A stretch of 64,000 bases of DNA from Dehalococcoidia bacterium (GTDB lineage: Bacteria > Chloroflexota > Dehalococcoidia > Lucifugimonadales > SAR202-VII-2): the NCBI GenBank assembly GCA_965226745.1, contig CBDDDS010000002.1, positions 193,311-257,310 on the forward strand, in the 5' to 3' direction. Positions within the stretch are counted from its first letter, which is position 1; each line of letters begins with the position of its first letter. Under the pieces are notes generated by a model. It was not told the DNA's origin and did no database searches. It saw only the letters and a list, made by a program, of their open reading frames with translations. Shown in pieces: positions 1 to 64,000 of the stretch. The position numbers and the translations under genes were made by a program.

Positions 1-213
1 CCTACCTGTAGCTGTGACCTAACTGTCGCCAAAAGCAACGCAAACAATCAAAAGCAGCGCAGACAATCAAACAGCGCATACCCCAAGCGAGACGTCCCAT
101 CTGGCCCTCCCCACCCCTGGCGAACGGGCGGGTCCATGCCGTCCCAGGGCCAATGGCTGAAGCCCTCCGGGCCCTCCTCGAGGCCGTGGTACAATGCCCG
201 CCGGGAGGGCTAC

Positions 214-1080
214 ATGAAGGTCCGTAAGGCAGTCGTTGCAGCCGCCGGCTTCGGTACCCGGTTCTTGCCCGCCAGCAAAACCGTGCCGAAGGAGATGCTG
301 CCCCTCCTGGACAAACCACTCATCCACTACACCGCCGCCGAAGCCGCGGCCTCCGGAATCGAGCACCTGATCATCGTCACCTCCCGCGGCAAGGAGACGA
401 TGGCCGACTACTTCGACAGGTCCCCCGACCTCGAACGAACGTTGCAGGAAAAGGGCCGGTCTCACCTCCTGGCGGAAGTGCGCGATCTCTACGAGCGCCT
501 GCAGCCGGCCTACGTCCGCCAGCACGAGCAGCTTGGCCTCGGACACGCCGTCCTGGCCGCCCGCAAGGCCGTGGGCGACGAGCCCTTCGCAGTCTTCCTC
601 CCGGACGACGTCATCATCAGCCCGCAGCGGCCCGCCTTGGCCCAAATGCTCGACGTCTTCGAGGGGCGCGGCGGCAGCGTCGTCGCCGTTCAGTCGCTGC
701 CCAGGGAAGAGCTTTCCAGCTACGGCGTCGTCGACGGACGGACGGTGGCCGATGGGATCACCCGGATCGAAGGGCTTGTGGAAAAGCCCCGCCCGGAGGA
801 CGCCCCATCCAACCTTGGCATCGTTGGCAGATACGTCTTCACGCCAGAGATCTTCGACTGCCTTGAGCGCACCCAACCGGGCGCGGGCGGCGAGATCCAA
901 CTCACCGACGGCATGGCCCTGCTGGCGCAGCGGCAGCCCGTGTTCGCCTACGAGTTCGCCGGCGCCCGCTTCGACGCGGGCAACCCTATGGGCATGCTCA
1001 AGGCGTCGCTGGCCGTGGCCCTCCAACGGGAGGACGCGGCCCCCGAGGTCCGCGATTGGCTGAAGGGTCTGACCCTCTAG
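214..1080 (+). CDS. galU: UTP--glucose-1-phosphate uridylyltransferase
   Basis: ORF 136..1080. The likely start is ATG 214. MKVRKAVVAAAGFGTRFLPASKTVPKEMLP is the N-terminal nucleotidyltransferase motif of the GalU family. Confidence 0.9.
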   Translation: MKVRKAVVAAAGFGTRFLPASKTVPKEMLPLLDKPLIHYTAAEAAASGIEHLIIVTSRGKETMADYFDRSPDLERTLQEKGRSHLLAEVRDLYERLQPAYVRQHEQLGLGHAVLAARKAVGDEPFAVFLPDDVIISPQRPALAQMLDVFEGRGGSVVAVQSLPREELSSYGVVDGRTVADGITRIEGLVEKPRPEDAPSNLGIVGRYVFTPEIFDCLERTQPGAGGEIQLTDGMALLAQRQPVFAYEFAGARFDAGNPMGMLKASLAVALQREDAAPEVRDWLKGLTL

Positions 1081-1151
1081 CTTGGCGGCAGCGTTCCGGA
1101 TTGCGCCGCTAGGGGCGGCGCTCCCATGGGATGCGGGCGCATTTCCCGAAC

Positions 1152-2379
1152 TCAGGCCCGGCGCCCCGCCATGAGCCGCAGGCTCAACACCGCCAGCACC
1201 GCCAGCAAAGCCGTCGCAACCCACGCCATCTGGTAGTCGCCGTCCGCCCGGTCCACCATCAGGCCAAAGGCCGGGGGGATGGCCATCGGCCCGAACCGGA
1301 GCAACGTCCCATTGAACCCCAGCGCCGTGCCGGTTAGCTCGGGGCCCCCCTACCTTGGCGATGTGCGTATAGAAGAGCCCCTGAAAGGCCGCCACCGTCA
1401 GCCCCAGTCCGCACACCAGCGCCCATACCAGGGCCCTCGGGGATTCGGGGGTCAGGAGGGCCATCGCCAGCAGCACAAGGCCCGCCAGCGAAAAGATGAT
1501 GAGCAGCACCGGCAGCCGTCGGCTCTTCATTGGACCGTCGCTGAAGGCGCCCCACATGATGCGCCCCACGACGCTGGACAGGTGGAAGGCCGCCAACCCC
1601 AGCCCGGCCACCGCCACCGAGAGCCCCATGGCCTCCCGTAGAAACAGGATCAGGTAGGTCACGTTCACAAAGAACAGACCAATCATGATGATGGACACCA
1701 GGGATGCCCCCAGCATGCGCCGGTCCAGGGCAACCAGCCTGAGCCCCTCGAGGAACGGATACCGCTCCCTGTCCGTCGCGGCGGCGGAGGGCCTCTGCCG
1801 GTAAAGCGCGCCAACGGCGAGGCCGGCCATCAGCGCCACCGACCCCAGGCCAAGGAGCACCGGACGCCATCCAATCCCATCGGCCAATGTCGGAAGCAAG
1901 GCGGCGCTGGCCATGCCGGTAGCCGGGACGGCCGCCTGCTTCAGTCCCATGGCCAGGCCCCGCAGTCGCCGCGGGGCCCACTCCAGCACCATCATGCTCG
2001 CCGCCGGGTTGCTGACGGGGAGCAGGGCGCCCATGAAGGCAGCCGTCAGCAGGATGTGCCAAAAGGCGTCGCCTAGGGAGAAGGTCATGAAGCCCAGACC
2101 CATGAGACCCAGCATCAGCGGGTAGACCCGGCGAATGGTGAAGCGGTCCAGGGCCCACCCGCCGGGCAGCGCCGTGACCGTCCCCGCAGCAAAGACCGAC
2201 GTAGTAATGAGGCCCAGTTGCCAACGGCTCAGGAGGAGCTCCTCCTGGATGAAGACGTAGACCGTGGACAGGCCCTGCGTCGCGGTGGCGCCAGCGCCCT
2301 TGGACGCGAAGGCTAGGGCCACCGCCGCCAGTGGGTACCATCGCCAGGCCGTCAGCATGTTCGACGTCTTCTCAGCCAC
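1152..2379 (-). pseudogene. MFS transporter with an apparent single-base frameshift
   Basis: The first ~343 codons of track ORF 67..2379 are MFS-like hydrophobic repeats. After the GGGGGGCCCC run (1341..1350 on the + strand) the MFS-like C-terminus (PELTGTALGFNGTLLRFGPMAIPPAFGLMVD...LRLMAGRRA*) continues in another frame to TGA at 1152..1154. The total is 1228 nt, which is 3n+1. Confidence 0.7.
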
Positions 2380-2539
2380 GGCCCCATTGTACGCGAGGAG
2401 AAGGTGTGGGCCGGGGGAAGGTGGCGGCGTCCTGCGTCGATCTCCGCCCCCAGCGGGCAGCCTCCAGGAAGCTGACCTCGCCGCCGCCCTACCAGGACGC
2501 CCTCAGACTTGCGGGAATCGGGGACCCCGGGGCAGCGAA

Positions 2540-3844
2540 TCAGTCGGATCCCTGCCGCGGCTCTGTCGCCGGGGATCCAGCGACGAGGGGCGCCCCGCCG
2601 CCCAGTGGGCAGGCGCCACAGGCCAGCCAGCGGCAGCCGTGCCGGTAGATGTGCATCATGCCCTGCTGCTCCCTGGCCGCGATACTCATGGAACCAGCAT
2701 CCGCGAGCGCCCTCGAGCGGAACTCCTTCGTCAGCTCGTTCTCTTCCCCTCTTGGCAGGATTGCATAGGAGTCCTGGGCGGCCTTGGCCAAGGAGCGGTC
2801 CTTGCGACGCAGCGCCAGGGAGTAGAAGAACGGCAGAATGACGTTGGCCGTCATGTCCAGTGCCCTGCCGCGGCCCACGAGCCGCCCGCCAGCGGCCCCC
2901 TCGACTGCAAGCGCCTCCAGCAACCCTCTACCGCTACCGGCCCTCACCAGCGCTTCCAGGCCGCTCACCAGCCCCGTTGGAAGCCACCGGTGCAGCAGCA
3001 ATGCCGCGCCCAGAAGCCGGCGCCGGGGATGATTGGCCGGCCTCAGGCCCCCCAGTCTCCAGTCGGACGCCCGCAGCACCGGAGGAACGCAGCCGCCGGC
3101 TGCTGCCGCCTCCGAAAGCCCGGAGGCGTCCATCAGCGCATCACTCAGCCACTGGGCTCTGGCCCTGCCGGGGAGGGCCAGAGCCCGCCGGCGAAGCCAG
3201 GAGTACGGAAGCATCAGGGCCAGCCTGCGGAAAGGCTCGCGGTTGGCGCTGTACCCCAGCGCCTCCATCAGCCCTCTGTACAGCACCTCCTCCTCCAACG
3301 CGTGGGCTATCCGCAGCCGGAACCTGCGCGCCTTCTCTCGAAAACGGGCGTCTCCGGCCCTCCTGAGCGCCTCCTCCACCCCCTCCCGCCCCAGCCGCAG
3401 CAATGCGTCCCCGCACGGATAGCCACCGCCTGCATCAGCACCGGACGCTACGGCGCCCCGGCCCTCCAGAGCCACGGTGGGCGCCATTATGCCAAGCTCC
3501 AACTGCGCGGCGGCGGCGCCCCGGAAGACCACGTGGAGCATCACGTTGTTGTAGCGGGGGTCCCGGTGGTGGCCGTGCTCCCGCCACCCCGACGGATGCC
3601 GGTGCACCTCCACGTCGCCCACAACCAGGCGGCCGCCGCTCGTCCTTGCCACTGCGTCCCGGAAATCCGGCCCCGGGCCGCGGCCCCGCCGACCCGGCGA
3701 CACGATCCGCAGGCGTTCTCCATCAGCCTCGACGGCGACACCCCGACGCACGGCGGACTCCCACATGTCCCAGAGGTCAGCCTCGGGGGGAGCGGCCAAG
3801 GCGTAGCGGAATGGCCGCTCCCTGACCAACCGCGTCGCCGCCAT
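2540..3844 (-). CDS. DUF2851-like protein
   Basis: Distal 435 codons of ORF 2540..4369. GPDFRDAVARTSGGRLVVGDVEVHRHPSGWREHGHHRDPRYNNVMLHVV resembles the conserved DUF2851 core. I chose ATG 3844 (MAATRLV...) because earlier starts overlap the XRE gene. Confidence 0.6.
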   Translation of the reverse strand: MAATRLVRERPFRYALAAPPEADLWDMWESAVRRGVAVEADGERLRIVSPGRRGRGPGPDFRDAVARTSGGRLVVGDVEVHRHPSGWREHGHHRDPRYNNVMLHVVFRGAAAAQLELGIMAPTVALEGRGAVASGADAGGGYPCGDALLRLGREGVEEALRRAGDARFREKARRFRLRIAHALEEEVLYRGLMEALGYSANREPFRRLALMLPYSWLRRRALALPGRARAQWLSDALMDASGLSEAAAAGGCVPPVLRASDWRLGGLRPANHPRRRLLGAALLLHRWLPTGLVSGLEALVRAGSGRGLLEALAVEGAAGGRLVGRGRALDMTANVILPFFYSLALRRKDRSLAKAAQDSYAILPRGEENELTKEFRSRALADAGSMSIAAREQQGMMHIYRHGCRWLACGACPLGGGAPLVAGSPATEPRQGSD

Positions 3845-4004
3845 TGCCGCCTCCCGGCCAATCCGCGGCGCCCCTGTCCCCACCGGCGTAGCGGAAGCCA
3901 GCCTCCCCGACGATGCGGGATAGGATCGACCGGTTGACGCCCCAATCGCGTGGCGGCGTGCGTCCTCACTGACCACGGTCGGCAACTTCACCAGCGCCTC
4001 CAAG

Positions 4005-4271
4005 TCAATCCGCGTCCCCGATGTGTGTTTCCCCATAGCGGAAGCCAGCCTCCTCAGCGATGCGGGACAGCATCGACCGGCTGATGCCGCGGGGGCGGTA
4101 GGCGCCTCGCTCCCACTCGCTGATGGTCTGCTGCCGGGTTCCCAGGCGGTCCGCCAACTCCGCCTGGGACAGGCGTAAATGACGCCGCAGGGCTTGCACC
4201 CTCTCCGGGTCCCAGGCGGCGGACGCCGGGCGTCTGTGCTGCGGATAGTCAACCATGAAGCCAGAGTACAC
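4005..4271 (-). CDS. XRE-family helix-turn-helix transcriptional regulator
   Basis: LRLSQAELADRLGTRQQTISEWERG is a classic HTH_XRE signature. An alternative start is ATG 4256. Confidence 0.8.
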   Translation of the reverse strand: MYSGFMVDYPQHRRPASAAWDPERVQALRRHLRLSQAELADRLGTRQQTISEWERGAYRPRGISRSMLSRIAEEAGFRYGETHIGDAD

Positions 4272-4389
4272 GAAACCGTGTAGCCAGACAAGAAACGGCG
4301 CTCTTGGAAGCAGCTTCCACCGGCCCCCTCAGAACGCGCAATGCGGGTGAAGACCGTGTAGAATCGCACTGATAAACCGAGGAGGCTAC

Positions 4390-5343
4390 ATGGAGACCAG
4401 AACGTTCGGAGGGCTTTGGGACGTCAGCGCGCTGACCCTGGGCGGCGGCGGCATCGGCCAGGTGTGGGGCGCGACGACGCGGGAGGAGGCCGTGGCCACG
4501 ACCCGAGAGGCGGTCGAAGCTGGGATCACGCTGTTGGATGTGGCGCCCCTCTATGGCCAGGGAGAAGCGGAGGTCGTGATTGGCGAGGCCTTCGGGGGCA
4601 GGCTGCCCCCAGGAGTTCGCGTGAGCACCAAGTGCCGGCTCGACAACCGCCCCGCCGCCGAGGTCGCCGCCACCTTGGAGGCCAGCCTGCGGGAGAGTCT
4701 GCGGAGAATGCGTCTCGAGCGCGTCGACGTCTTCTTCCTCCACAGCCAGGTCATCCAGGACGACGTCGAAAACCCGCACCAGAGCACGCCATTGAGTCTG
4801 CTTCGGGAAGCGGCCGCGCCGGCGCTCGCGATGATGCGGGAACAAGGTTGGATCGGCGCATGGGGCATGTCGGCCATCGGCGTCCCATCAGCGTTGCTCC
4901 AGGTCCTGGAGGACGGCCGGGCCCCGCAGGCAATCCAGGCCATCGCCAACTGCCTGGATTCACCCGGCGCTCTCAGACGCTACGACGAGCCGGACCGCCC
5001 CCGGGACATCATCGAGGCGGCGGTGCGGCGGGACGTCGCGGTCATGGGCATCAGAGCGGTGCAGGCCGGCGCCCTCACCGACGCGCTGGACAGGCCTCTC
5101 CCCGACGACCATCCGGAGATGGTCGATTTCCGCCGCGCCGCGCCTTTCCGGGCCATTGCCCAGGAGATCGGGGAAGCGCCCGCCGCCCTGGCGCACCGGT
5201 ACTCCCTTACGATGAAGGGCGTCGACACCGTGGTGCTGGGCGTCAAGAACCGGCGGGAGCTTCGGGAGTGCGTCGAAGCGGCGGAACGAGGTCCCCTAGA
5301 CCCAGAGCTGATGGCCCGCATCGACCAGGCGGTGGGCCGATAG
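4390..5343 (+). CDS. aldo/keto reductase
   Basis: 317-aa ORF. The LGGGGIGQVWG...EAVEAGITLLDVAPLYGQGEAEVVIGEA pattern is typical of the AKR family. Confidence 0.85.
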   Translation: METRTFGGLWDVSALTLGGGGIGQVWGATTREEAVATTREAVEAGITLLDVAPLYGQGEAEVVIGEAFGGRLPPGVRVSTKCRLDNRPAAEVAATLEASLRESLRRMRLERVDVFFLHSQVIQDDVENPHQSTPLSLLREAAAPALAMMREQGWIGAWGMSAIGVPSALLQVLEDGRAPQAIQAIANCLDSPGALRRYDEPDRPRDIIEAAVRRDVAVMGIRAVQAGALTDALDRPLPDDHPEMVDFRRAAPFRAIAQEIGEAPAALAHRYSLTMKGVDTVVLGVKNRRELRECVEAAERGPLDPELMARIDQAVGR

Positions 5344-5422
5344 CGTTGGCCGCGCGCCGTTGAAGAAGACCTTTGCAGAACCGGCGATGCCTCGCATCAA
5401 CCCGGTGGTGTACGACGCAATC

Positions 5423-5445
5423 CCTGCCCCCGACTACGGGGCAGG
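5423..5445. repeat. REP-like GC hairpin (family H3)
   Basis: CCTGCCCC-cgactac-GGGGCAGG lies between two convergent genes. It has the same consensus as the copies at 12588, 13034, 35554, 35658, 38783 and 57889. Confidence 0.6.
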
Positions 5446-5534
5446 TTGGGATAGAGGTCGCTGGGTAGTGCGGGAAACTCGGCGCAGGAGTTCTGCAATG
5501 GTTTCTAACGGGACGGGGTTCCGCCCGCGTCCGC

Positions 5535-6521
5535 TCAGGGATGCCGCCCATCAATCCCGGGAGGTGATGCCGGGCCTTCCAGCAGCGGCAGCACCTCCCG
5601 GGTGAACGTCTCGAGTTGCTCTAGGTAGCGGAACGAAGCGAACCGCACGACCACGGTTCCGGCCCCTGCCCTGGCGTACTGCGATATGCGCTCGGCCACG
5701 GCTTCAGGCCTGCCAAATGGCCCCCACCGGTCGCCCCAGTGGTTCACCCCGTAGTAGCGCATCAGAAAGGCGTTGGCCTCCTCCGACGCCCTTCCGGCGT
5801 CGGCGTCCAGGGCTACGGTCATGTAGAAGACCGTCTGGAGCTCGGCGGGGTCCCTGCCCTCCTCCCTGGCGTAGCCCCATACAGCGTCCCGGATGGCCGC
5901 AAACTCCTCGGGGGACGCCGTGATGGATATGAACCCATCTCCCAGGCAAGCCGCCCGCCGGAGCTGGCGCTCCGAGCCCGTATGGCTGTGGCAAGCCGTC
6001 AGCAGTGGCGCGCTCCCGTTGTGAGGCAGGGGGCGCACTGTCACCGGGTCGAAGCGGAAGTGGCGGCCCTCATGGGCAAACTCCCGTCCGGTCCACAGGC
6101 CGCGAAGAATCTGGATTGTCTCCTCCAAGCGGGCCCCGCGCTCGCCGGCGGGCACACCCGCGGCGGCCCATTCCCGCCGCATTTCCTCGGTGAACGCGCC
6201 TCCAACACCCATGCCGAGCACCAACCGCCCCCGCGATAGGTAGTCCACGGAGCCGATGACGTGCGCCAGTGGAACGGGATGCCTAAGGCTGGGCAGCAGG
6301 ACCGCCGTGCCCAGCCTTAGGCGGCTGGTCCGTGCGGCGATGGCCGCCAGCGTCGTCAGAGGGTCCAGCCGGGGCTTCGACGTGATGCTGTCTCCCACCC
6401 ACGCGGAGTCGAATCCTGCGGACTCGGCCAGCTCCGCCATGGCCAGCAACAGGCCGGCGTCGGGAGGCCCGCCATCCTGGGTCTCGAGGCCTCTGGTTGG
6501 CAACAGAACGCCGACGCGCAT
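5535..6521 (-). CDS. LLM-class (luciferase-like) flavin/F420-dependent oxidoreductase
   Basis: 328-aa ORF. AESAGFDSAWVGDS...RLRLGTAVLLPSLRHP...GRLVLGMGVGG is typical of luciferase-like monooxygenases. Confidence 0.85.
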   Translation of the reverse strand: MRVGVLLPTRGLETQDGGPPDAGLLLAMAELAESAGFDSAWVGDSITSKPRLDPLTTLAAIAARTSRLRLGTAVLLPSLRHPVPLAHVIGSVDYLSRGRLVLGMGVGGAFTEEMRREWAAAGVPAGERGARLEETIQILRGLWTGREFAHEGRHFRFDPVTVRPLPHNGSAPLLTACHSHTGSERQLRRAACLGDGFISITASPEEFAAIRDAVWGYAREEGRDPAELQTVFYMTVALDADAGRASEEANAFLMRYYGVNHWGDRWGPFGRPEAVAERISQYARAGAGTVVVRFASFRYLEQLETFTREVLPLLEGPASPPGIDGRHP

Positions 6522-6630
6522 GGAACCCTCCTAGGACGCCTTTGACCCATCCTACACGCTGCAATACCCGGCAGCAGCCCGCTCAGTGCCCTTCGCTCCC
6601 ATGTTGAAGCCAAATCCAGACTGGAAACGG

Positions 6631-6659
6631 TTGACGAATCGCGGGAATCGTGAGATAAA
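6631..6659 (+). promoter_or_regulatory. sigma70-like promoter candidate
   Basis: TTGACG, a 17-nt spacer, then GATAAA, located 44 nt upstream of the small ORF at 6703. Confidence 0.3.
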
Positions 6660-6702
6660 CGATGTAGCCTTGTCCATCTAGCCTTGCCTCCAGGAGGGTT
6701 CC

Positions 6703-6843
6703 ATGCAGGGATACTGCGTCAAGTGCCGAGCTTCGCGAGACATCAAGGACGCCAAGTCCATCACCATGAAGAATGGCCGCCCCGCGACGCAGGGCACCTG
6801 CCCGGTGTGCGGCACCAAGATGTTCCGGATCGGCAAAGCGTAG
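6703..6843 (+). CDS. small zinc-ribbon protein (DUF5679-like), 46 aa
   Basis: Absent from the track because it is under 60 aa. It encodes MQGYCVKCRASRDIKDAKSITMKNGRPATQGTCPVCGTKMFRIGKA, with CxxC...CxxC motifs. A GGAGG lies 6 nt upstream of the ATG. Confidence 0.6.
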   Translation: MQGYCVKCRASRDIKDAKSITMKNGRPATQGTCPVCGTKMFRIGKA

Positions 6844-7440
6844 CCGCGCCGCCCAGCCACTTGTCTGGGGGCTGACGCCCATCCAAGCGTCCGCCCCCGG
6901 CGACGGTCGCCCTCCGGCGCTGGGCGGGCTGACTGCATGGCTCTAGCTACGGAACGAGGCTCCCTGTGAGGGAGCGCCGGTTTATTACGCAGGGCTTTGT
7001 TGCGCGCGTGGAGGGCTAGGAGTTGTTGCGATAAGCGGGAGGCGGAGTCTGCGGACTCTTCCCCCTCACGTTCCTTGAGAACCGGGCTCTCCGAGCGCGG
7101 CCCCCGCTACCCTCAACTGGATACTTGATCCCCTCCCCGGTCAGGCGCCCTAGGAGTTTCCGCCTGACTGTTCACGAAGAAATCTGCCTGCCCTGGCTCG
7201 CGCCAAGCCCGCGGCTGCCAGCCTTCCCCTTGCCCTGGATGCCCTTCTGCGCCGGCCCTCTGAGCGCGTGCGCGAACAGCGCCCGAAGCCGATTGTTTCC
7301 CGATTGACCTCGGTGAGGCGGCCCGTGTTCCGTAAGGGGTTTGCAACACCAGCGGGGCGAGCATGATCCAGCAAAGTGCGGACCCCCGCGGGGCGCTTCC
7401 TGCTCACAACGCGCTGCGCATGCCTCCACCGGGCAGCCGG

Positions 7441-7761
7441 CTACGGCACAGACCTCCTGACCTTGGCCGCGGCCAGCTCGTCCAACCGCTTCAGATACCG
7501 CTCCACTGGTATGGCGGGCAGCGTGGTTATACCCACGGAGCCCCGTGCGCCGAGCTCCGCCGAGAGGTGGGTGATGGCGCCGTTGTCGGGCGCCTCCACG
7601 ATATTCACGAAGTCGTAGGCGCCAAGCACCGCATACTGTGCCACCAGCCTGCACCCGAACTCTTCGACTTCGCGGTTCACCTCCAGGAGACGGTCCGGGT
7701 TGGCGTGCAATGTGCGCCGCCCTTCCCTGGTCAGCTTGGTCAACAACACGTAGGTAGACAT
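7441..7761 (-). CDS. GYD domain protein
   Basis: 106-aa ORF. Its YVLLTKLT...VLGAYDFVNIVEAPD pattern matches the GYD family. Confidence 0.8.
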   Translation of the reverse strand: MSTYVLLTKLTREGRRTLHANPDRLLEVNREVEEFGCRLVAQYAVLGAYDFVNIVEAPDNGAITHLSAELGARGSVGITTLPAIPVERYLKRLDELAAAKVRRSVP

Positions 7762-7977
7762 GGCAGGCTCCCTCGGTGAAACCGAGCTAGAGGGTATGAA
7801 GAAAGGACTCCAATGTCAACGAGCGGAGACCCCGGCCGGCCGCTCACTGGACGCCAATGGCGCTTGAAGAGCCGCTTGACGTATCCAATGGCGTCTGGCC
7901 CAGCTTGGTTGCGCCGATTCACGCGCGCCGCGGCGTTCGCCGGCGCTCCGCGCGCGGCTATTCAGACTGGCGAGAAG

Positions 7978-9057
7978 CTAAGAAAAGCGAAAAACTCTGA
8001 TTGCCACTGCGGAGGCCAGGGCAATCCAGCCCGCCAGGATGGCCAGCTCCCCTGGAAACTCCCACAGCGGCCGCCCCTCCAGCGCCACGCCCCGCAGGGC
8101 ATCCAGCATCGGCGACAGCGGTAGGTACTCCACGATGGCCCGCAGGACGGTGGGCAGGCTGTCCCTGGGAAAGAACGCCCCCGACAGGAACATCATGGGC
8201 AGCGCGATAGCGTTGCCCATCCCACTGGCCGCCGCGGCCGTCTTCGAAAGAGCGCCCACGATGAACCCGAGGCTCAGGAACACCAGGTTGCCGAAGAGAA
8301 CAATGATGGCAATGGCAATGTAGCTGCCCTCCACCCTGGCGCCGTAGAACAGCACCCCCACTCCCAGAATGACGCCCGCCTGAAGCAGGGTCATCGCCAG
8401 GTACGCCAGCACCTGAGCCGAGAAGAAAGTGGAGATACGCAGGGGCGTGGCCTGAATCCGCTTGAGGATTCGCCGCTCCCGGAACACTGTGATCGACGAG
8501 GCCAGGCCCACGATGGAGTAGACCATGATGCCCATGCCCAGAATGCCCGGCAGAAGGAAGTCGAAGTAGTCCGCGCCAGCCGAGTAGACCCCCTCCGACT
8601 GCAGAACAAGAAGGGTCGGCGCCCCGGCAAGGGAGAGGTTGGCGTTGTCGAGGAACTGTCGAATGACCCCAACAACGAGGCCAGCCGTGGGGCTGCCCTC
8701 GTCGTAGAGGATCGTCACGTTGGCGGGAGGATTGTCCGTCACCCGTTCCTCGAGTCCGGCGGGCACGATGAGGAGGAACCCCAGGTCGCCGTCGGCAACC
8801 CCCTGCCTAGCCTTAGCCTCGTCGGCGCGGAACTCCACCTCCAGGACATCAACGTTGGCGAGGTCCCTCAGTAGACGGTCGGAGAGTGGGTCCTGGGCGT
8901 GATCGACGACGGTGATGGTTGTTACCGGAGCGCCATCGCCGATGAAGAAGCCGAACACGACGACAAACAGAAGGGGAAACGCCAGCGCCCAGAATACCGC
9001 CTGACGGTTCCGGAAGATGATCTTGAGGTTCGCGATGAAGAGACTGGGAAAGGCCAT
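7978..9057 (-). CDS. ABC-2 type transporter permease
   Basis: 359-aa multi-TM ORF located downstream of an ABC ATPase on the same strand. Confidence 0.85.
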   Translation of the reverse strand: MAFPSLFIANLKIIFRNRQAVFWALAFPLLFVVVFGFFIGDGAPVTTITVVDHAQDPLSDRLLRDLANVDVLEVEFRADEAKARQGVADGDLGFLLIVPAGLEERVTDNPPANVTILYDEGSPTAGLVVGVIRQFLDNANLSLAGAPTLLVLQSEGVYSAGADYFDFLLPGILGMGIMVYSIVGLASSITVFRERRILKRIQATPLRISTFFSAQVLAYLAMTLLQAGVILGVGVLFYGARVEGSYIAIAIIVLFGNLVFLSLGFIVGALSKTAAAASGMGNAIALPMMFLSGAFFPRDSLPTVLRAIVEYLPLSPMLDALRGVALEGRPLWEFPGELAILAGWIALASAVAIRVFRFS

Positions 9058-9191
9058 GGTCCGGCGCCCCTGTTCATTTCATTGTTTCGCCGCGGCTGTA
9101 GCCACCGCTGCCCGCTTCAGGGCCGGCGCTTGGGCCAAGCGACTGTGCCCCGCGCCGAGTCCTTCCCGGGGGACGAGGGGGTGACGCCGCC

Positions 9192-10130
9192 CTAATCCCT
9201 CAGGCCCCTACCCGTCAGCGACAGGAAGACGTCCTCCAGGTTGGACGGCTGAATCTCCAGGTGCTCCAACTCTCCGCCACATCGCCCCACCCAGGCCAGT
9301 AGAGCCGGAAGCGTCCGGGCGGCGTCCGAAGAACCCAGTGCGAAACCGGCATCGGCGTCCACGCGCACATTGACGACGGCGTCCAATGATTCCAGGGTCT
9401 CTCTGGGAGGCCCTCCTCTGACCACCGCCTTGATTTCGTAGGGAGTTGGCAGAGACTTCACGAGGTTCTGCGGCGCGTCCAGAGCCACGATCTTGCCGCG
9501 GTCCATAATGGCAACCCGGTGGCATAGCTGCTGGGCCTCTTCCATGTAGTGGGTGGTCAGCACCACCGTCCGGCCCTCGCCGTGGATTTCCAGAATGAGG
9601 TCCCAGAGGTTCCGACGGGCCTGGGGGTCAAGCCCCGTCGTCGGTTCGTCCAGAAAGATCAACTCCGGGTCGTTGAGCAACGTGGCGGAAATAGAGAAGC
9701 GCTGCTTCTGGCCGCCGGAGAGCTTCCCTACCGTTGCGCCGGCCTTGTCGGCCAGGTCCATACGCTGCAACAGGGCGTCGGCGGAGACGCGGCGGGGATA
9801 GAAGCGCTGGAAGAGCAGGAGCGTCTCTCGAAGCGACAGATAGTCGAAGTAGGAGGAGGTCTGAAGCTGAATGCCGATGCGCTTCTTGACCTCCCTGGCC
9901 TGCCGGGGAACCTCCAGGCCCAGGACGCGGATGGCGCCGGCCGACGGCTTCAGCAGGCCCTCGATGCACTCCAGCGTGGTCGTCTTGCCGGCGCCATTGG
10001 GCCCCAGAATGCCGAATATCTCGCCCCGATGCACCTCGAAGGAAACGCCGTCGACCGCGGTAACGCCCCCGAACCGCTTGACCAGGCTTTCCACAAGGAT
10101 GACGGGGTCACGTTCCGGCGCCACGCGCAC
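9192..10130 (-). CDS. ABC transporter ATP-binding protein
   Basis: Walker A GPNGAGKTT, signature LSGGQKQR and Walker B LIFLDEPTTGLD are all present. Confidence 0.9.
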   Translation of the reverse strand: MRVAPERDPVILVESLVKRFGGVTAVDGVSFEVHRGEIFGILGPNGAGKTTTLECIEGLLKPSAGAIRVLGLEVPRQAREVKKRIGIQLQTSSYFDYLSLRETLLLFQRFYPRRVSADALLQRMDLADKAGATVGKLSGGQKQRFSISATLLNDPELIFLDEPTTGLDPQARRNLWDLILEIHGEGRTVVLTTHYMEEAQQLCHRVAIMDRGKIVALDAPQNLVKSLPTPYEIKAVVRGGPPRETLESLDAVVNVRVDADAGFALGSSDAARTLPALLAWVGRCGGELEHLEIQPSNLEDVFLSLTGRGLRD

Positions 10131-10163
10131 TCTCCCTGCGCATCGTTGCGAACCAGCGCCTCA

Positions 10164-11117
10164 TCACTCTATCGGGTCGGCGACGTAGCGTTCGGTTATG
10201 CGGTCCAACTCGGCGACTTCGTCTTGGGTCAGCGCCCAGCCCACCGCGGCGGCGTTGGCCCTCACCTGCTCCGGCTTGGTGGCCCCGGCGATGACCGTGC
10301 ATACCTGGGGCCGGGCCAGAAGCCAGGCGAACGCCAGGTCCAGAACGGAGCGGCCGTGGTCTCCGGCAAACTTCTCGAGCTTGCCCAGCACCTCGTAGTT
10401 CGCGTCGTTGAGGATGCCTTGGAAACGGACGTCGCTCAGCCGCGTGCCCGACGCCGGCTCCTCCCCGGCGCGGTACTTCCCCGTGAGCAAGCCCTTGGCC
10501 AACGGGTAGTAGGGAATGATGCCGACGTTATAGGCCTGGCAGAACGACATCAGGCCCCGCTCGGGCGCACGGTGGTACAGGCTGTAGTGCGGCTGAACGC
10601 TGATGTAGGAGTTCAGGCCGAGCGACCGCGATGTCCAGGCTGCCTCGCAGGCCTGCCATGCAAGGTAGTTCGAGCAGCCGATGTACCGTATCTTGCCCTG
10701 CCGGACCATGTCGTCGAGGGCGCGGAGCGTCTCCTCGATGGGCGTGTATGGGTCGGGGAAGTGGAGCTGGTAGAGGTCAATGTGATCGGCGCCCAGCTTT
10801 CGCAGGCTGGTCTCCACCGATTGGACCAGGTGAAGCCTGGAGGCTCCGCCTTCATGGGGTCCCTGGCCGTAGCGCATTCCTGACTTGGTCATGAGCACGA
10901 GCCGATGACGCTCGCCCTTGATGGCCTTGCCGATGATCTCTTCCGACAAACCGCCGCCGTAGACATCGGCGGTGTCGATGGCGGTGATGCCCTCCTCTAT
11001 GGCGGTCTTCACGACGCGAATGCCGCCGGCCTCGTCAGTGCGGCCTCCAAAGTTATTGGCGCCGAGCCCTATGACCGAGACCTGTAGTCCGGAATTGCCC
11101 ACAAAGCGGAACTCCAA
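10164..11117 (-). CDS. aldo/keto reductase
   Basis: 317-aa ORF with GLGANNFGGRTDE...AIEEGITAIDTADVYGGGLSEEIIGKA. Confidence 0.9.
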   Translation of the reverse strand: MEFRFVGNSGLQVSVIGLGANNFGGRTDEAGGIRVVKTAIEEGITAIDTADVYGGGLSEEIIGKAIKGERHRLVLMTKSGMRYGQGPHEGGASRLHLVQSVETSLRKLGADHIDLYQLHFPDPYTPIEETLRALDDMVRQGKIRYIGCSNYLAWQACEAAWTSRSLGLNSYISVQPHYSLYHRAPERGLMSFCQAYNVGIIPYYPLAKGLLTGKYRAGEEPASGTRLSDVRFQGILNDANYEVLGKLEKFAGDHGRSVLDLAFAWLLARPQVCTVIAGATKPEQVRANAAAVGWALTQDEVAELDRITERYVADPIE

Positions 11118-11175
11118 CCCACACCTCCAACGCGCGCCTGGATGATAGTGAAGCCGGGAGAGAGCGCGACCGGCG

Positions 11176-11709
11176 TCAGGCGCCCAGGGCTATAGGTCCC
11201 GCGCCCTGCCGGTTGCCCCCCTTGGAGCGAGGTCGCCTGGTTGCCAGCCGCCTCATCTCGTCCTCCAGCAACCGGAAGTCCTGCTGGGGGAGCAGGTGCA
11301 ACTGGGCCTGGAAGAAAGCCAGCGGCCAGTCCTCGGGGACCCAACGCCGCACGTAGAGCAGCCTTGGCCCTATCTCTCGGGCGTCCAGCCAGTCCTCTTC
11401 TTCCAGGGAGACGTCCGCCTTGATATTGACGCGATACGGATATGGGTCCTTGTCGCCGTCGCTGGCCCAGATGGCGTCCTGCCCCTCAAAATACTCGGAC
11501 GCTATCGTCGCAGATGCGGGGAAGCTCTGGGTGTCCGGCAGGTAGAACGCCATGCGGTCGCCTGGCAGCATGCGTTGGGCCTTCTTCCTTTCCTTGGGGG
11601 TGACGCCCTGAATGGACAGGCCGCGTTCCTTGGTTATGCGGTAGTGCATCGAGGGAAGAACAACGAGCCAGTAGTTCCTGGGCTTCTTGCTCTCTTTCGC
11701 GTTGGCCAT
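11176..11709 (-). CDS. EVE (PUA-like) domain protein
   Basis: Distal 177 codons of ORF 11176..11955, starting at ATG 11709 (MANAKESKKPRNYWLVV...). The YWL..., GDRMAFY and YRV motifs fit the EVE/ASCH-like fold. Confidence 0.65.
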   Translation of the reverse strand: MANAKESKKPRNYWLVVLPSMHYRITKERGLSIQGVTPKERKKAQRMLPGDRMAFYLPDTQSFPASATIASEYFEGQDAIWASDGDKDPYPYRVNIKADVSLEEEDWLDAREIGPRLLYVRRWVPEDWPLAFFQAQLHLLPQQDFRLLEDEMRRLATRRPRSKGGNRQGAGPIALGA

Positions 11710-12080
11710 CTTTTCAGTTCCGTTGCGGGGGTTGGAGTCTGGGGGCGTTGCCGCCAGCCCTGTGGGGCCGCTCACCCAGGCCATTGTATCACGGGCGGCG
11801 GCAACGCCTTCACGGGCCGTTCCACTAACCCTGGCCCGGGGGGTTGCAGCGGACTGGAATCCACCGACACAGCGGGGCCATTGTTCCGACGCCCCGAGCA
11901 CCTCGGTGCGCCGCGCCCTGCGTGGGCAGCGCCGCCGGCGGCCTCCCAAGGGCAACAGCGACGGGAGCGAGAGCGGAAGTCCACAACACCTCGACGCGAT
12001 AACAGGTAAGACTTCTGGATGGTGAGCGAGGTCTTGTTACGCCAATCAGCCGGATTTCGGTGGGGGTAGGCACGGAGCCA

Positions 12081-12169
12081 GTACAAAGGCGTAATAGGGC
12101 GTAACGAGCCGTAATGAAGCTGTAAAGGATCTGTAATGGATCTGTAATGGAGCCGTAACGAACCGTAAT
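12081..12169. repeat. phased tandem array, 9 cores (GTAC, then GTAAT/C/A)
   Basis: Core starts are 12081, 12091, 12101, 12111, 12122, 12133, 12144, 12155 and 12165. The intervals are 10,10,10,11,11,11,11,10 bp. Confidence 0.85.
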
Positions 12170-12365
12170 GGAGCGGGATGGCTCCAAGGAGCCTGCCTCA
12201 CAACGGCAGTCGCTCCGGTCCCAGCCTTCCTCGGAGGGTTGTGGGCCTGGGGATGTTCCCCAAGCCCCTGCCACAGGGGGATTCTCTGTGGTTAGCCCCC
12301 AGTACATACGTTATGCGGCAGGCTCCAAGGAAGAGAAGCGGGCCGGGGGCCCACTTCCTGGCGAT

Positions 12366-12394
12366 ACCATAGCACAATAGTTCGGATTTTGCAA
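12366..12394 (-). promoter_or_regulatory. promoter-like motif at the distal end of copy A
   Basis: On the minus strand: TTGCAA, a 17-nt spacer, then tgtgcTATGGT (an extended -10 style TGn). The same arrangement is present in copy B. Confidence 0.35.
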
Positions 12395-12456
12395 TGGGGG
12401 GGGGCGCCTCCTAACCTGCCCTCAAGTACCGAGAGAGAGAGGGGCTTATGGTCGCG

Positions 12457-12555
12457 GGCACCGTTATCCCACCTAGCCCCCTCCAACGTTTGGGGTTACA
12501 GGGGGACACGCTGTTCCCCCGGCGGGGGCTGCGCCCCCTGCACCCTGCTTGGGGG
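12457..12555 (+). repeat. double-hairpin module H2
   Basis: GGGGGACAcgcTGTTCCCCC followed by GGGGGCtgcGCCCCC. It is homologous to 38850..38950 (inverted) and 15819..15925. Confidence 0.75.
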
Positions 12556-12587
12556 ACGGAGGAGGCGCGTCCGAACCCCCTTCCTAG

Positions 12588-12642
12588 CCTTCCTCCGAAT
12601 ACGGGGGCAAGGACAGACATCCTCTCCCCCGACTATAGGGTA
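12588..12642. repeat. two REP-like H3 hairpin copies
   Basis: CCTTCCTCCGaataCGGGGGCAAGG plus a second, degenerate copy CTCTCCCCCGACTATAGGG. Confidence 0.55.
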
Positions 12643-12688
12643 TGGTCCACCCACATGTGTCACGCATACCGCGGAGGCGTGCGGCGCC

Positions 12689-12717
12689 TTGAAAGCTGCG
12701 AGCCGGTCTCGTAGACT
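12689..12717 (+). promoter_or_regulatory. sigma70-like promoter candidate for the glutaredoxin-like gene
   Basis: TTGAAA, a 17-nt spacer, then TAGACT, located 43 nt upstream of ATG 12760. Confidence 0.35.
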
Positions 12718-12759
12718 CACCGTGTGGGGCAACGGCCCGGCCCGGGGAGGAGGACGCTT

Positions 12760-13005
12760 ATGAGTATGCCGATCACCGTATTCACCTCCAATGGCTGCGG
12801 GCCGTGTGAAATGGTCAAGGGCTACCTGGCGAAAGAGGGAGTTGCCTTCGAGGTGAGGAACGTCTCCGAGGACGCCGCCGCCAGGGATGAGCTGATAGAT
12901 CTGGGCCACCGGGCCACGCCGGTCACCGTGGTCGGCGACCGGCGGATCGTCGGCTACAAGCCCGATCAACTGGCCGAGGCGCTGGAGCTCGCGCGCTCGC
13001 TGTAG
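12760..13005 (+). CDS. glutaredoxin/NrdH-like redoxin
   Basis: MSMPITVFTSNGCGPCEMVKGYL carries a CGPC active site. A GGAGGAGG Shine-Dalgarno lies upstream. The track ORF starts earlier, at 12724. Confidence 0.8.
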   Translation: MSMPITVFTSNGCGPCEMVKGYLAKEGVAFEVRNVSEDAAARDELIDLGHRATPVTVVGDRRIVGYKPDQLAEALELARSL

Positions 13006-13033
13006 TTCCCCCATGGCCAGGGAGGGAATGTGA

Positions 13034-13060
13034 CCCTTTCCCCCGAATACTGGGGTAGGG
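13034..13060. repeat. REP-like H3 hairpin, degenerate copy
   Basis: CCCTTTCCCCCGAATACTGGGGTAGGG lies just downstream of the redoxin gene. Confidence 0.45.
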
Positions 13061-13136
13061 ATGGGAGCGTTGCCTCGAGCGCCACGGGAGGGGCTGGAGC
13101 GAGGTGGGAAGTACACCAACTGCCTCGGAGGGCCGG

Positions 13137-13907
13137 ATGCAGTGCGTCCAGTGTGGCCGCGACATTCTGACGGACGCAGTTTTCTGCCACTGGTGTGGCC
13201 ACCAGCTACAGGCTCGCTGCCAGCGCTGCGAATCGCCCAACCCCACGGGCAGCGCCTTCTGTCATAGCTGCGGTGCCGTCCTGTCCAGCCGCTTGGACAC
13301 TCCATCGCAGGAGCAAGCGCTTGAAAGCTCTCCTGCCCATCAGGCGCCCAGGGCCGCCCAATGCCCGCGGTGCGCCAGGATCAACGAGCCGGGCGCCGCG
13401 TACTGCTACCGCTGCGGCTTCTCCTTAGAGACTTCCCGTCCCGCGGGCGCCGACCCTCCCGGCATACCGGCCTACCGGGACGGGCGGCCCGCCGGGTTCT
13501 GGGTCCGCCTGGCGGCGTACCTCATAGACGGTATCGTCTTGAGCACTGGCTGGCTCGTCCTGGTCCGGACGCTAGGCGACGGCACATTCGAGGCGGACAG
13601 TGTGGGCGAGTATTTCGCAAACCTGGCGCTGGGCGCCGCCTACTTCACGCTCCTGGTTGCCGCTTGGGGCACGACAATCGGCAAGCGCGTCTTCAGCATG
13701 TACGTCGTCTGCTCCGACGGGTCGCGGGTGAGCCCACTCCGCTCCCTGGCGCGCACCCTTGCGCAGTACATATCGGCCGCCACCCTCTTCATCGGATTCA
13801 TCATGATCGGCGTTCGCAAAGACAAGCGGGGTCTCCACGACCTCATCTGCGACACCGTCGTCGTGATCAAGGACCGTCCACCCCGTTCGGGTCCCCCTAG
13901 CTCTTGA
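13137..13907 (+). CDS. RDD-family membrane protein with three N-terminal zinc-ribbon motifs
   Basis: There are three CxxC-N-CxxC units (CVQCG..CHWCG, CQRCE..CHSCG, CPRCA..CYRCG). An RDD-like TM region follows (WVRLAAYLIDGIV...KRGLHDLICDT). Confidence 0.8.
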   Translation: MQCVQCGRDILTDAVFCHWCGHQLQARCQRCESPNPTGSAFCHSCGAVLSSRLDTPSQEQALESSPAHQAPRAAQCPRCARINEPGAAYCYRCGFSLETSRPAGADPPGIPAYRDGRPAGFWVRLAAYLIDGIVLSTGWLVLVRTLGDGTFEADSVGEYFANLALGAAYFTLLVAAWGTTIGKRVFSMYVVCSDGSRVSPLRSLARTLAQYISAATLFIGFIMIGVRKDKRGLHDLICDTVVVIKDRPPRSGPPSS

Positions 13908-14773
13908 GCGCCCTCGGCGTGCTTCTGGCGGCGATTGCGCCCAGTGTCTTCTGGCTCTGGTTCTTCGCCCGCATGGATGTCTACCGTCCCGGCCCGCGCC
14001 GCCTGTTGGTAGCGACGTTCCTGCTGGGCGGCCTGTCAACTATCTTTGCGGGTCTCCTGGAGGGCGTCTTCGTGTATGGGGGGGACTTGGACATCGAGGG
14101 GGCCAGCCTGGCCTCCACAGCGGTGGCAATGCTGCTGGTGGTGGGGCCGGTGGAAGAGATCTGCAAGTTCGCAGCCGTGCGGTTCTACGCCTTCCGTTCG
14201 CTCTATTTCGACGAGCCTCTGGACGGGATGATCTATGGCGCGGCGGCGAGCCTGGGTTTCGTCACGGTGGAGAACATCGGGTACGTCGCGGCCTTTGGGC
14301 CGGAAGTCATGATCGTAAGGGCACCCCTCAGCACCCTGGCGCACGTCATCTTCGGGGGTCTTTGGGGCTATTCGTTGGGTCTGCATCACCGGTCAGGAAA
14401 CAAGCGGAGAGGGTTGGTCGTAGCCGGTGTTGGACTGGCCGCAGTGGCGCACGGCCTGTTCAACGTAGTGGTATTCGTCATGCCGTGGGCGTCGGTGGGA
14501 TTCGTCGGCCTGGGGGGCATCTGGCTGTTCACGCGGTTCAAGTGGGGACAGCGCATCTCCCCCTACCAGATGAGGCGAAACTATCCCCAGGCGCCATGCG
14601 GCGCTTGCGGGGCCATGATGAGGGCCGCAAACAGCCATTGCGACCAGTGCGGCGCTCGCCTCCCCTCGATCCCGGAAGCCCTCTACTGCAGCTACTGCGG
14701 TGCCCGCAACCGCCCGGACGCCTCCTTCTGTACGGGCTGCGGCGACCGGCTTCTTCGGGCCAACCAACGCTGA
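13904..14773 (+). CDS. PrsW-family intramembrane protease with two C-terminal zinc ribbons
   Basis: Carries EEICKFAAV and HVIFGGLWGY motifs of the PrsW family. The C-terminus has CGACG..CDQCG and CSYCG..CTGCG. The TTG start overlaps the upstream stop by 4 nt. Confidence 0.8.
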   Translation: MSALGVLLAAIAPSVFWLWFFARMDVYRPGPRRLLVATFLLGGLSTIFAGLLEGVFVYGGDLDIEGASLASTAVAMLLVVGPVEEICKFAAVRFYAFRSLYFDEPLDGMIYGAAASLGFVTVENIGYVAAFGPEVMIVRAPLSTLAHVIFGGLWGYSLGLHHRSGNKRRGLVVAGVGLAAVAHGLFNVVVFVMPWASVGFVGLGGIWLFTRFKWGQRISPYQMRRNYPQAPCGACGAMMRAANSHCDQCGARLPSIPEALYCSYCGARNRPDASFCTGCGDRLLRANQR

Positions 14774-14858
14774 TGCTTCCGGCGGAGGGAATCCTTGGGA
14801 GCAGTTCCCGACGCCGGGATGAGGGCGGAACGCTTGGCCCTCCGACGCCGGCCGGGGA

Positions 14859-15008
14859 CTGTTCACACTGGCGGGCTGGATTACCAGGCTAGCCGGAAGA
14901 ACGGCGGCTTTGTCAGGCCACATAAGGCTGATGAAAAGGGGGTGGCCCAACAGACGGGCGGGAACCTTGGGTTCTCTGAACCCTCCCTAGACGGAGGGCT
15001 TTGTTTGG
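14859..15008 (+). repeat. end module E5 plus linker module M6
   Basis: CTGTTCACACTGGCGGGCTGGATTACC...GATGAAAAGGGGGTGGC, then AGACGGGCGGGAACCTTGGG...CCTCCctagacGGAGGG. It is homologous to the reverse complement of 35750..35938. Confidence 0.75.
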
Positions 15009-15323
15009 GGGTATACACAAAGTGTTTCCCGGCGGTATCATCTGTGCGCGCTACGCGGAAACCGCTCTGTCTAGGGCAGGATGATGCGAGCCAAGGAACG
15101 GAGGAGCGGGATGGCCAAGAGACGAGGAGCAGAAGACCGACCGCGTCCAGCCATCCAAGCCGATACAGCCAATCTCCGGCGCCTTCGAGAGCGTGCTTCA
15201 GCCTCTAGTCCGGCCACGCCCTGCAAAGCAGCCCAAGCGCAGCCCCTAGGGTAGCGCCGACGATTGGCCTAACCCCCATCCGACGCCCAAACGGGCAAGA
15301 ATACCTCCTCAAGTGAGGTTGAC

Positions 15324-15770
15324 ATGAAGCGAAACGTGAAACTTTGGGCCGGCGGTCTGCTCGTTTTGCTCCTGGTCGCGGCGTGCGGCGGGGGACAAAG
15401 TGTCTTCTCTCTGGAGGTCGGAGACTGCTTTGACGACCCGGCCAGCCAGACCTCCGAGTTGTCGGAGGTCGACGAAGCCTCATGCTCGGAGCGCCACGAC
15501 AACGAGGTCTACGCGGTCGCCGACCACCCTGCGAGCGACAGCGCGCCGTATCCCGGCGATGACGTGTTTGAGGCCTACAGCTTTGGCTACTGCCTCAGTG
15601 AATTCGAGACCTACGTCGGACTCTCCTACGAGCTGTCCCGTCTCGACGTTGGTTACCTCTACCCTTTGCGGGACGGATGGCAGCAAGACGACGACCGTGA
15701 GGTCTCCTGTTACCTTTACGACCTGAATTTGGCCAAACTTACGGGGTCAATGAAGGGCAGTGGTGAGTAG
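15324..15770 (+). CDS. secreted lipoprotein (septum-formation-like Cys-rich domain)
   Basis: The signal peptide has a lipobox LLVAAC. The VGDCF...ASCSERHDNEVY...GYCLSEF pattern follows. A GAGG lies upstream of the ATG. Confidence 0.7.
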   Translation: MKRNVKLWAGGLLVLLLVAACGGGQSVFSLEVGDCFDDPASQTSELSEVDEASCSERHDNEVYAVADHPASDSAPYPGDDVFEAYSFGYCLSEFETYVGLSYELSRLDVGYLYPLRDGWQQDDDREVSCYLYDLNLAKLTGSMKGSGE

Positions 15771-15818
15771 CCCTCGCCGCGTGATCCAGCCTCGTGGGCA
15801 AAATCCCGCATAGGCCCC

Positions 15819-16020
15819 TTTGTTTTGGCCTGCGCCGCTATCCCGCCCGCTCCGCCCTCCGACGGTTTCCAAAGCAGGGGCACTCGCTGTACCCGCGGCG
15901 GCGGCTGCGCCCCCTGCACCCCGCTCGGCGAGACGAAAGCCCCATCCTTGACGGTGCAGGCGTATTGGTCGTTGTATGGTCCTCCAATGACAGCCCAATT
16001 CGGTGTATTAGCGTGAACAG
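15819..16020 (+). repeat. H2 module plus end module E4
   Basis: TTTGTTTTGGCCTGCGCCGCTATCCCGCCC...GCTGCGCCCCCTGCAC, then ...CAATTCGGTGTATTAGCGTGAACAG. The E4 part is the inverted homologue of 35435..35525. Confidence 0.75.
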
Positions 16021-16065
16021 TCTCTAGCCGAACATTCCACCCTACCCGCCCCCTGCTATCCCTTC

Positions 16066-17727
16066 TCAGGGCTGGGAGCGCTTGCGGGCGATCATGGCGT
16101 CGGCCAGGGGACTCTGGGCGGGCTTGATCACGACGTTGACCAGCGCAGGCTTGCCGCTGTTGAAGGCCCTTTGCAAAGCCCCGGACAGGTCCTCGCGACG
16201 CTCTACGAGCTCGCCGTGGCCCCCCATCGCCTCCACAACCCTGTCGTAGCGGACGAAACGCAGGTCTGTGGCAACCGCCCTGCCGTAGTAGGCAAGCTGG
16301 AAGTTGCGGTCGATGCCCCATAGAGCGTCGTTGCCCAGCACGATGACGACCGGCAGGTTGTGCCGAATCGCCGTGTCTATCTCCGCGAGGTAGAAGCCAA
16401 GGGATCCGTCGCCCATGAACAGCACGACCTGAGCATCGGGGTCGGCGTAACGGCAGGCCAGGGCAAAGGGAAGACCCGCGCCAAGCTGACCCAACGGACC
16501 CAGCCGCAGCCAGCCGCCAGGACGGCGTGCCCTCAGATAAAGGCGGGGCCATTGCACATAGTCGCCGCCGTCCACGATGACCATCGCATCATCGCGGAGC
16601 AGCGCTTCCACCTCCTGCGCCACGTGAAGCGGGTGTATCGCCTCAGCCTCGGCTGCCGCGGCGTCCCACTTCGCCCTCGTCCCTGCGGTGCTGCGCCGCA
16701 GCTCCTCCACCCATGGGCGGCCGGGCCACGGCCTGTTCGCCGCCCGTTCCGCGAGCTGCCCCACAATGGCCCCGATGTCGCCCACCAAGGCAACGTCCGC
16801 GGTGCGATTCACGCCCACCGCCTCATGCGAGGGCTCCACCTGGATGATCTTGGCCGATGCAGCGATTGAAGGGGGCTGCCCGAAGCCAATGCGAGCGTCC
16901 AGCTTCTTGCCCAGCAGGAGCACGACGTCGGACTGGGAGACGAGGCGGTAGGTCTCGTTCAAGGCCCTGTCGGCGTAGCCGAAGCACAGGGGGTGCTCGT
17001 CGGAGAGGAGGCCCCGGCTGAGCTCCACGGTAAACAGGGGGGTCTTCGTCGTCTCGATGAAGTTGGCCAACCCGTCCCTGGAAAGCGAGAACCACGCCGC
17101 CCCACCGGCGATGGCCACGGGCCGTTCGGCCCCGCGCAGCAGATCGAGGGCGCGGTCCACGTCTTCAGGGGAAGCGGTGGCGCGGGACGCCGTCTGGGGC
17201 CGGTAAGCCTCCGCCTCTGCGTCGGCGATTTGCTGCTCCTGCACGTCGACGGGGACGGACAGGTAGACGGGGCCCGGCCTTCCGCCGGCGGCAGAGCGGA
17301 AGGCCCTGCTCACGTACTCAGGGATGCGGCTGGCATCGGGTATTTGCCACGCCCCCTTGACCGTGGGCCTCGCCATGTCCACCTGGGGCACTTCCTGGGC
17401 GTTCCACATGCCCTGGAGGTAGGACTCAGGGGCGCCGCTTATGAAGACCAGGGGAGTCTCGGCCATCCAGGCCATGGGCAGCCCGGCAACGGCGTTGGCG
17501 TGCCCTGGGCCTCCGGTGGTCAGCGCCACCGCCGGGCGGCCGGTCACGCGGGTATAGGCATCGGCCATGTGGAGGGCGGCGGCTTCGTGGCGGGTGTCAA
17601 TCAGCTTGACGCCCTCATCCTCCAGCGCATCCACCAGAGGAAGGATGTGGTCGCCAACGAGGGTGAACACGGTGTCGATGCCCTCGGCTCTGAGGGCCCG
17701 CGCCAGCAGGTGGGCGCCTGTCGTCAT
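16066..17727 (-). CDS. thiamine-diphosphate-dependent enzyme (acetolactate synthase/oxalyl-CoA decarboxylase superfamily)
   Basis: 553-aa ORF. It has the N-terminal TPP-Pyr motif LTTGGPGHANAV and the C-terminal GDGSLGF TPP-binding motif. Confidence 0.85.
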   Translation of the reverse strand: MTTGAHLLARALRAEGIDTVFTLVGDHILPLVDALEDEGVKLIDTRHEAAALHMADAYTRVTGRPAVALTTGGPGHANAVAGLPMAWMAETPLVFISGAPESYLQGMWNAQEVPQVDMARPTVKGAWQIPDASRIPEYVSRAFRSAAGGRPGPVYLSVPVDVQEQQIADAEAEAYRPQTASRATASPEDVDRALDLLRGAERPVAIAGGAAWFSLSRDGLANFIETTKTPLFTVELSRGLLSDEHPLCFGYADRALNETYRLVSQSDVVLLLGKKLDARIGFGQPPSIAASAKIIQVEPSHEAVGVNRTADVALVGDIGAIVGQLAERAANRPWPGRPWVEELRRSTAGTRAKWDAAAAEAEAIHPLHVAQEVEALLRDDAMVIVDGGDYVQWPRLYLRARRPGGWLRLGPLGQLGAGLPFALACRYADPDAQVVLFMGDGSLGFYLAEIDTAIRHNLPVVIVLGNDALWGIDRNFQLAYYGRAVATDLRFVRYDRVVEAMGGHGELVERREDLSGALQRAFNSGKPALVNVVIKPAQSPLADAMIARKRSQP

Positions 17728-17855
17728 GCCTCACCTCTCGCAATCGCTGCCTGGGGAAGAAGGCGCCGGCGTGGGTGGAGCGCGGCCCTGCTGCCACGCG
17801 CCTCCAACCCTATCGTTCGTTGTCGTCCCCAGAGAGGTTGTTGCGCGGTCCCCGT

Positions 17856-17957
17856 CCTAGCACAGGGTAACCAAAGCACTCGTTTCCATGCCTGGCAGTC
17901 TAACACCGTGCGCATCGCGTCAAAACGATAATGCTGTTTTCCGACACTAGGCGCCAG
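17856..17957 (+). repeat. ~100-nt repeat R, copy 1
   Basis: CCTAGCACAGGGTAACCAAAGCACTCGTTTCCATGCCTGGCAGTC...CTGTTTTCCGACACTAGGCGCCAG. About 80% identical by eye to 19096..19197 in the same orientation. Confidence 0.75.
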
Positions 17958-17985
17958 AGGCGCTGCGAGTCACTCTATTAGTCGC

Positions 17986-18813
17986 TCACCCGCGGGTCAA
18001 GGCTGGCTGGGCATTTTCCGCGCGCCGCCGGGTTGTTATCACGCGATCGCCTGTGGGCTGGACAGGACGATTGTTGGGACCGCCGCTCAACGCCAGAAGG
18101 CTATCAACCTGCTCCGGGGAGATGGTTTTGGGCTGGCGCATGACGTACCAGTCAACCGGTTCACCGCACGGGGGTGTCGTCTTTGAGCCGTCGTACCGAT
18201 AATAGCCGAGTTCGCCCGGCGCGTAGCCCCTGGCATTGAGAGCAAAGCCGTCGACGACAGTATTGGTAGCCGCCGGGGCAGCATCGAGAATCTCCTGCGC
18301 TATTGGGCTGGGCGCGCCCAGCTCAAACAGCAGCCCGACGACTGCCAGGGCATCGTCAGCATCCGCATGGACCAAGTGCAGTTCTGCCGCAAAGCTCGCG
18401 CCGTCTATCCGATGCTCTGATGGTGAATGGAAGTGCGCCGACTTTAGCTCGTAGGTCCGCTGGCCAACGCTCAGGGTGTTACCCGCCATATAGTCAACAT
18501 GGACAAATTTGCCATCGTTGTGGACGGACGCAGCATCGACGCTGTATGAGAACGAAATGGGCGCGGCGTTGCCCTTGGAGGATCCGGCAATATCAATTGG
18601 AGATTGCTGCTTGCCGTCGGCGCAGGTTGCGTACTCTTCGGACAACGAGGCCCAAAATTCCGGCGCGCCCGGCCCATCGTACCCCCACTTCACCGCCTGA
18701 TCGGAACGGCCGCAAGCCGCGCCTGTGAGCAATGCCGCCAGCAGGCACGCCAGCATCAGCCCAACAATTCTCAGCCCTGGCTGATGCTTCAAGCTGAACT
18801 GGCTATCCATCAT
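17986..18813 (-). CDS. alpha-class carbonic anhydrase with lipoprotein-type signal
   Basis: QSPIDI, HFHSPSEH and ELHLVH zinc-ligand motifs of alpha-CA are present. The likely start is ATG 18813 (MMDSQ...LLTGAACG lipobox). The track ORF extends to 18897. Confidence 0.85.
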   Translation of the reverse strand: MMDSQFSLKHQPGLRIVGLMLACLLAALLTGAACGRSDQAVKWGYDGPGAPEFWASLSEEYATCADGKQQSPIDIAGSSKGNAAPISFSYSVDAASVHNDGKFVHVDYMAGNTLSVGQRTYELKSAHFHSPSEHRIDGASFAAELHLVHADADDALAVVGLLFELGAPSPIAQEILDAAPAATNTVVDGFALNARGYAPGELGYYRYDGSKTTPPCGEPVDWYVMRQPKTISPEQVDSLLALSGGPNNRPVQPTGDRVITTRRRAENAQPALTRG

Positions 18814-18911
18814 TGCCCGGCTGTCTCCGTTACCGTCTCGACGCGAATTCTCTCGTAGGCGGGCGCGATCTCCCACTGGAGGCAACACGATGTCCAACAG
18901 CGGATCGTCCT

Positions 18912-19079
18912 CTATCCGGGAGGGAACCTCCTCCGGTCATCCTCGAGGTCGAGGACGACCACGTAGTCCGCTTCGCGGCCCTTCAGCCCGTGAATGGCGC
19001 GGAACTCCTCCTACAGCGACCTGTTCCACGGGCATGTCAGGAGTGCGTTCCGGCTGTGGCGGTAACGCTCCAGCGCCAG
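18912..19079 (-). pseudogene. UvrD/helicase-IV-like C-terminal remnant
   Basis: The minus-strand translation is LALERYRHSRNALLTCPWNRSL*EEFRAIHGLKGREADYVVVLDLEDDRRRFPPG*. FRAIHGLKGREADYVVVL resembles helicase motif VI. There is an in-frame stop at 19011..19013 and no N-terminal part. Confidence 0.4.
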
Positions 19080-19095
19080 AACAGAGTGACGCGTA

Positions 19096-19197
19096 CCTAG
19101 CATCTGGTAACCAAAGTAAGCGTTTCCATGTTTGGCAGTCGAACGCCGTGTGCAAGGGGTCAAAACGACAACGCTGTTTTCCAACACTAGGCGCCAG
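19096..19197 (+). repeat. ~100-nt repeat R, copy 2
   Basis: Direct repeat of 17856..17957, 1240 bp away. Confidence 0.75.
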
Positions 19198-19272
19198 CCT
19201 TCACCGGGCGCCGGGAAGGGACAGGAGGATGTTCCTGCCTTGCGCCTGGAATGACATCCCCGGGAAATACGG

Positions 19273-20166
19273 CTAGTTCCTGTCCTTCCTCCGGCGCTGG
19301 GCGCGCGTGCCCTTGGGCCTGGGAGCGCTGGGAGAAGCAGAGGGACCGCTCATGTCCCCGGCGGTCCTGAGTCTGGCCTTCCACACCAGGATTGCCCCGG
19401 TGACGACCAGCACGGCAATGGAGATGACCTGCGCCTCCTGAAGCGGGCCGATGAACTTGTCGTCCAGACGGAAGAAGGTCTGGATGACGAGCCGGCCTGC
19501 GCCATAGAGAAACAGATAGAGAGCGAACATCATGCCATCCGGCTTGATCCGCCCCCTGGCGACTTTATACAGGAAGCCGAAGGCCAGCAGGTCGTAGATG
19601 AGCTCATAGCTAACGGCGGAGTGCATGGCTTTCGTTTCGATGAGGCCGGCGCCCCCCAGGGGCATGCACGAGAACGCGGGGCTCTCGGGGTGGGAGTAGA
19701 CGAAGCCCCAAGGCGCGTCCGTGGCCTTGGCGCAATGCTCTCCGTTGATGACGTCCCCGACCCGTCCAACCGCCTGGGACAGGAGCATCGCGGGCGCCGT
19801 CAGGTCCATGATCCGTCTGATGGGGTAGCCCATGCGCCATGCGGCAATCAGGCCGCCGGCAAGTCCTCCCAGCAGGCCTCCCCACAACCCCACCCCGCCG
19901 GTGTTGAGCGCGAGGATCCCGGTGAGGTCGTTTTGGTAGACCTCCCAGAAGTCCACCACGTGGACCACGCGGGCGCCGATGATGCCGCCCAAGACGGCCC
20001 AGATGGCGATGTTGTAGACAGCCTCTGACCCTATCCCCGCCCGCCGGGCCCAGCGGGCCACCAGAAAGATGGCGACAACCACCCCAACAAAGGTGAATAG
20101 GCCATGCCAGCTCAGAAGCAAAGGCCCAATGCTTCCGATGTTGGGGTCCGCGGTAATGCGAATCAA
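19273..20166 (-). CDS. lgt: prolipoprotein diacylglyceryl transferase
   Basis: LSWHGLF...GARVVHV...GGLLGG...GRVGDVINGEH is Lgt-like. I place the start at TTG 20166, because the track ORF (to 20340) runs through the tRNA. Confidence 0.85.
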   Translation of the reverse strand: MIRITADPNIGSIGPLLLSWHGLFTFVGVVVAIFLVARWARRAGIGSEAVYNIAIWAVLGGIIGARVVHVVDFWEVYQNDLTGILALNTGGVGLWGGLLGGLAGGLIAAWRMGYPIRRIMDLTAPAMLLSQAVGRVGDVINGEHCAKATDAPWGFVYSHPESPAFSCMPLGGAGLIETKAMHSAVSYELIYDLLAFGFLYKVARGRIKPDGMMFALYLFLYGAGRLVIQTFFRLDDKFIGPLQEAQVISIAVLVVTGAILVWKARLRTAGDMSGPSASPSAPRPKGTRAQRRRKDRN

Positions 20167-20203
20167 TAGTCTCTCGCTAAGCTGCCCCGAAGGGCGGTCT
20201 GGC

Positions 20204-20280
20204 TGGTCGGGGTGAGAGGATTTGAACCTCCGACCCCCTGCACCCCATGCAGGTGCGCTCCCGGGCTGCGCTACACCCCG
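20204..20280 (-). tRNA. tRNA-Pro (anticodon GGG)
   Basis: The minus strand reads CGGGGTG-TA-GCGC-AGCCCGGGA-GCGC-A-CCTGC-ATGGGGT-GCAGG-GGGTC-GGAGG-TTCAAAT-CCTCT-CACCCCG-A-CCA. This is a full cloverleaf with an encoded CCA. Confidence 0.9.
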
Positions 20281-20529
20281 ACGCTCATAGAGATTAGCAC
20301 ACGCCCGAAGGGCCTTCAACCGCGGCGCGTCCCTCAGCAAGCATGGCCTAACGACGATATCAGGTGCCTAGAAAGCTCACGCGGCCCACTATCGACAGCA
20401 ACCCGGGCACAGGTATCGAGACCCAGGCGTCATCGTTGACCCTGGCGGTTCTATGCTCCTATAATGGGCCGTCCCACACTAGGGCCCGGGCTTCGTCGTC
20501 TCCAGGCCCCCAACAAGGAGGTGGTCGCC

Positions 20530-21648
20530 GTGAAGAACGGATTCAAGGCTATGGACTCCGACATGCACATCATGGAGCCCGTCGATCTTTGGCAGAGCTA
20601 CATCGACCCCGCCTACGCCGAACGCGCCCCCGTCGGCTTGGATGAGTTCACCAGAGACCTGCGGGTTGAGGTGGACGGCAGGATCATGGGCGGCGCCTCC
20701 AACCGCTTCCCGCAGGCGTTCTACGACGTCATCGAGAAGAAGATGTGGGACCTGTACAGCGATGCGCTTGCCAGGAACTTCGACGGCCCATCACAGATCC
20801 AGGCCATGGACAATGAGGGGCTGGACACCGCCGTGCTCTTTCCCACCAGGGGGCTTTTCGTGCTGGGCATAGACCAACTGGACCCCGGCTACGCAGGGGC
20901 CATTGCCAAGGCCTACAACGATTGGATGCGCGACTTCTGCCAGACGGCGCCCACTCGCATGTACGGCGCCGCGATGGTGGCGCCCCATGACGTCGAGGGG
21001 GCGGTGGCGGAGGCGCGGCGCTGCGTTGAGGACTTTGGATTCAAGGCCATTTACATGCGGCCCACCTACGTCAACGGCCACATGTGGAGCGACCCGTACT
21101 ACGACCCCCTGTGGGCCGAGTGCCAGCGGCTGGGCATCCCCGTGGGTTTCCATGCCGCCGGGTTCGTCGACCTGCCTCAACCGGTCATGGAGCGCTTCGT
21201 GCCCACGTTCTCCATGATGAACACGCTCACCTTCCCCCTGGAGAACATGACGGCGGTCACGGACATGATCTTTGGCGGAGTCTTCGAGCGGTTCCCCACC
21301 CTCAAGGTGGCCTACCTTGAGGGCAACTGCTCCTGGATGCCCTGGCTCCTCTGGCGCATGAACGAGTACATGGAGGTGACCGGCTACGCGGAAATCCCGG
21401 AGCTGACGCTGATGCCCGACGAGTACTTCCGCCGCCAGTGCTTCACCGCCATAGAATGCGACGAGATAACAGCCAAGCACCTGCCGGAGTTTGGTCTGGG
21501 AGACAACGTGGTGTTCTCCACGGACTACCCGCACCTGGACGTGAAGTACCCCCACGCGGTGGAGACCCTTCTGAACCTTCCGATACCGGAGGAGGACAAG
21601 CGGAAATACCTCTGGGACAATTGCGCCAGGTTGTACGGCTTGGAATAG
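20530..21648 (+). CDS. amidohydrolase-2 (ACMSD-like) family protein
   Basis: MDSDMHIMEP...FPTR... and a C-terminal FSTDYPH motif are present. A GTG at 20530 is preceded by AAGGAGG. ATG 20551 is an alternative start. Confidence 0.8.
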   Translation: MKNGFKAMDSDMHIMEPVDLWQSYIDPAYAERAPVGLDEFTRDLRVEVDGRIMGGASNRFPQAFYDVIEKKMWDLYSDALARNFDGPSQIQAMDNEGLDTAVLFPTRGLFVLGIDQLDPGYAGAIAKAYNDWMRDFCQTAPTRMYGAAMVAPHDVEGAVAEARRCVEDFGFKAIYMRPTYVNGHMWSDPYYDPLWAECQRLGIPVGFHAAGFVDLPQPVMERFVPTFSMMNTLTFPLENMTAVTDMIFGGVFERFPTLKVAYLEGNCSWMPWLLWRMNEYMEVTGYAEIPELTLMPDEYFRRQCFTAIECDEITAKHLPEFGLGDNVVFSTDYPHLDVKYPHAVETLLNLPIPEEDKRKYLWDNCARLYGLE

Positions 21649-21748
21649 GCGCCCTTTCGCAAAGGGTTGGGAGGGGCTCCCCTGGGGGCGCCGGCCCAAG
21701 AGCGATGAGCCCCACGACGGAACGTCTGCAAGACACAAAGGAGCAACG

Positions 21749-22693
21749 ATGGCCACACTCATTACCGGCGCCGGCATGCTCGGCGTCCATCTCGCCAAGG
21801 ATCTCGCGGACCAGGGAGAGAAAGTCGCCCTGTTCGAGCTATCACCCGTCAATTGGTACATAGATAAGGTAGCCGGCAAGGACCGGGCTGATGTCATCCG
21901 CGGCGACGTCACCAACGTCGGCGACCTCGTGGCGGCGCTTCAGAGGACCAACGCCGACTGCCTGGTGCATACCGTGGGTCTGCTGGGGGGCGCAGTCGCC
22001 GCCGCTCCGTACACGGCCTTTAAGGTCAACGTGGGCGGGACGGTAAACGCCCTGGAGGCGGCTCGGCTCACCGGAGTCAAGCGGGTGGTGTTCGCAAGCA
22101 CAATGGGCGTCTACGACGTCACCGCCTCCGGCCCCATGAACGAGGACCAGCAGACGGCGCCGAACTCGCTGTATGGCGCCACCAAGCTGGCCGCGGAGCG
22201 GCTTGCGTTGCAATACGGGGCGCACTACGGCATAGAGGTCATTGCCCTGCGGTATCCCGTCGGCTACGGGTACACGTTCTCTGCCGCCGGCACGCCCTTC
22301 GGGAGCGTCATCTTCGAGGTGATCACGGGTCCAGCCGACGGCCGGGCCGTCACCGTGGAGCGAACCTCTCTCTGGATGGGGTACAACGAGTTCGTCTACG
22401 CCAAGGACATGGCGCGGGCCGCAGCCTTGGCCGTTCGGGCTGAGGGCTTGACCGACCACATTTTCAACATCGGCACGGGCGTGCTGAAGGATCTGGAGGA
22501 TATTGCGGCGGCTGTGCGGGAGGAGATTCCCGATGCCCAGATAACCATCACCGAGCCCAACGGCCCCGCGAAGGCCAGCCCAACGCGTTTCCCCTTCGAC
22601 CTCGTGAAGGCGGGCGAGCAACTGGGGTACAGGCCATCCTTCTTCATCCCCGAGGCGGTGAAGGACTACATAGCCAGCTTCAAGGCGTCCTAG
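21749..22693 (+). CDS. NAD-dependent epimerase/dehydratase (extended SDR)
   Basis: Has an N-terminal ITGAGMLG Rossmann motif and a YGATK catalytic YxxxK. Confidence 0.85.
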   Translation: MATLITGAGMLGVHLAKDLADQGEKVALFELSPVNWYIDKVAGKDRADVIRGDVTNVGDLVAALQRTNADCLVHTVGLLGGAVAAAPYTAFKVNVGGTVNALEAARLTGVKRVVFASTMGVYDVTASGPMNEDQQTAPNSLYGATKLAAERLALQYGAHYGIEVIALRYPVGYGYTFSAAGTPFGSVIFEVITGPADGRAVTVERTSLWMGYNEFVYAKDMARAAALAVRAEGLTDHIFNIGTGVLKDLEDIAAAVREEIPDAQITITEPNGPAKASPTRFPFDLVKAGEQLGYRPSFFIPEAVKDYIASFKAS

Positions 22694-22713
22694 GTGTAGC
22701 CTATCAGAGCGAT

Positions 22714-22748
22714 AGAGAGAGGGCGGGTCTATGACCCGCCCTCTCTCT
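22714..22748. terminator. bidirectional hairpin between convergent genes
   Basis: AGAGAGAGGGCGGGT-ctatg-ACCCGCCCTCTCTCT forms a 15-bp perfect stem. Confidence 0.6.
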
Positions 22749-22791
22749 CCAATCCCAGGGTGCTGCACTCCCTTGCGGGTGAGGAGGGGCG

Positions 22792-23202
22792 CTAGAGGGA
22801 CTCCCTCAGCGCATCGATGACGGCCTGGGCGCACTCCACGTCCTGCTCGCCGCTGCCGCCGCTGGCCGACACGCCGCACACGAGTTGGTCGCCGTCCATC
22901 AACACAAGGCCGCCGGGCAGCATGATCACCTTGCCGGCAAAGAGGGTCTCCAGGCTGGAGAAACCGGGCGCCTTCTGGCTCAGCTCCTGCAGGGCGGCTG
23001 TGCTCCGCCTGAAGGCAACCGCCGTGTACGCCTTGCCTATGGCGATGTCGACTGTGTTCCAACGGGCGCCGTCGCCCTGGACCGACATCTTGACGTGGCC
23101 GCCCTCGTCCATGATGCAAAAGCTGATCCTCTGGCCCATCTCAACGGCCTTGGCCATGCCAGCCTGAATACCCGCGTACATCTTTTCCACTGTGAGCGCC
23201 AT
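22792..23202 (-). CDS. GlcG/HbpS-like heme-binding protein (DUF336)
   Basis: Distal 136 codons of ORF 22792..23862, starting at ATG 23202 with a GGAGGTG SD. ...VDIAIGKAYTAVAF...GGLVL...GVSGGSGEQD is DUF336-like. Confidence 0.8.
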   Translation of the reverse strand: MALTVEKMYAGIQAGMAKAVEMGQRISFCIMDEGGHVKMSVQGDGARWNTVDIAIGKAYTAVAFRRSTAALQELSQKAPGFSSLETLFAGKVIMLPGGLVLMDGDQLVCGVSASGGSGEQDVECAQAVIDALRESL

Positions 23203-23382
23203 CGAGCACCTCCAACGTCTCGCTTTATACTGAATGAGTCTTGGTCGGCTCGGCGAACATAGCCCGTGATCTTGCGGGATGTCAAGGCGGCCCCGCAATA
23301 TTTGCGGCAACGCAGCGGCCGCGGCGCCGACTCTTCCCAGGCGCCACCACCGGGGCACAATCATCAACGCGAGGGGGAGACC

Positions 23383-23760
23383 ATGGCCAGGATACGGCAC
23401 GTCGCTATAGCAACGCAGGACCCGGAGGCAACCGCCCGTTTCTATATGGACGGCCTTGGCCTTCAGGAGGCTGGCCGCGTCTTCAACGACGCGGCGGAGG
23501 GATACTACCTCACCGACGGCCACGTGAACCTGGCCATTCTGAAGTTCAAGGACGACTTCGCAGCGACTACCGAAGGCGCGCCGCGATATGCGGGTGTTCA
23601 CCATCTGGGCTTTGCGGTGGACGAGATGACAACGGCTGAGCAACAGATCATCAACGCCGGCGCAAGGTATAAGTCGGAAGGCGACATGCCCGGCAATCGC
23701 CCGTCCCGCGGGGCCAACGTCGAGGTCAAGTTCACCGCCCCCGGACGGCGTCACCGTTGA
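23383..23760 (+). CDS. VOC (glyoxalase/bleomycin-resistance) family protein
   Basis: MARIRHVAIATQDPEATARFY...GVHHLGFAV. The start is ATG 23383, inside track ORF 23266..23760. Confidence 0.8.
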   Translation: MARIRHVAIATQDPEATARFYMDGLGLQEAGRVFNDAAEGYYLTDGHVNLAILKFKDDFAATTEGAPRYAGVHHLGFAVDEMTTAEQQIINAGARYKSEGDMPGNRPSRGANVEVKFTAPGRRHR

Positions 23761-24026
23761 CCTCTCCGAGTCCGGGTGGGCGGGAACCGGCTGACCAGGC
23801 CCGATGTCCCGAAGGCCATGCAGGGCGGCGCCCCTGGCCGCGGAGCATTGAACGGCATTCATAACAGCCGATAGCGTCCCCCGTCCGCCGGCGAGGGAGG
23901 TTGCTTGGGGCGCGGAACGGAGGCCTTCCTGCCTCTGCGCCGAACCTTTCCCTCACAGGGGCAAGCTGGTAGGATAGACTCAGCCCTGGCAGGGCTGTTC
24001 AACCCCCTCGCGGCGCGACAGATCTC

Positions 24027-24473
24027 GTGAAGCTACTTGTCGTCAACGGTCCCAACCTGAACCGCCTTGGCCAGCGGGATCCTGCCCTGTACGGCGCCAT
24101 GTCCCTGGCCGAGTTGGAGCAGAACATCAACGACCGAGCCTCTTACCACGGCGCAGAGGCAGCTTGCTTTCAGTCCAACCACGAGGGCGCCCTGGTCGAC
24201 TGGCTCCAGGAGCACGGCCCCGCAGCGGACGGAATCATCATCAATCCGGCGGCCCTGACAACCTACGGACTCTCTCTGCGGGATTGCCTGCAGGACCTGC
24301 GAGTCCCGGCGGTGGAGGTGCACATTTCGCACATTCACGCCCGAGAGGAGTGGCGCAGGGAGTCGGTCATCGCGCCGGTCTGCGTAGCCCAGGTCACGGG
24401 CATGGGCTGGCGCGGCTACCTGGCAGCCGTCGATTACCTCGCCGCTATCGCCAAGAAGGAAGGCGCCACATGA
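24027..24473 (+). CDS. aroQ: type II 3-dehydroquinate dehydratase
   Basis: LVVNGPNLNRLGQRDPALYG...FQSNHEGALVDW...IIINPAALT...HISHIHAREEWR. Confidence 0.9.
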   Translation: MKLLVVNGPNLNRLGQRDPALYGAMSLAELEQNINDRASYHGAEAACFQSNHEGALVDWLQEHGPAADGIIINPAALTTYGLSLRDCLQDLRVPAVEVHISHIHAREEWRRESVIAPVCVAQVTGMGWRGYLAAVDYLAAIAKKEGAT

Positions 24474-25555
24474 CATCACGCATCGGGCGGCTCCGCGAGC
24501 TTCTGGGGGAACTGGACGTCGACGCCATGCTGGTGTCCAGCCCGGAGAACCGGCGCTATTTGTCCGGGTTCACAGGCTCCGCCGGCTATCTGCTGGTCAC
24601 ACACGACGAGGCCGTCCTGGCCACCGACTTCCGTTACGTCGAACAGGCCGGCCGGCAGTCGCCGGCGTTTCGAGTGGAGCGCATCAGCGGCGATACCGAC
24701 TGGCTTCCCGGCCTTTCCTCGGCGATGAAGCTGAAGCGCATTGGCTTCGAGGCGACCAGCCTCACCTTCGCGCAGCATTCCAGCTTTACAGAGGCATTGG
24801 AGCAACTGCCCGCCCCCGAGCGGCCCGAACTGGTTGCCACCAAGGGCATCCTCCTGGCGCTGCGATCGGTCAAAGACCAGGAGGAAATGGAGGCCACCCA
24901 GCGCGCGATCGACATTGGCGACACCGCGTTCGACCGGGTGAGCGCCAGCCTTCGGCCCGGCGTAACGGAGCGGCAGATGGCCTGGGAGCTGGAGCGGACG
25001 ATGCGGGAGCTGGGCGCAGAGAGCACGTCGTTCGACATCATCGTGGCCTCCGGACCAAACTCGGCTCTGCCGCACCACCGTCCCAACGACCGCGAGTTGC
25101 GCCCCACCGAACCCGTCGTCATCGACATGGGGGCTCGTTACCAGGGCTATTGCAGCGACCTGACGCGCACGGTCTGCCTCGAGCCCCTGGACGATACCTT
25201 CCGGGAGGTCTACGGCGCAGTGCTCCGGGCGCAGCAGTTCGCCATGACCAACGTCACCGACGGCATGGAGGCCCAGGCGGCGGATGGCCTGGCCCGCTCA
25301 GTCATCGAAGAAGCCGGCTATGGCGACAACTTCGGCCACGGCTTGGGCCACGGCGTCGGACTGGCCATCCATGAATTCCCCAGGGTGGGCCAGCGTTCGC
25401 CGGACCTGCTGATCGACGGCATGGTGTTCACCATCGAGCCGGGAATCTACCTTTCGGGATGGGGCGGCGTTCGCATCGAGGACATCGTCGTTTTGGAAAA
25501 GGGCAAGGCCCGCTGCCTTAGCCACGCCAGGAAGCTGGCCTTGGACGTTGCCTAG
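24470..25555 (+). CDS. pepP: M24-family Xaa-Pro aminopeptidase
   Basis: ATG 24470 overlaps the aroQ stop (ATGA). The creatinase-like N-domain is followed by metal ligands of the pita-bread fold (DMGARYQGYCSD, HGLGHGVG, EPG, IED). Confidence 0.85.
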   Translation: MTSRIGRLRELLGELDVDAMLVSSPENRRYLSGFTGSAGYLLVTHDEAVLATDFRYVEQAGRQSPAFRVERISGDTDWLPGLSSAMKLKRIGFEATSLTFAQHSSFTEALEQLPAPERPELVATKGILLALRSVKDQEEMEATQRAIDIGDTAFDRVSASLRPGVTERQMAWELERTMRELGAESTSFDIIVASGPNSALPHHRPNDRELRPTEPVVIDMGARYQGYCSDLTRTVCLEPLDDTFREVYGAVLRAQQFAMTNVTDGMEAQAADGLARSVIEEAGYGDNFGHGLGHGVGLAIHEFPRVGQRSPDLLIDGMVFTIEPGIYLSGWGGVRIEDIVVLEKGKARCLSHARKLALDVA

Positions 25556-25710
25556 CGCCGCAGTCAGCGCGCAGGGCGCGGGCTCACGCTCCCTGTGGCA
25601 AGGGGGATCAGGGCAGAGCGGATGGGCGGCACGCTATGGGCCGCGCCAAACGGCCTCTGTAATGGAACGAGAAAGACAGCCTCTCAGAGGGATTCAAGGG
25701 TAAAGCCTCA

Positions 25711-26268
25711 ATGATCAGCTACAGCGACCTCCGCCGGGGCATGGTCCTGGAACTCGACGGCGAGCCATGGCAGGTGGTGGAGTACCAACACACCAAGATG
25801 CAGCAGCAAGCCCCTACCCTAACGCTGCGTATCAAGCACCTCAAAACGGGGCAGGTCCTGGAGCGCAAGCTGCCGGGCCACAAGCCTCTCCAGGTGGCCC
25901 ATGTGGAGCACCGGGAAGCCCAATACCTCTACGGCGAGGAAGGGCTGTACCACTTCATGGACCAGGAGACCTACGACCAGTACCCCCTCAGCGACGAGCA
26001 GATCGGCGAATACAAGAACTACCTGACCGAGACCGCCATCGTGGGGGTGGTGTTCTACAACGACAATCCCATCGCCATCGAAATGCCCACAAGCGTTACA
26101 TTGGAAATTGCCGAGACAATTCCAGGGGTCAAGGGCGACACCGCCCAGGGCGGGGCCAAGCCCGCCACGGTGGAAACGGGTCTCGTCGTTCAGGTTCCCC
26201 TGTTTATTAATGAGGGCGACCGCATCAAAGTGGACACCCGCACGGGCGCCTACCTTGAGCGGGCCTAA
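25711..26268 (+). CDS. efp: elongation factor P
   Basis: 185-aa ORF. LRRGMVLELDGEPWQVVEYQHTKMQQ...ETGLVVQVPLFINEGDRIKVDTRTGAYLER. Confidence 0.95.
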   Translation: MISYSDLRRGMVLELDGEPWQVVEYQHTKMQQQAPTLTLRIKHLKTGQVLERKLPGHKPLQVAHVEHREAQYLYGEEGLYHFMDQETYDQYPLSDEQIGEYKNYLTETAIVGVVFYNDNPIAIEMPTSVTLEIAETIPGVKGDTAQGGAKPATVETGLVVQVPLFINEGDRIKVDTRTGAYLERA

Positions 26269-27103
26269 GAGCGACCCGCCCCCAGCGCAGCCACGCCGAG
26301 GCGCCCCGCTGGGGCTCGGCTGGTTCTCCACCGGACGGGGGGAAGGGTCCCTGGGGATGCTGCGCACCACGGTCGAGGCCATCCAGCGCGGCGACCTCCA
26401 GGCGCAGATCGATTTCGTGTTCAGCAACCGCGAGCCCGGCGAGGCCGAGGGCAGCGACCGCTACTTCCAACAGGTCAGCGACTACGGCTTTCCCCTGGTG
26501 TGCCACTCCTCCCGCCGGTTCCGCGCCGAGCGCGGCGCCCGCGTCTCCGAAGACCGCGAGGCCTTCGACCGCGAGGCTGCGGCGCTCTTGGAGGGGTTTC
26601 ATCCCGACATTTGCGTGATGGCGGGCTACATGCTCATCCTGAGCCCGCTCCTCTGCAACAGGTTCTCCCTGGTCAACCTGCACCCCGCCCTGCCCGACGG
26701 CCCGGCGGGAACCTGGAAGCAGGTGATCTGGGACCTCATTGGGCAGAAGGCAGGCCAGTCGGGGGCGATGGTCCATCTCGTGACGGAGGCCGTGGACGAA
26801 GGGCCGCCGTTGAGCTACGCCCGCTTCCCCCTGAGGGGCGCCGGGTTCGACGAAGCCTGGCGGGAGGTTGAGGGAAAATCGCTGGAAGCGCTTCAACGGG
26901 ACCCCGGCGAGGAACTGACCCTATTCCGGCTCATTCGCCAGGCGGGCGTGCTCAGGGAACGGCCCCTCCTGCTGGCAACACTGGAGGCCCTGGCGGACGG
27001 AAGGCTCCGCATAGAAGAAGGGGCCGTTCTCGCGCAGGAAGGCGGGGAAACGCCGTTGTGCCTCGACGAGCAGGTAGAGGCCGCTCTGGCGCCCCAGGAG
27101 TAG
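26255..27103 (+). CDS. formyltransferase-family protein (PurN-like fold); start uncertain
   Basis: LGWFSTGRGEGS (an N-terminal nucleotide-loop-like motif) and LVNLHPALPDGPAG (the formyltransferase HPxLP motif) are present. The first ATG (26357) lies downstream of the first motif. TTG 26255 is the nearest canonical in-frame start. Confidence 0.55.
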   Translation: MSGPKSDPPPAQPRRGAPLGLGWFSTGRGEGSLGMLRTTVEAIQRGDLQAQIDFVFSNREPGEAEGSDRYFQQVSDYGFPLVCHSSRRFRAERGARVSEDREAFDREAAALLEGFHPDICVMAGYMLILSPLLCNRFSLVNLHPALPDGPAGTWKQVIWDLIGQKAGQSGAMVHLVTEAVDEGPPLSYARFPLRGAGFDEAWREVEGKSLEALQRDPGEELTLFRLIRQAGVLRERPLLLATLEALADGRLRIEEGAVLAQEGGETPLCLDEQVEAALAPQE

Positions 27104-27122
27104 CGGGGAGGGCCAGAGCCGC

Positions 27123-28421
27123 CTACGCCGACTTGCGTTGCGGGGCCTGTTCCACAGGGACGCCGGAGGTCGTGAGCAGAAGGGGCTGCTTCAGCCCGCG
27201 CACCGCATCGCCATCGATGACGCACCGGGTAACGTTGTTGAGGGACGGCAGGTCGTACATGACGTCCAACAACGTCCGCTCGATGATGCCGCGTAGGCTG
27301 CGGGCGCCGGTCTTGCTCTTCATGGCCTCGGTGGCCGCCGCCTCAAGGGCATCGGGCGTGAACGTCAACTCCACAGAGTCCATCTTGAAGAGCTGTTGGT
27401 ACTGCTTGACGACGGCGTCCTTGGGCTCGCTCAGGATGCGGAGCAGCGTTTCCTGGTCAGGAGAGTCGAGGCTCACGATCAGGGGAATGCGTCCGATGAA
27501 CTCGGGGATGAAGCCGTACTCCAGGAGGTCCTGCGGGCCTGCCTGCCGCAACAGGTCCTCCGTGATTGGGGCGCTCTGGTTGGCGGACCGAAAGCCAACG
27601 GACCGCTGGCTGCGAGCGACCCGCCGCTCAACGATTTGCTCCAGACCGTCGAAGGTCCCGCCGACGACGAACAGGATATTATCCGTGTTCATCTGAATGA
27701 ACTCTTGGTGGGGATGCTTGCGCCCGCCCTGCGGGGGCACGTTGGCCACGCAGCCTTCGATGATCTTGAGCAACCCCTGCTGCACCCCCTCGCCGGAGAC
27801 GTCTCGCGTGATGGAGGGGTTGGCGCTCTTCCGAGAAATCTTGTCGATCTCGTCAATGTAGATGATGCCGCGCTCCGCCCTGCCGATGTCGTCACCGGCG
27901 GCTTGCACCAACCGCAGCAAGATGTTCTCCACGTCCTCGCCCACGTAGCCCGCCTCCGTTAGGGACGTCGCGTCGGCAATGGCGAAGGGAACGTCGAGAA
28001 TACGGGCCAGGGTCTGGGCCAAGAGGGTCTTGCCGCTGCCAGTCCGGCCCAGCAACATGATGTTCGTCTTCTGGAGCTGGACGTCACAGTCGTCGTCGCC
28101 GGCGGCGCGGATGCGCTTGTAGTGATTGTAGACGGCAACGCTGAGAAGCCTCTTGGCTTGGTCCTGGCCAACGACGTATTCACAGAGACGGGCGTAGACC
28201 TCGTGGGGCGTGAGAGGCTCCAGCGCCGCATCATCGGCAACGGCCGACAGGTCGTCCTCGGTTTGTGAAGACTCATCTTCGAGGACCTGTTGGCAGAGGG
28301 TTATGCACTCGTCACAGATGAAGACCCTGCCCGGGCCTGCAATCAGGCGCTGGACCTGGCTCTGCGCCTTGCCGCAGAAGGAGCAGGTGTATTCAGCTTC
28401 TGGAATGCGGGGGGTCGGCAT
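27123..28421 (-). CDS. clpX: ATP-dependent Clp protease ATP-binding subunit ClpX
   Basis: N-terminal zinc finger CSFCGK...CDEC, then Walker A GRTGSGKT and the ClpX GYVG pore loop. Confidence 0.95.
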
Positions 28422-28508
28422 CCGGGTCTCTCCTGAACACTGGCGTTGCTGTGCCCGTCCGGCGGCTGAGCCTCGTCATCAACAGGGCGAATTTCAACCG
28501 CTGATCTC

Positions 28509-29120
28509 CTATGAGGCGGCGGCGTCCGTCCTGCTCAGCACCTCGTCGATGATGCCGTATTCGTTCGCTTGTTCGGCCGTCAGGTAGTAGTCGCGGTCGG
28601 TGTCCCGAGCAACCTTGTCGTAGGCCTGGCCGGTGTGACTCGAGATGATGGTGCGGATCTTGTCCTGCATACGAAGGATTTCGCGGGCGGCGATCTCGAT
28701 GTCGGTGGCCTGGCCCTGTGCGCCGCCCATGGGCTGGTGCATGTGGATCGTGGAGTTGGGAAGAGCGAACCGCTTCTTGGGAGCGCCGGCGCACAGCAGG
28801 ACGGTGCCCATGCTGGCGGCGAGACCGACGCAGATGGTTGACACATCGGGCCGGATGAGCTGCATGGTGTCGTAGATGGCGAGGCCTGCGCTGATCACGC
28901 CGCCAGGCGAGTGGATGTAGAGGCTGATGTCCTTATCGGGGTCTTCTCTGTCCAGGTAGAGGAGCTGCGCCACGATGAGATTGGCTATCTGGTCGTTGAT
29001 GGGGGTTCCCAGAAAGACGATTCGCTCCTTCAAGAGGAGCGAATAGATGTCGAAGGCCCGCTCCCCTCGCGCGCCTGACTCAATGACCATCGGAACGATG
29101 TTTTCGGGACGACTTATCAT
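28509..29120 (-). CDS. clpP: ATP-dependent Clp protease proteolytic subunit
   Basis: [19 protein letters not shown]...GLAASMG...HQPMGG carries the Ser-His-Asp ClpP motifs. Confidence 0.95.
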
Positions 29121-29150
29121 GTACTGCCTGCTCCTCTGGATGCCTTTGTC

Positions 29151-30572
29151 TTAGCTCGTCGGTTCCTCTTGTTGGTCCGCGGTCCCGGTGCCGTCAGCCT
29201 CAGCGGCTGCTTCTTCCGCTGGGACGTCTGCCGGGGCGTCTCCTGTTAGGGCCTGCGTCGCCGCCTCTTCCACCGCGGCTTCGGGGTCAGCTTCCAATTC
29301 GGGGGCCTCGCCCTTGGCAATGAGCACCAGCCGCTCCAGGACTCGCCGCGTCCACAGGGAACGCCCCAGCGACTCCCTTCCCCTCGGGGAATCCAAAACG
29401 CCCCGCAGGGATTCCCCCTGCTCGCCGGAGGTAAGCTGCTCCAATTCCTGCTCCACGTCCTCCGGCAGGACTTGAATCTTCTCCTTTTCAGCCAGGTGCT
29501 CCATAACGGTGGAGCGCTTGACGCGCAGGAGGGCGCTCTCGCGCAGGTCCTCGCGAAGCTCCTCAGGCGTCTTGCTGATGGCGCGGAGGTACTCCTCCAT
29601 GTTTGCACCGCGGCGTTGGATGTTCTCCTGATAGTCTTCCACCACGTGGTCAAGCTGATGCCCCACCATGATGGGCGCTATCTCCACGTCCACTTGCTCT
29701 AGCAGGGCTTCCATGACCTTTTCCTGGTAGCGGCTGTCGGCCATCCGCTGGGCCTGAGACTCGATGTCTCCCCTGGCGTGACTCCGCAGAGCCTCCAACG
29801 AGTCGTGTCCCTCGCCCTTGGCATACTCGTCATCGAGCTCGGGAAGCTCCTTGGCCTTGATCTCGTTGACCGTGACCTCGAAGCGGATGTCTTTCCCTGC
29901 GACGTTCGCGTCCGGGTGGTCCTCGGGCATGGCCACCGTGAACTCCTTCTCCTCCCCCGGGCCGACGCCTACGAGCGCCTCGGAGAACCCCGGCGCTGGG
30001 GCAAGGTTGCCTTCTTGGGGAATGTAGTTCACGTCGTGTTGGTCTCCCGCCAGTTCCTCGCCTATGTAGGCGTGGAAGCCCAGGGTCACCATGTCGCCGT
30101 ATTGGACGGGGCGCTCCACGGGGGCCCAGGGGGTGGAGTCGCTGAGCATTCGCTCTAGGACATTGTCGACCTGCTCGTCCGTCACTTCGACGGGGTCCTG
30201 GTCAACCCGCAGCGAGCGATAGTCACCCAGGTCCACCCTCGGAACGAGGGGAACGGTGGCCTTGATGGTTACCGGGTCATGCTCCACGATCTCAACCTGG
30301 GGCACGTCCCCCACCTCGAGGCCCTGCTCTTGGACGGCGTCGCCTGTGACCTCGGGGATCATGTCGTCCAACGCTTCGTGGAGAAGGCCCTCGCGCCCCA
30401 TGAACTGCTCGACGATGCGGCGCGGCGCCTTGCCCTTTCGAAAGCCGGGAACGTTGAGCCGCTGGACTACCTTGCGATAGGCCCGGTCGAGGTGCTTTTC
30501 CACCTCTTGGGTCTCGAGTTCGATCACCAGGGTGGTCTGCCGGTCGACGGTCCCCTCTTGGGTAACCTTCAT
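29151..30572 (-). CDS. tig: trigger factor
   Basis: The start is ATG 30572 (MKVTQEG...). NVPGFRKGKAPRRIVEQ is the signature motif. The C-terminal tail is acidic. The track ORF extends to 30677. Confidence 0.9.
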   Translation of the reverse strand: MKVTQEGTVDRQTTLVIELETQEVEKHLDRAYRKVVQRLNVPGFRKGKAPRRIVEQFMGREGLLHEALDDMIPEVTGDAVQEQGLEVGDVPQVEIVEHDPVTIKATVPLVPRVDLGDYRSLRVDQDPVEVTDEQVDNVLERMLSDSTPWAPVERPVQYGDMVTLGFHAYIGEELAGDQHDVNYIPQEGNLAPAPGFSEALVGVGPGEEKEFTVAMPEDHPDANVAGKDIRFEVTVNEIKAKELPELDDEYAKGEGHDSLEALRSHARGDIESQAQRMADSRYQEKVMEALLEQVDVEIAPIMVGHQLDHVVEDYQENIQRRGANMEEYLRAISKTPEELREDLRESALLRVKRSTVMEHLAEKEKIQVLPEDVEQELEQLTSGEQGESLRGVLDSPRGRESLGRSLWTRRVLERLVLIAKGEAPELEADPEAAVEEAATQALTGDAPADVPAEEAAAEADGTGTADQQEEPTS

Positions 30573-30723
30573 ATAGCGTCCTCCGAAAGCTGCATGGTCA
30601 TTGTAGCATGACCGAAAACGTTGTGAAAACTTTCGCGAGTCGCGGAAGGGCGCCGACCCGGCTTCCATGCCCGCCACGGCAACGGTCCGGGCCAGACGCA
30701 GTCCAGCCCGTCGAGAGCAGTCG

Positions 30724-32514
30724 CTATTCCACGACCCGCAGCTTCAACTGCCGGAGCTGCTGGGCGTCCACCGAGGCCGGAGCGCCGAACAACGGGTCGA
30801 CGCCGCTCTGCGTCTTTGGGAAGGCAATGACGTCCCGGATGGACTCAGCGTCGTTGGACAGCAGGATGATGAGGCGGTCGATGCCCGGTGCGATGCCCCC
30901 GTGGGGAGGGGCGCCGTACTCGAAGGCCTCCAGCAGGTGGCCAAAACGCTCCTGAATCTGGTCGTTGGTGTAGCCAAGGATCCTGAAGATACGCTCCTGA
31001 AGCGCTCTGTTGTGTATTCGGATGCTGCCGCTCGCCAGCTCATAGCCGTTGCAGACCATGTCGTAGGCATGGCTGCGGATGCTGCCGGGGTCGCTCTCCA
31101 GCGCGTGGAGGTCCTCGGCTGCCGGCGCCGTAAACGGATGGTGAGACGAATCCCAGCGGCCCTCGTCGTCGTTCCAATCGAACAGGGGAAACTCTTCGAT
31201 GAAGGCAAAGGCCAATAGGTCCGGGTCGGTCAGGCCGAGGCGTTCCCCCAGCTCATTGCGAAGCTGGCTCAGCGCCGTGTTCACGACCCTGGCCGGACCG
31301 CCCACCAGCAGCAGCAAGTCTCCCCGTCCGGCCCCTAGCCGCTCCGCCATGCCCGCTATCTCCGAGGGTTGGAAGATATGGGCTACGGGCCCCTTCACGT
31401 CCTCCGGCGCGAGCGCGTCAAGGCCGCCCTCTCCCGTCAGGGCGAACGTCACCAGGCCCTTCGCCCCCCGCATTTTGACGAACTCCGTAAGCTCGTCTAG
31501 CTCCCTCCGGGACCAGGAGGCCGCTCCCTGGGCAGCGATGCCCCTCACCACGCCCCCTCCCCCAACGATTCCCCTGAACACCTCGAAACTGGTCGCTGCG
31601 GCGAGGTCGGAGAGGTCCCGCACCTCCATGCCAAAACGCAGGTCAGGCTTGTCCGTGCCGAAGCGGTCCATGACGTCCCTGTACGATAGGCGAGGCCAAG
31701 GCTTGATCATGCGCTTGTGGGGCGTAATGGTCTCCACCATCTCCGTGTACAGCGCTTCCAGCAGGTCCAGCACGTCCTTGGCCTCCACGAAACTCATCTC
31801 GAGGTCGAGCTGCGTGAACTCAGGTTGGCGGTCGGCCCGCGGGTCCTCGTCGCGGAAGCACCGGGCAATTTGGAAGTACTTCTCCACGCCGGCCACCATG
31901 AGCAACTGCTTGAGCTGCTGCGGCGACTGCGGGAGAGCGTAGAATTTGCCAGGATACAGACGGCTCGGAACAAGGTAGTCCCGCGCCCCCTCCGGCGTGC
32001 TCTTGATAAGAATGGGCGTTTCCACCTCGAGGAATCCCCGGTCGCTGAGGAAGTCCCTGATGAACTTCACAACGCGATGGCGCAGGGTCAAGATGCCGCG
32101 CATTCGAGGCCGCCGGAGATCCAGGTAGCGGTAGCGCATCCGCAGAAGCTCATCGACCTCGGCGTCGCCGCCGATTTCAAAGGGCGGCGTATGGGCGGCG
32201 TTCAACACCTCAACCGAGTGGGCGTTGACTTCGACTCCGCCGGTGGGGAGCTGCGGGTTCTCCGTGCCGGACGGACGGACGGCGACCTCCCCGGTGACCT
32301 GCACCACCCACTCGTTGCGGAAGTCCGACGCCGCGTCGACGGCGGCCGGGGCAACCTCTGGATGGAAGACCACCTGCACCAGGCCCTCCCCGTCCCGCAG
32401 GTCGATGAAGAGGACTCCGCCGTGGTCCCGGCGACGATGCACCCAGCCGGCAAGCGTCACCGTGCGCCCCACGTCGTCCAACCGCAGCGCTCCGCAATTG
32501 GCGGTCCTCAGCAC
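30724..32514 (-). CDS. aspS: aspartate--tRNA ligase
   Basis: Class II AspRS motifs are present (FRDEDPRADRQPEFTQLD, GGIAPGIDRL). I prefer GTG 32514 (VLRTANCG...), which is preceded by AGGAGG-agct. The track start is ATG 32532. Confidence 0.9.
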   Translation of the reverse strand: MLRTANCGALRLDDVGRTVTLAGWVHRRRDHGGVLFIDLRDGEGLVQVVFHPEVAPAAVDAASDFRNEWVVQVTGEVAVRPSGTENPQLPTGGVEVNAHSVEVLNAAHTPPFEIGGDAEVDELLRMRYRYLDLRRPRMRGILTLRHRVVKFIRDFLSDRGFLEVETPILIKSTPEGARDYLVPSRLYPGKFYALPQSPQQLKQLLMVAGVEKYFQIARCFRDEDPRADRQPEFTQLDLEMSFVEAKDVLDLLEALYTEMVETITPHKRMIKPWPRLSYRDVMDRFGTDKPDLRFGMEVRDLSDLAAATSFEVFRGIVGGGGVVRGIAAQGAASWSRRELDELTEFVKMRGAKGLVTFALTGEGGLDALAPEDVKGPVAHIFQPSEIAGMAERLGAGRGDLLLLVGGPARVVNTALSQLRNELGERLGLTDPDLLAFAFIEEFPLFDWNDDEGRWDSSHHPFTAPAAEDLHALESDPGSIRSHAYDMVCNGYELASGSIRIHNRALQERIFRILGYTNDQIQERFGHLLEAFEYGAPPHGGIAPGIDRLIILLSNDAESIRDVIAFPKTQSGVDPLFGAPASVDAQQLRQLKLRVVE

Positions 32515-32540
32515 AGCTCCTCCTGGAGGCATCCGACGGA

Positions 32541-32580
32541 CACAAAAACCGCCCCCTCAGTGTCAACGTTCCGGGGGCGC
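32541..32580 (-). terminator. intrinsic-terminator-like hairpin in the aspS leader
   Basis: The minus strand reads CGCCCCC-16 nt-GGGGGCG followed by GUUUUUGUGU. It ends ~30 nt upstream of the aspS start, and no upstream gene on this strand needs terminating. Confidence 0.45.
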
Positions 32581-32777
32581 GGTGGGAGGTGTCCGGGAAG
32601 GTAGTCAATGGTGATTATAGGCGAAGGGGGAGGCGGATTGGAAGGGCGGCAGCCCAGGGCGGCGCGCCCCCCATGCAAGCAAAGACGCTTCAACAAGCCC
32701 TCACTACGCCTCCTCTTGTCCGCGTCAGCGGGCCCTGAGGGCCTGGAGCGTCGGCTTATGCCAAAGCCCGCGGCAAC

Positions 32778-32786
32778 TGCTAGAAT
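32778..32786 (+). promoter_or_regulatory. extended -10 promoter candidate for ilvE
   Basis: TGCTAGAAT, followed by AGGAGG-ccggcc-TTG at 32816. Confidence 0.35.
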
Positions 32787-32815
32787 GGCCTGAAGAGCGA
32801 TTCAGGAGGCCGGCC

Positions 32816-33793
32816 TTGACTACCCAGCCAACCGAGCGCGCGCCCAAAGAGGCGGCAATGTATCCCTCGCCCCAGAGCCATCCTGCCTACCTCTGGTGGC
32901 AGGGGCGGCAAATGGCGTGGGACGACGCCACGGTCCACGTCACCGCGTTGGCCTGGACCGGCATCTCGGCGGTGTTTGAAGGGGTCAGGGCCTATTGGAA
33001 CGAGCAGCAGCAGCGCCTCTACGCCCTCGCCCTGGATGATCATTTGAAACGGCTCTCCCAGTCCATGAAGCTGGTGCGCATGACGCCGCCCTACTCGGAC
33101 GGCGATATCAAACAGGCAGCGCTGGACCTTCTTCGCAACAACGATCTCCGCGAGGACTCCTACATCTTCCCCCTAGCCTACTTTCCCTCCGGCATCCCCG
33201 GCTACCTCGCCGCTTACGAGCAGCCCGGCGAGGTGGTGATGACGACTCGCCCCAGGGAGTCGAACATGCTCACCGGGCGAGCCATCCACTGCGCCATCAG
33301 CTCTTGGCGGCGCATCTCCGATAACACGATGCCCCCACGGGCCAAGATGATCACGAACTATCAGAACTCCCGCTTCGTCTCTACGGAAGCCGCCATCAAC
33401 GGCTACGACACCTCCCTCATTCTGAACGACCAGGGGAAGGTGGCGGAGTCTCCCTACGCCTGCGTTTTCATCGTGCGGGACGGGACAGCTATCACCCCTC
33501 CGGTGACCGCCGGCGTGCTTGAGAGCATCACCCGGAACATCATCCTGCGTCTGCTTCAGGAAGAGATGGGCGTCCCCTGCCTGGAGCGGGACGTAGACCG
33601 CACCGAAATGTACATCGCCGACGAGGCCTTTCTCTGCGGCACCTACGCCGAGGTCACCCCCATCGCTTCCGTGGACCGTTATACGCTCGGGGAGAGCGCC
33701 CCCGGCCCCATCACCAGCAGGCTGGCGCAGCTCTTCCACGACATCGCACGGGGCATTGACGGACGCTACCCGGAGTGGCGCACGCCTGTCTGA
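32816..33793 (+). CDS. ilvE: branched-chain amino acid aminotransferase (class IV)
   Basis: 325-aa ORF. ...FEGVRAYWNE...PRAKMITNYQNS...ESITRNIIL...EAFLCGTYAEVTPI is typical of fold-type IV aminotransferases. Confidence 0.85.
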   Translation: MTTQPTERAPKEAAMYPSPQSHPAYLWWQGRQMAWDDATVHVTALAWTGISAVFEGVRAYWNEQQQRLYALALDDHLKRLSQSMKLVRMTPPYSDGDIKQAALDLLRNNDLREDSYIFPLAYFPSGIPGYLAAYEQPGEVVMTTRPRESNMLTGRAIHCAISSWRRISDNTMPPRAKMITNYQNSRFVSTEAAINGYDTSLILNDQGKVAESPYACVFIVRDGTAITPPVTAGVLESITRNIILRLLQEEMGVPCLERDVDRTEMYIADEAFLCGTYAEVTPIASVDRYTLGESAPGPITSRLAQLFHDIARGIDGRYPEWRTPV

Positions 33794-33829
33794 TCATCCA
33801 GGTCATTCCCGGCGGGCAAGAGCCTCTCC

Positions 33830-35431
33830 ATGAACCACGACCCGCTGTCCATTCCAGGCGCCCTCGGTCGGACGGCGGCGACCACCCCCACGCTGGTGTT
33901 TCGCAACGCCAACGTCATCACCCTCCATCCCGGACAGCCGGTTGCAACGCAGGTCGCCATCACGGGCGGGCGGATTCGATGGGTGGGCGGCCCGGAGGGC
34001 TTGGGCGCCGCGCCGCCGGCGGCGGGTGCGCGGATCATCGACCTGGGAGGCCGCACGGTCCTGCCGGCCTTCAACGATGCGCACATTCACCTGCTGTCCC
34101 TGGCCGCCATCATTTGGTCCGTCGACTGCGGCCCCGGGCAGGTCAGGTCGATTCGGGATATTCAGCGTCTCATCGCCGGCCAGGCCCGCCGCGCTCGACC
34201 GGGCGAATGGGTGCGGGCCTTCGGGTACGACGAGGCTGCGTTGGGGGAGAGAAGACACCCCAACCGGGCGGACCTGGACGAAGCGTCCTTTGATGTTCCC
34301 GTTAGGCTCATCCACCGCTCGGGTCACGCCTCGGTGCTCAACACCGCGGGCCTCGACCGGGTCGGCCTCCGGTGGGACGCGCCCGACCCTGAGATTGGGT
34401 ATGTCGAGCGCGATCCGCTGACCGGCCACCCCACCGGCTTCCTCGTGGACATGGAGGAGCGACTTGCCGAAGCGGCGCCGAGACCGTCCTACGAGCTGGT
34501 GCGGGACGGTCTGGCTCAGGCCAGCCGTTGCCTGGTGAGCCAGGGCGTCGCGTCAGTGCAGGACGCCACTGTCAAGAACGACGTGGAGCGGTGGAACCTC
34601 CTTCAGCGGGTGAAGGCCGACGGGGTCTTTGCGCCGCACATCACCTTCATGCCGGGCATCAACCACCTTGGGGACTTCGCAGCGCGCGGCCTTGGCTTCG
34701 GCGCTCAGAGCGGCGGCCTCCGCATCGGCCACGCCAAGATTGTTGCAGCGCTGGCCAACGGCGGGGCGCAGCCCAGCGGAGAGGACTTGACGCGGCTGGC
34801 AACGGGGGCGCGGGCGGCGGGGTATCCGGTGGCCATCCACGCAGTCGAGGCTGAGGTCGTCGCGGCGGCTATACGAGCCCTGCGGGACGCCCAAGGCAGG
34901 GACGGCGACTGGAACCTGAGAGACAGAATAGAACACGCCTCGGAGCTTCCGGACGATCTGTTGCCCGCTCTATGGCAATCGAGGATTCAGGTGGTGACTC
35001 AGCCGTCTTTCCTATACTACAGCGGCGACCGCTACCTTGCCGAGATCGCGCCGGCCCGCCGGCCCTGGCTGTACCGCGGCGCCTCCCTCTTTGCCGCAGG
35101 CATCGCGCCGCCCGCCGCCGGTTCCGACGCCCCCGTAGCCCCGGCCAACCCCCTACGCAGCATTTACGCGGCCATCACCCGAAGGTCGCAGAGCGGAGCG
35201 CAACTGTCGCCGGAGGAAGGGGTCGCGCCTCTCCGGGCGGTGGAGATGCATACCCGCCATCCCGCCGCCGCCGCTCACGAGGAGAAGGCGCGGGGCGCCA
35301 TTACGCCCGGAAGGGTCGCGGACCTGGTGGTGTTGGACAGGAATCCACTGGACTGCCCTCCCGACGAGATCCCGGACATACGAGTCCACATGACGATCGT
35401 CGGCGGGCATATTGCCTGGGAGGGCGGCTAG
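33830..35431 (+). CDS. amidohydrolase-3 family metal-dependent hydrolase
   Basis: 533-aa ORF with an N-terminal ...LPAFNDAHIHLL metal-binding HxH and a C-terminal ...GRVADLVVLD. Confidence 0.8.
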   Translation: MNHDPLSIPGALGRTAATTPTLVFRNANVITLHPGQPVATQVAITGGRIRWVGGPEGLGAAPPAAGARIIDLGGRTVLPAFNDAHIHLLSLAAIIWSVDCGPGQVRSIRDIQRLIAGQARRARPGEWVRAFGYDEAALGERRHPNRADLDEASFDVPVRLIHRSGHASVLNTAGLDRVGLRWDAPDPEIGYVERDPLTGHPTGFLVDMEERLAEAAPRPSYELVRDGLAQASRCLVSQGVASVQDATVKNDVERWNLLQRVKADGVFAPHITFMPGINHLGDFAARGLGFGAQSGGLRIGHAKIVAALANGGAQPSGEDLTRLATGARAAGYPVAIHAVEAEVVAAAIRALRDAQGRDGDWNLRDRIEHASELPDDLLPALWQSRIQVVTQPSFLYYSGDRYLAEIAPARRPWLYRGASLFAAGIAPPAAGSDAPVAPANPLRSIYAAITRRSQSGAQLSPEEGVAPLRAVEMHTRHPAAAAHEEKARGAITPGRVADLVVLDRNPLDCPPDEIPDIRVHMTIVGGHIAWEGG

Positions 35432-35434
35432 GGC

Positions 35435-35938
35435 CTGTTCACGCTAATACACCGAATTGCGTTGTCAATGGAGGACTGTACAACGACAAATGCGCCTCCA
35501 CTGTCCATTATGGAGCTTTCGTCCCGCCGCGCGGGGTACAGGGGCGACTCTATCCCTTCCTCCGAGTACGGGGGCAGGTTAGGAAGCGTCTGGACGCGCC
35601 AAGGAGAGAAAGCGACGCCCCTTTCGTTCCTCAAGCGGGGGCCGGAGGTGTCTCTGTCCCTGCCCCCGAGTACGGGGGCAGGCTAGGAAGGGGGTTTCTC
35701 CCCCTGTTCTGGAAAACGTCGGAGGGCGGAGCGGGCGGGATAGCGGCGCAGGCCAAGACAGACCCTCCGCTGAAGGAGGGCGCAGGCGACAACAAGACCA
35801 TCCGTTCAGAGAGGGCCCAGGGCCACCCAAGGTTCCCGCCCGTCTATAGCGCCAACCCGTTTTCATCAACCTTATCTGGCCTGACAAAGCCTCTGTCCTA
35901 CCGGGCCAAGGCCGGTAATCCAACCCCCTAGTGTGAAC
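35435..35938. repeat. 504-bp composite repeat (E4-H2 remnant-H3-H3-H2 part-M6-E5) filling a convergent intergenic gap
   Basis: The left end is CTAGGGCCTGTTCACGCT. The right end, reverse-complemented, is CTAGGGCATGTTCACACT (16/18 identical). The internal modules are homologous to 12457..12642, 14859..15008, 15819..16020 and 38783..39012. Confidence 0.8.
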
Positions 35939-35943
35939 ATGCC

Positions 35944-36918
35944 CTAGACGCGCCGCTGGACGGCGTACTGGGCAAGGCCCGCCATACAGCGGCGGGTCTC
36001 GTTGTCCGGCAGAAGGTCAAGGGCGGCCATAGCCTTGGCGGAGAACTCTCCCGCAACACCGAAGGAGTCTCGCATGATGGGCGACTCGCGGATGAGGGCC
36101 ACAGCCCGTTCCAGGTTGAGGTCGGGCTCGGTCCCCTGGAACAACGCCTCGATGGGATTGTCTTTGGGTTGCCTCTCCAGCAGCAGTATAGCCGGAAGCG
36201 TGAGGGTTCCCTGCAACAGGTCGCTGCCCACGGGCTTGCCAACCTCTTCGGCGTCCCCCTCGATGTCCAGGATGTCGTCCATAACCTGAAAGGCCATGCC
36301 CAAGTTGTACCCGTACTCCCTCATTGCCTGCACCACGTCTTCCCCTGCCCCGCTGAGCACAGCGCCGGACTCGGTGGCGGTCTTGAACAGGGAGGCGGTC
36401 TTGCGATAGGTGCGCTCCAGGTACTGCTCCCGCGTCACTGTCCAGTCCCTGGCCGCCATGTACTCCATCAGCTCGCCGGAGGATAGCTCCATGATGGTCT
36501 CGGCGAAGCGGCGGATGACCCGGACGTTCCCTGTGTCGCACACGCAGGTGGCCGAGAGGGCAAAGACGTAGTCGCCCACGAGAACGGCGACTTTTTCTCC
36601 CCAGAGGCTATGGATTGTCGCCTTGCCCCGCCGCAGAGAAGACCTGTCCACAGTGTCGTCGTGAATCAGGGTGGCGATGTGCAAGAGCTCGACGGCCCGG
36701 GCCATCAGCAGCGGGTTGTGACGGCCCTCGGGGCCGAAATGGGAAGCCAGCATGGTCACCGCCGGCCTGATGACCTTCCCTGGAGTGTCCAGAACGTGGT
36801 CGAGCATGTCCGCCAGGACCGGGTAGTTGGCCTCCACGGCCAGGTCTTTGAGGCCCTGCTTGACCCTTGCCAGATCGTCCAGCACCGGTGCGTAGAGAGA
36901 GAGCAGTTGCGTTGTCAT
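35944..36918 (-). CDS. polyprenyl diphosphate synthase
   Basis: First DDxxD (LIHDDTVD) and second (FQVMDDILD) aspartate-rich motifs are present. Coordinates are from the track. Confidence 0.85.
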   Translation of the reverse strand: MTTQLLSLYAPVLDDLARVKQGLKDLAVEANYPVLADMLDHVLDTPGKVIRPAVTMLASHFGPEGRHNPLLMARAVELLHIATLIHDDTVDRSSLRRGKATIHSLWGEKVAVLVGDYVFALSATCVCDTGNVRVIRRFAETIMELSSGELMEYMAARDWTVTREQYLERTYRKTASLFKTATESGAVLSGAGEDVVQAMREYGYNLGMAFQVMDDILDIEGDAEEVGKPVGSDLLQGTLTLPAILLLERQPKDNPIEALFQGTEPDLNLERAVALIRESPIMRDSFGVAGEFSAKAMAALDLLPDNETRRCMAGLAQYAVQRRV

Positions 36919-36937
36919 AGCAGATTCGTCTTTGCGG

Positions 36938-38608
36938 TCAACGCCCGGAGTACAGGCGCTGCTCCTCCTGATGAATGACGTCGTCCTCCAACTTGGTAAA
37001 CAGGGGCTCGGGACTCTGCATGGGCTGGCCGGCCGGGACCTCGCGATACGCCCATCCCCCCTCCGAGGCCCCGTCGGAGAAGCCCACCATCTGGCGAATT
37101 CTATCTCCGCTGAACGGCAAGAACGGCCAAGCCAGCGTGCTGAGCGCGCCGATGACGTTGACGGCTACCCACAAACTTGTCGCGGCCCGCGGCCTGTCCA
37201 CCTTGATCGCCTTCCAGGGCGCCGCGCCGTCCAGATAGCGGTTGGCCTCTTGGCACAGGACCATGATGAGCCGCAAGGCGTCGCGGAAATGGCAGGCAGA
37301 CAGCTCCCCGCCCACGTCGGCAAAGGCGGCTCGCGCCTTGTCCAGGAGGTCGGAGTCCCTCTGTTCCAGGCTGCCCGGCTCGGGGACCCGCCCGTCGAAG
37401 TTGCGGTGGGTGAAGGAGAGAACCCGGTGCACCAGGTTTCCAAACGTGGCCACGAGTTCATCGTTGTTGCGCCGCTGGAACTCCCGCCAGGAAAAGGACG
37501 AGTCGCTGGTTTCCGGCATGTGGGCCGAGAGGTAGTAGCGCAGGGGGTCGGGGTCGAAGCGCTCCAGGTAATCGGGAACCCAGACGGCCCAGTTGCGGCT
37601 TGTGGAGAGCTGGCTGCCCTCGATGGTGAGGAACTCGTTGGCGGGGACGTCGTAGGGCAGGTTGAGATGCTCATAGCCCATCAACATGGCCGGCCAGATG
37701 ATGGTGTGGAACGGTATGTTGTCCTTGCCGATGAAGTAGTGGGGCCGGCACGAAGGGTCCTTCCAAAAGGCCTCCCAGGCATCCGGGTCGCCTCGAAGTT
37801 TTGCCCATTCCTTCGACGCCGACAGATACCCTATAACCGCCTCGAACCACACGTAGACCCGCTTGGAGTCCTGCCCGTCCACGGGGAGCGGCACGCCCCA
37901 CGAAATGTCGCGCGATATGGGCCGGTCCTTCAACTCCCCCTCGAGGAAGCTGACCGTGAAGTTGCGCACGTTGGGCCGCCACCGGTCCTGCGGTTTGACC
38001 CAATTGAGCAACGCCTCTCTGAAGGCGCTGAGCTTGAAGAAGAAGTGCTCCGACTCTCGTATCTCCGGCGAGGCGCCGCAGAGCCTGCATCGGAGGTCCT
38101 GCATTTCCTGCGGCTCCAGGGTGCGGCCGCAGTTGTCGCACTGATCGCCTCGCGCCTTGTCGAAGGCGCAGTGGGGGCATGTTCCCTCAACGTAGCGGTC
38201 GGGAAGGAAGCGCCTATCGACATGGCAATAGGGCAGCGGCATGACCGCCGTATAGATGAACCCCTTTTCATCCAGCGTGCGCCAGATGTCGTGGACGACT
38301 TCTCGGTGATTGGTTGTGGAGGTAGACGTGAAGAGGTCCCACTGGATGCCCAGTCCCTCCCACGATTGCATGAAGCTATCGTGGTAACGGGCCAGCAGCT
38401 CTTCCGGGGCGACGCCCTCTTGCTCCGCCCGCAGGGTGATGGGCGTACCGTGGGCGTCCGAGCCGGACACCATGAGCACGTCGTTTCCTTTGAGACGATG
38501 ATAGCGGGCGAAGATGTCGGCGGGAAGATAGCAGCCGGCGATGTGCCCCAAGTGGAGGTGGCCGTTGGCGTAGGGCCAAGCCACTGCTACGAGTATGCGT
38601 TCAGCCAT
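36938..38608 (-). CDS. metG: methionine--tRNA ligase
   Basis: The start is ATG 38608 (MAERILVAVAWPYANGHLHLGH, the HIGH motif). Zinc knuckles CPHC...CDNC and KMSTS-like SQLSTS are also present. The track ORF extends to 38752. Confidence 0.9.
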   Translation of the reverse strand: MAERILVAVAWPYANGHLHLGHIAGCYLPADIFARYHRLKGNDVLMVSGSDAHGTPITLRAEQEGVAPEELLARYHDSFMQSWEGLGIQWDLFTSTSTTNHREVVHDIWRTLDEKGFIYTAVMPLPYCHVDRRFLPDRYVEGTCPHCAFDKARGDQCDNCGRTLEPQEMQDLRCRLCGASPEIRESEHFFFKLSAFREALLNWVKPQDRWRPNVRNFTVSFLEGELKDRPISRDISWGVPLPVDGQDSKRVYVWFEAVIGYLSASKEWAKLRGDPDAWEAFWKDPSCRPHYFIGKDNIPFHTIIWPAMLMGYEHLNLPYDVPANEFLTIEGSQLSTSRNWAVWVPDYLERFDPDPLRYYLSAHMPETSDSSFSWREFQRRNNDELVATFGNLVHRVLSFTHRNFDGRVPEPGSLEQRDSDLLDKARAAFADVGGELSACHFRDALRLIMVLCQEANRYLDGAAPWKAIKVDRPRAATSLWVAVNVIGALSTLAWPFLPFSGDRIRQMVGFSDGASEGGWAYREVPAGQPMQSPEPLFTKLEDDVIHQEEQRLYSGR

Positions 38609-38644
38609 AGAGGGGAGGCGGCGCCAGGTTAAGAGGGATGCCTC

Positions 38645-38655
38645 ATTGTAGCACA
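38645..38655 (-). promoter_or_regulatory. extended -10 promoter candidate for metG
   Basis: The minus strand reads TGTGCTACAAT about 37 nt upstream of the metG ATG. Confidence 0.35.
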
Positions 38656-38782
38656 GGGCCGGTGAAAGCATCAGGCCGCTTATGCTCTCGGGACTCGAGA
38701 CTCTTGCATTACCTGTATCACGCGCAAATGGCTCCATGCTTACCGACGACACCTCGCGTCACCTGGCGGTGTGCGACTCTGT

Positions 38783-38810
38783 CCCTGCCCCCGACTACAG
38801 GGCAGCCTGG
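38783..38810. repeat. REP-like H3 hairpin copy
   Basis: CCCTGCCCCCGACTACAGGGCAGCCTGG. Confidence 0.55.
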
Positions 38811-38849
38811 GAAGCGCCCAGACGCGCCAACGCAAGCTCGCCCCCGTCT

Positions 38850-38950
38850 CCCAAGCGGTGTGCAGGGGGCGCAGCCCCCGCCGGGGGTACAGCGTGTACC
38901 CCTGTACCCAGAAACGTCGGAGGGTGGGCAGGTGGGACAACGGCGCAGGC
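38850..38950 (-). repeat. double-hairpin module H2 (inverted copy)
   Basis: GGGGGCgcaGCCCCC and GGGGTACAgcgTGTACCCC. Colinear with the reverse complement of 12457..12555. Confidence 0.75.
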
Positions 38951-39012
38951 CAAAGCAGACCCTCCGCCGAAGGAGGGCGCAAGCCAAAACAAATCCATCC
39001 GCCCAGGTTATG
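38951..39012 (-). repeat. partial linker module M6
   Basis: CAGACCCTCCgccgaaGGAGGGCGCAAGCC... is homologous to 35757..35800. Confidence 0.6.
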
Positions 39013-39023
39013 CCCCACCCCCC

Positions 39024-39052
39024 TTGCAAAATACGAACTATTGTGCTACGGT
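39024..39052 (+). promoter_or_regulatory. promoter-like motif at the distal end of copy B
   Basis: TTGCAA, a 17-nt spacer, then tgtgcTACGGT. It is orthologous to 12366..12394 and points through the element toward the ABC operon. Confidence 0.35.
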
Positions 39053-39250
39053 ACCCCCATGAAGTGGGCCACCGGCCCGCTTCTCTTTCTCGGAGCCTGC
39101 CGCATATGTTCGGACAGGGGGATTCTCTGTGGACTCCCCCTGTGGCAGGGGCGCTGAGGGAACAACCCAAGGGGCAAGACCCTCCGAGGAAGGCTGGGAC
39201 CGGAGCGAATGCCGTTGTAAAGCACAGGCTCTTTGGAGCCATCCCGCTCC

Positions 39251-39349
39251 GTAACGACTCGTAACGACTCGTAACAACTAGGTAACGGTTCGTAACGGCT
39301 CCGTAACGACTCGTAACAGCTTTGTAACGGCCTGTAACGCCTTTGTAAT
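39251..39349. repeat. phased tandem array, 10 cores (GTAAC x9, GTAAT x1 on the + strand)
   Basis: Core starts are 39251, 39261, 39271, 39282, 39292, 39303, 39313, 39324, 39334 and 39345. The intervals are 10,10,11,10,11,10,11,10,11 bp. Confidence 0.85.
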
Positions 39350-39515
39350 GGCTCCGTGCCTGCAAACCCCGAAATCTGGCTGACAAGCGTTACAAAGCCT
39401 CGCTCACCGTCCGGAAGTCTTACCTGTTGTCACATGGAGGTGCTATAGATTACCGCTCCCGTTCCCGCCGCTTTAGCCCTTGGTGCGCCCACCGGCTCTC
39501 GCCTGCTCTGCGCTC

Positions 39516-39526
39516 TGTGCTAGACT
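39516..39526 (+). promoter_or_regulatory. extended -10 promoter candidate for the ABC operon
   Basis: TGTGCTAGACT lies 53 nt upstream of ATG 39579. Confidence 0.3.
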
Positions 39527-39578
39527 CGCTCATGGCCTCAGAGCCATCGGCTGCGCCGGCCGGAGACAGCGGCCAGCG

Positions 39579-40508
39579 ATGGAGTCCAGCGCATTGAGCC
39601 TCCAGGGCCCCATAAACCAGGTCTCAGCGCGCGACCTCTGGAAGTCGTTTGACGAGCGTCCAGTGGTCCAGGGCGTATCCTTCGACGTCCCGCAGGGGCG
39701 GATTCTGGGCCTCGTGGGACCAAACGGGGCCGGCAAGACCACCACCATCCGCATGCTGCTGGACATCCTGCGCCCGGACCGCGGAGAGGTGACGGTCTTC
39801 GGCCAGCCCATCACTGAGGCCACCAAGGAGCAGATAGGCTACCTGCCGGAGGAGCGCGGCCTCTACCAAGGCCAACGGGTCGCCGACACCCTGACGTATC
39901 TTGGGGAACTTAAGGGCCTCTCCCGGCGCGCCGCAGCCGCGAACGCCCAGGCCCTCCTCGAGCGGCTGGGGATGGCGCCCCATGGAAGGAAGAAGGTCAA
40001 GGAACTCAGCCGAGGAATGGCCCAACTCATTCAGGTAGCGGCGATGCTGGTTCACCAACCGGCGCTGGTGGTGCTGGACGAGCCCTTCTCGGCGCTGGAC
40101 CCGGTGAACGTGCGTCTGCTAAAGGAAATCATCGCCGAGGCCCGCGCTAGGGGGGCAGCCCTTGTCCTCTCCACCCACCAGATGAACCAGGTGGAGGAGC
40201 TCTGCGACCGCGTGGTGATGATTGACCAAGGCCGGGTGGTGCTCTCCGGAGACCTGGCGGACATCAAGCAACGTTACCGGAGCAACAACGTGATGGTGGC
40301 CTGCAGCCCCTGGCCCGAAGACCTTCAGGGCGTCAGCCGCGTCCGCCGGGAGGGCGACTCCCGCGTCATGGCCCTCGATCCCGGCATCACTCCAGAGGAA
40401 GTCCTTCGGCAGCTCCTGGACCGCGGCGCCTCCATCGACCGGTTTGAGGTTGGGACGCCAAGCATGGAGGAGATCTTCGTGACGGTGGTGCGAGGGCGCG
40501 TTGCGTAA
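39579..40508 (+). CDS. ABC transporter ATP-binding protein
   Basis: Start ATG 39579 (MESSALS...). Walker A GPNGAGKTT and Walker B LVVLDEPFSALD are present. The track ORF starts at 39480. Confidence 0.85.
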   Translation: MESSALSLQGPINQVSARDLWKSFDERPVVQGVSFDVPQGRILGLVGPNGAGKTTTIRMLLDILRPDRGEVTVFGQPITEATKEQIGYLPEERGLYQGQRVADTLTYLGELKGLSRRAAAANAQALLERLGMAPHGRKKVKELSRGMAQLIQVAAMLVHQPALVVLDEPFSALDPVNVRLLKEIIAEARARGAALVLSTHQMNQVEELCDRVVMIDQGRVVLSGDLADIKQRYRSNNVMVACSPWPEDLQGVSRVRREGDSRVMALDPGITPEEVLRQLLDRGASIDRFEVGTPSMEEIFVTVVRGRVA

Positions 40509-41709
40509 GACGCTTGTGGTCCTGAGGCGAGAGTTCAGCGTGACCGTTCAGCGGACCAGCTTCCGCGTGTTGACGCTGGGGATCCCGGCGCTTGCGCTAC
40601 TTGCTGTGGCCGCGCTCCTGATATTCCAGGCAGTGCGCGACCCGTCCTCCCACGACCAAACCGCAAACGTGGGCTATATCGACCGCTCGGGACTGTTGAC
40701 GGCATTCCAAGACCAGGGAGAAGTGATTTTTCTGCCTTTCCAAGAGGAGGATGCAGGCATCCAGTCTTTGCTAGTGGGTGAGATCTCGGCCCTCTACGTC
40801 ATTCCCGAAGCGTACTTGGAGACGGGCCAGGTCGTCAGCGTCGCACCGGAGCGGGCTGGACTGGACTTTGGCCGTGGAGACTACGGTCCGCTGGAGCGGT
40901 TCTTGCTGGACAACATCCTGGAGGGACAGGTCTCCGAAGAACGGCGGCAGCGGGTGCTCAGGCCCATTATTGCCACCATGATTGAGGTGGACGAGCAGGG
41001 TCTTCCGGTTGAAGACACCCGGGATTACGGCCACCTTCCCTTCTTCATAGCCTTTGCCTTGCTCATCGTAGTATCCATACTGGGGGCTTCCGGGTATCTC
41101 CTCCAGGGGCTGAACGAGGAGAAAGAGAACAGGATCATGGAAGTGCTGCTGTCGTCGGTGACGCCGGAGAAGCTCATGCTGGGGAAGCTGGCGGGGTTGG
41201 CGCAGATGGGCGTCTGGGCAGGGGCAGGGGTGGCCGTTTTCTTTGCTCTTCGGATCGGGCCGGTGGACCTGCCCGGCCTGAGCCTTCCCCCGGTGCCCCT
41301 CATACTGGTGGCGCTGCTGTACTTCGTCCTCAGCTATGCTTTCATCGGAGCGTTGATGGCGGGGCTGGGCGCTGTCACCACTTCTCAGCGGGAAGCCGGA
41401 CAGATCACCTTCGTTTTCGTCCTGCCCATCGTGGCGCCGATGTGGTTCTTCTCTCTCCTGCTGGAAAACCCCAACGGGATCGCAGGGCAAATCCTCTCGC
41501 TCATCCCCTTCACGGCGCCGCTGACCGGCCTCATCCGGCTGTCTGTGAACGCCATGAGCCCCGTTGACATAGCTGCCAGCCTCGGCGTACTGGCAATTGC
41601 GGTTGGCTTGGCCGTCCTGATGGCTACCCGCCTCTTCCGCGCCTATCTGTTGATGTACGGACAGAGACCCAAGCTCAAGCAGATCGCGCGCACGCTCGCT
41701 TTCGGGTAG
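40501..41709 (+). CDS. ABC-2 family transporter permease
   Basis: 402-aa ORF with one N-terminal TM, a large loop and a C-terminal multi-TM block. The TTG start overlaps the ATPase stop. Confidence 0.8.
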   Translation: MRKTLVVLRREFSVTVQRTSFRVLTLGIPALALLAVAALLIFQAVRDPSSHDQTANVGYIDRSGLLTAFQDQGEVIFLPFQEEDAGIQSLLVGEISALYVIPEAYLETGQVVSVAPERAGLDFGRGDYGPLERFLLDNILEGQVSEERRQRVLRPIIATMIEVDEQGLPVEDTRDYGHLPFFIAFALLIVVSILGASGYLLQGLNEEKENRIMEVLLSSVTPEKLMLGKLAGLAQMGVWAGAGVAVFFALRIGPVDLPGLSLPPVPLILVALLYFVLSYAFIGALMAGLGAVTTSQREAGQITFVFVLPIVAPMWFFSLLLENPNGIAGQILSLIPFTAPLTGLIRLSVNAMSPVDIAASLGVLAIAVGLAVLMATRLFRAYLLMYGQRPKLKQIARTLAFG

Positions 41710-41736
41710 GCGGCGTTGCCAGCCGGAGTATGCGCC

Positions 41737-42414
41737 CTACCCTAACGGAGGCAGCGCTCCCCTCATCCAGGAAACCAAGTCGCTTAGCGCGTCGTGGCTG
41801 ATCTCGTGCCCCATCGCGTATTCGTGGTATGCGGGCGCGTATCCGGCGCCCTCCAGGTAGTGTTTGATGCCCCGGGCTTCTTCGATGGCAATGAGAGGAT
41901 CGTGATGGCCGTGGGAAACGAAGATGGATTGCGCTCGCGATACCGGAAGCCGGTCGTCCAGAACGCGGGGCTCCTGCAACGACGGGCTGAGGGCGCCCAG
42001 GCCAGCGAAGACGTCAGGACGCCCAATGCCGCATCGAAGCGTCATCCCGCCGCCTTGGGAGAACCCAATCAGCAGCGCTCCGGCCGAGCTTCCGAACTCG
42101 CCGAACGCCTCCTGAAAGAAGCCGTCCAACAACCGCTCGGACTCCCGTATTTCCCCGGCGGCGGAGTCGCTGCGAGGCGTATACCAGCCAAATCCAGCCT
42201 GCCCCATACCGACGTCAAAGGAGATCGGCGCGTTAGGACAGAGGTAGACGTAGCCGGTGGCGCTGATTGCCGGCGCCAGGCCCGCGAGGTCGCGCATGTT
42301 GGCCCCGAACCCGTGCAGCAGAATGACAAAGGGATAGGGAAGGGAGGAATCGTAGCCGTCGGGCAGGATCACAAGGTGTTGGAGTGGTCCACCCTGCCGC
42401 TGCTCTGCTTTCAC
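41737..42414 (-). CDS. alpha/beta hydrolase (phospholipase/carboxylesterase family)
   Basis: FVILLHGFGAN..., the GFSQGG nucleophile elbow, and a C-terminal H (GHEI). Confidence 0.8.
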   Translation of the reverse strand: MKAEQRQGGPLQHLVILPDGYDSSLPYPFVILLHGFGANMRDLAGLAPAISATGYVYLCPNAPISFDVGMGQAGFGWYTPRSDSAAGEIRESERLLDGFFQEAFGEFGSSAGALLIGFSQGGGMTLRCGIGRPDVFAGLGALSPSLQEPRVLDDRLPVSRAQSIFVSHGHHDPLIAIEEARGIKHYLEGAGYAPAYHEYAMGHEISHDALSDLVSWMRGALPPLG

Positions 42415-42446
42415 GAACGCCTCACTGCCGCCGGCGCCTGTATGGG

Positions 42447-43820
42447 TTAGCGGGACGCCACGAACGCGTTGAACTGTTCCAGCTTCTTCTGTTCCAGCCA
42501 GCGGGTGTTGAGACGCCCCTCCAGATAGTCCTGCTCGTCCATGAGCCAGGCCAGGAAGGGAATGTTTGTCTCGATGCCCTCAACCCTGAAGTCCATGAGG
42601 GCGTCCTTCATGCGCTGGATGGCCTCGGCCCGGCTGGCCCCTCGCGTGATCAGCTTGGCAATCATCGAGTCGTAGAAGGGCGGCACAACGTAACCGGGGT
42701 AGCAGTGGGTGTCGATCCGCAGGCCTGGCCCGGTGGGCGGGGCCCATTCGGTGAGCAGGCCCGGCGACGGCTGGAAATTGCGCAGGGCGGATTCCGCGGT
42801 AATCCGGCATTCGATGGAGTGGCCAAAGAAGCGCACGTCGGTCTGGGTGAAGGGCAGCGGGTTGCCGGAGGCGATGCGGAGCTGCTCCTGGACCAAGTCC
42901 ACGCCCGTGATCATCTCGGTGACGGGGTGCTCCACTTGAATCCGCGTGTTCATTTCCAGGAAGTAGAACTTGTTGGCATCCTGGTCCAGCATGAATTCGA
43001 CGGTGCCGGCGCTCTCGTAGCCGATCCGGCGCGCCGCCGTTGCCGCCGTCTCTCTGATTTCCTCGCGGAGGGCCTCAGAGACCGCGTGGGCCGGAGCCTC
43101 TTCGATGATCTTCTGGTAGCGCCGCTGCACCGAGCAGTCGCGCTCTCCCAGATGGACCACGTTGCCGAAGCGGTCGCCGAGGACCTGGACTTCGATATGG
43201 CGCCCGTTGCCGACGAACCGCTCCATATAGAGGGAGTCGTCTCCAAAGGCGGCGAGGGACTCGGCTGCCGCCGTCTCGAAGGTGGACTGCAACTGGTCGC
43301 TCTCGTGGACGATCTTGATGCCGCGCCCGCCTCCGCCTGCGGCGGCCTTGAAGAGCACGGGAAAACCGATCTCGGCGGCAACCGACGCGGCTTCCTGCGC
43401 GCTGCGCACTCTGGGCGAGCCTGGGACCAATGGGACTCCATAGGCCTTCACCGCCTCGCGGGCCTCCAGCTTGTTCCCCATCAGGCGGATGCTCTCCGCT
43501 CGCGGGCCCACGAACTGGATACTGTTTTCGACGCAGGCCTCAGCCAGAGCGGGAGATTCAGCCAGGAAGCCGTAGCCGGGGTGCAAGGCGTCGCAACCTG
43601 TGCCCAAGGCGGTCTCGATCAGTGCGCCCACCCGGAGATAGCTGTCAGCGGAGCGCGGCGGCCCGATGCACACAGCCCGGTCTGCGATCTGCGGGCCCAT
43701 GCTGTGCCGGTCCGCCTCGGAGAAAACGGCCACGGTTTCGATGCCCAACGCCTGGCATGCTCTGATGACTCTGACCGCGATCTCGCCTCGGTTGGCGACT
43801 AGAACGCGGGAGACGCTCAT
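42447..43820 (-). CDS. accC: biotin carboxylase
   Basis: 457-aa ORF. VLVANRGEIAVRVIRA...ATP-grasp...EMNTRIQVEHPVTE. Confidence 0.9.
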   Translation of the reverse strand: MSVSRVLVANRGEIAVRVIRACQALGIETVAVFSEADRHSMGPQIADRAVCIGPPRSADSYLRVGALIETALGTGCDALHPGYGFLAESPALAEACVENSIQFVGPRAESIRLMGNKLEAREAVKAYGVPLVPGSPRVRSAQEAASVAAEIGFPVLFKAAAGGGGRGIKIVHESDQLQSTFETAAAESLAAFGDDSLYMERFVGNGRHIEVQVLGDRFGNVVHLGERDCSVQRRYQKIIEEAPAHAVSEALREEIRETAATAARRIGYESAGTVEFMLDQDANKFYFLEMNTRIQVEHPVTEMITGVDLVQEQLRIASGNPLPFTQTDVRFFGHSIECRITAESALRNFQPSPGLLTEWAPPTGPGLRIDTHCYPGYVVPPFYDSMIAKLITRGASRAEAIQRMKDALMDFRVEGIETNIPFLAWLMDEQDYLEGRLNTRWLEQKKLEQFNAFVASR

Positions 43821-44377
43821 TCGGAGCCGCCGTCCGGCCTGATCAGGAACAGGGCCTGGCCGTATTCCACGAATTGGGCGTTCTGCACCAGGATCTGCTC
43901 GATGACGCCGTTGACGCCCGCACTGATGCTGTTGAACACCTTCATGACCTCAATGAGGCCCACCGTGGCGTCCTCATCCACCCTTGCGCCCACCTCGGTG
44001 AACGGAGGAGCGCTGGGTTCAGGCGCAGCGTAGAACGTCCCCACCATTGGGGCGTGGACGGGCACGAGCCCCTCGGTGGAGGCCGGGGGAGCGGGCGCGG
44101 CCGGCTCAGGGGCCGCGGCCGGAGCAGGCGCGGCGACCGGAGCGGGCGCGGCGGCCGGCTCGGAAGCGGCAGCCGGAGCTGGCTCAGGGGTCGCAGCCGC
44201 CACCGCAGGAGCGGGCGCGGCGGCAGCGGCGGCAACAATGGCCGGGGCCATGCTCAGGTCGATGTCGCCGCGGCTGACGGTCAGGTTCAAGTCGCCCATG
44301 CGCAACTGGAAGTAATCGAAGCTGGACTTGTCGATCAGGTCGAGGATTTGAATGATGTCTTCTTCGGTGAGGTCCAT
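43817..44377 (-). CDS. accB: biotin carboxyl carrier protein with a long Ala/Pro linker
   Basis: The C-terminal biotinyl domain has IEVMKV (the biotinyl-Lys motif). A ~70-aa AP-rich linker precedes it. There is a 4-nt overlap with accC. Confidence 0.85.
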   Translation of the reverse strand: MDLTEEDIIQILDLIDKSSFDYFQLRMGDLNLTVSRGDIDLSMAPAIVAAAAAAPAPAVAAATPEPAPAAASEPAAAPAPVAAPAPAAAPEPAAPAPPASTEGLVPVHAPMVGTFYAAPEPSAPPFTEVGARVDEDATVGLIEVMKVFNSISAGVNGVIEQILVQNAQFVEYGQALFLIRPDGGSE

Positions 44378-44621
44378 ATGTGGTTCCGCCCCTAGGAGAA
44401 TTTTCTCGCCGATACGCTACCACACTCGCTGTCAGGGTAGCAATCGGCGCCATGGCAATTGGCCCTAGGGCAATCGGCGTTATCCACGGAAAGAGGGCGC
44501 TGTAGTATACTTTTGACGCCACAGCGGCGATGCCACACCAGCGCTGCCCGCATAGGCGCTGCCACACAGGCTCAGCGCATGACCGTCCCGCGCTGAGGGC
44601 TCTATCACTCAAGGAGGAATC

Positions 44622-45479
44622 ATGGAAGTCGTAGGAATCGACGTTCACGTACACCTGCGGGACCAGGCGGCCCTCGACGCCCGAGGCGCGGCGCGGACTC
44701 AGCAGATGGCGAACTATTTCGGCCGGGCGCCCACGCCCGTCTCCGTCGACGAAATGGCCGACCAGTACCGCGAGCGCAAGATGATGGCCGTCATTATGAA
44801 CGGCACGGACGAGACCATCACCGGCTTGAAGCCGCTGCCAAACGACCACATCGCTGATGCGGTGCGCAGGCACCCGGACGTCTTCCTCGGCTTCGCAGCC
44901 ATCGACCCGTGGATGGGGCAAGCCGCCATCGACGAGGTGAAGCGATGCAGGGAGGAGCTGGGAATGCACGGGATTGGCGAGATCAACCCCGCACGCCAGC
45001 ACTTCTACCCCAACGATCAACGCTTCTACCCCATTTGGGAAGAGATCCAAAAGCAGGGCATGCCCATCCTGTTCCACGGTGGCATGGCTGCCGCGGGAGC
45101 GGGGACGCCGGGGGGTATGGGGGTCAAGCTGAAGTACACGCAGCCCATGCTCTTGGACGATGTGGCCGCCGATTTCCCGGAGTTGAACATCATCTGCGCC
45201 CACCCCACCTGGCCATGGACGGACGAGAGCCTGGCAATCGCCCGGCACAAGAGCAACTTCTACATTGACCTGTCCGGCTGGGCGCCCAAATACTGGCCGC
45301 CGCAGATCGCGCAGCAGGTCAATTCCCTCCTTCAGAACAAGGCGCTGTTCGGCTCGGACTGGCCGGCGATCCCCGTGGAGCGCTGGCTTGAGGAGTTCAA
45401 CCAGTACGATTGGAAGCCCGAGGTGAAGCAGAAAATCATGGTGGACAACGCCAAGAAGCTGTTCGGGCTGGAGTTCTAG
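44622..45479 (+). CDS. amidohydrolase-2 family protein
   Basis: GIDVHVHL metal-binding HxH, ...CAHPTWPW..., ...LFGSDWP. Confidence 0.8.
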   Translation: MEVVGIDVHVHLRDQAALDARGAARTQQMANYFGRAPTPVSVDEMADQYRERKMMAVIMNGTDETITGLKPLPNDHIADAVRRHPDVFLGFAAIDPWMGQAAIDEVKRCREELGMHGIGEINPARQHFYPNDQRFYPIWEEIQKQGMPILFHGGMAAAGAGTPGGMGVKLKYTQPMLLDDVAADFPELNIICAHPTWPWTDESLAIARHKSNFYIDLSGWAPKYWPPQIAQQVNSLLQNKALFGSDWPAIPVERWLEEFNQYDWKPEVKQKIMVDNAKKLFGLEF

Positions 45480-45603
45480 GCGAGGCGATGCTTGGCCTGG
45501 AGAGGAAAGGAAGGGCGGGGTCATAGTTACTCTGCCCTTCCCTGTTGGCTCCCCGTCCATCTCCCGCAATGTCTTGCTGTTTGCCTAGGGCGCCTCACGA
45601 GGG

Positions 45604-47091
45604 CTATGGGACGGGCGAACCACCCACTGCGTCCGACTTCCTTAGCGTAATGGACGCGTCGCCGCGCTGGACGAAGATGTGGCTCCGCTCCGTGCGCTCC
45701 GTAAGCTGGCGCACTAGGGACACTAGGGACTGCTCGGCCATCAGAGAGTAGCCGGTATAGCGAGGATTGCTGGCCCGCATCACGTCGATTTCGTCCTGGC
45801 CTATCGTGAAGCGCAGCAGCAGCTCCTCATCGGAGAGGCCCGGGCCGCCGTATTCGGCGCGAAGCTCTTCTAGCGTCGGCTGGGGCGGATCCCAGTCCTC
45901 CAGCTCCTTCGCCCTGCGCCGGTCCAGAATCCTGTCGCGGGTGTCCTGGTCCATGGCGTTGATTGCCTCCTCCCCGCCGAACCGGCCAAGCGCATAGTGG
46001 ATCGTCTGGTCGGTGACTTCTTTGTAGCGTTCCCCGACGATGACGTTGATGGCCGCCTGGCTCCCCACGAACTGAGACAGAGGCGTGACCATTACTGGGT
46101 AGCCAAACTCGGCGCGGACCCGGGTCGCTTCGATCAGCGAGTCCTCCAGCTTGTCTTCCATGCCCACGAGCTTGAGCTGATGGCGCAGGTTGGAGATCAT
46201 GCCGCCCGGGACTTGGTGCTCGAATTGCGCGGCGTCGTACTCTTTGGCCTTGCCTACGGGCATGTGCTCCCTCTGCGCGACGGCCGAGAAGTGCTGCGAC
46301 ACGACTCTGGCCTCCTCCTCGTTGAAGACGGGCGCGTAGCCCAGGGCCTTGGCATTCCTGGCCACGTTGAACACGGATGGGTTCCCTGATCCGTCGGCAA
46401 GCGGAGGAATGCCTGTGTTGATGATCCCGATGCCCAGCTTGATGGCTTCCAGCGCGACCAGGGGCCCTAGCCCGGTGGTGCAGTGGGTGTGGAGCTCGAG
46501 CTCTTTGCCGCCGATGTTGGCCTGAATGGCGGGAACGATGGTCTGCATGCGGTCGGGCGTCAGCAGTCCGCCGGGGTCCTTGAGCACGATGCGGAAGGGA
46601 TCGAGGGAGAGGGCTTGCCTCGCTCGTTCAGCGTAGTAGGCATCGGTGTGACGGGGCGAAACCGAGTAAATGAGGTTGATGAGGGGCTGCATGCCGACAG
46701 CCTTGGAAACCTCGATCTTCCGCTTCCACCCCACATACTGGTTCCACTCCTCCGAGATTCGGGTCTGCCGGATGCCATTGGCAAACATCCGCTTGATGTA
46801 CAGGTAGTACATCGAGTCCGGGGTTACGTCGAAGGGACGGAACCGGCCGGCGACCGTGCGCAGGGGAGTCTCGGTGACCCGCTCGCTGACCAAGCGTATG
46901 CGAGTCCAGGGGTCTTCCTTCAGCTCGCGGACGCTCTTCCTTCCATCGATGGGCGACAACTCGATGGCCTCGAAGCCGCATCGGTCAAGGCGCCCGGCGA
47001 CGGGCAGGATCCACTCGGTGCGGGCGTTGTTGGCCCAGAGACTCTGGTTGCCGTCCCGGATGGTGGTGTCTACAAAGCGGATTTCAGTCAT
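45604..47091 (-). CDS. pyruvate-carboxyltransferase (HMGL-like, PycB/OadA-type) domain protein without a biotinyl domain
   Basis: FVDTTIRDGNQSLW... N-terminal TIM-barrel carboxyltransferase motif and ...HTHCTTGLG.... The 495-aa ORF has no MKM-type biotin motif. Confidence 0.8.
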   Translation of the reverse strand: MTEIRFVDTTIRDGNQSLWANNARTEWILPVAGRLDRCGFEAIELSPIDGRKSVRELKEDPWTRIRLVSERVTETPLRTVAGRFRPFDVTPDSMYYLYIKRMFANGIRQTRISEEWNQYVGWKRKIEVSKAVGMQPLINLIYSVSPRHTDAYYAERARQALSLDPFRIVLKDPGGLLTPDRMQTIVPAIQANIGGKELELHTHCTTGLGPLVALEAIKLGIGIINTGIPPLADGSGNPSVFNVARNAKALGYAPVFNEEEARVVSQHFSAVAQREHMPVGKAKEYDAAQFEHQVPGGMISNLRHQLKLVGMEDKLEDSLIEATRVRAEFGYPVMVTPLSQFVGSQAAINVIVGERYKEVTDQTIHYALGRFGGEEAINAMDQDTRDRILDRRRAKELEDWDPPQPTLEELRAEYGGPGLSDEELLLRFTIGQDEIDVMRASNPRYTGYSLMAEQSLVSLVRQLTERTERSHIFVQRGDASITLRKSDAVGGSPVP

Positions 47092-47149
47092 GGACTCCTA
47101 GGGAAGTTCAAGCGCGAGCGAGTTCGCTCGCCGTGTTTATTCGCCGGGC

Positions 47150-48328
47150 CTATATGGCCTCTTCCTCGGCGAGGCGGGCTAGGTCCTCTTCCGTGTAACC
47201 CATGTCCATCAGGACTTCGGTGCTGTGCTCTCCCAGGAGGGGCGGAGGCAGGCCCGCCTCGCAGGCGGTATTGCCATAGGCCACGGGGAAGCCCACCAAG
47301 TCCAGGGCCCTATCGCCGTCTCCGAAGGTCTGAACCATCCCCAAGTGCTGCACCTGTGGGTCGGCCAGGGCCTCGGGAATGTTGTAGAGCGGGCCGCAGG
47401 GCACGTCGCTTTCCTCCAGCAGTTCCAGCCACTCGGCCCGGGGGCGGCTCCTGAAGCTCTCTTGAAGGAGGTCGTGGATTTCGTCATAGCGCTCGATCCG
47501 GCTCCGCTTGGTCAGGAAGCGAGGGTCGTCGACGAACTCCGGGTGTCCGGCCACCGTCACGAGCCCCTGCCAGAACTTGGGCGGCGTCGAAAGGTGAATG
47601 GCGAAGGGTTTGTCGTCCGATCCCACGAAGGCGTAGGACTGGGACTGGTGGGGCCTTGAAAACTTGTCGGCGATCTTGCCCTCCATCATGTACTCGGCAA
47701 TGGAGGCGGGGTTGAAAGCAATACCCGCCCCCAACATGCTCACGTCCAGCCGCTGGCCCTTCCCGGTCATGCCGCGGCCAACTAGGGCCCCCAAGACGCC
47801 GTAGGCCGTGAACATCCCCGTGAGCTGGTCGCAGATGGCGGGTCCCACCGGCTCCGGGTCATCCATCTCCGTCAACTGGCTCCAAAGGCCGCTCATGGCC
47901 TGGGCGATCTGGTCGTAGGTGGGACGGTCGCGATACGGGCCGCTGGGCCCCATGCCGCTGACCGAGCAGTAGATCAGCCCCGGGTTGTCCTTGCTCAGGT
48001 CTTCATAGCCAATGCCGTACTTCTCCAGCGCGCCCGGCCGGAAGTTCTCCACGACAACATCGGCGGTGGCCACGAGCTTCTTGTACACCTCGCGCCCGCT
48101 TTCGTTCCGGATGTTGATCGTGACGCTCTTCTTGCCGCGGTTGTACCCTGCGAAGGGGGGGCGGATGGCTCCCTCCTTGGCGTCCCATTGCCTGAAGTAG
48201 TCCCCGGTCCCAGGCATCTCAACCTTGATGACCTCGGCGCCCAGGTCTCCTAGAAGCATCCCCCCGTAGGGCCCACTGATGACGTGGGCCATCTCCACCA
48301 CCCGAATCCCCGTGAGCGGTCCTGCCAT
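47150..48328 (-). CDS. CaiB/BaiF family (class III) CoA-transferase
   Basis: GIRVVEMAHVISGPYGGMLLGDLGAEVIKVE is the family N-terminal signature. Confidence 0.85.
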   Translation of the reverse strand: MAGPLTGIRVVEMAHVISGPYGGMLLGDLGAEVIKVEMPGTGDYFRQWDAKEGAIRPPFAGYNRGKKSVTINIRNESGREVYKKLVATADVVVENFRPGALEKYGIGYEDLSKDNPGLIYCSVSGMGPSGPYRDRPTYDQIAQAMSGLWSQLTEMDDPEPVGPAICDQLTGMFTAYGVLGALVGRGMTGKGQRLDVSMLGAGIAFNPASIAEYMMEGKIADKFSRPHQSQSYAFVGSDDKPFAIHLSTPPKFWQGLVTVAGHPEFVDDPRFLTKRSRIERYDEIHDLLQESFRSRPRAEWLELLEESDVPCGPLYNIPEALADPQVQHLGMVQTFGDGDRALDLVGFPVAYGNTACEAGLPPPLLGEHSTEVLMDMGYTEEDLARLAEEEAI

Positions 48329-48443
48329 GATCCACCTTCCTGCTAGAGTCGTTTGAGGCCGCGGGGCGGCCTGCTGTCAATCTAGAGCACATTGCCTGCA
48401 ATGGCAACCGCCGGCGCCTCACGGCTGAGCGCGCCATCCGGCC

Positions 48444-49271
48444 TCACCGTCTTCCGCTCTCCACCCAGGCGCCGTAAGCCTCCCTTCGGGACACGCGCAT
48501 CTCCTCCACCGCCAGCGCCACCGCCTCGTTGGGGGGCAGGCCCTGTCTCCTGAATTCAGCCATGAGCGCTTCCAACCGCTCCCGGCTAACAGGCTCGGCG
48601 GAGGCCGCGGGCGCTCCACCCTCCACCACCAGCGTGAACTCCCCTCTGGGCTCCAGGAAGTAAGCGGCCGCTTCCGAAAATGCACCGCGGAAAACTTCCT
48701 CATGCAGCTTGGTGATCTCCCTACACACCGCCGCCTGACGGTCTCCCAGAACCTGCTGGAGGTCGTGGAGGGTCTGTTGAAGGCGGTGGGGCGCCTCGTA
48801 GAGAACGACGGGCCTGCCCTCCTGGGCCAGACGCTCCAGCGATTGCCGGCGCTGTTTGCCCTTCCTGGGCAGAAACCCAGCGAAGGTGAACTCCTGCGCC
48901 GCCAGTCCGGCAATCGAGACGGCCGCCGTCAGCGCCGAGGGGCCAGGGATGGCAACAACTTCATGGCCCGCCCCAACCGCGGCCTGCACGAGGTCAGATC
49001 CAGGGTCGCTCAGGACCGGGGTCCCAGCATCGGAGACCAACGCCACGTCCTCTTGCTCCAGGGCCTCTACGAGGCGGGGAATCCGAGAGCGGCTGTTGTG
49101 CTCGTTGTAGCTGATGAGACGAGACCTTATCCCGTGGGCCGTGAGTAGCTTGCGGGTCATCCGCGTGTCCTCAGCGGCGACGAGGGGAGCGCTGCGAAGC
49201 ACCCGCAGCGCGCGGAGGGTGATGTCCTCCAGGTTCCCGATGGGCGTGGCGACCACGTAAAGCGTTCCCAA
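48444..49271 (-). CDS. rsmI: 16S rRNA (cytidine1402-2'-O)-methyltransferase
   Basis: GTLYVVATPIGNLEDITLRALRVL...AEDTR is the tetrapyrrole-methylase-fold RsmI signature. Confidence 0.9.
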   Translation of the reverse strand: MGTLYVVATPIGNLEDITLRALRVLRSAPLVAAEDTRMTRKLLTAHGIRSRLISYNEHNSRSRIPRLVEALEQEDVALVSDAGTPVLSDPGSDLVQAAVGAGHEVVAIPGPSALTAAVSIAGLAAQEFTFAGFLPRKGKQRRQSLERLAQEGRPVVLYEAPHRLQQTLHDLQQVLGDRQAAVCREITKLHEEVFRGAFSEAAAYFLEPRGEFTLVVEGGAPAASAEPVSRERLEALMAEFRRQGLPPNEAVALAVEEMRVSRREAYGAWVESGRR

Positions 49272-49441
49272 TGAGGGCCGCCTCCTTCAGAATTGGACCC
49301 GCCGCCAGGCTCATTCCCCGGCCATGCTGAGCGCAACGAGGAACGGAGGGGCGTTGACTCCCTGCCCATGAAGGTGAGACGCCAGCGCCCGACCCCCGCA
49401 CGTTATACTAGAGACCCTAACGCCGCAAAGCGAGTTCAGGC

Positions 49442-51001
49442 ATGAAGCGACTGCTTATTCGAGGAGGCGGGGCCGGGCTAGTCGCCGGGGTTGCATTGGC
49501 GCTTGGGCTGTTGACCCTCGCCGGCATTCTCGGCATCCAGTCCCTCCCAAGCCTGTTGGCTGAAGGATTCGCATCCCTTCTCCCGGCGTCCCTCTTCTCT
49601 TTCGCCATCGTGCGGCTGCAAGAGCTGGCCAAGCCCCTGACCCTGCTGGGAATATCCGTCGCCCTCATCGTGCTGACCGGAGGCGTCGGATGGGGATTCG
49701 CCCTGACGCTGCGGCGGTATCCCCGTCTGCGCCAGCCGCCCTGGGATGGCATGACCGTTGGCCTTGTGCTCTGGTTCGCCGCCATGACCGTGGCGGTGCC
49801 GTTCCTGGGCAGGGAGGGCGCCTTTGCATCAACCTTCCCAATCGGATCGCAGGTGCGGTTCAACGCGGCCTCCTTCCTATCATTCCTATTTTCGGGGTAC
49901 GTGCTGTCGTTGGTGGCGCAGGCCTTGCTGAAAGAGCTGGCGCCCACCTCGGAGGCAGCGGTGGTCTACGAATCGCGCCGCAGGCTGCTCCGGGGAATCG
50001 CGCTTGCAGGATTCGGCGCGGTTGTCGCCGGTTTCCTGACGCGGTGGGCCGTAACCGACGGGCAATTCGGCATGGGCGCGGGCGGCGCCAGGGGGGTCCC
50101 CCACGGCCAGATGCCTCCGGAAATCACCCCGAATGAGAACTTCTACGTGGTGTCCAAAAATCTCGAAGACCCCGTTGTTTCTTCCGAGGACTGGCTGCTC
50201 AAGATCGATGGGGAGACCAAGACCAAGGAGCAGCTCAACCTGGAAGACCTCCTGTCGTTGCCGGCCCGGGAGGAGTTCGTGACGCTGGAGTGCGTGAGCA
50301 ACCCCGTGGGCGGCCTCCTCATCAGCACGGCCCGTTGGAAGGGCGTCCGGCTGAGAGACCTCTTGGACGTCGTGAAACTGGAGCCCAACGTGGTGGACGT
50401 AGCCTTCTACGCAGAGGACGGCTACTCGGAAAGCCTTACGCTGGAAAAGGCCATGAGCGACGAGGTCATGGTGGCCTACGAGATGAACGGCGAGCCTCTA
50501 CCCGACAGCCACGGATTTCCCGCCAGACTCCTGGTCCCGGGGTATTTCGGCCTCAAGAGCGTCAAGTGGCTGAAGCGCATCGCCCCGGTGAATTACGACT
50601 TCACGGGTTTTTGGCAGCACAGGGGTTGGTCCGACCTGCCCTCCGTCAAGACAACGTCCCAATTCCGGATCCCCGCCAACAAGGCCGGCGCTCCCCTGCC
50701 TGAAATCCCGCTTGGAGGCATTGCCTTCGCCGGGGACCGCGGCATCAGGGCCGTCGAGTTTAGCGTCGACGATGGCGAGACGTGGCAGCCCGCCCGCGTC
50801 CAGAACCCGTTGTCTCCCTACACGTGGTCCCACTGGCGGGCCCAGTGGAAACCGTCGGGCGCAGGCGCCTACGACCTGCGGGTCAGGGCCACGGACGGCA
50901 ACGGCGAGGTCCAAATAGCCAGGTCCTCCCCCACGTCGCCGGACGGAGCGACGGGGCATCACCGAATCACGGTGCGCGCGGAACACGCAGAGGACATCTA
51001 G
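49442..51001 (+). CDS. membrane-anchored molybdopterin-dependent oxidoreductase (sulfite-oxidase fold)
   Basis: A ~190-aa N-terminal multi-TM region is followed by ...LECVSNPVGG...ARWKGVRLRDLL...GFPARLLVPGYFGLKSVKWL... and a C-terminal Ig-like domain. Confidence 0.8.
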   Translation: MKRLLIRGGGAGLVAGVALALGLLTLAGILGIQSLPSLLAEGFASLLPASLFSFAIVRLQELAKPLTLLGISVALIVLTGGVGWGFALTLRRYPRLRQPPWDGMTVGLVLWFAAMTVAVPFLGREGAFASTFPIGSQVRFNAASFLSFLFSGYVLSLVAQALLKELAPTSEAAVVYESRRRLLRGIALAGFGAVVAGFLTRWAVTDGQFGMGAGGARGVPHGQMPPEITPNENFYVVSKNLEDPVVSSEDWLLKIDGETKTKEQLNLEDLLSLPAREEFVTLECVSNPVGGLLISTARWKGVRLRDLLDVVKLEPNVVDVAFYAEDGYSESLTLEKAMSDEVMVAYEMNGEPLPDSHGFPARLLVPGYFGLKSVKWLKRIAPVNYDFTGFWQHRGWSDLPSVKTTSQFRIPANKAGAPLPEIPLGGIAFAGDRGIRAVEFSVDDGETWQPARVQNPLSPYTWSHWRAQWKPSGAGAYDLRVRATDGNGEVQIARSSPTSPDGATGHHRITVRAEHAEDI

Positions 51002-51017
51002 GCGCTCCGGCGCATCG

Positions 51018-51046
51018 TTGACGCTCCCGCAGTCCCACAATAGAAT
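51018..51046 (+). promoter_or_regulatory. sigma70-like promoter candidate for rex
   Basis: TTGACG, a 17-nt spacer, then TAGAAT. The inverted repeat TGAAA-ccgt-TTTCA(CAAA) at 51046..51063 overlaps the -10/+1 region. Confidence 0.45.
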
Positions 51047-51082
51047 GAAACCGTTTTCACAAACGATTCGTTTCTCGGCAAA

Positions 51083-51775
51083 GTGCGACGGCGGGGAGGC
51101 CGAACACTGGCTAATCGGGAGGCAGCCGCAAGAAGTCAGGCAGCCGAGGCGCCCGAGGTGGTCGTGTCGCGCTTGCCCATCTATCTGCGAGCCCTGAGGC
51201 AGCTGCTGGGCGACGGCTCAGAGGTGGCCAGCTCGCAGAGCCTGGGGCGCAGGCTCCACATGACCCCGGCGCAGATACGAAAGGACCTCGGCTACTTTGG
51301 ACGTTTCGGGAAGCAGGGCCGCGGCTATGACATCCGCAACCTCATCAGCGAGTTGGAGCACATCCTTGGCCTAAACCAGGAATGGCCCGTTGCGCTCGTG
51401 GGCGTTGGCCGTCTCGGAAGGGCAATCCTAGGCTACCCCGGCTTCAACCCTGAAGGCTTCACCATCAAGGCCGCCTTCGACAACAGTCCCTCGGTGGTGG
51501 GGCAGAACCTTGGAGGCATCGAGGTCCGCAGCACCCGGGACATGGCGGCGACACTGCGCAGCGAAGGAATTCGCATTGCCGTTGTGGCGGTGCCCGCGGC
51601 GCAGACCCAGTCGGTCATTGACCAGTTGGTGAGCGCAGGGGTTCAGGCCATCCTGAACTACTCCCCCACCTCTCCGCAGGCGCCCCGCGAGGTGAAGGTC
51701 CGCAACGTCGATCCGGTCATGTCGCTCCAGTCCATGACCTACTTTCTCAGAGCCGCCCAAGACCCCGGCCAGTAG
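51083..51775 (+). CDS. rex: redox-sensing transcriptional repressor Rex
   Basis: SRLPIYLRALRQL winged-helix motif plus a Rossmann domain (VALVGVGRLGRAIL...AVVAVPA). The true start may be a downstream GTG near 51150. Confidence 0.85.
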   Translation: MRRRGGRTLANREAAARSQAAEAPEVVVSRLPIYLRALRQLLGDGSEVASSQSLGRRLHMTPAQIRKDLGYFGRFGKQGRGYDIRNLISELEHILGLNQEWPVALVGVGRLGRAILGYPGFNPEGFTIKAAFDNSPSVVGQNLGGIEVRSTRDMAATLRSEGIRIAVVAVPAAQTQSVIDQLVSAGVQAILNYSPTSPQAPREVKVRNVDPVMSLQSMTYFLRAAQDPGQ

Positions 51776-51798
51776 TCCAGAAGCTTCGAAAAGGGAAG

Positions 51799-51828
51799 GG
51801 GCGCCTCATGCAGGGCGCCTCTTCTCTA
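51799..51828 (+). terminator. rex terminator candidate
   Basis: GGCGCC-tcatgcag-GGCGCC followed by TCTTCTCT. Confidence 0.4.
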
Positions 51829-51876
51829 CTCTCTTGCCGGTCTGGGGGCTGCGCCGCCCCTGCCGGCCGGGCCGTA

Positions 51877-52323
51877 CTATTGTTCGTTTGGGCGCAGTGA
51901 AGGAACACCCTCGCCGCGGGACTTACGGCTTCGGGCCACCCTCAAACGCACCTGGGCCCGTTGCAATGCCTGGACCGTCTGCTCCAAATCAACGTCCGAG
52001 TCCCTGTGCTCCAGTCGCTCTTGGGCCCGCCGGATGGCTTCGTTGGCCCGCTCCTCATCAATCTCCTCGGCGCGCTCGGCGGCGTCGGCCAAGACCGTGA
52101 CCTTTTCGCCCATCACCTCTAGGAAGCCGCCCGTCAGCACAAGGTTGCCCTCCCTACCCTGCTGCCGGAAGCGGAGCTCGCCGGGCTTGAGGGTCGTGAG
52201 CAAGGGGGCATGGTGCGGCAGCACGGCCAACTCTCCCTCCGCGCCCGGGGCCACAACAACGTCGACCTCCTCCGAGAGGACGAGCCGTTCCGCGGTCACA
52301 ATTTCAAGGGTGATGGTTGCCAT
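51877..52323 (-). CDS. atpC: F1 ATP synthase subunit epsilon
   Basis: 148-aa ORF and the last gene of the atp operon. ...[21 protein letters not shown]... Confidence 0.9.
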
Positions 52324-52328
52324 AGTCC

Positions 52329-53735
<1,407 letters not shown>

Positions 53736-53774
53736 TCAGCCTCCCTTGGTTCGCCTGAGCGGTTGGCCGGGGAC

Positions 53775-54632
53775 CTATCGTTCGAGGGCGGCGGCGCCGC
53801 CCACGAGGTCCAACAGCTCGTTGGTAATCATTTCCTGCCGCACCTTGTTCATGTGCAGCGTCAGTTCGTCAACCATGTCGTTGGCGCTTTCGGTGGCGTT
53901 GCGCATAGCGACCATCCGCGCCGACTGTTCGCTGGCGTTGTTCTCCAGCACCGCGTGATAGACCAGCATTTCCACGTAGCGCGGAAGCAGCGCCTCCAAT
54001 ACTACGCGGCTGTTCGGCTCATAGATGTAGCCGACCTGCTCGTGGGGCTTCAGGAGGGCAGGCTGGATTGGAAGGAGCTGCCTGACGACCGGGGCCTGAA
54101 GCGTAGTGTTCACGAAGCGGGAGTACGCCAGGAAGACCCGGTCCACGGCGCCTGAGGTATAGTCCTCAGCAATCAGGTAGGAAATGGGAAGCACGTCCGC
54201 GATGCCGGGCCGGTCGCCGATGCCGGTGAACGTTGCCCGCAGGTCCAGCGAGGCTCGCACTATGAAGTCGCGCCCCTTCTTCCCCACCGCAATGACCGAG
54301 ACCGGCGCCTCGCTTTCCAGAATGAATTGGCCCGAGGCGCGGTTCATGTTGGAAGGCAGACCGCCGCAGAGGCCTCTGTCAGGTGTGACGTGCACCACCT
54401 GGACGCGCTCCACGGGCCTGCTTTGCAGCAGCGCAGGGGCCTTCTCGCCTTGTTCCTGGGCGGCCAGGTTGGCGAGCAGGGCATCCAGGCGTTCGGCGTA
54501 GGGCCGGGCGGCCAGGACCTGCTGCTGGGCGCGGCGCATCTTGGAGGCGGCCACCATCTCCATGGCCTTGGTGACCTTGGCGGTGTTCTGCACGCTTCGG
54601 ATGCGGCGTCTGATTTGTCGTAGGCTGGGCAT
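53775..54632 (-). CDS. atpG: F1 ATP synthase subunit gamma
   Basis: Start ATG 54632 (MPSLRQIRRRIRSVQNTAKVTKAMEMVAASKMRRAQ). The track ORF extends to 54806. Confidence 0.9.
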   Translation of the reverse strand: MPSLRQIRRRIRSVQNTAKVTKAMEMVAASKMRRAQQQVLAARPYAERLDALLANLAAQEQGEKAPALLQSRPVERVQVVHVTPDRGLCGGLPSNMNRASGQFILESEAPVSVIAVGKKGRDFIVRASLDLRATFTGIGDRPGIADVLPISYLIAEDYTSGAVDRVFLAYSRFVNTTLQAPVVRQLLPIQPALLKPHEQVGYIYEPNSRVVLEALLPRYVEMLVYHAVLENNASEQSARMVAMRNATESANDMVDELTLHMNKVRQEMITNELLDLVGGAAALER

Positions 54633-54663
54633 ACTCTCTCGGTGACTCGCTTGGGAGCGTCCC

Positions 54664-56190
54664 CTACGCGGCGAATCCCTTCTTGAACTCCTCGATAGCG
54701 TTCCGCAACTGACCTTCCGTCTCCTCGTCGAGGCTCTTGGTCTCAATGATGCGCTGTCCGACCTCGGGGTGCACCGAGTCCATGAAACGGTGGAACTCCT
54801 CCTCAAAGCGATGGACTTGCTCGTTGGGAATGTCGTCTAGCAGGCCGTTGACGGCGGCGTAGATGATGGCGACCTGCCGCTCTAGGAGGACAGGCTGGTT
54901 CTGGCGCTGCTTGAGGACCTCTGTTGCCCGCTGGCCCCGCTCCAATTGTTGCCGGGTGGCGGCGTCCAGGTCGGCGGTGCCGAATTGAGCGAACGCCGCG
55001 AGGGCGCGGTACTGGGCGAGGTCCAAGCGCAGCCTTCCCGCCACGCGTCTCATGGCGCGGGTTTGGGCCGCTCCACCCACCCGGGACACAGAGAGGCCCA
55101 CGTTCACCGCAGGCCTGATGCCGGCATTGAACATGTCCGATTCCAGATAGATCTGCCCATCGGTGATGGAAATGACGTTCGTGGGGATGTAGGCGCTCAC
55201 GTCGCCCGCCTGGGTTTCGATGATGGGCAGCGCCGTCAGCGACCCGCCCCCGTGCTCGTCGTTCATGCGGGCGGCCCGCTCCAGCAGGCGGCTGTGAAGG
55301 TAGAAGACGTCTCCGGGGTAGGCCTCCCGGCCCGGGGGCCTACGCAGGAGCAATGAGAGTTGGCGGTAAGCCCAGGCGTGCTTGGACAGGTCGTCATAGA
55401 CAATGAGGGCGTCCCTGCCCTGCTCCATGAACCATTCGCCGATGGCGCAGCCTGCGTAGGGGGCCAGATACTGAAGCGGCGCCGGGTCTGAGGCGTTGGC
55501 GGCAACGACCACGGTATGCTCCATGGCCCCGTGCTCTTCCAACGTGGCAACGACCTGGGTTACCTTGCTGGCCTTCTGGCCCACGGCGACATAGATGCAG
55601 AAGAGGTCGCCGCCCTTCTGGTTGATGATGGCGTCTATGGCAACGGCGCTCTTGCCGGTGAAGCGGTCGCCAATGATCAGCTCCCGTTGGCCCCGGCCAA
55701 TAGGAATCATGCCGTCTATGGCCTTGATTCCGGTCTGCACCGGGGTGTCCACTCCCTTGCGGGCCACGACGTTGGGAGCGATGCGCTCCACGGGGCGGGT
55801 CTCCGAGGCGTCGATGGGGCCGCGCCCGTCCAGGGGACGGCCCAGCGGGTCAACGACTCGGCCGATGAGGCTGTCGCCGACGGGAACTTCAGCCACGCGG
55901 CCGGTGGAGCGGGCCTCGTCGCCTTCCTTGATGATTCTGGCGTTGCCAAGGATCACGGCTCCGACCGTGTTCTCCTCCAGGTTCAAGGCGAGGGCTGTGA
56001 CGGCGTCACCTCCCTGGCTGGGGATGAGTTCCAGCAGCTCGCCGTAGCTGGCGCCCGACAGGCCGTGGATGCGGGCGATGCCGTCGCCGACTTCCGTGAC
56101 GACGCCGGCGTCCACCATGGTGACCTGGCCGCCGAAGCCCTCTATTTGCCGCTTGATGACCGAGGCGATGTCTTGACCGCGCCCTGCCAT
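54664..56190 (-). CDS. atpA: F1 ATP synthase subunit alpha
   Basis: Start ATG 56190 preceded by GGGAGG. Walker A GDRFTGKS. Confidence 0.95.
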
Positions 56191-56343
56191 ATTCCTACCT
56201 CCCGTGGAGCGAAGCCCCACCCTTCCGGTTAAGCAAATTCGTTTAGACAGTCATCGGGTCAGCGATAACCGTTTGATTGTTTGTTGGCGTTGTGTAGCTA
56301 TTTGATTGTTTGTCGACGCACGAAAGCCGTTAAACCCGGGGAC

Positions 56344-56907
56344 TCAAGGGGCCAGCCTTCCATCTCTTGGGGCACCCTCCCGGAGGGCGCCCTTGAGCTG
56401 CAGAAGCCTCGACTTGGTGGAGCCGTCGATGAGCTTGTCGCCGACGCGGGCGACGAAACCGCCCAGGATGGACTCGTCCACTTCCAGGTCTACGACAACC
56501 TCGCCTCCGGTGATCTCGCGGAGCCGGGAGGCGATCCTGGCCTCCTCCGCGGGTTCGAGGGCAACGGCGGTCTTCACCCGGGCCCGCTGCACTCCCCTGT
56601 GGCGGTCGATCAGCCTCCGGTATTCCCCTGCGATGCCGGAGATGAGGGGCAGGGCGCTCTTCGAGAGGAGCAGGGCCACGAGATTGTGCAACAGCGGGTC
56701 CACCGGCGGTATCACGCGGTCAAGCAGGGTCAACCGCTGCTCCGGAGCGAGACCCGGCGTCTGGAGATGCGGTATCAGCTCCGTGGAGACCAGGGTGTCG
56801 GCGACGGTGGCAAGTTGCTCATACCATTCGTCGAGGCGGTCCTGTTCCTGGGCCAGCGAAAAGACCGCTTCCGCGTAGCGCTTTGCCGCGACAGCGCCGC
56901 CGGGCAT
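56344..56907 (-). CDS. atpH: F1 ATP synthase subunit delta
   Basis: 187-aa OSCP-like ORF located between atpF and atpA. Confidence 0.85.
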   Translation of the reverse strand: MPGGAVAAKRYAEAVFSLAQEQDRLDEWYEQLATVADTLVSTELIPHLQTPGLAPEQRLTLLDRVIPPVDPLLHNLVALLLSKSALPLISGIAGEYRRLIDRHRGVQRARVKTAVALEPAEEARIASRLREITGGEVVVDLEVDESILGGFVARVGDKLIDGSTKSRLLQLKGALREGAPRDGRLAP

Positions 56908-56910
56908 ACG

Positions 56911-57450
56911 CTAGTTCCTCCCCAGCCCGGAGCTCTCTTCGAGCACGCGTTCCACGAGCTCTCGATGGGCGCCCCGGTCCAGGGAACGGCCGATGACCTG
57001 TTCCGCCGCCTGGATTGCCAGGTCGGCAAACTGACGCCTCACCTCGGCGACCGCCTCGTCCCGCTCGCGTTGGATCTCTTCGCGGGCGCGGGCCGTGAGA
57101 CGCTCGGCCTCTTCGCGGGCACGGTCCATTTCCTGTTGGCGGACCTGGCCGGCGACCTGGCGGGCCTGCTCCAGCATGCGCTGGCTCTCCTGCCTCCCTT
57201 CCTGAAGCTGGTGCTCCAGCTCCTCTCGCTGGTGCTGGGCTTCCTGGCGCACGCGGCCGGCCTCGTCCAGGCTTTCCTGAATGGTCTGACGCCGATTGTC
57301 CAGCATGCGGAGGATGGGCTTGTAGGCCACCAGGTACAGGAGCGCCAGCAGGATGCCAAAGTTAACGACATAGACGAGCAGGCTAATGCCGTCTATGCCA
57401 AGAGCCCCAATGCCTGAGGACTCTTCGGCCAACACAGGTGCAAGCAACAC
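56911..57450 (-). CDS. atpF: Fo ATP synthase subunit b
   Basis: One N-terminal TM followed by a long charged helix. The GTG start is preceded by GGGAGG. Confidence 0.85.
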   Translation of the reverse strand: MLLAPVLAEESSGIGALGIDGISLLVYVVNFGILLALLYLVAYKPILRMLDNRRQTIQESLDEAGRVRQEAQHQREELEHQLQEGRQESQRMLEQARQVAGQVRQQEMDRAREEAERLTARAREEIQRERDEAVAEVRRQFADLAIQAAEQVIGRSLDRGAHRELVERVLEESSGLGRN

Positions 57451-57478
57451 GATGCCTCCCTAGCGCCTTGCCAACCGG

Positions 57479-57712
57479 CTAGGCCACGAAAACGAGCAAA
57501 ATGGCCACGACGAGCACGTAGATACCGATGGCCTCTGCGAAGGCAATGGCCAGGATCATATTGGGCAGGATGGCCCCTCTGGCCTCCGGGTTCCGTCCCA
57601 GGGCGTTCATTGCGGCGGCGCCCAGGATTCCAATGCCCAAGCCCGGCCCAAGCATACCCAGGCCCGCGGCCAGTCCAACGGCCAACATTCTTACGGCTTC
57701 AGTCTCGATCAT
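57479..57712 (-). CDS. atpE: Fo ATP synthase subunit c
   Basis: 77-aa hairpin proteolipid with GxGxGxG (GLGMLGPGLGIG) and the essential Glu in AFAEAIGIY. A GAGGAGG SD is present. Confidence 0.9.
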   Translation of the reverse strand: MIETEAVRMLAVGLAAGLGMLGPGLGIGILGAAAMNALGRNPEARGAILPNMILAIAFAEAIGIYVLVVAILLVFVA

Positions 57713-57799
57713 CTAGTCCTCCTCATGCTCTAGTCTCATGGGGCCCTGCGCGCCCCTTCTTCTCCATGCGGCCAATCAACGACGCCAACCAGCGCCCTG

Positions 57800-57967
57800 C
57801 GCTAGTTATCGTCCCCAGGGAGGTTGTGCGCGACCACCATCTTAACCGTTCCTCGTACCCGATAGGAAGGAGGGGTCCCCCTTCCTATCCTTCCCCCGTA
57901 ACCGGGGGAAGGGACGGGAGATGCTCCCGCCTCGCGCCTGCAACTGTACGATCCCTGGGAAGTACAG
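57800..57967. repeat. cluster of four hairpins plus repeat fragments in the atpB-atpE spacer
   Basis: Hairpins at 57862..57888, 57889..57912 (H3 family, CCTTCCCCCG-taac-CGGGGGAAGG), 57915..57929 and 57944..57967. TCGTCCCCAGGGAGGTTGTGCGCG at ~57809 matches 17825..17848. Confidence 0.6.
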
Positions 57968-58882
57968 CTATTCGTGGGCCTCCTCGTGGGGGGCCACTGC
58001 CACCGAAGTGAAGGCAAGCGTCAGTCCGGCAAAGATGAGCGCTTGCACAAACCCAACCAACAACTCCAATCCATAGAACACGATGGAAACGACGAACGAG
58101 GCCAGGAACGTGGACATCACCAGCACGATTTCACCGGCGGTCATGTTGCCAAAGAGACGGAAGGTGAAGCTGAGCACCCGCGTCCCGTGGCTGAAAATCT
58201 CCAGGATGCCAACGAACACATCTATGGCGCCCATGAAGATGAGGCCGATGTTGAGCCGACGCAGGCCGCGGCCCAGAGTCTTGACGCGCACGAACTCGGA
58301 CAGGTAGCCCGGGCCGTGGGCCCTCAGTCCCCAGAACTCGATGGCGACCAGGGAGACAATGGCCAGGGCCAGCGGCATGTTCAGGTCGGTCCCGGCGGAG
58401 CGGAACAGGTGGGCCTGAACGTTGCCGGCCAACTCGTGGCCCTCCGGATAGATCAGCCCAACGCTGGGGTAGATGGGAAGGAGGGCGATCCAGGAGTTGA
58501 AGGCGACAAAGAGGAAAATGGTGGCGATAAGCGGGAAGAAGCGCCTGCCGTTCTGCTCTCCGACGACGCTGGCAACGAAGTTGAACAATTGCTCGATGAT
58601 GATTTCAAGGACATTCTGGAGCCCCCGGGGCACAACGGACATGCGGCGGGTGGTTATGGCAAAGACAATCACGAGGCCGGCGGTGACGAGCCAGGCGGAT
58701 AGCAGGGTGTTGGTGACCTTGAAGGCCCCCAGGTGAAAGATGGCCTGGGGCGCCAAGTGGAACTCCGGGGTTGAAAGGAGGGGTTCCCTGCCAAATAGAT
58801 TAGCTCCGACGACCCCTGTCACCACCCCAGTGAGCGCAAGGGCCACCGCTATGATTCCGAAGGGTATCAGGACTCTTCGCAC
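57968..58882 (-). CDS. atpB: Fo ATP synthase subunit a
   Basis: 304-aa multi-TM ORF with the conserved FRLFGNMTAGE motif carrying the essential Arg. Confidence 0.9.
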   Translation of the reverse strand: MRRVLIPFGIIAVALALTGVVTGVVGANLFGREPLLSTPEFHLAPQAIFHLGAFKVTNTLLSAWLVTAGLVIVFAITTRRMSVVPRGLQNVLEIIIEQLFNFVASVVGEQNGRRFFPLIATIFLFVAFNSWIALLPIYPSVGLIYPEGHELAGNVQAHLFRSAGTDLNMPLALAIVSLVAIEFWGLRAHGPGYLSEFVRVKTLGRGLRRLNIGLIFMGAIDVFVGILEIFSHGTRVLSFTFRLFGNMTAGEIVLVMSTFLASFVVSIVFYGLELLVGFVQALIFAGLTLAFTSVAVAPHEEAHE

Positions 58883-58891
58883 CGGCGCGTT

Positions 58892-59134
58892 TTACACCTC
58901 AGAGTTTTTGCCGTCGTCGCCACCGGAGTACATGAGCGGCGCCACCATCCGGTACAAGCCATAGAAGCCCAGGGCCACTCCCAGCAGCAAACCGATAACC
59001 GTCAGGAGAGGAGTCGTGCCCAACCGGCCGTCCAGCCACAAGCCGCCGAGCGTACCTCCCACAATGCAGAGCGCCACATACCATCCCAAGCCGACGACTT
59101 CGGCCAACAGGACCGGAGTCTTCTTGTTTTTCAT
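58892..59134 (-). CDS. AtpZ/AtpI-like small membrane protein
   Basis: 80-aa ORF with two TM helices, the first gene of the atp operon. Confidence 0.6.
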   Translation of the reverse strand: MKNKKTPVLLAEVVGLGWYVALCIVGGTLGGLWLDGRLGTTPLLTVIGLLLGVALGFYGLYRMVAPLMYSGGDDGKNSEV

Positions 59135-59152
59135 GACGCTTCAACCGTGCGA

Positions 59153-59181
59153 ATGATACTACACTACCAAAACTGCGTCAA
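59153..59181 (-). promoter_or_regulatory. sigma70-like promoter candidate for the atp operon
   Basis: The minus strand reads TTGACG, a 17-nt spacer, then TATCAT. It ends 19 nt upstream of the atpZ ATG. Confidence 0.45.
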
Positions 59182-59307
59182 TCGAGAGAGATGGCGATTT
59201 ACAGGGATGCCGGCGCTCGTTACCACCTTGAATCGACACCGCTCACCCGTTGTGGGGAGGGGTTTCGACGCAGTTGGCCCTGTTGCCGGAGCATTGCAGT
59301 GCCGGGG

Positions 59308-59862
59308 TCACTGCTCCTTTCGTTCCCCTCCCGGGTCGAAGTCCTCCATGTCCAACGTCTGGATGAAGTCCTTGAACGCGGATAGGCGCTCTATCTCGGC
59401 GGCGTCCACGGGCTTGTTGCCCTGCTCGCCGCCGTCGGCCTCGATGGGGCGGCCCGTTTCCTTGTCCAAGAGGACGCCGGCCTTGTCGAGCACGCTCTCG
59501 TGGGCAAAGATGGGAGCCTGGGTCCTAACGGCCAGGGCTATGGCGTCGCTGGGCCGCGAGTCGACCTCGATTTCCTTGCCGTTGCTCTTGATGATGACCT
59601 TGGCGTAGAACGTGTCGTTGTTCAGGTCGGTGACAACGATATGGCTCACCGCGGCGCCGAGAGATTCGAGCATCGAGCGCAGAAGGTCGTGGGTGAGGGG
59701 CCGGGGCACGGTAACGTCCTGAAGCTTCACCGCGATGGCATCGGCTTCGGCGGGGCCGATCCAGATGGGCAGATACCGGTCCGACACCTTTTCCTTGAGG
59801 ATGACAACCCGCTGGTAGTTCATCAGGCTCACCCGGATGCTGTCGATGACCATTTCCATCAT
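59308..59862 (-). CDS. bifunctional nuclease (DUF151/BFN) family protein
   Basis: VVILKEKVSDRYLPIWIGPAEADAIA...PRPLTHDLL is the BFN signature. The start is ATG 59862 or nearby. Confidence 0.75.
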   Translation of the reverse strand: MMEMVIDSIRVSLMNYQRVVILKEKVSDRYLPIWIGPAEADAIAVKLQDVTVPRPLTHDLLRSMLESLGAAVSHIVVTDLNNDTFYAKVIIKSNGKEIEVDSRPSDAIALAVRTQAPIFAHESVLDKAGVLLDKETGRPIEADGGEQGNKPVDAAEIERLSAFKDFIQTLDMEDFDPGGERKEQ

Positions 59863-60105
59863 GGCTTGGTCCCTCCCTTGCATCCTCGGTTGAACAACGA
59901 TTCTAGTCCCCGCCCGTTTGGAGTGTCAATGAACGGAAGGCGCAGGGGAGGACGCTTCCTAGCCTTCCCACGAGTATTAGGGAAGGCCTAGGAAGGATTC
60001 CGCTTTGCGGGTGTTCCGTGATGTTCCGGGGAAGCATCCTTGGCTTGAGGGGGTCGTCCTTGCCCGCTAGGGTAGCCATAGCTATACTTGAATGAAAGGA
60101 GCTTG

Positions 60106-62463
60106 GTGAAAATAATGGACTACGGCCACCAGGCTGGGTCCGCCGACGCGGACAGCGTGGAATTCTCCGACCTCTTGGCCAAAGCTGAGACGTACCTCCC
60201 CAAGGAGCGCCTCAGCTTCCTACAGGACGCCTGCGACTATGCCGACGCCTGCCATGCCGGCCAGACGCGGCGCTCCGGCGACCCCTACATCGTCCATCCG
60301 CTGAGCACCGCCCTGTTCCTGGCCGATCTGCATCTCGACGCTCAGACCCTTGCCGCCTGCCTCCTCCATGACGTGATGGAGGATTGCGGCGTGAGCCTCC
60401 GGGAGCTCGAGGAGCGGTTCGGTCCGGAAGTGGCAAAGCTGGTGGACGGGGTGACCAAGCTGACGCAGCTGGACCTGATCACCCATGCCGACCCCGAGGC
60501 CCTCCAGCGGGCCCAGGCCGCCAGCGAGAACGCGGGCCACGCAGCCAGCCTCCGCAAGATGCTGGTGGCGATGGCGGAGGATATTCGCGTCGTGTTGATC
60601 AAGCTGGCGGATCGCCTCCACAACATGCAAACGCTCGATGCGCTGTCGCCCGAGAGGCAGAAGGTCATAGCCCAAGAGACGCTGGAGATCTACGCCCCGC
60701 TGGCCCACCGGCTGGGCATCGGCGAGATCAAATGGCGGCTGGAGGACCTGGCCTTCCGCTACGTGAATCCGGTCGCCTACAAGGCGATTTCCTCTCTGAT
60801 CAATGAGAAGCGAGACGAGCGGGAGCAATACGTCACCGAGGTCCTGTCGATCCTGGAGGCCGAGCTCGTCCGGTACGGCATCAAGGCGGAGGTAACCGGA
60901 AGGGCCAAGCACCTGTACAGCGCCTACCACAAGATGAACAAGTACGCCCAGATGGGCCGGGACTTCGGGGAGATCTACGACCTTTTGGCGCTTCGGGTCA
61001 CGGTTGAGACCGTTCCGGAGTGCTACACCGCTTTGGGCGTCGTGCATCAGCTCTGGCATCCAATGCCGGGACAGTTCGACGACTATATAGCCACCCCTAA
61101 GGACAACATGTACCAGTCCCTGCACACCACGGTGATGGGAGTGCGGGGGAAGCCCCTGGAAGTGCAAATCCGCACCTCGGGCATGCACGAGCTGGCCGAG
61201 TACGGGGTTGCCGCCCACTGGCAGTACAAGGAAGGCAGCGCCGCGGACATGCGCTTCGAAGAGAAGATGACGTGGCTTCGCCAGCTTCTGGAATGGCAGC
61301 GGGAAGTTACCGGGCCCGAGGAGTTCATGGAAGGGGTGAAGCTGGACCTCTTCCAGGACCAGGTGTTCGTATATACGCCCAAGGGAGACATCAAGGAACT
61401 CCCCGCCGGCGCAACGCCGATTGACTTTGCCTACCGCATCCACACGGAGGTGGGGCACCGGTGCATCGGCGGGAAGGTGAACGGCAAGCTAGCGCCGCTG
61501 AACTACCGACTGAAGAACGGCGACACCGTTGAGATCCTCGCCAGCAAGGTTGCCCGGGGACCGAGCCTCGACTGGCTCAACATTGACCTTGGATACGTGC
61601 GGTCGGCGAGCGCGCGGGAGCGGATCCGCCAGTGGTTCCGCAAGCAGGAGAGAGGGGCCAACCTGGAGCGCGGACGCGATCTCGTGGCGAAGGAGCTGCG
61701 GCGCGCCGGGACCGACATCACAGCGGCCGAGGCCGCCCGCCTGATGCGTTTGGATACGGTCGAGGACCTCTACGTGGCCGTGGGCAGCGGCTCCATCACG
61801 GTCAGCCAGATCGTTTACCGCATCCACGCCGCTCAGCAGGAGGGTCCCGACAGGCGCCCCCCTGTGGCGATCCCACCCGTGGGGCCAACATCAGGAGTGG
61901 AGGTCCTTGGCGTTGGGGACCTCCTCACGCAGATGGCCCAATGCTGCACGCCCCTGCCCGGCGACGAGATCATCGGCTTCATAACGCGCATGAGAGGCGT
62001 GTCCATCCACCACCAGGACTGTCCCAACATCACTGCGGTGAAGGAAATCGAGCGGCTGGTTCCGGTCAACTGGGGCCGCGTGCAGCAGCTTCACCCCGTG
62101 CAGATCCGCATCGAGGCGTGGGACCGCATGGGTCTGCTGCGGGACATCTCGACGCTGGTGTCCGAGGAGCGGGTCAACATTGCCTCGGTGCTCACGCAGG
62201 AGTACGAACAGGGGAAGATAACCTTCTTCCTGACGTTGTATACTACGGGACTGGACCAGTTGAGCCGATTGTCGGCCAAGCTGGAGGGAATTCAGGGAGT
62301 CCTAGGCGTCACCCGGGCCGCGATGTCAGATGCCCCTGCGTCTAAGGCGGACGGGGCCAAGACCCGGCGGAGCAAAGCGGCCTCCGCGTCCAACGGCGTC
62401 AAGAGCCGCAGCAAGCCTGCGCCGAGGGCCCCGGCGCCCCGGCAGGCCACCAAGACGATATAG
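60106..62463 (+). CDS. relA: bifunctional (p)ppGpp synthetase/hydrolase (RelA/SpoT homologue)
   Basis: HD domain (HPLSTALFLADLHLD...HD), synthetase domain (YKAISS...DYIATPKDNMYQSLHTTV), TGS and ACT regions. The start is GTG 60106 or ATG 60115, both after AAAGGAG. The C-terminal tail is basic. Confidence 0.9.
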   Translation: MKIMDYGHQAGSADADSVEFSDLLAKAETYLPKERLSFLQDACDYADACHAGQTRRSGDPYIVHPLSTALFLADLHLDAQTLAACLLHDVMEDCGVSLRELEERFGPEVAKLVDGVTKLTQLDLITHADPEALQRAQAASENAGHAASLRKMLVAMAEDIRVVLIKLADRLHNMQTLDALSPERQKVIAQETLEIYAPLAHRLGIGEIKWRLEDLAFRYVNPVAYKAISSLINEKRDEREQYVTEVLSILEAELVRYGIKAEVTGRAKHLYSAYHKMNKYAQMGRDFGEIYDLLALRVTVETVPECYTALGVVHQLWHPMPGQFDDYIATPKDNMYQSLHTTVMGVRGKPLEVQIRTSGMHELAEYGVAAHWQYKEGSAADMRFEEKMTWLRQLLEWQREVTGPEEFMEGVKLDLFQDQVFVYTPKGDIKELPAGATPIDFAYRIHTEVGHRCIGGKVNGKLAPLNYRLKNGDTVEILASKVARGPSLDWLNIDLGYVRSASARERIRQWFRKQERGANLERGRDLVAKELRRAGTDITAAEAARLMRLDTVEDLYVAVGSGSITVSQIVYRIHAAQQEGPDRRPPVAIPPVGPTSGVEVLGVGDLLTQMAQCCTPLPGDEIIGFITRMRGVSIHHQDCPNITAVKEIERLVPVNWGRVQQLHPVQIRIEAWDRMGLLRDISTLVSEERVNIASVLTQEYEQGKITFFLTLYTTGLDQLSRLSAKLEGIQGVLGVTRAAMSDAPASKADGAKTRRSKAASASNGVKSRSKPAPRAPAPRQATKTI

Positions 62464-62484
62464 AGAGGATTGAGGGAGGTTCAC

Positions 62485-62742
62485 TTGCCAGCAGAGAAAG
62501 CAGCCAGCAGGGCCCAGTTCCGGGCCGCGGTGAATCGACAGCACCGCACGACCTCTAGGACGATGGTGGCCCGGGCGCGGCGGGCGCTCCAGGGGCCCGA
62601 CCTCGAAGCGGCGGAGCAGGCCGTGCAAGCGGCGGAAAAGGCCCTGGACCACGCCGCCACCAAGGGCGTGCTTCACAGCAACAACGCCTCGCGCCGCAAG
62701 AGCCGCCTCCAGCAGGCGTTGAACAAGCGCCGCGCTAGCTAG
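62485..62742 (+). CDS. rpsT: 30S ribosomal protein S20
   Basis: Small basic all-helical ORF (...HSNNASRRKSRLQQALNKR). TTG 62485 follows GGGAGG. Confidence 0.75.
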   Translation: MPAEKAASRAQFRAAVNRQHRTTSRTMVARARRALQGPDLEAAEQAVQAAEKALDHAATKGVLHSNNASRRKSRLQQALNKRRAS

Positions 62743-62747
62743 CTGAG

Positions 62748-62766
62748 AGGGGGAGGAACCCCCTTT
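62748..62766 (+). terminator. rpsT terminator candidate
   Basis: AGGGGG-aggaa-CCCCCT followed by TT. Confidence 0.45.
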
Positions 62767-64000
62767 GTACGACCGGGCACATGAGTAACAGTTAGCCTAG
62801 GGACATAGGTAACACTTTCGTCGCCGTCTTGTCGATCCGCCACGCAAGGTCGTCGAGCATGCCGATGAGGAGTGGACCGAAGCGGAGTTCCCAGGTGCGC
62901 TCGGTCCGCTGGACGAGGCCTATGGGCTCGCCTGCGAGGGATTCGCTGACGTAGACGTGTCCACCTTTCCATTTGATCTCACCGTTGTGGCGCACCCGCC
63001 GCACCGTGACCTCCGCTCCGTACTCCGGCGATGTGACGCGGGACGGAAAGGGCCGAAGTGAGGGTGTGTAGAGCCTGACCGGCTGTCGCTGTCCCAGGGC
63101 CTCGTGCGGTCGTTCGGCGTTGTAGTCGTGACGAAAGCCATCGAAAGCTCGTCGCTGCCCTCTCCGGTTGGCTCTCGGCGGCGATGCCGTCTCCGCCTTG
63201 AGGGTGCGATGAAGTCGCTCAAGGCGGCCGTTCTGCTCGGGATGCCCCGGCGCGATGCGCTCAGGGATGATCCCCAGTTTGACCCACCATGCGGAGAGAG
63301 GTGAGAGGCTGCCCAGGCCGACGCTGGCGAAGGGCGGGCCGTTGTCGGTTCGGATGACACGCGGCAGGCCGTACTCACGGAAGGCTCTCTCCAGGACGGG
63401 TCTGATCTCGAGACCGGTGGGGTGGGCCAATCCGTCGCACACCAACAGATAGCGGGACATCGCGTCTTGAGCCGTCAGTGGATCAATGCGAATACCGTCG
63501 CCCGGCCGAAACCAGCCCTTCAGGTCGATGGCCCACACGTCGTTGGGCTGTGGGGCGTGCGCGAAGGGCTCGCCCCACGGCGAGGACCTGCGGCGACGCC
63601 GGCGACGACGTACAAGCCCCGCCCGATCAAGGATGGCCCCCGCAGTGCTGTTGGACGGCCACGGTGCGTCTGGCTCCTGGTTACACAGCCACGCGACGAT
63701 CTTCTTCGGGCCCCACGTCAGGTGGGCGCGCTTCGCCTTTAGGATGCGCGCCGATACCGCTCTCGTCGTGGCGTTAGGGTGGTGATGGGGAGCTCGACTC
63801 CGGTCGCGCAGACCGTCTTCACCGTACGCCCCATAGCGTTTGATCAGCTTGTAGCCGGTCTTGCGGCTGATCACCCATTGGCGACACAACTCCGCGATCG
63901 ACTCCTCCCCCGCCAACACACGCTCGATAAACCGCAATCGCTCCGATTCGACGCTCGTCTCTTTCCAAGGCAACACAGCTTCCTCCTGTGGGATTGCTTC
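62767..64000 (-). mobile_element. IS481-family insertion sequence, truncated by the window edge
   Basis: The terminus starting TGTACGACCGGGCAC at 62767 is inferred from the TGT-type IS481 end. The element contains the transposase gene. The other end lies beyond 64000. Confidence 0.6.
62792..63976 (-). CDS. IS481-family transposase (HTH plus DDE integrase core)
   Basis: 394-aa ORF. The N-terminal HTH region (ERLRFIERVLAGEESIAELCRQWVISRKTGYKLIKRY) is followed by an rve-like core (WAIDLKG...VIRTDNGPPF...HPEQNGRLERLHRTLK). Confidence 0.9.
   Translation of the reverse strand: MLPWKETSVESERLRFIERVLAGEESIAELCRQWVISRKTGYKLIKRYGAYGEDGLRDRSRAPHHHPNATTRAVSARILKAKRAHLTWGPKKIVAWLCNQEPDAPWPSNSTAGAILDRAGLVRRRRRRRRSSPWGEPFAHAPQPNDVWAIDLKGWFRPGDGIRIDPLTAQDAMSRYLLVCDGLAHPTGLEIRPVLERAFREYGLPRVIRTDNGPPFASVGLGSLSPLSAWWVKLGIIPERIAPGHPEQNGRLERLHRTLKAETASPPRANRRGQRRAFDGFRHDYNAERPHEALGQRQPVRLYTPSLRPFPSRVTSPEYGAEVTVRRVRHNGEIKWKGGHVYVSESLAGEPIGLVQRTERTWELRFGPLLIGMLDDLAWRIDKTATKVLPMSLG

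Follow-up and report, generated by a model that had tools for sequence, protein, structure and literature searches.

Two arrays of short direct repeats occur in the stretch of Dehalococcoidia DNA analysed here, a 64-kb segment of one contig that we refer to as the window, and both carry a GTAAC-like core about once per turn of the double helix. The question raised by this locus is what larger unit such arrays belong to, and whether they are read as DNA, as RNA or by nothing at all. An initial annotation had placed the cores of both arrays at the helical repeat (about 10.5 bp) and proposed a protein-loading or curved-DNA site, possibly centromere-like and not primarily an RNA motif. Here we evaluate these proposals by comparing the two arrays with each other and with related sequences elsewhere.

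Phasing of the arrays

In copy B, the cores (GTAAC or GTAAT) start at 39251, 39261, 39271, 39282, 39292, 39303, 39313, 39324, 39334 and 39345, exactly as first listed, and cover 94 bp over nine intervals in the order 10, 10, 11, 10, 11, 10, 11, 10, 11. For copy A the starts at 12091, 12101, 12111, 12122 (GTAAA), 12133, 12144, 12155 and 12165 hold, while a further one placed at 12081 proved to be a degenerate GTACA. The pattern GTAAY-N5/6-GTAAY matches 14 times in the window, always within the two arrays, against 0.03 matches expected from shuffles, and a three-core pattern matches five times against 0.04 expected; both arrays are also called by Tandem Repeats Finder.

The helical spacing is real and generalises to the other copies of the element described below. 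Of 162 core-to-core intervals measured across 20 copies, 102 span 11 bp, 59 span 10 bp and a single one 9 bp (mean 10.62 bp). Arbitrary spacing in other copies, named at the outset as the observation that would speak against phasing, was not seen: 161 of the 162 intervals are 10 or 11 bp, and a divergent family member (L011) with a different middle domain still has an 11-bp array (GCGACATAGCC, five to six times). Unit number varies between 8 and 13 and array length between 84 and 135 bp in all 25 copies, none of which has collapsed to one or two units or greatly expanded. At one locus, strains about 98% identical differ by whole units (10 versus 8); variation in unit number with the phase kept had been suggested as a check of the helical spacing, and this is what the copies display.

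Taking these and the following observations together, we favour, at a probability of roughly one in three, the reading that the array is an iteron-like track on duplex DNA that would be bound by protein on one face of the helix, within a transcribed interspersed element. The near-constant interval, its retention by the divergent member, and the narrow size range with whole-unit changes between strains all agree with such a docking track. Set against it is the fact that concerted evolution of a tandem repeat could also yield uniform cores and a constant period, and that short operator-like core pairs are absent from the rest of the 64-kb window.

Table 1 Features of the two element copies in the window, with positions on the window's forward strand numbering.
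Feature	Position	Strand	Description
Copy B promoter	39024..39052	+	−35 TTGCAA (39024-39029), 17-bp spacer, extended −10 TGc-TACGGT (39044-39052); predicted
Copy B 5′ hairpin	39061..39091	+	GAAGTGGGCC-ACC-GGCCCGCTTC (39061-39083), then TCTTTCTC
Copy B conserved 5′ domain	39092..39250	+	Hairpin GGGGG[attctctgtggact]CCCCC (39117-39140); invariant 29-mer CCCTCCGAGGAAGGCTGGGACCGGAGCGA (39180-39208)
Array B	39251..39355	+	10 units of 10-11 bp; GTAAC core (last is GTAAT); spacers e.g. GACTC, GGCTCC, GCCTTT
Copy B 3′ flank	39356..39404	+	GTGCCTGCAAACCCCGAAATCTGGCTGAC, then single inverted unit (‘anti-unit’) GCGTTACAAAGC (39387-39398)
Copy A promoter	12366..12394	-	−35 TTGCAA (12394-12389), extended −10 TGc-TATGGT (12374-12366); predicted
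Copy A 5′ hairpin	12335..12357	-	GAAGTGGGCC-CCC-GGCCCGCTTC
Copy A conserved 5′ domain	12170..12334	-	Includes 29-mer at 12238-12210; nhmmer E = 8e-60
Array A	12080..12169	-	8 units; core ATTAC, GTTAC or TTTAC (element orientation); in addition, a last unflipped unit, GTACT
Copy A 3′ flank	12030..12079	-	Single unit GGCGTAAC (12043-12036), complementary to unit GTTACGCC
Copy A variable patch (~300 bp)	11990..12290	-	Variable hairpin, array and 3′ flank; differs from the orthologous locus of OZ253584.1

A dispersed element confined to one lineage

Both arrays very probably belong to an interspersed element of about 0.4 kb, specific to one Dehalococcoidia lineage and present there at 20 or more intergenic sites on the chromosome, and make up its variable tandem-repeat module. 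The two element copies that contain arrays A and B run in opposite directions (Table 1). The complete genome of a related Dehalococcoidia MAG (OZ253584.1) contains at least 20 further copies, dispersed over 0.6-2.9 Mb of the 3.09-Mb chromosome, and orthologues of copy B are present in three ENA assemblies. From 5′ to 3′ the element comprises a promoter, a 5′ hairpin, a conserved domain of about 190 nt, the array and a C-rich tail, with the array starting a fixed 187-192 nt from the predicted element start in every copy.

A genome search recovered the element in one of 185,579 species representatives. Matches in genomes outside Dehalococcoidia (L008 and L014) were due to chance, as were all nine matches of a 19-mer from the conserved 29-mer block in a metagenome scan, which fell in unrelated coding sequence. 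Rfam searches of the whole window at the gathering threshold and of copy B at an E-value threshold returned tRNA-Pro and sub-threshold noise only; comparison with 72,556 plasmids and 50,697 phages revealed no similarity, the 5′ domain was not found among viral contigs, and the Rfam, plasmid and phage comparisons gave no homology to a described repeat family.

These results bear directly on the suggestion that the arrays are centromere-like. A centromere or replication origin of plasmid or phage type (parC, tubC or an ori with its cognate genes) would account for the geometry, which resembles that of R1 parC and of phage origin iterons and consists, as in centromeres, of helically phased direct repeats of 10-12 bp; a 25-nt G-poor, AT-rich stretch (ACAAACTTAACAACATACAATCAAAG) moreover follows the array on its 3′ side in roughly half of the copies, the others having a different tail. 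The genomic context already contradicts this explanation, which we regard as highly improbable: it would have to accommodate at least 20 dispersed chromosomal copies that resemble neither plasmids nor phages. The genes near the element encode MetRS, an ABC transporter, an EVE-like ORF, an aldo-keto reductase and an RDD protein, with no par or tub genes among them and no initiator-like gene beside the element at 22 copies. More generally, no gene consistently adjoins the copies and no candidate binder is linked to them, which also weighs against the docking track that we favour.

The same distribution suits another account, in our estimate rather unlikely but a close rival to protein docking, according to which the array is a functionless VNTR module within a selfish or structural interspersed repeat, much like the boxB modules of pneumococcal BOX elements. 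The period would then be the length of the founding unit, the cores would be uniform through concerted evolution, and the RTTAC class described below would stem from one small hairpin-type inversion that subsequently spread. Two traits of BOX elements, which have been judged parasitic yet are expressed, are indeed present: many dispersed intergenic copies limited to one lineage, with a single species representative and no true metagenome match, and conserved 5′ and 3′ flanks around 8-13 internal tandem units. Close strains differ in the presence of copies and in the cassette that these carry, whole units are gained and lost, and copies are embedded in mosaic neighbourhoods of other REP-like repeats. 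Small loop inversions are also seen at three other hairpins of the element; the loop of the copy B GGGGG...CCCCC hairpin is inverted in most other copies. This account does not readily explain why all 25 copies keep 8-13 units with neither collapse nor great expansion, why only one interval in 162 falls outside 10-11 bp despite complete core turnover across three classes, why the divergent relative retains an 11-bp array beside a different middle domain, or why a strong promoter is conserved in every copy.

Three core classes, two of them reverse complements

In element orientation, the arrays fall into three classes according to their core: GTAAC (class 1), RTTAC (class 2) and RCGAC (class 3). 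The copy B array reads GTAAC and the copy A array (A/G)TTAC, the latter appearing as GTAAT, GTAAC and GTAAA on the plus strand of the window. Cores are uniform within an array, the third position being A in 147 of 147, T in 25 of 25 and G in 40 of 41 units of the respective classes, and such uniformity is in keeping with a docking track. The earlier picture of AT-rich cores phased on one face of the helix thus survives as to phasing, which is general, but not as to composition, since the RCGAC core found in five copies is GC-rich. Class 3 has the same period, almost strictly 11 bp; a strict 11.0-bp period drifts from the 10.5-bp helix phase over 10 units, which counts against a one-faced track.

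The 7-mer consensus of class 2, CRTTACR, is the exact reverse complement of the class 1 consensus, YGTAAYG, with the degenerate positions included. The spacers keep their orientation between the two classes while the core flips in place. We rejected inversion of a whole array as the source of the RTTAC class, because the spacers match in forward orientation and order and not as reverse complements; this rejection is tempered by the unit-by-unit collinearity of the spacers between classes 1 and 2, which is only marginal (permutation p 0.007 to 0.39), a result more congenial to concerted evolution of a functionless repeat than to protein docking. The in-place relation speaks for recognition as duplex DNA, or by complementary RNA, rather than by a protein that binds single-stranded RNA: exact reverse complements between unflipped spacers are expected of one duplex site with flipped polarity, whereas a reader of single-stranded RNA is not expected to accept the reverse complement of its motif.

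That GTAAC is found on the plus strand of the window in both arrays is a coincidence of n = 2, because GTAAC-type elements of OZ253584.1 occupy both strands at neighbouring chromosomal positions. A tie between core strand and replication direction is ruled out by the same arrangement. Array-bearing patches have been exchanged between loci: over about 300 bp, copy A and its OZ253584.1 orthologue (L018), which bears a GTAAC-type array, are 52-80% identical, compared with 96-100% in both flanks.

Predicted transcription and RNA structure

Each copy has a strong sigma-70-type promoter, as predicted from its sequence. The −35/−10 pattern recurs without exception in the 24 main-family copies whose sequence reaches the promoter (TTGCAA in 22 of 24, TGTGCTA invariant, the −10 mostly TATAGT), and the promoter of the tRNA-Pro gene in the window has the same architecture (TTGAAG-17-gTGcTAATCT). 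A generic promoter scan missed the copy B promoter because its rules demand more matches. In copy B the 5′ hairpin begins about 3 nt past the predicted transcription start; its stem is kept in all copies, including a G-C to A-T change in L007, while the loop varies. The scan flagged this hairpin as terminator-like, and in the divergent L011 the same hairpin is followed by T8; the hairpin and its U-run may end much transcription before the array. A terminator scan found no intrinsic terminator 3′ of the element.

Several conventional roles for such a transcript were considered and set aside. A role as 5′ leader or riboswitch for the gene that follows is ruled out: this gene is co-oriented with the element in no more than about half of the copies, being antisense in the remainder, and the genes concerned are not related to one another. 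No reading frame is conserved across the array: the 10- and 11-nt steps shift the frame, and in class 1 TAA occurs in all sense frames. A small leaderless ORF at the transcription start is likewise not conserved, as its length varies between 15 and 74 aa, it does not stay in one frame, and several copies have no ATG.

In light of these features, the array can no longer be described as not primarily an RNA motif, for every array lies 187-192 nt 3′ of a conserved strong promoter and follows a domain whose sense strand folds more stably than its antisense strand. A close rival to the docking track is therefore a function at the RNA level, which we entertain tentatively. The element would be a non-coding RNA gene of about 400-450 nt present in many copies, with the array as a low-structure segment presenting 8-13 identical short motifs; these could dock the element's own 3′ anti-unit in alternative registers, pair class 1 with class 2 transcripts, or load a multimeric RNA-binding protein as a sponge or scaffold. 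The position of the arrays in a predicted transcription unit makes this role at least as economical as DNA docking.

Part of the evidence for an RNA lies in the 5′ domain. Its consensus fold is more stable in sense than in antisense (-61.5 versus -43.9 kcal/mol; single-sequence z -2.7 versus -1.5), its length is fixed, and in the helix CTTTCTCGGAG/CTCCGAGGAAGG 14 of the 17 variant cells differ by nothing but C-to-U changes facing a G. The promoter resembles that of tRNA-Pro and is conserved in all copies, and the predicted transcript has a stem-loop at its extreme 5′ end, a position typical of stable RNAs. The hairpin with its U-run (U8 in the divergent member) may, however, terminate transcription before the array; true covariation is scarce (two of 49 pairs changed on both sides), Rfam offers no match, and transcription is itself a prediction from promoter sequence. 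The arrays alone gave no signal of a special RNA fold, fold-back hairpin or structure avoidance (z -0.65 to +1.1), which suits docking on DNA.

Complementarity between segments of the element also speaks for an RNA role, in two of the classes. The anti-unit of copy B is complementary over 11 nt to the unit GCTTTGTAACG, and its counterpart in copy A over 8 nt. Tails favour arrays of their own class: for type 1 tails the mean pairing energy is -13.5 kcal/mol with type 1 arrays, compared with -7.3 and -6.3 kcal/mol for the other two classes, and the duplex of the copy A tail with its own array reaches -14.6 kcal/mol. Self-complementarity of the array is restricted to class 1. Between classes 1 and 2 the predicted full-length duplex amounts to -53 to -73 kcal/mol (z -6 to -9), and the degenerate Y of class 1 and R of class 2 are compatible with wobble pairing. 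Class 3, in contrast, has no complementary partner in cis or trans (tail against array -2.3; duplex z about 0), L006 has no anti-unit, and L010 and L001 pair weakly. A second putative anti-unit in the 5′ domain (GCCGTTGT) was rejected: its matches, with G-U allowed, are at chance level (an estimated 2.5 or so expected per element) and do not track class, as in L013. A CA-rich motif of the tail is also present in mRNA leaders, a recurrence that an RNA role would accommodate. A 10-11-nt period has no precedent among known RNA systems, with the exception of the spacing of YC dimers recognised by Rho.

This exception prompts consideration of the array as a Rho-utilisation (rut) site that would end the transcript, offering one YC to each Rho subunit every 10-11 nt. 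For the YC dimers of the Rho primary site, published estimates of the linker are 9-13 nt, and about 9 nt from a 57-nt footprint; the array spacing fits these values, every spacer contains CU or UC, the array is weakly structured, and an intrinsic terminator was not found after the element. Nevertheless, we consider a rut site very unlikely. The rut-like composition resides in the tail, which is C-rich and G-poor (C minus G +11 to +17%), rather than in the arrays, where the excess in classes 1 and 3 is merely +2 to +3%; conservation lies in the cores and not in the pyrimidines, about six sites suffice for Rho, and neither the three core classes nor their reverse-complement relation would be explained.

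A candidate protein-docking track

We return to the docking track on duplex DNA. A wedge model predicts, in each of the three core classes, a net bend of 45-110 degrees per approximately 95 bp; relative to the window background every array reaches the 91st percentile or higher, and 24 of 25 exceed the 96th. The curvature prediction suggested in the initial annotation thus gave a coherent bend in all classes, yet any 10.6-bp repeat yields one automatically. The single inverted unit that flanks the array is consistent with docking as well, inverted iterons being known to flank direct iterons in replicons, and the overall architecture is well precedented in R1 parC, the ParR/parC families and arrays on phage contigs. 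Of the original protein-loading or curved-DNA proposal, the phasing and the predicted bend accordingly remain; its plasmid-type centromere form does not, and a linked binder did not emerge.

In the mechanism that we envisage, one copy of a sequence-specific DNA-binding protein would occupy each 5-7-bp core, and the bound copies would face the same way on one side of the helix, cooperatively and head to tail along a track that is intrinsically curved. Differences between the three core classes would reflect either distinct binders or a change in polarity. Because the array lies 190 bp within the transcription unit, the bound protein would gate read-through from the element promoter into the neighbouring gene; alternatively, the arrays might merely titrate the protein. 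Whereas the anatomy, the phasing, the core classes with their reverse-complement relation, the copy number and the exchange of array-bearing patches were observed, transcription, protein binding and any effect on regulation are inferences.

One may postulate a more far-reaching scenario, which we think quite unlikely, in which the elements form a distributed, addressable system. At least 20 loci would each express, driven by a strong promoter, about ten identical docking sites of one of three orthogonal ‘addresses’, with the cassette swapped by recombination. Since two of the addresses are exact complements, RTTAC transcripts could serve specifically to sponge up, as antisense RNAs, the GTAAC transcripts, which are more numerous. 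In a DNA variant of this idea, by analogy with phage arrays of the same GTAACG 10/11-bp architecture, the tracks could act as chromosomal decoys or satellite origins that capture iteron-binding initiators of invading phages. In either form, this would be a kind of system not yet described.

If a partner does read the arrays, they would constitute a natural experiment in specificity switching, with three cores on one scaffold whose 10-11-bp pitch does not change, more than 20 copies in each genome, and an array-bearing patch that differs at the same locus between close strains. They would also provide a direct handle on a new DNA- or RNA-binding system in Dehalococcoidia, for which, to our knowledge, almost no regulators or non-coding RNAs have been characterised, and the three classes could serve as baits with built-in specificity controls. 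If nothing reads them, they are a clean case of tandem repeats that keep their period and purity through turnover of the unit sequence. The family also illustrates hairpin-loop inversion as a recurrent bacterial mutation. Confinement of the element to one uncultured lineage limits how far it can be generalised.

Comparison with known systems

The closest geometric parallel is the parC centromere of plasmid R1, in which two sets of five 11-bp iterons, each bound by one ParR dimer, form a strongly curved site; the arrays share with it about ten 11-bp direct repeats in one orientation and in phase with the helix. Distinct specificity classes of repeat and protein are likewise found among ParR/parC families. 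Whereas parC is a single plasmid locus flanking its own parMR promoter, the element has at least 20 chromosomal copies without par genes, and its array lies 190 bp 3′ of the promoter inside a conserved, probably transcribed unit to which no candidate binder is linked.

Phage contigs in IMG/VR contain 4-14 GTAACG cores in one orientation, 10-12 bp apart, and several alternate 11 and 10 bp exactly like array B. These phage origin iterons also lie in a transcribed region and have an A-rich stretch after the array, but they are in frame (21 nt, or seven codons), embedded in Phage_rep_org_N- or DUF1376/DnaT-type replisome-organiser or initiator genes beside a primase-helicase, while the Dehalococcoidia arrays are non-coding and multicopy and have no initiator gene. 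Kinship between the two is unsupported; the shared GTAACG core is not evidence for it, because the control cores GATACG and GCGACG gave as many phage arrays, and the parallel therefore lends docking the force of an analogy only.

Pneumococcal BOX (boxA-(boxB)n-boxC), REP/BIME, Correia and MIRU elements resemble the present one in being lineage-restricted, intergenic, multicopy and modular, with a variable internal tandem module and strong secondary structure. BOX modules are about 45 bp long. BOX elements are expressed together with neighbouring genes and as a rule bring no promoter of their own, whereas here a strong conserved promoter precedes the array, the units are 10-11 bp, the core classes are three and sharply distinct, and the range of unit numbers is narrow.

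CsrB/RsmZ, CrcZ and the TRAP-binding trp leader resemble the element, for which a transcript is predicted, in that a short motif is repeated many times along a non-coding transcript and that paralogous genes coexist in a single genome. The motifs of sponge RNAs and TRAP targets are GGA in loops, CA-rich, or (G/U)AG every 5-6 nt. Such motifs do not vary among paralogues, and their spacing is irregular or of another kind; in the present element the spacing stays at 10-11 nt and it is the motif that varies, even to the point of becoming its complement. Instead of a constant GGA or CA-rich repeat of Csr/Rsm or CrcZ type the arrays have GTAAC, RTTAC or RCGAC cores depending on the copy.

Operators of the OmpR/PhoB family, finally, are direct repeats in which a core of 6-7 bp returns every 10-11 bp and the regulators bind head to tail along a single helix face, and both the size of the core and the spacing correspond to what we observe. 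They usually comprise 2-6 repeats upstream of or overlapping the regulated promoter, whereas the arrays described here place 8-13 repeats inside a dispersed element.

Phased arrays within an interspersed element

The initial annotation had described GTWAC-type cores set at the helical repeat in two arrays, and this phasing was confirmed: all 14 GTAAY-N5/6-GTAAY matches in the window fall within arrays A and B, while shuffled sequences would yield 0.03. The core list for array A stood except for its first entry, which is degenerate. Alignment showed that both array regions are copies of one ~0.6-kb element, inverted relative to each other (copy B on the + strand, copy A on the - strand; mean column identity 83%). 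Copy B is flanked by divergent metG and an ABC-transporter operon, copy A by unrelated genes. The element had no match in Rfam, queried with the window and with copy B; the window's only tRNA gene has a similarly built promoter (TTGAAG-17-gTGcTAATCT).

Among 185,579 species representatives, an exact 20-mer taken from the invariant 29-mer of the conserved 5′ domain was found at 18 loci, all in one genome, the complete 3.09-Mb chromosome OZ253584.1 of a Dehalococcoidia MAG; two further copies came from searching the retrieved DNA with a profile, and a metagenome scan for the element returned chance matches only. The window belongs to a close relative of OZ253584.1, with copy A flanks 94-97% identical to its locus L018. 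In OZ253584.1 the copies occupy both strands over the stretch from 0.6 to 2.9 Mb and are intergenic, with the next downstream gene co-oriented in about half and convergent in the other half. That chromosome holds no counterpart of copy B carrying the 20-mer at the expected distance. The orthologous copy-B locus was obtained from three ENA assemblies via MetRS homologues (98% MetRS identity), and a genome with an 85% identical MetRS has neither the transporter nor the element there. We have high confidence that the arrays form the variable part of a new interspersed element that carries a promoter and is restricted to one lineage.

Several repeat families make up the intergenic regions of this genome in mosaic fashion. 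A REP-like family (…CCCAAGCGGTGTGCAGGGGGCGCAGCCCCCGCCGGGGGTACAG…), separate from the element, adjoins both copies and is found on its own as well. Between atpH and atpA, the mRNA strand carries a tandem pair of a CA-rich, G-free motif, ACA(A/T)ACAATCAAA(G/C). Two more copies stand 5′ of an ATG at the window start, and the motif recurs at the 3′ ends of ~12 of 25 elements; it resembles a leader or RNA-binding-protein motif in general use in this organism. One ENA strain carries an insertion of ParA-like (AAA_31/CbiA/MipZ) gene fragments ~7 kb from the copy-B orthologue, not adjoining the element, that is lacking in another strain (locus L030).

Positions of the element's parts, its arrays and other repeats (window coordinates unless a locus is named)
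Feature	Position	Strand	Details
Array B	39251, 39261, 39271, 39282, 39292, 39303, 39313, 39324, 39334, 39345	+	starts of ten GTAAC/GTAAT cores
Array A	12091-12165	-	GTAAY/GTAAA cores (read on +); degenerate GTACA at 12081
Promoter	first part, element orientation		TTGCAA-17 bp-TGnTAYGGT
5′ stem-loop	begins ~3 nt past predicted start		GC-rich; then UCUUUCUC
Stem-loop and U-rich run	39061-39091; 12335-12357		conserved
Conserved domain	3′ of stem-loop		~190 nt; contains the 29-mer
Array (general)	directly after conserved domain		
3′ flank	past array		conserved; one inverted unit
Tail	last part of element		C-rich, G-poor
Loop-inverted hairpin 1	39117-39140 vs 12258-12283		
Other loop-inverted hairpins	L005/L007/L016 and L002b		GGAGC[catccc]GCTCC, GGGG[aacat]CCCC
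REP-like family	38774-38970; 35541-35947; 15821-15937; 12433-12570		plus many OZ253584.1 loci
CA-rich motif	56271-56313	-	
CA-rich motif	40-72	+	
CA-rich motif, element 3′ ends	L020 1682-1695; L017 1251-1282		examples
GC-rich 18-bp tandem repeat	44088-44183		5.5 copies of GGAGCGGGCGCGGCGGCC (Tandem Repeats Finder)
Divergent relative	L011 ~6740-6480	-	array of GCGACATAGCC x5-6, 11-bp period
ParA-like insertion	L031 1142-2683		compared with L030
Phage arrays (IMG/VR)	L098 5977-6060; L064 11789-11950; L083, L130, L097, L058, L061		replisome-organiser/DUF1376-DnaT genes

Invariant pitch and core turnover

The expectation that unit number would vary while the phase is kept was borne out. Across 162 core-to-core intervals in 20 copies, 102 are 11 bp, 59 are 10 bp and one is 9 bp (mean 10.62), and no arrays of other spacing were seen among the copies compared; all 25 copies have 8-13 units over 84-135 bp. 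The copy-B locus itself has ten units in the window and eight in the ENA strains, with the 10/11 steps kept.

Three core classes were distinguished in element orientation: class 1 (GTAAC/GTAAT; 17 copies, copy B included), class 2 (ATTAC/GTTAC/TTTAC; three, copy A included) and class 3 (GCGAC/ACGAC; five). The unit reads N1 N2 N3 A4 C5 G6 R7 N8 T9 Y10 (Y11), with position 3 uniform within each class (147/147, 25/25 and 40/41, respectively). Because positions 2-3 are TA, TT or, in class 3, CG, the AT-rich core noted in the two window arrays is not a trait of the family. The class 2 consensus C-R-T-T-A-C-R is the exact reverse complement of class 1 Y-G-T-A-A-Y-G, strict and degenerate positions included; that GTAAC appears on the + strand in both window arrays is coincidence. 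The spacers (GGTTC, GGCTCC, AGCTTY, GCCTTT etc.) run forward in class 2 as in class 1 and in roughly matching order, and class 2 arrays end in an unflipped unit. Each core likely changed in place, although this is not proven, as a permutation test of spacer collinearity was only marginal (p 0.007-0.39 by pair).

At the copy-A locus, the window and OZ253584.1 share 96-100% identity in the flanks but only 52-80% in a ~300-bp patch comprising a variable hairpin, the array and the 3′ flank; the array in this patch is of class 2 in the window and of class 1 in L018. The array-bearing patch has therefore been replaced, and recombination with a different element copy is the simplest way for this to happen. 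In three hairpins the loop points one way in some copies and the opposite way in others, and close strains can differ in this at a single locus: the orientation of hairpin 1 differs at the orthologous copy-B locus between strains ~98% identical. By sequence comparison, this indicates that small hairpin-mediated inversions are a recurrent mutation here, and they provide a way of turning GTAAT into ATTAC.

One may postulate that the array is a VNTR without function that simply inherits its period and purity; we rank this third and consider it unlikely. The narrow unit number, the pitch invariant through complete core turnover and the 11-bp array in the divergent L011 argue for some constraint.

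Evidence at the RNA level

The promoter is conserved in all element copies, and the predicted start lies 187-192 nt from the array. The stem-loop and U-rich run directly after this start could be an attenuator or terminator and not merely a protective 5′ hairpin. In L011 the promoter and middle part differ, and the identical 5′ hairpin is followed by T8, to judge by sequence a perfect signature of an intrinsic terminator immediately behind the start. The small ORF located at the start of the element is not conserved.

A tentative second choice is that the array serves as a docking or pairing platform in RNA. The 5′ domain folds better in sense than in antisense (consensus -61.5 vs -43.9 kcal/mol; single-sequence z -2.7 vs -1.5), and variation in one long helix is almost only C-to-U opposite G, with true compensatory changes in 2 of 49 pairs. 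Arrays alone fold no differently from shuffled sequence. The 3′ inverted unit could form an 11-nt pairing with a class 1 unit, and L006, another copy, lacks this unit. Class 1 tails favour own-class arrays (-13.5 vs about -7 kcal/mol) and the copy A tail pairs with its own array at -14.6 kcal/mol, while class 3 tails have no own-class preference (-2.3 kcal/mol). Class 1 and class 2 arrays are predicted to form a full-length duplex (-53 to -73 kcal/mol, z -6 to -9); predicted class 1 self-pairing is weaker, and none is predicted for classes 2 and 3. The mirror-image relation of class 2 to class 1 favours a reader that recognises either duplex DNA or complementary RNA.

Rho loading on the array, ranked fourth, appears highly improbable: the published spacing of YC dimers (linkers of 9-13 nt, or ~9 nt from a 57-nt footprint) is compatible with the period, but class 1 and 3 arrays lack an excess of C over G (only +2 to +3%) and the rut-like part is the tail (+11 to +17%).

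Evidence at the DNA level and known arrays

The array period equals the helical repeat, with ~10.6 bp/turn given for these sequences by a wedge model. According to this model, arrays of all three classes would bend coherently by 45-110 degrees per ~95 bp, against a window background of 25 +/- 14 degrees. The suggested curved-DNA site is to this extent supported; any repeat of that period would give the same result. The class 1/2 reverse-complement relation, with its mirrored degeneracy, is what one would expect of a duplex site whose polarity had been flipped. Our top-ranked mechanism, with a probability of roughly 0.35, is that the array, lying within a transcription unit, would act as an iteron-like site at which protein docks on a single face of the DNA duplex. 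Operator-like core pairs outside the arrays were absent from the window.

A true centromere or origin is the least probable reading, and the centromere-like site suggested initially can be set aside in the strict sense: the element is present in many copies on the chromosome, lacks neighbouring par or initiator genes, and has no plasmid or phage similarity that we found. When viral contigs were scanned for GTAACG cores, three in a row at 10-11 bp, many genuine arrays did appear (4-14 cores in one orientation, 10-12 bp apart), located inside replisome-organiser/initiator-type genes that adjoin primase-helicase genes; presumably each is an origin that lies within the initiator gene itself. They are in frame, 11+10 = 21 nt giving 7 codons and SNA(S/T)VT-like heptads. 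Control cores yielded arrays similarly, so we rejected kinship and treat the phage arrays as an analogy, several of which alternate 11/10 like array B. The layout of the element array is classical for DNA-coating proteins; R1 parC, for example, is strongly curved and has its 11-bp iterons in two sets of five, with one ParR dimer on each iteron, and ParR/parC families have separate specificities.
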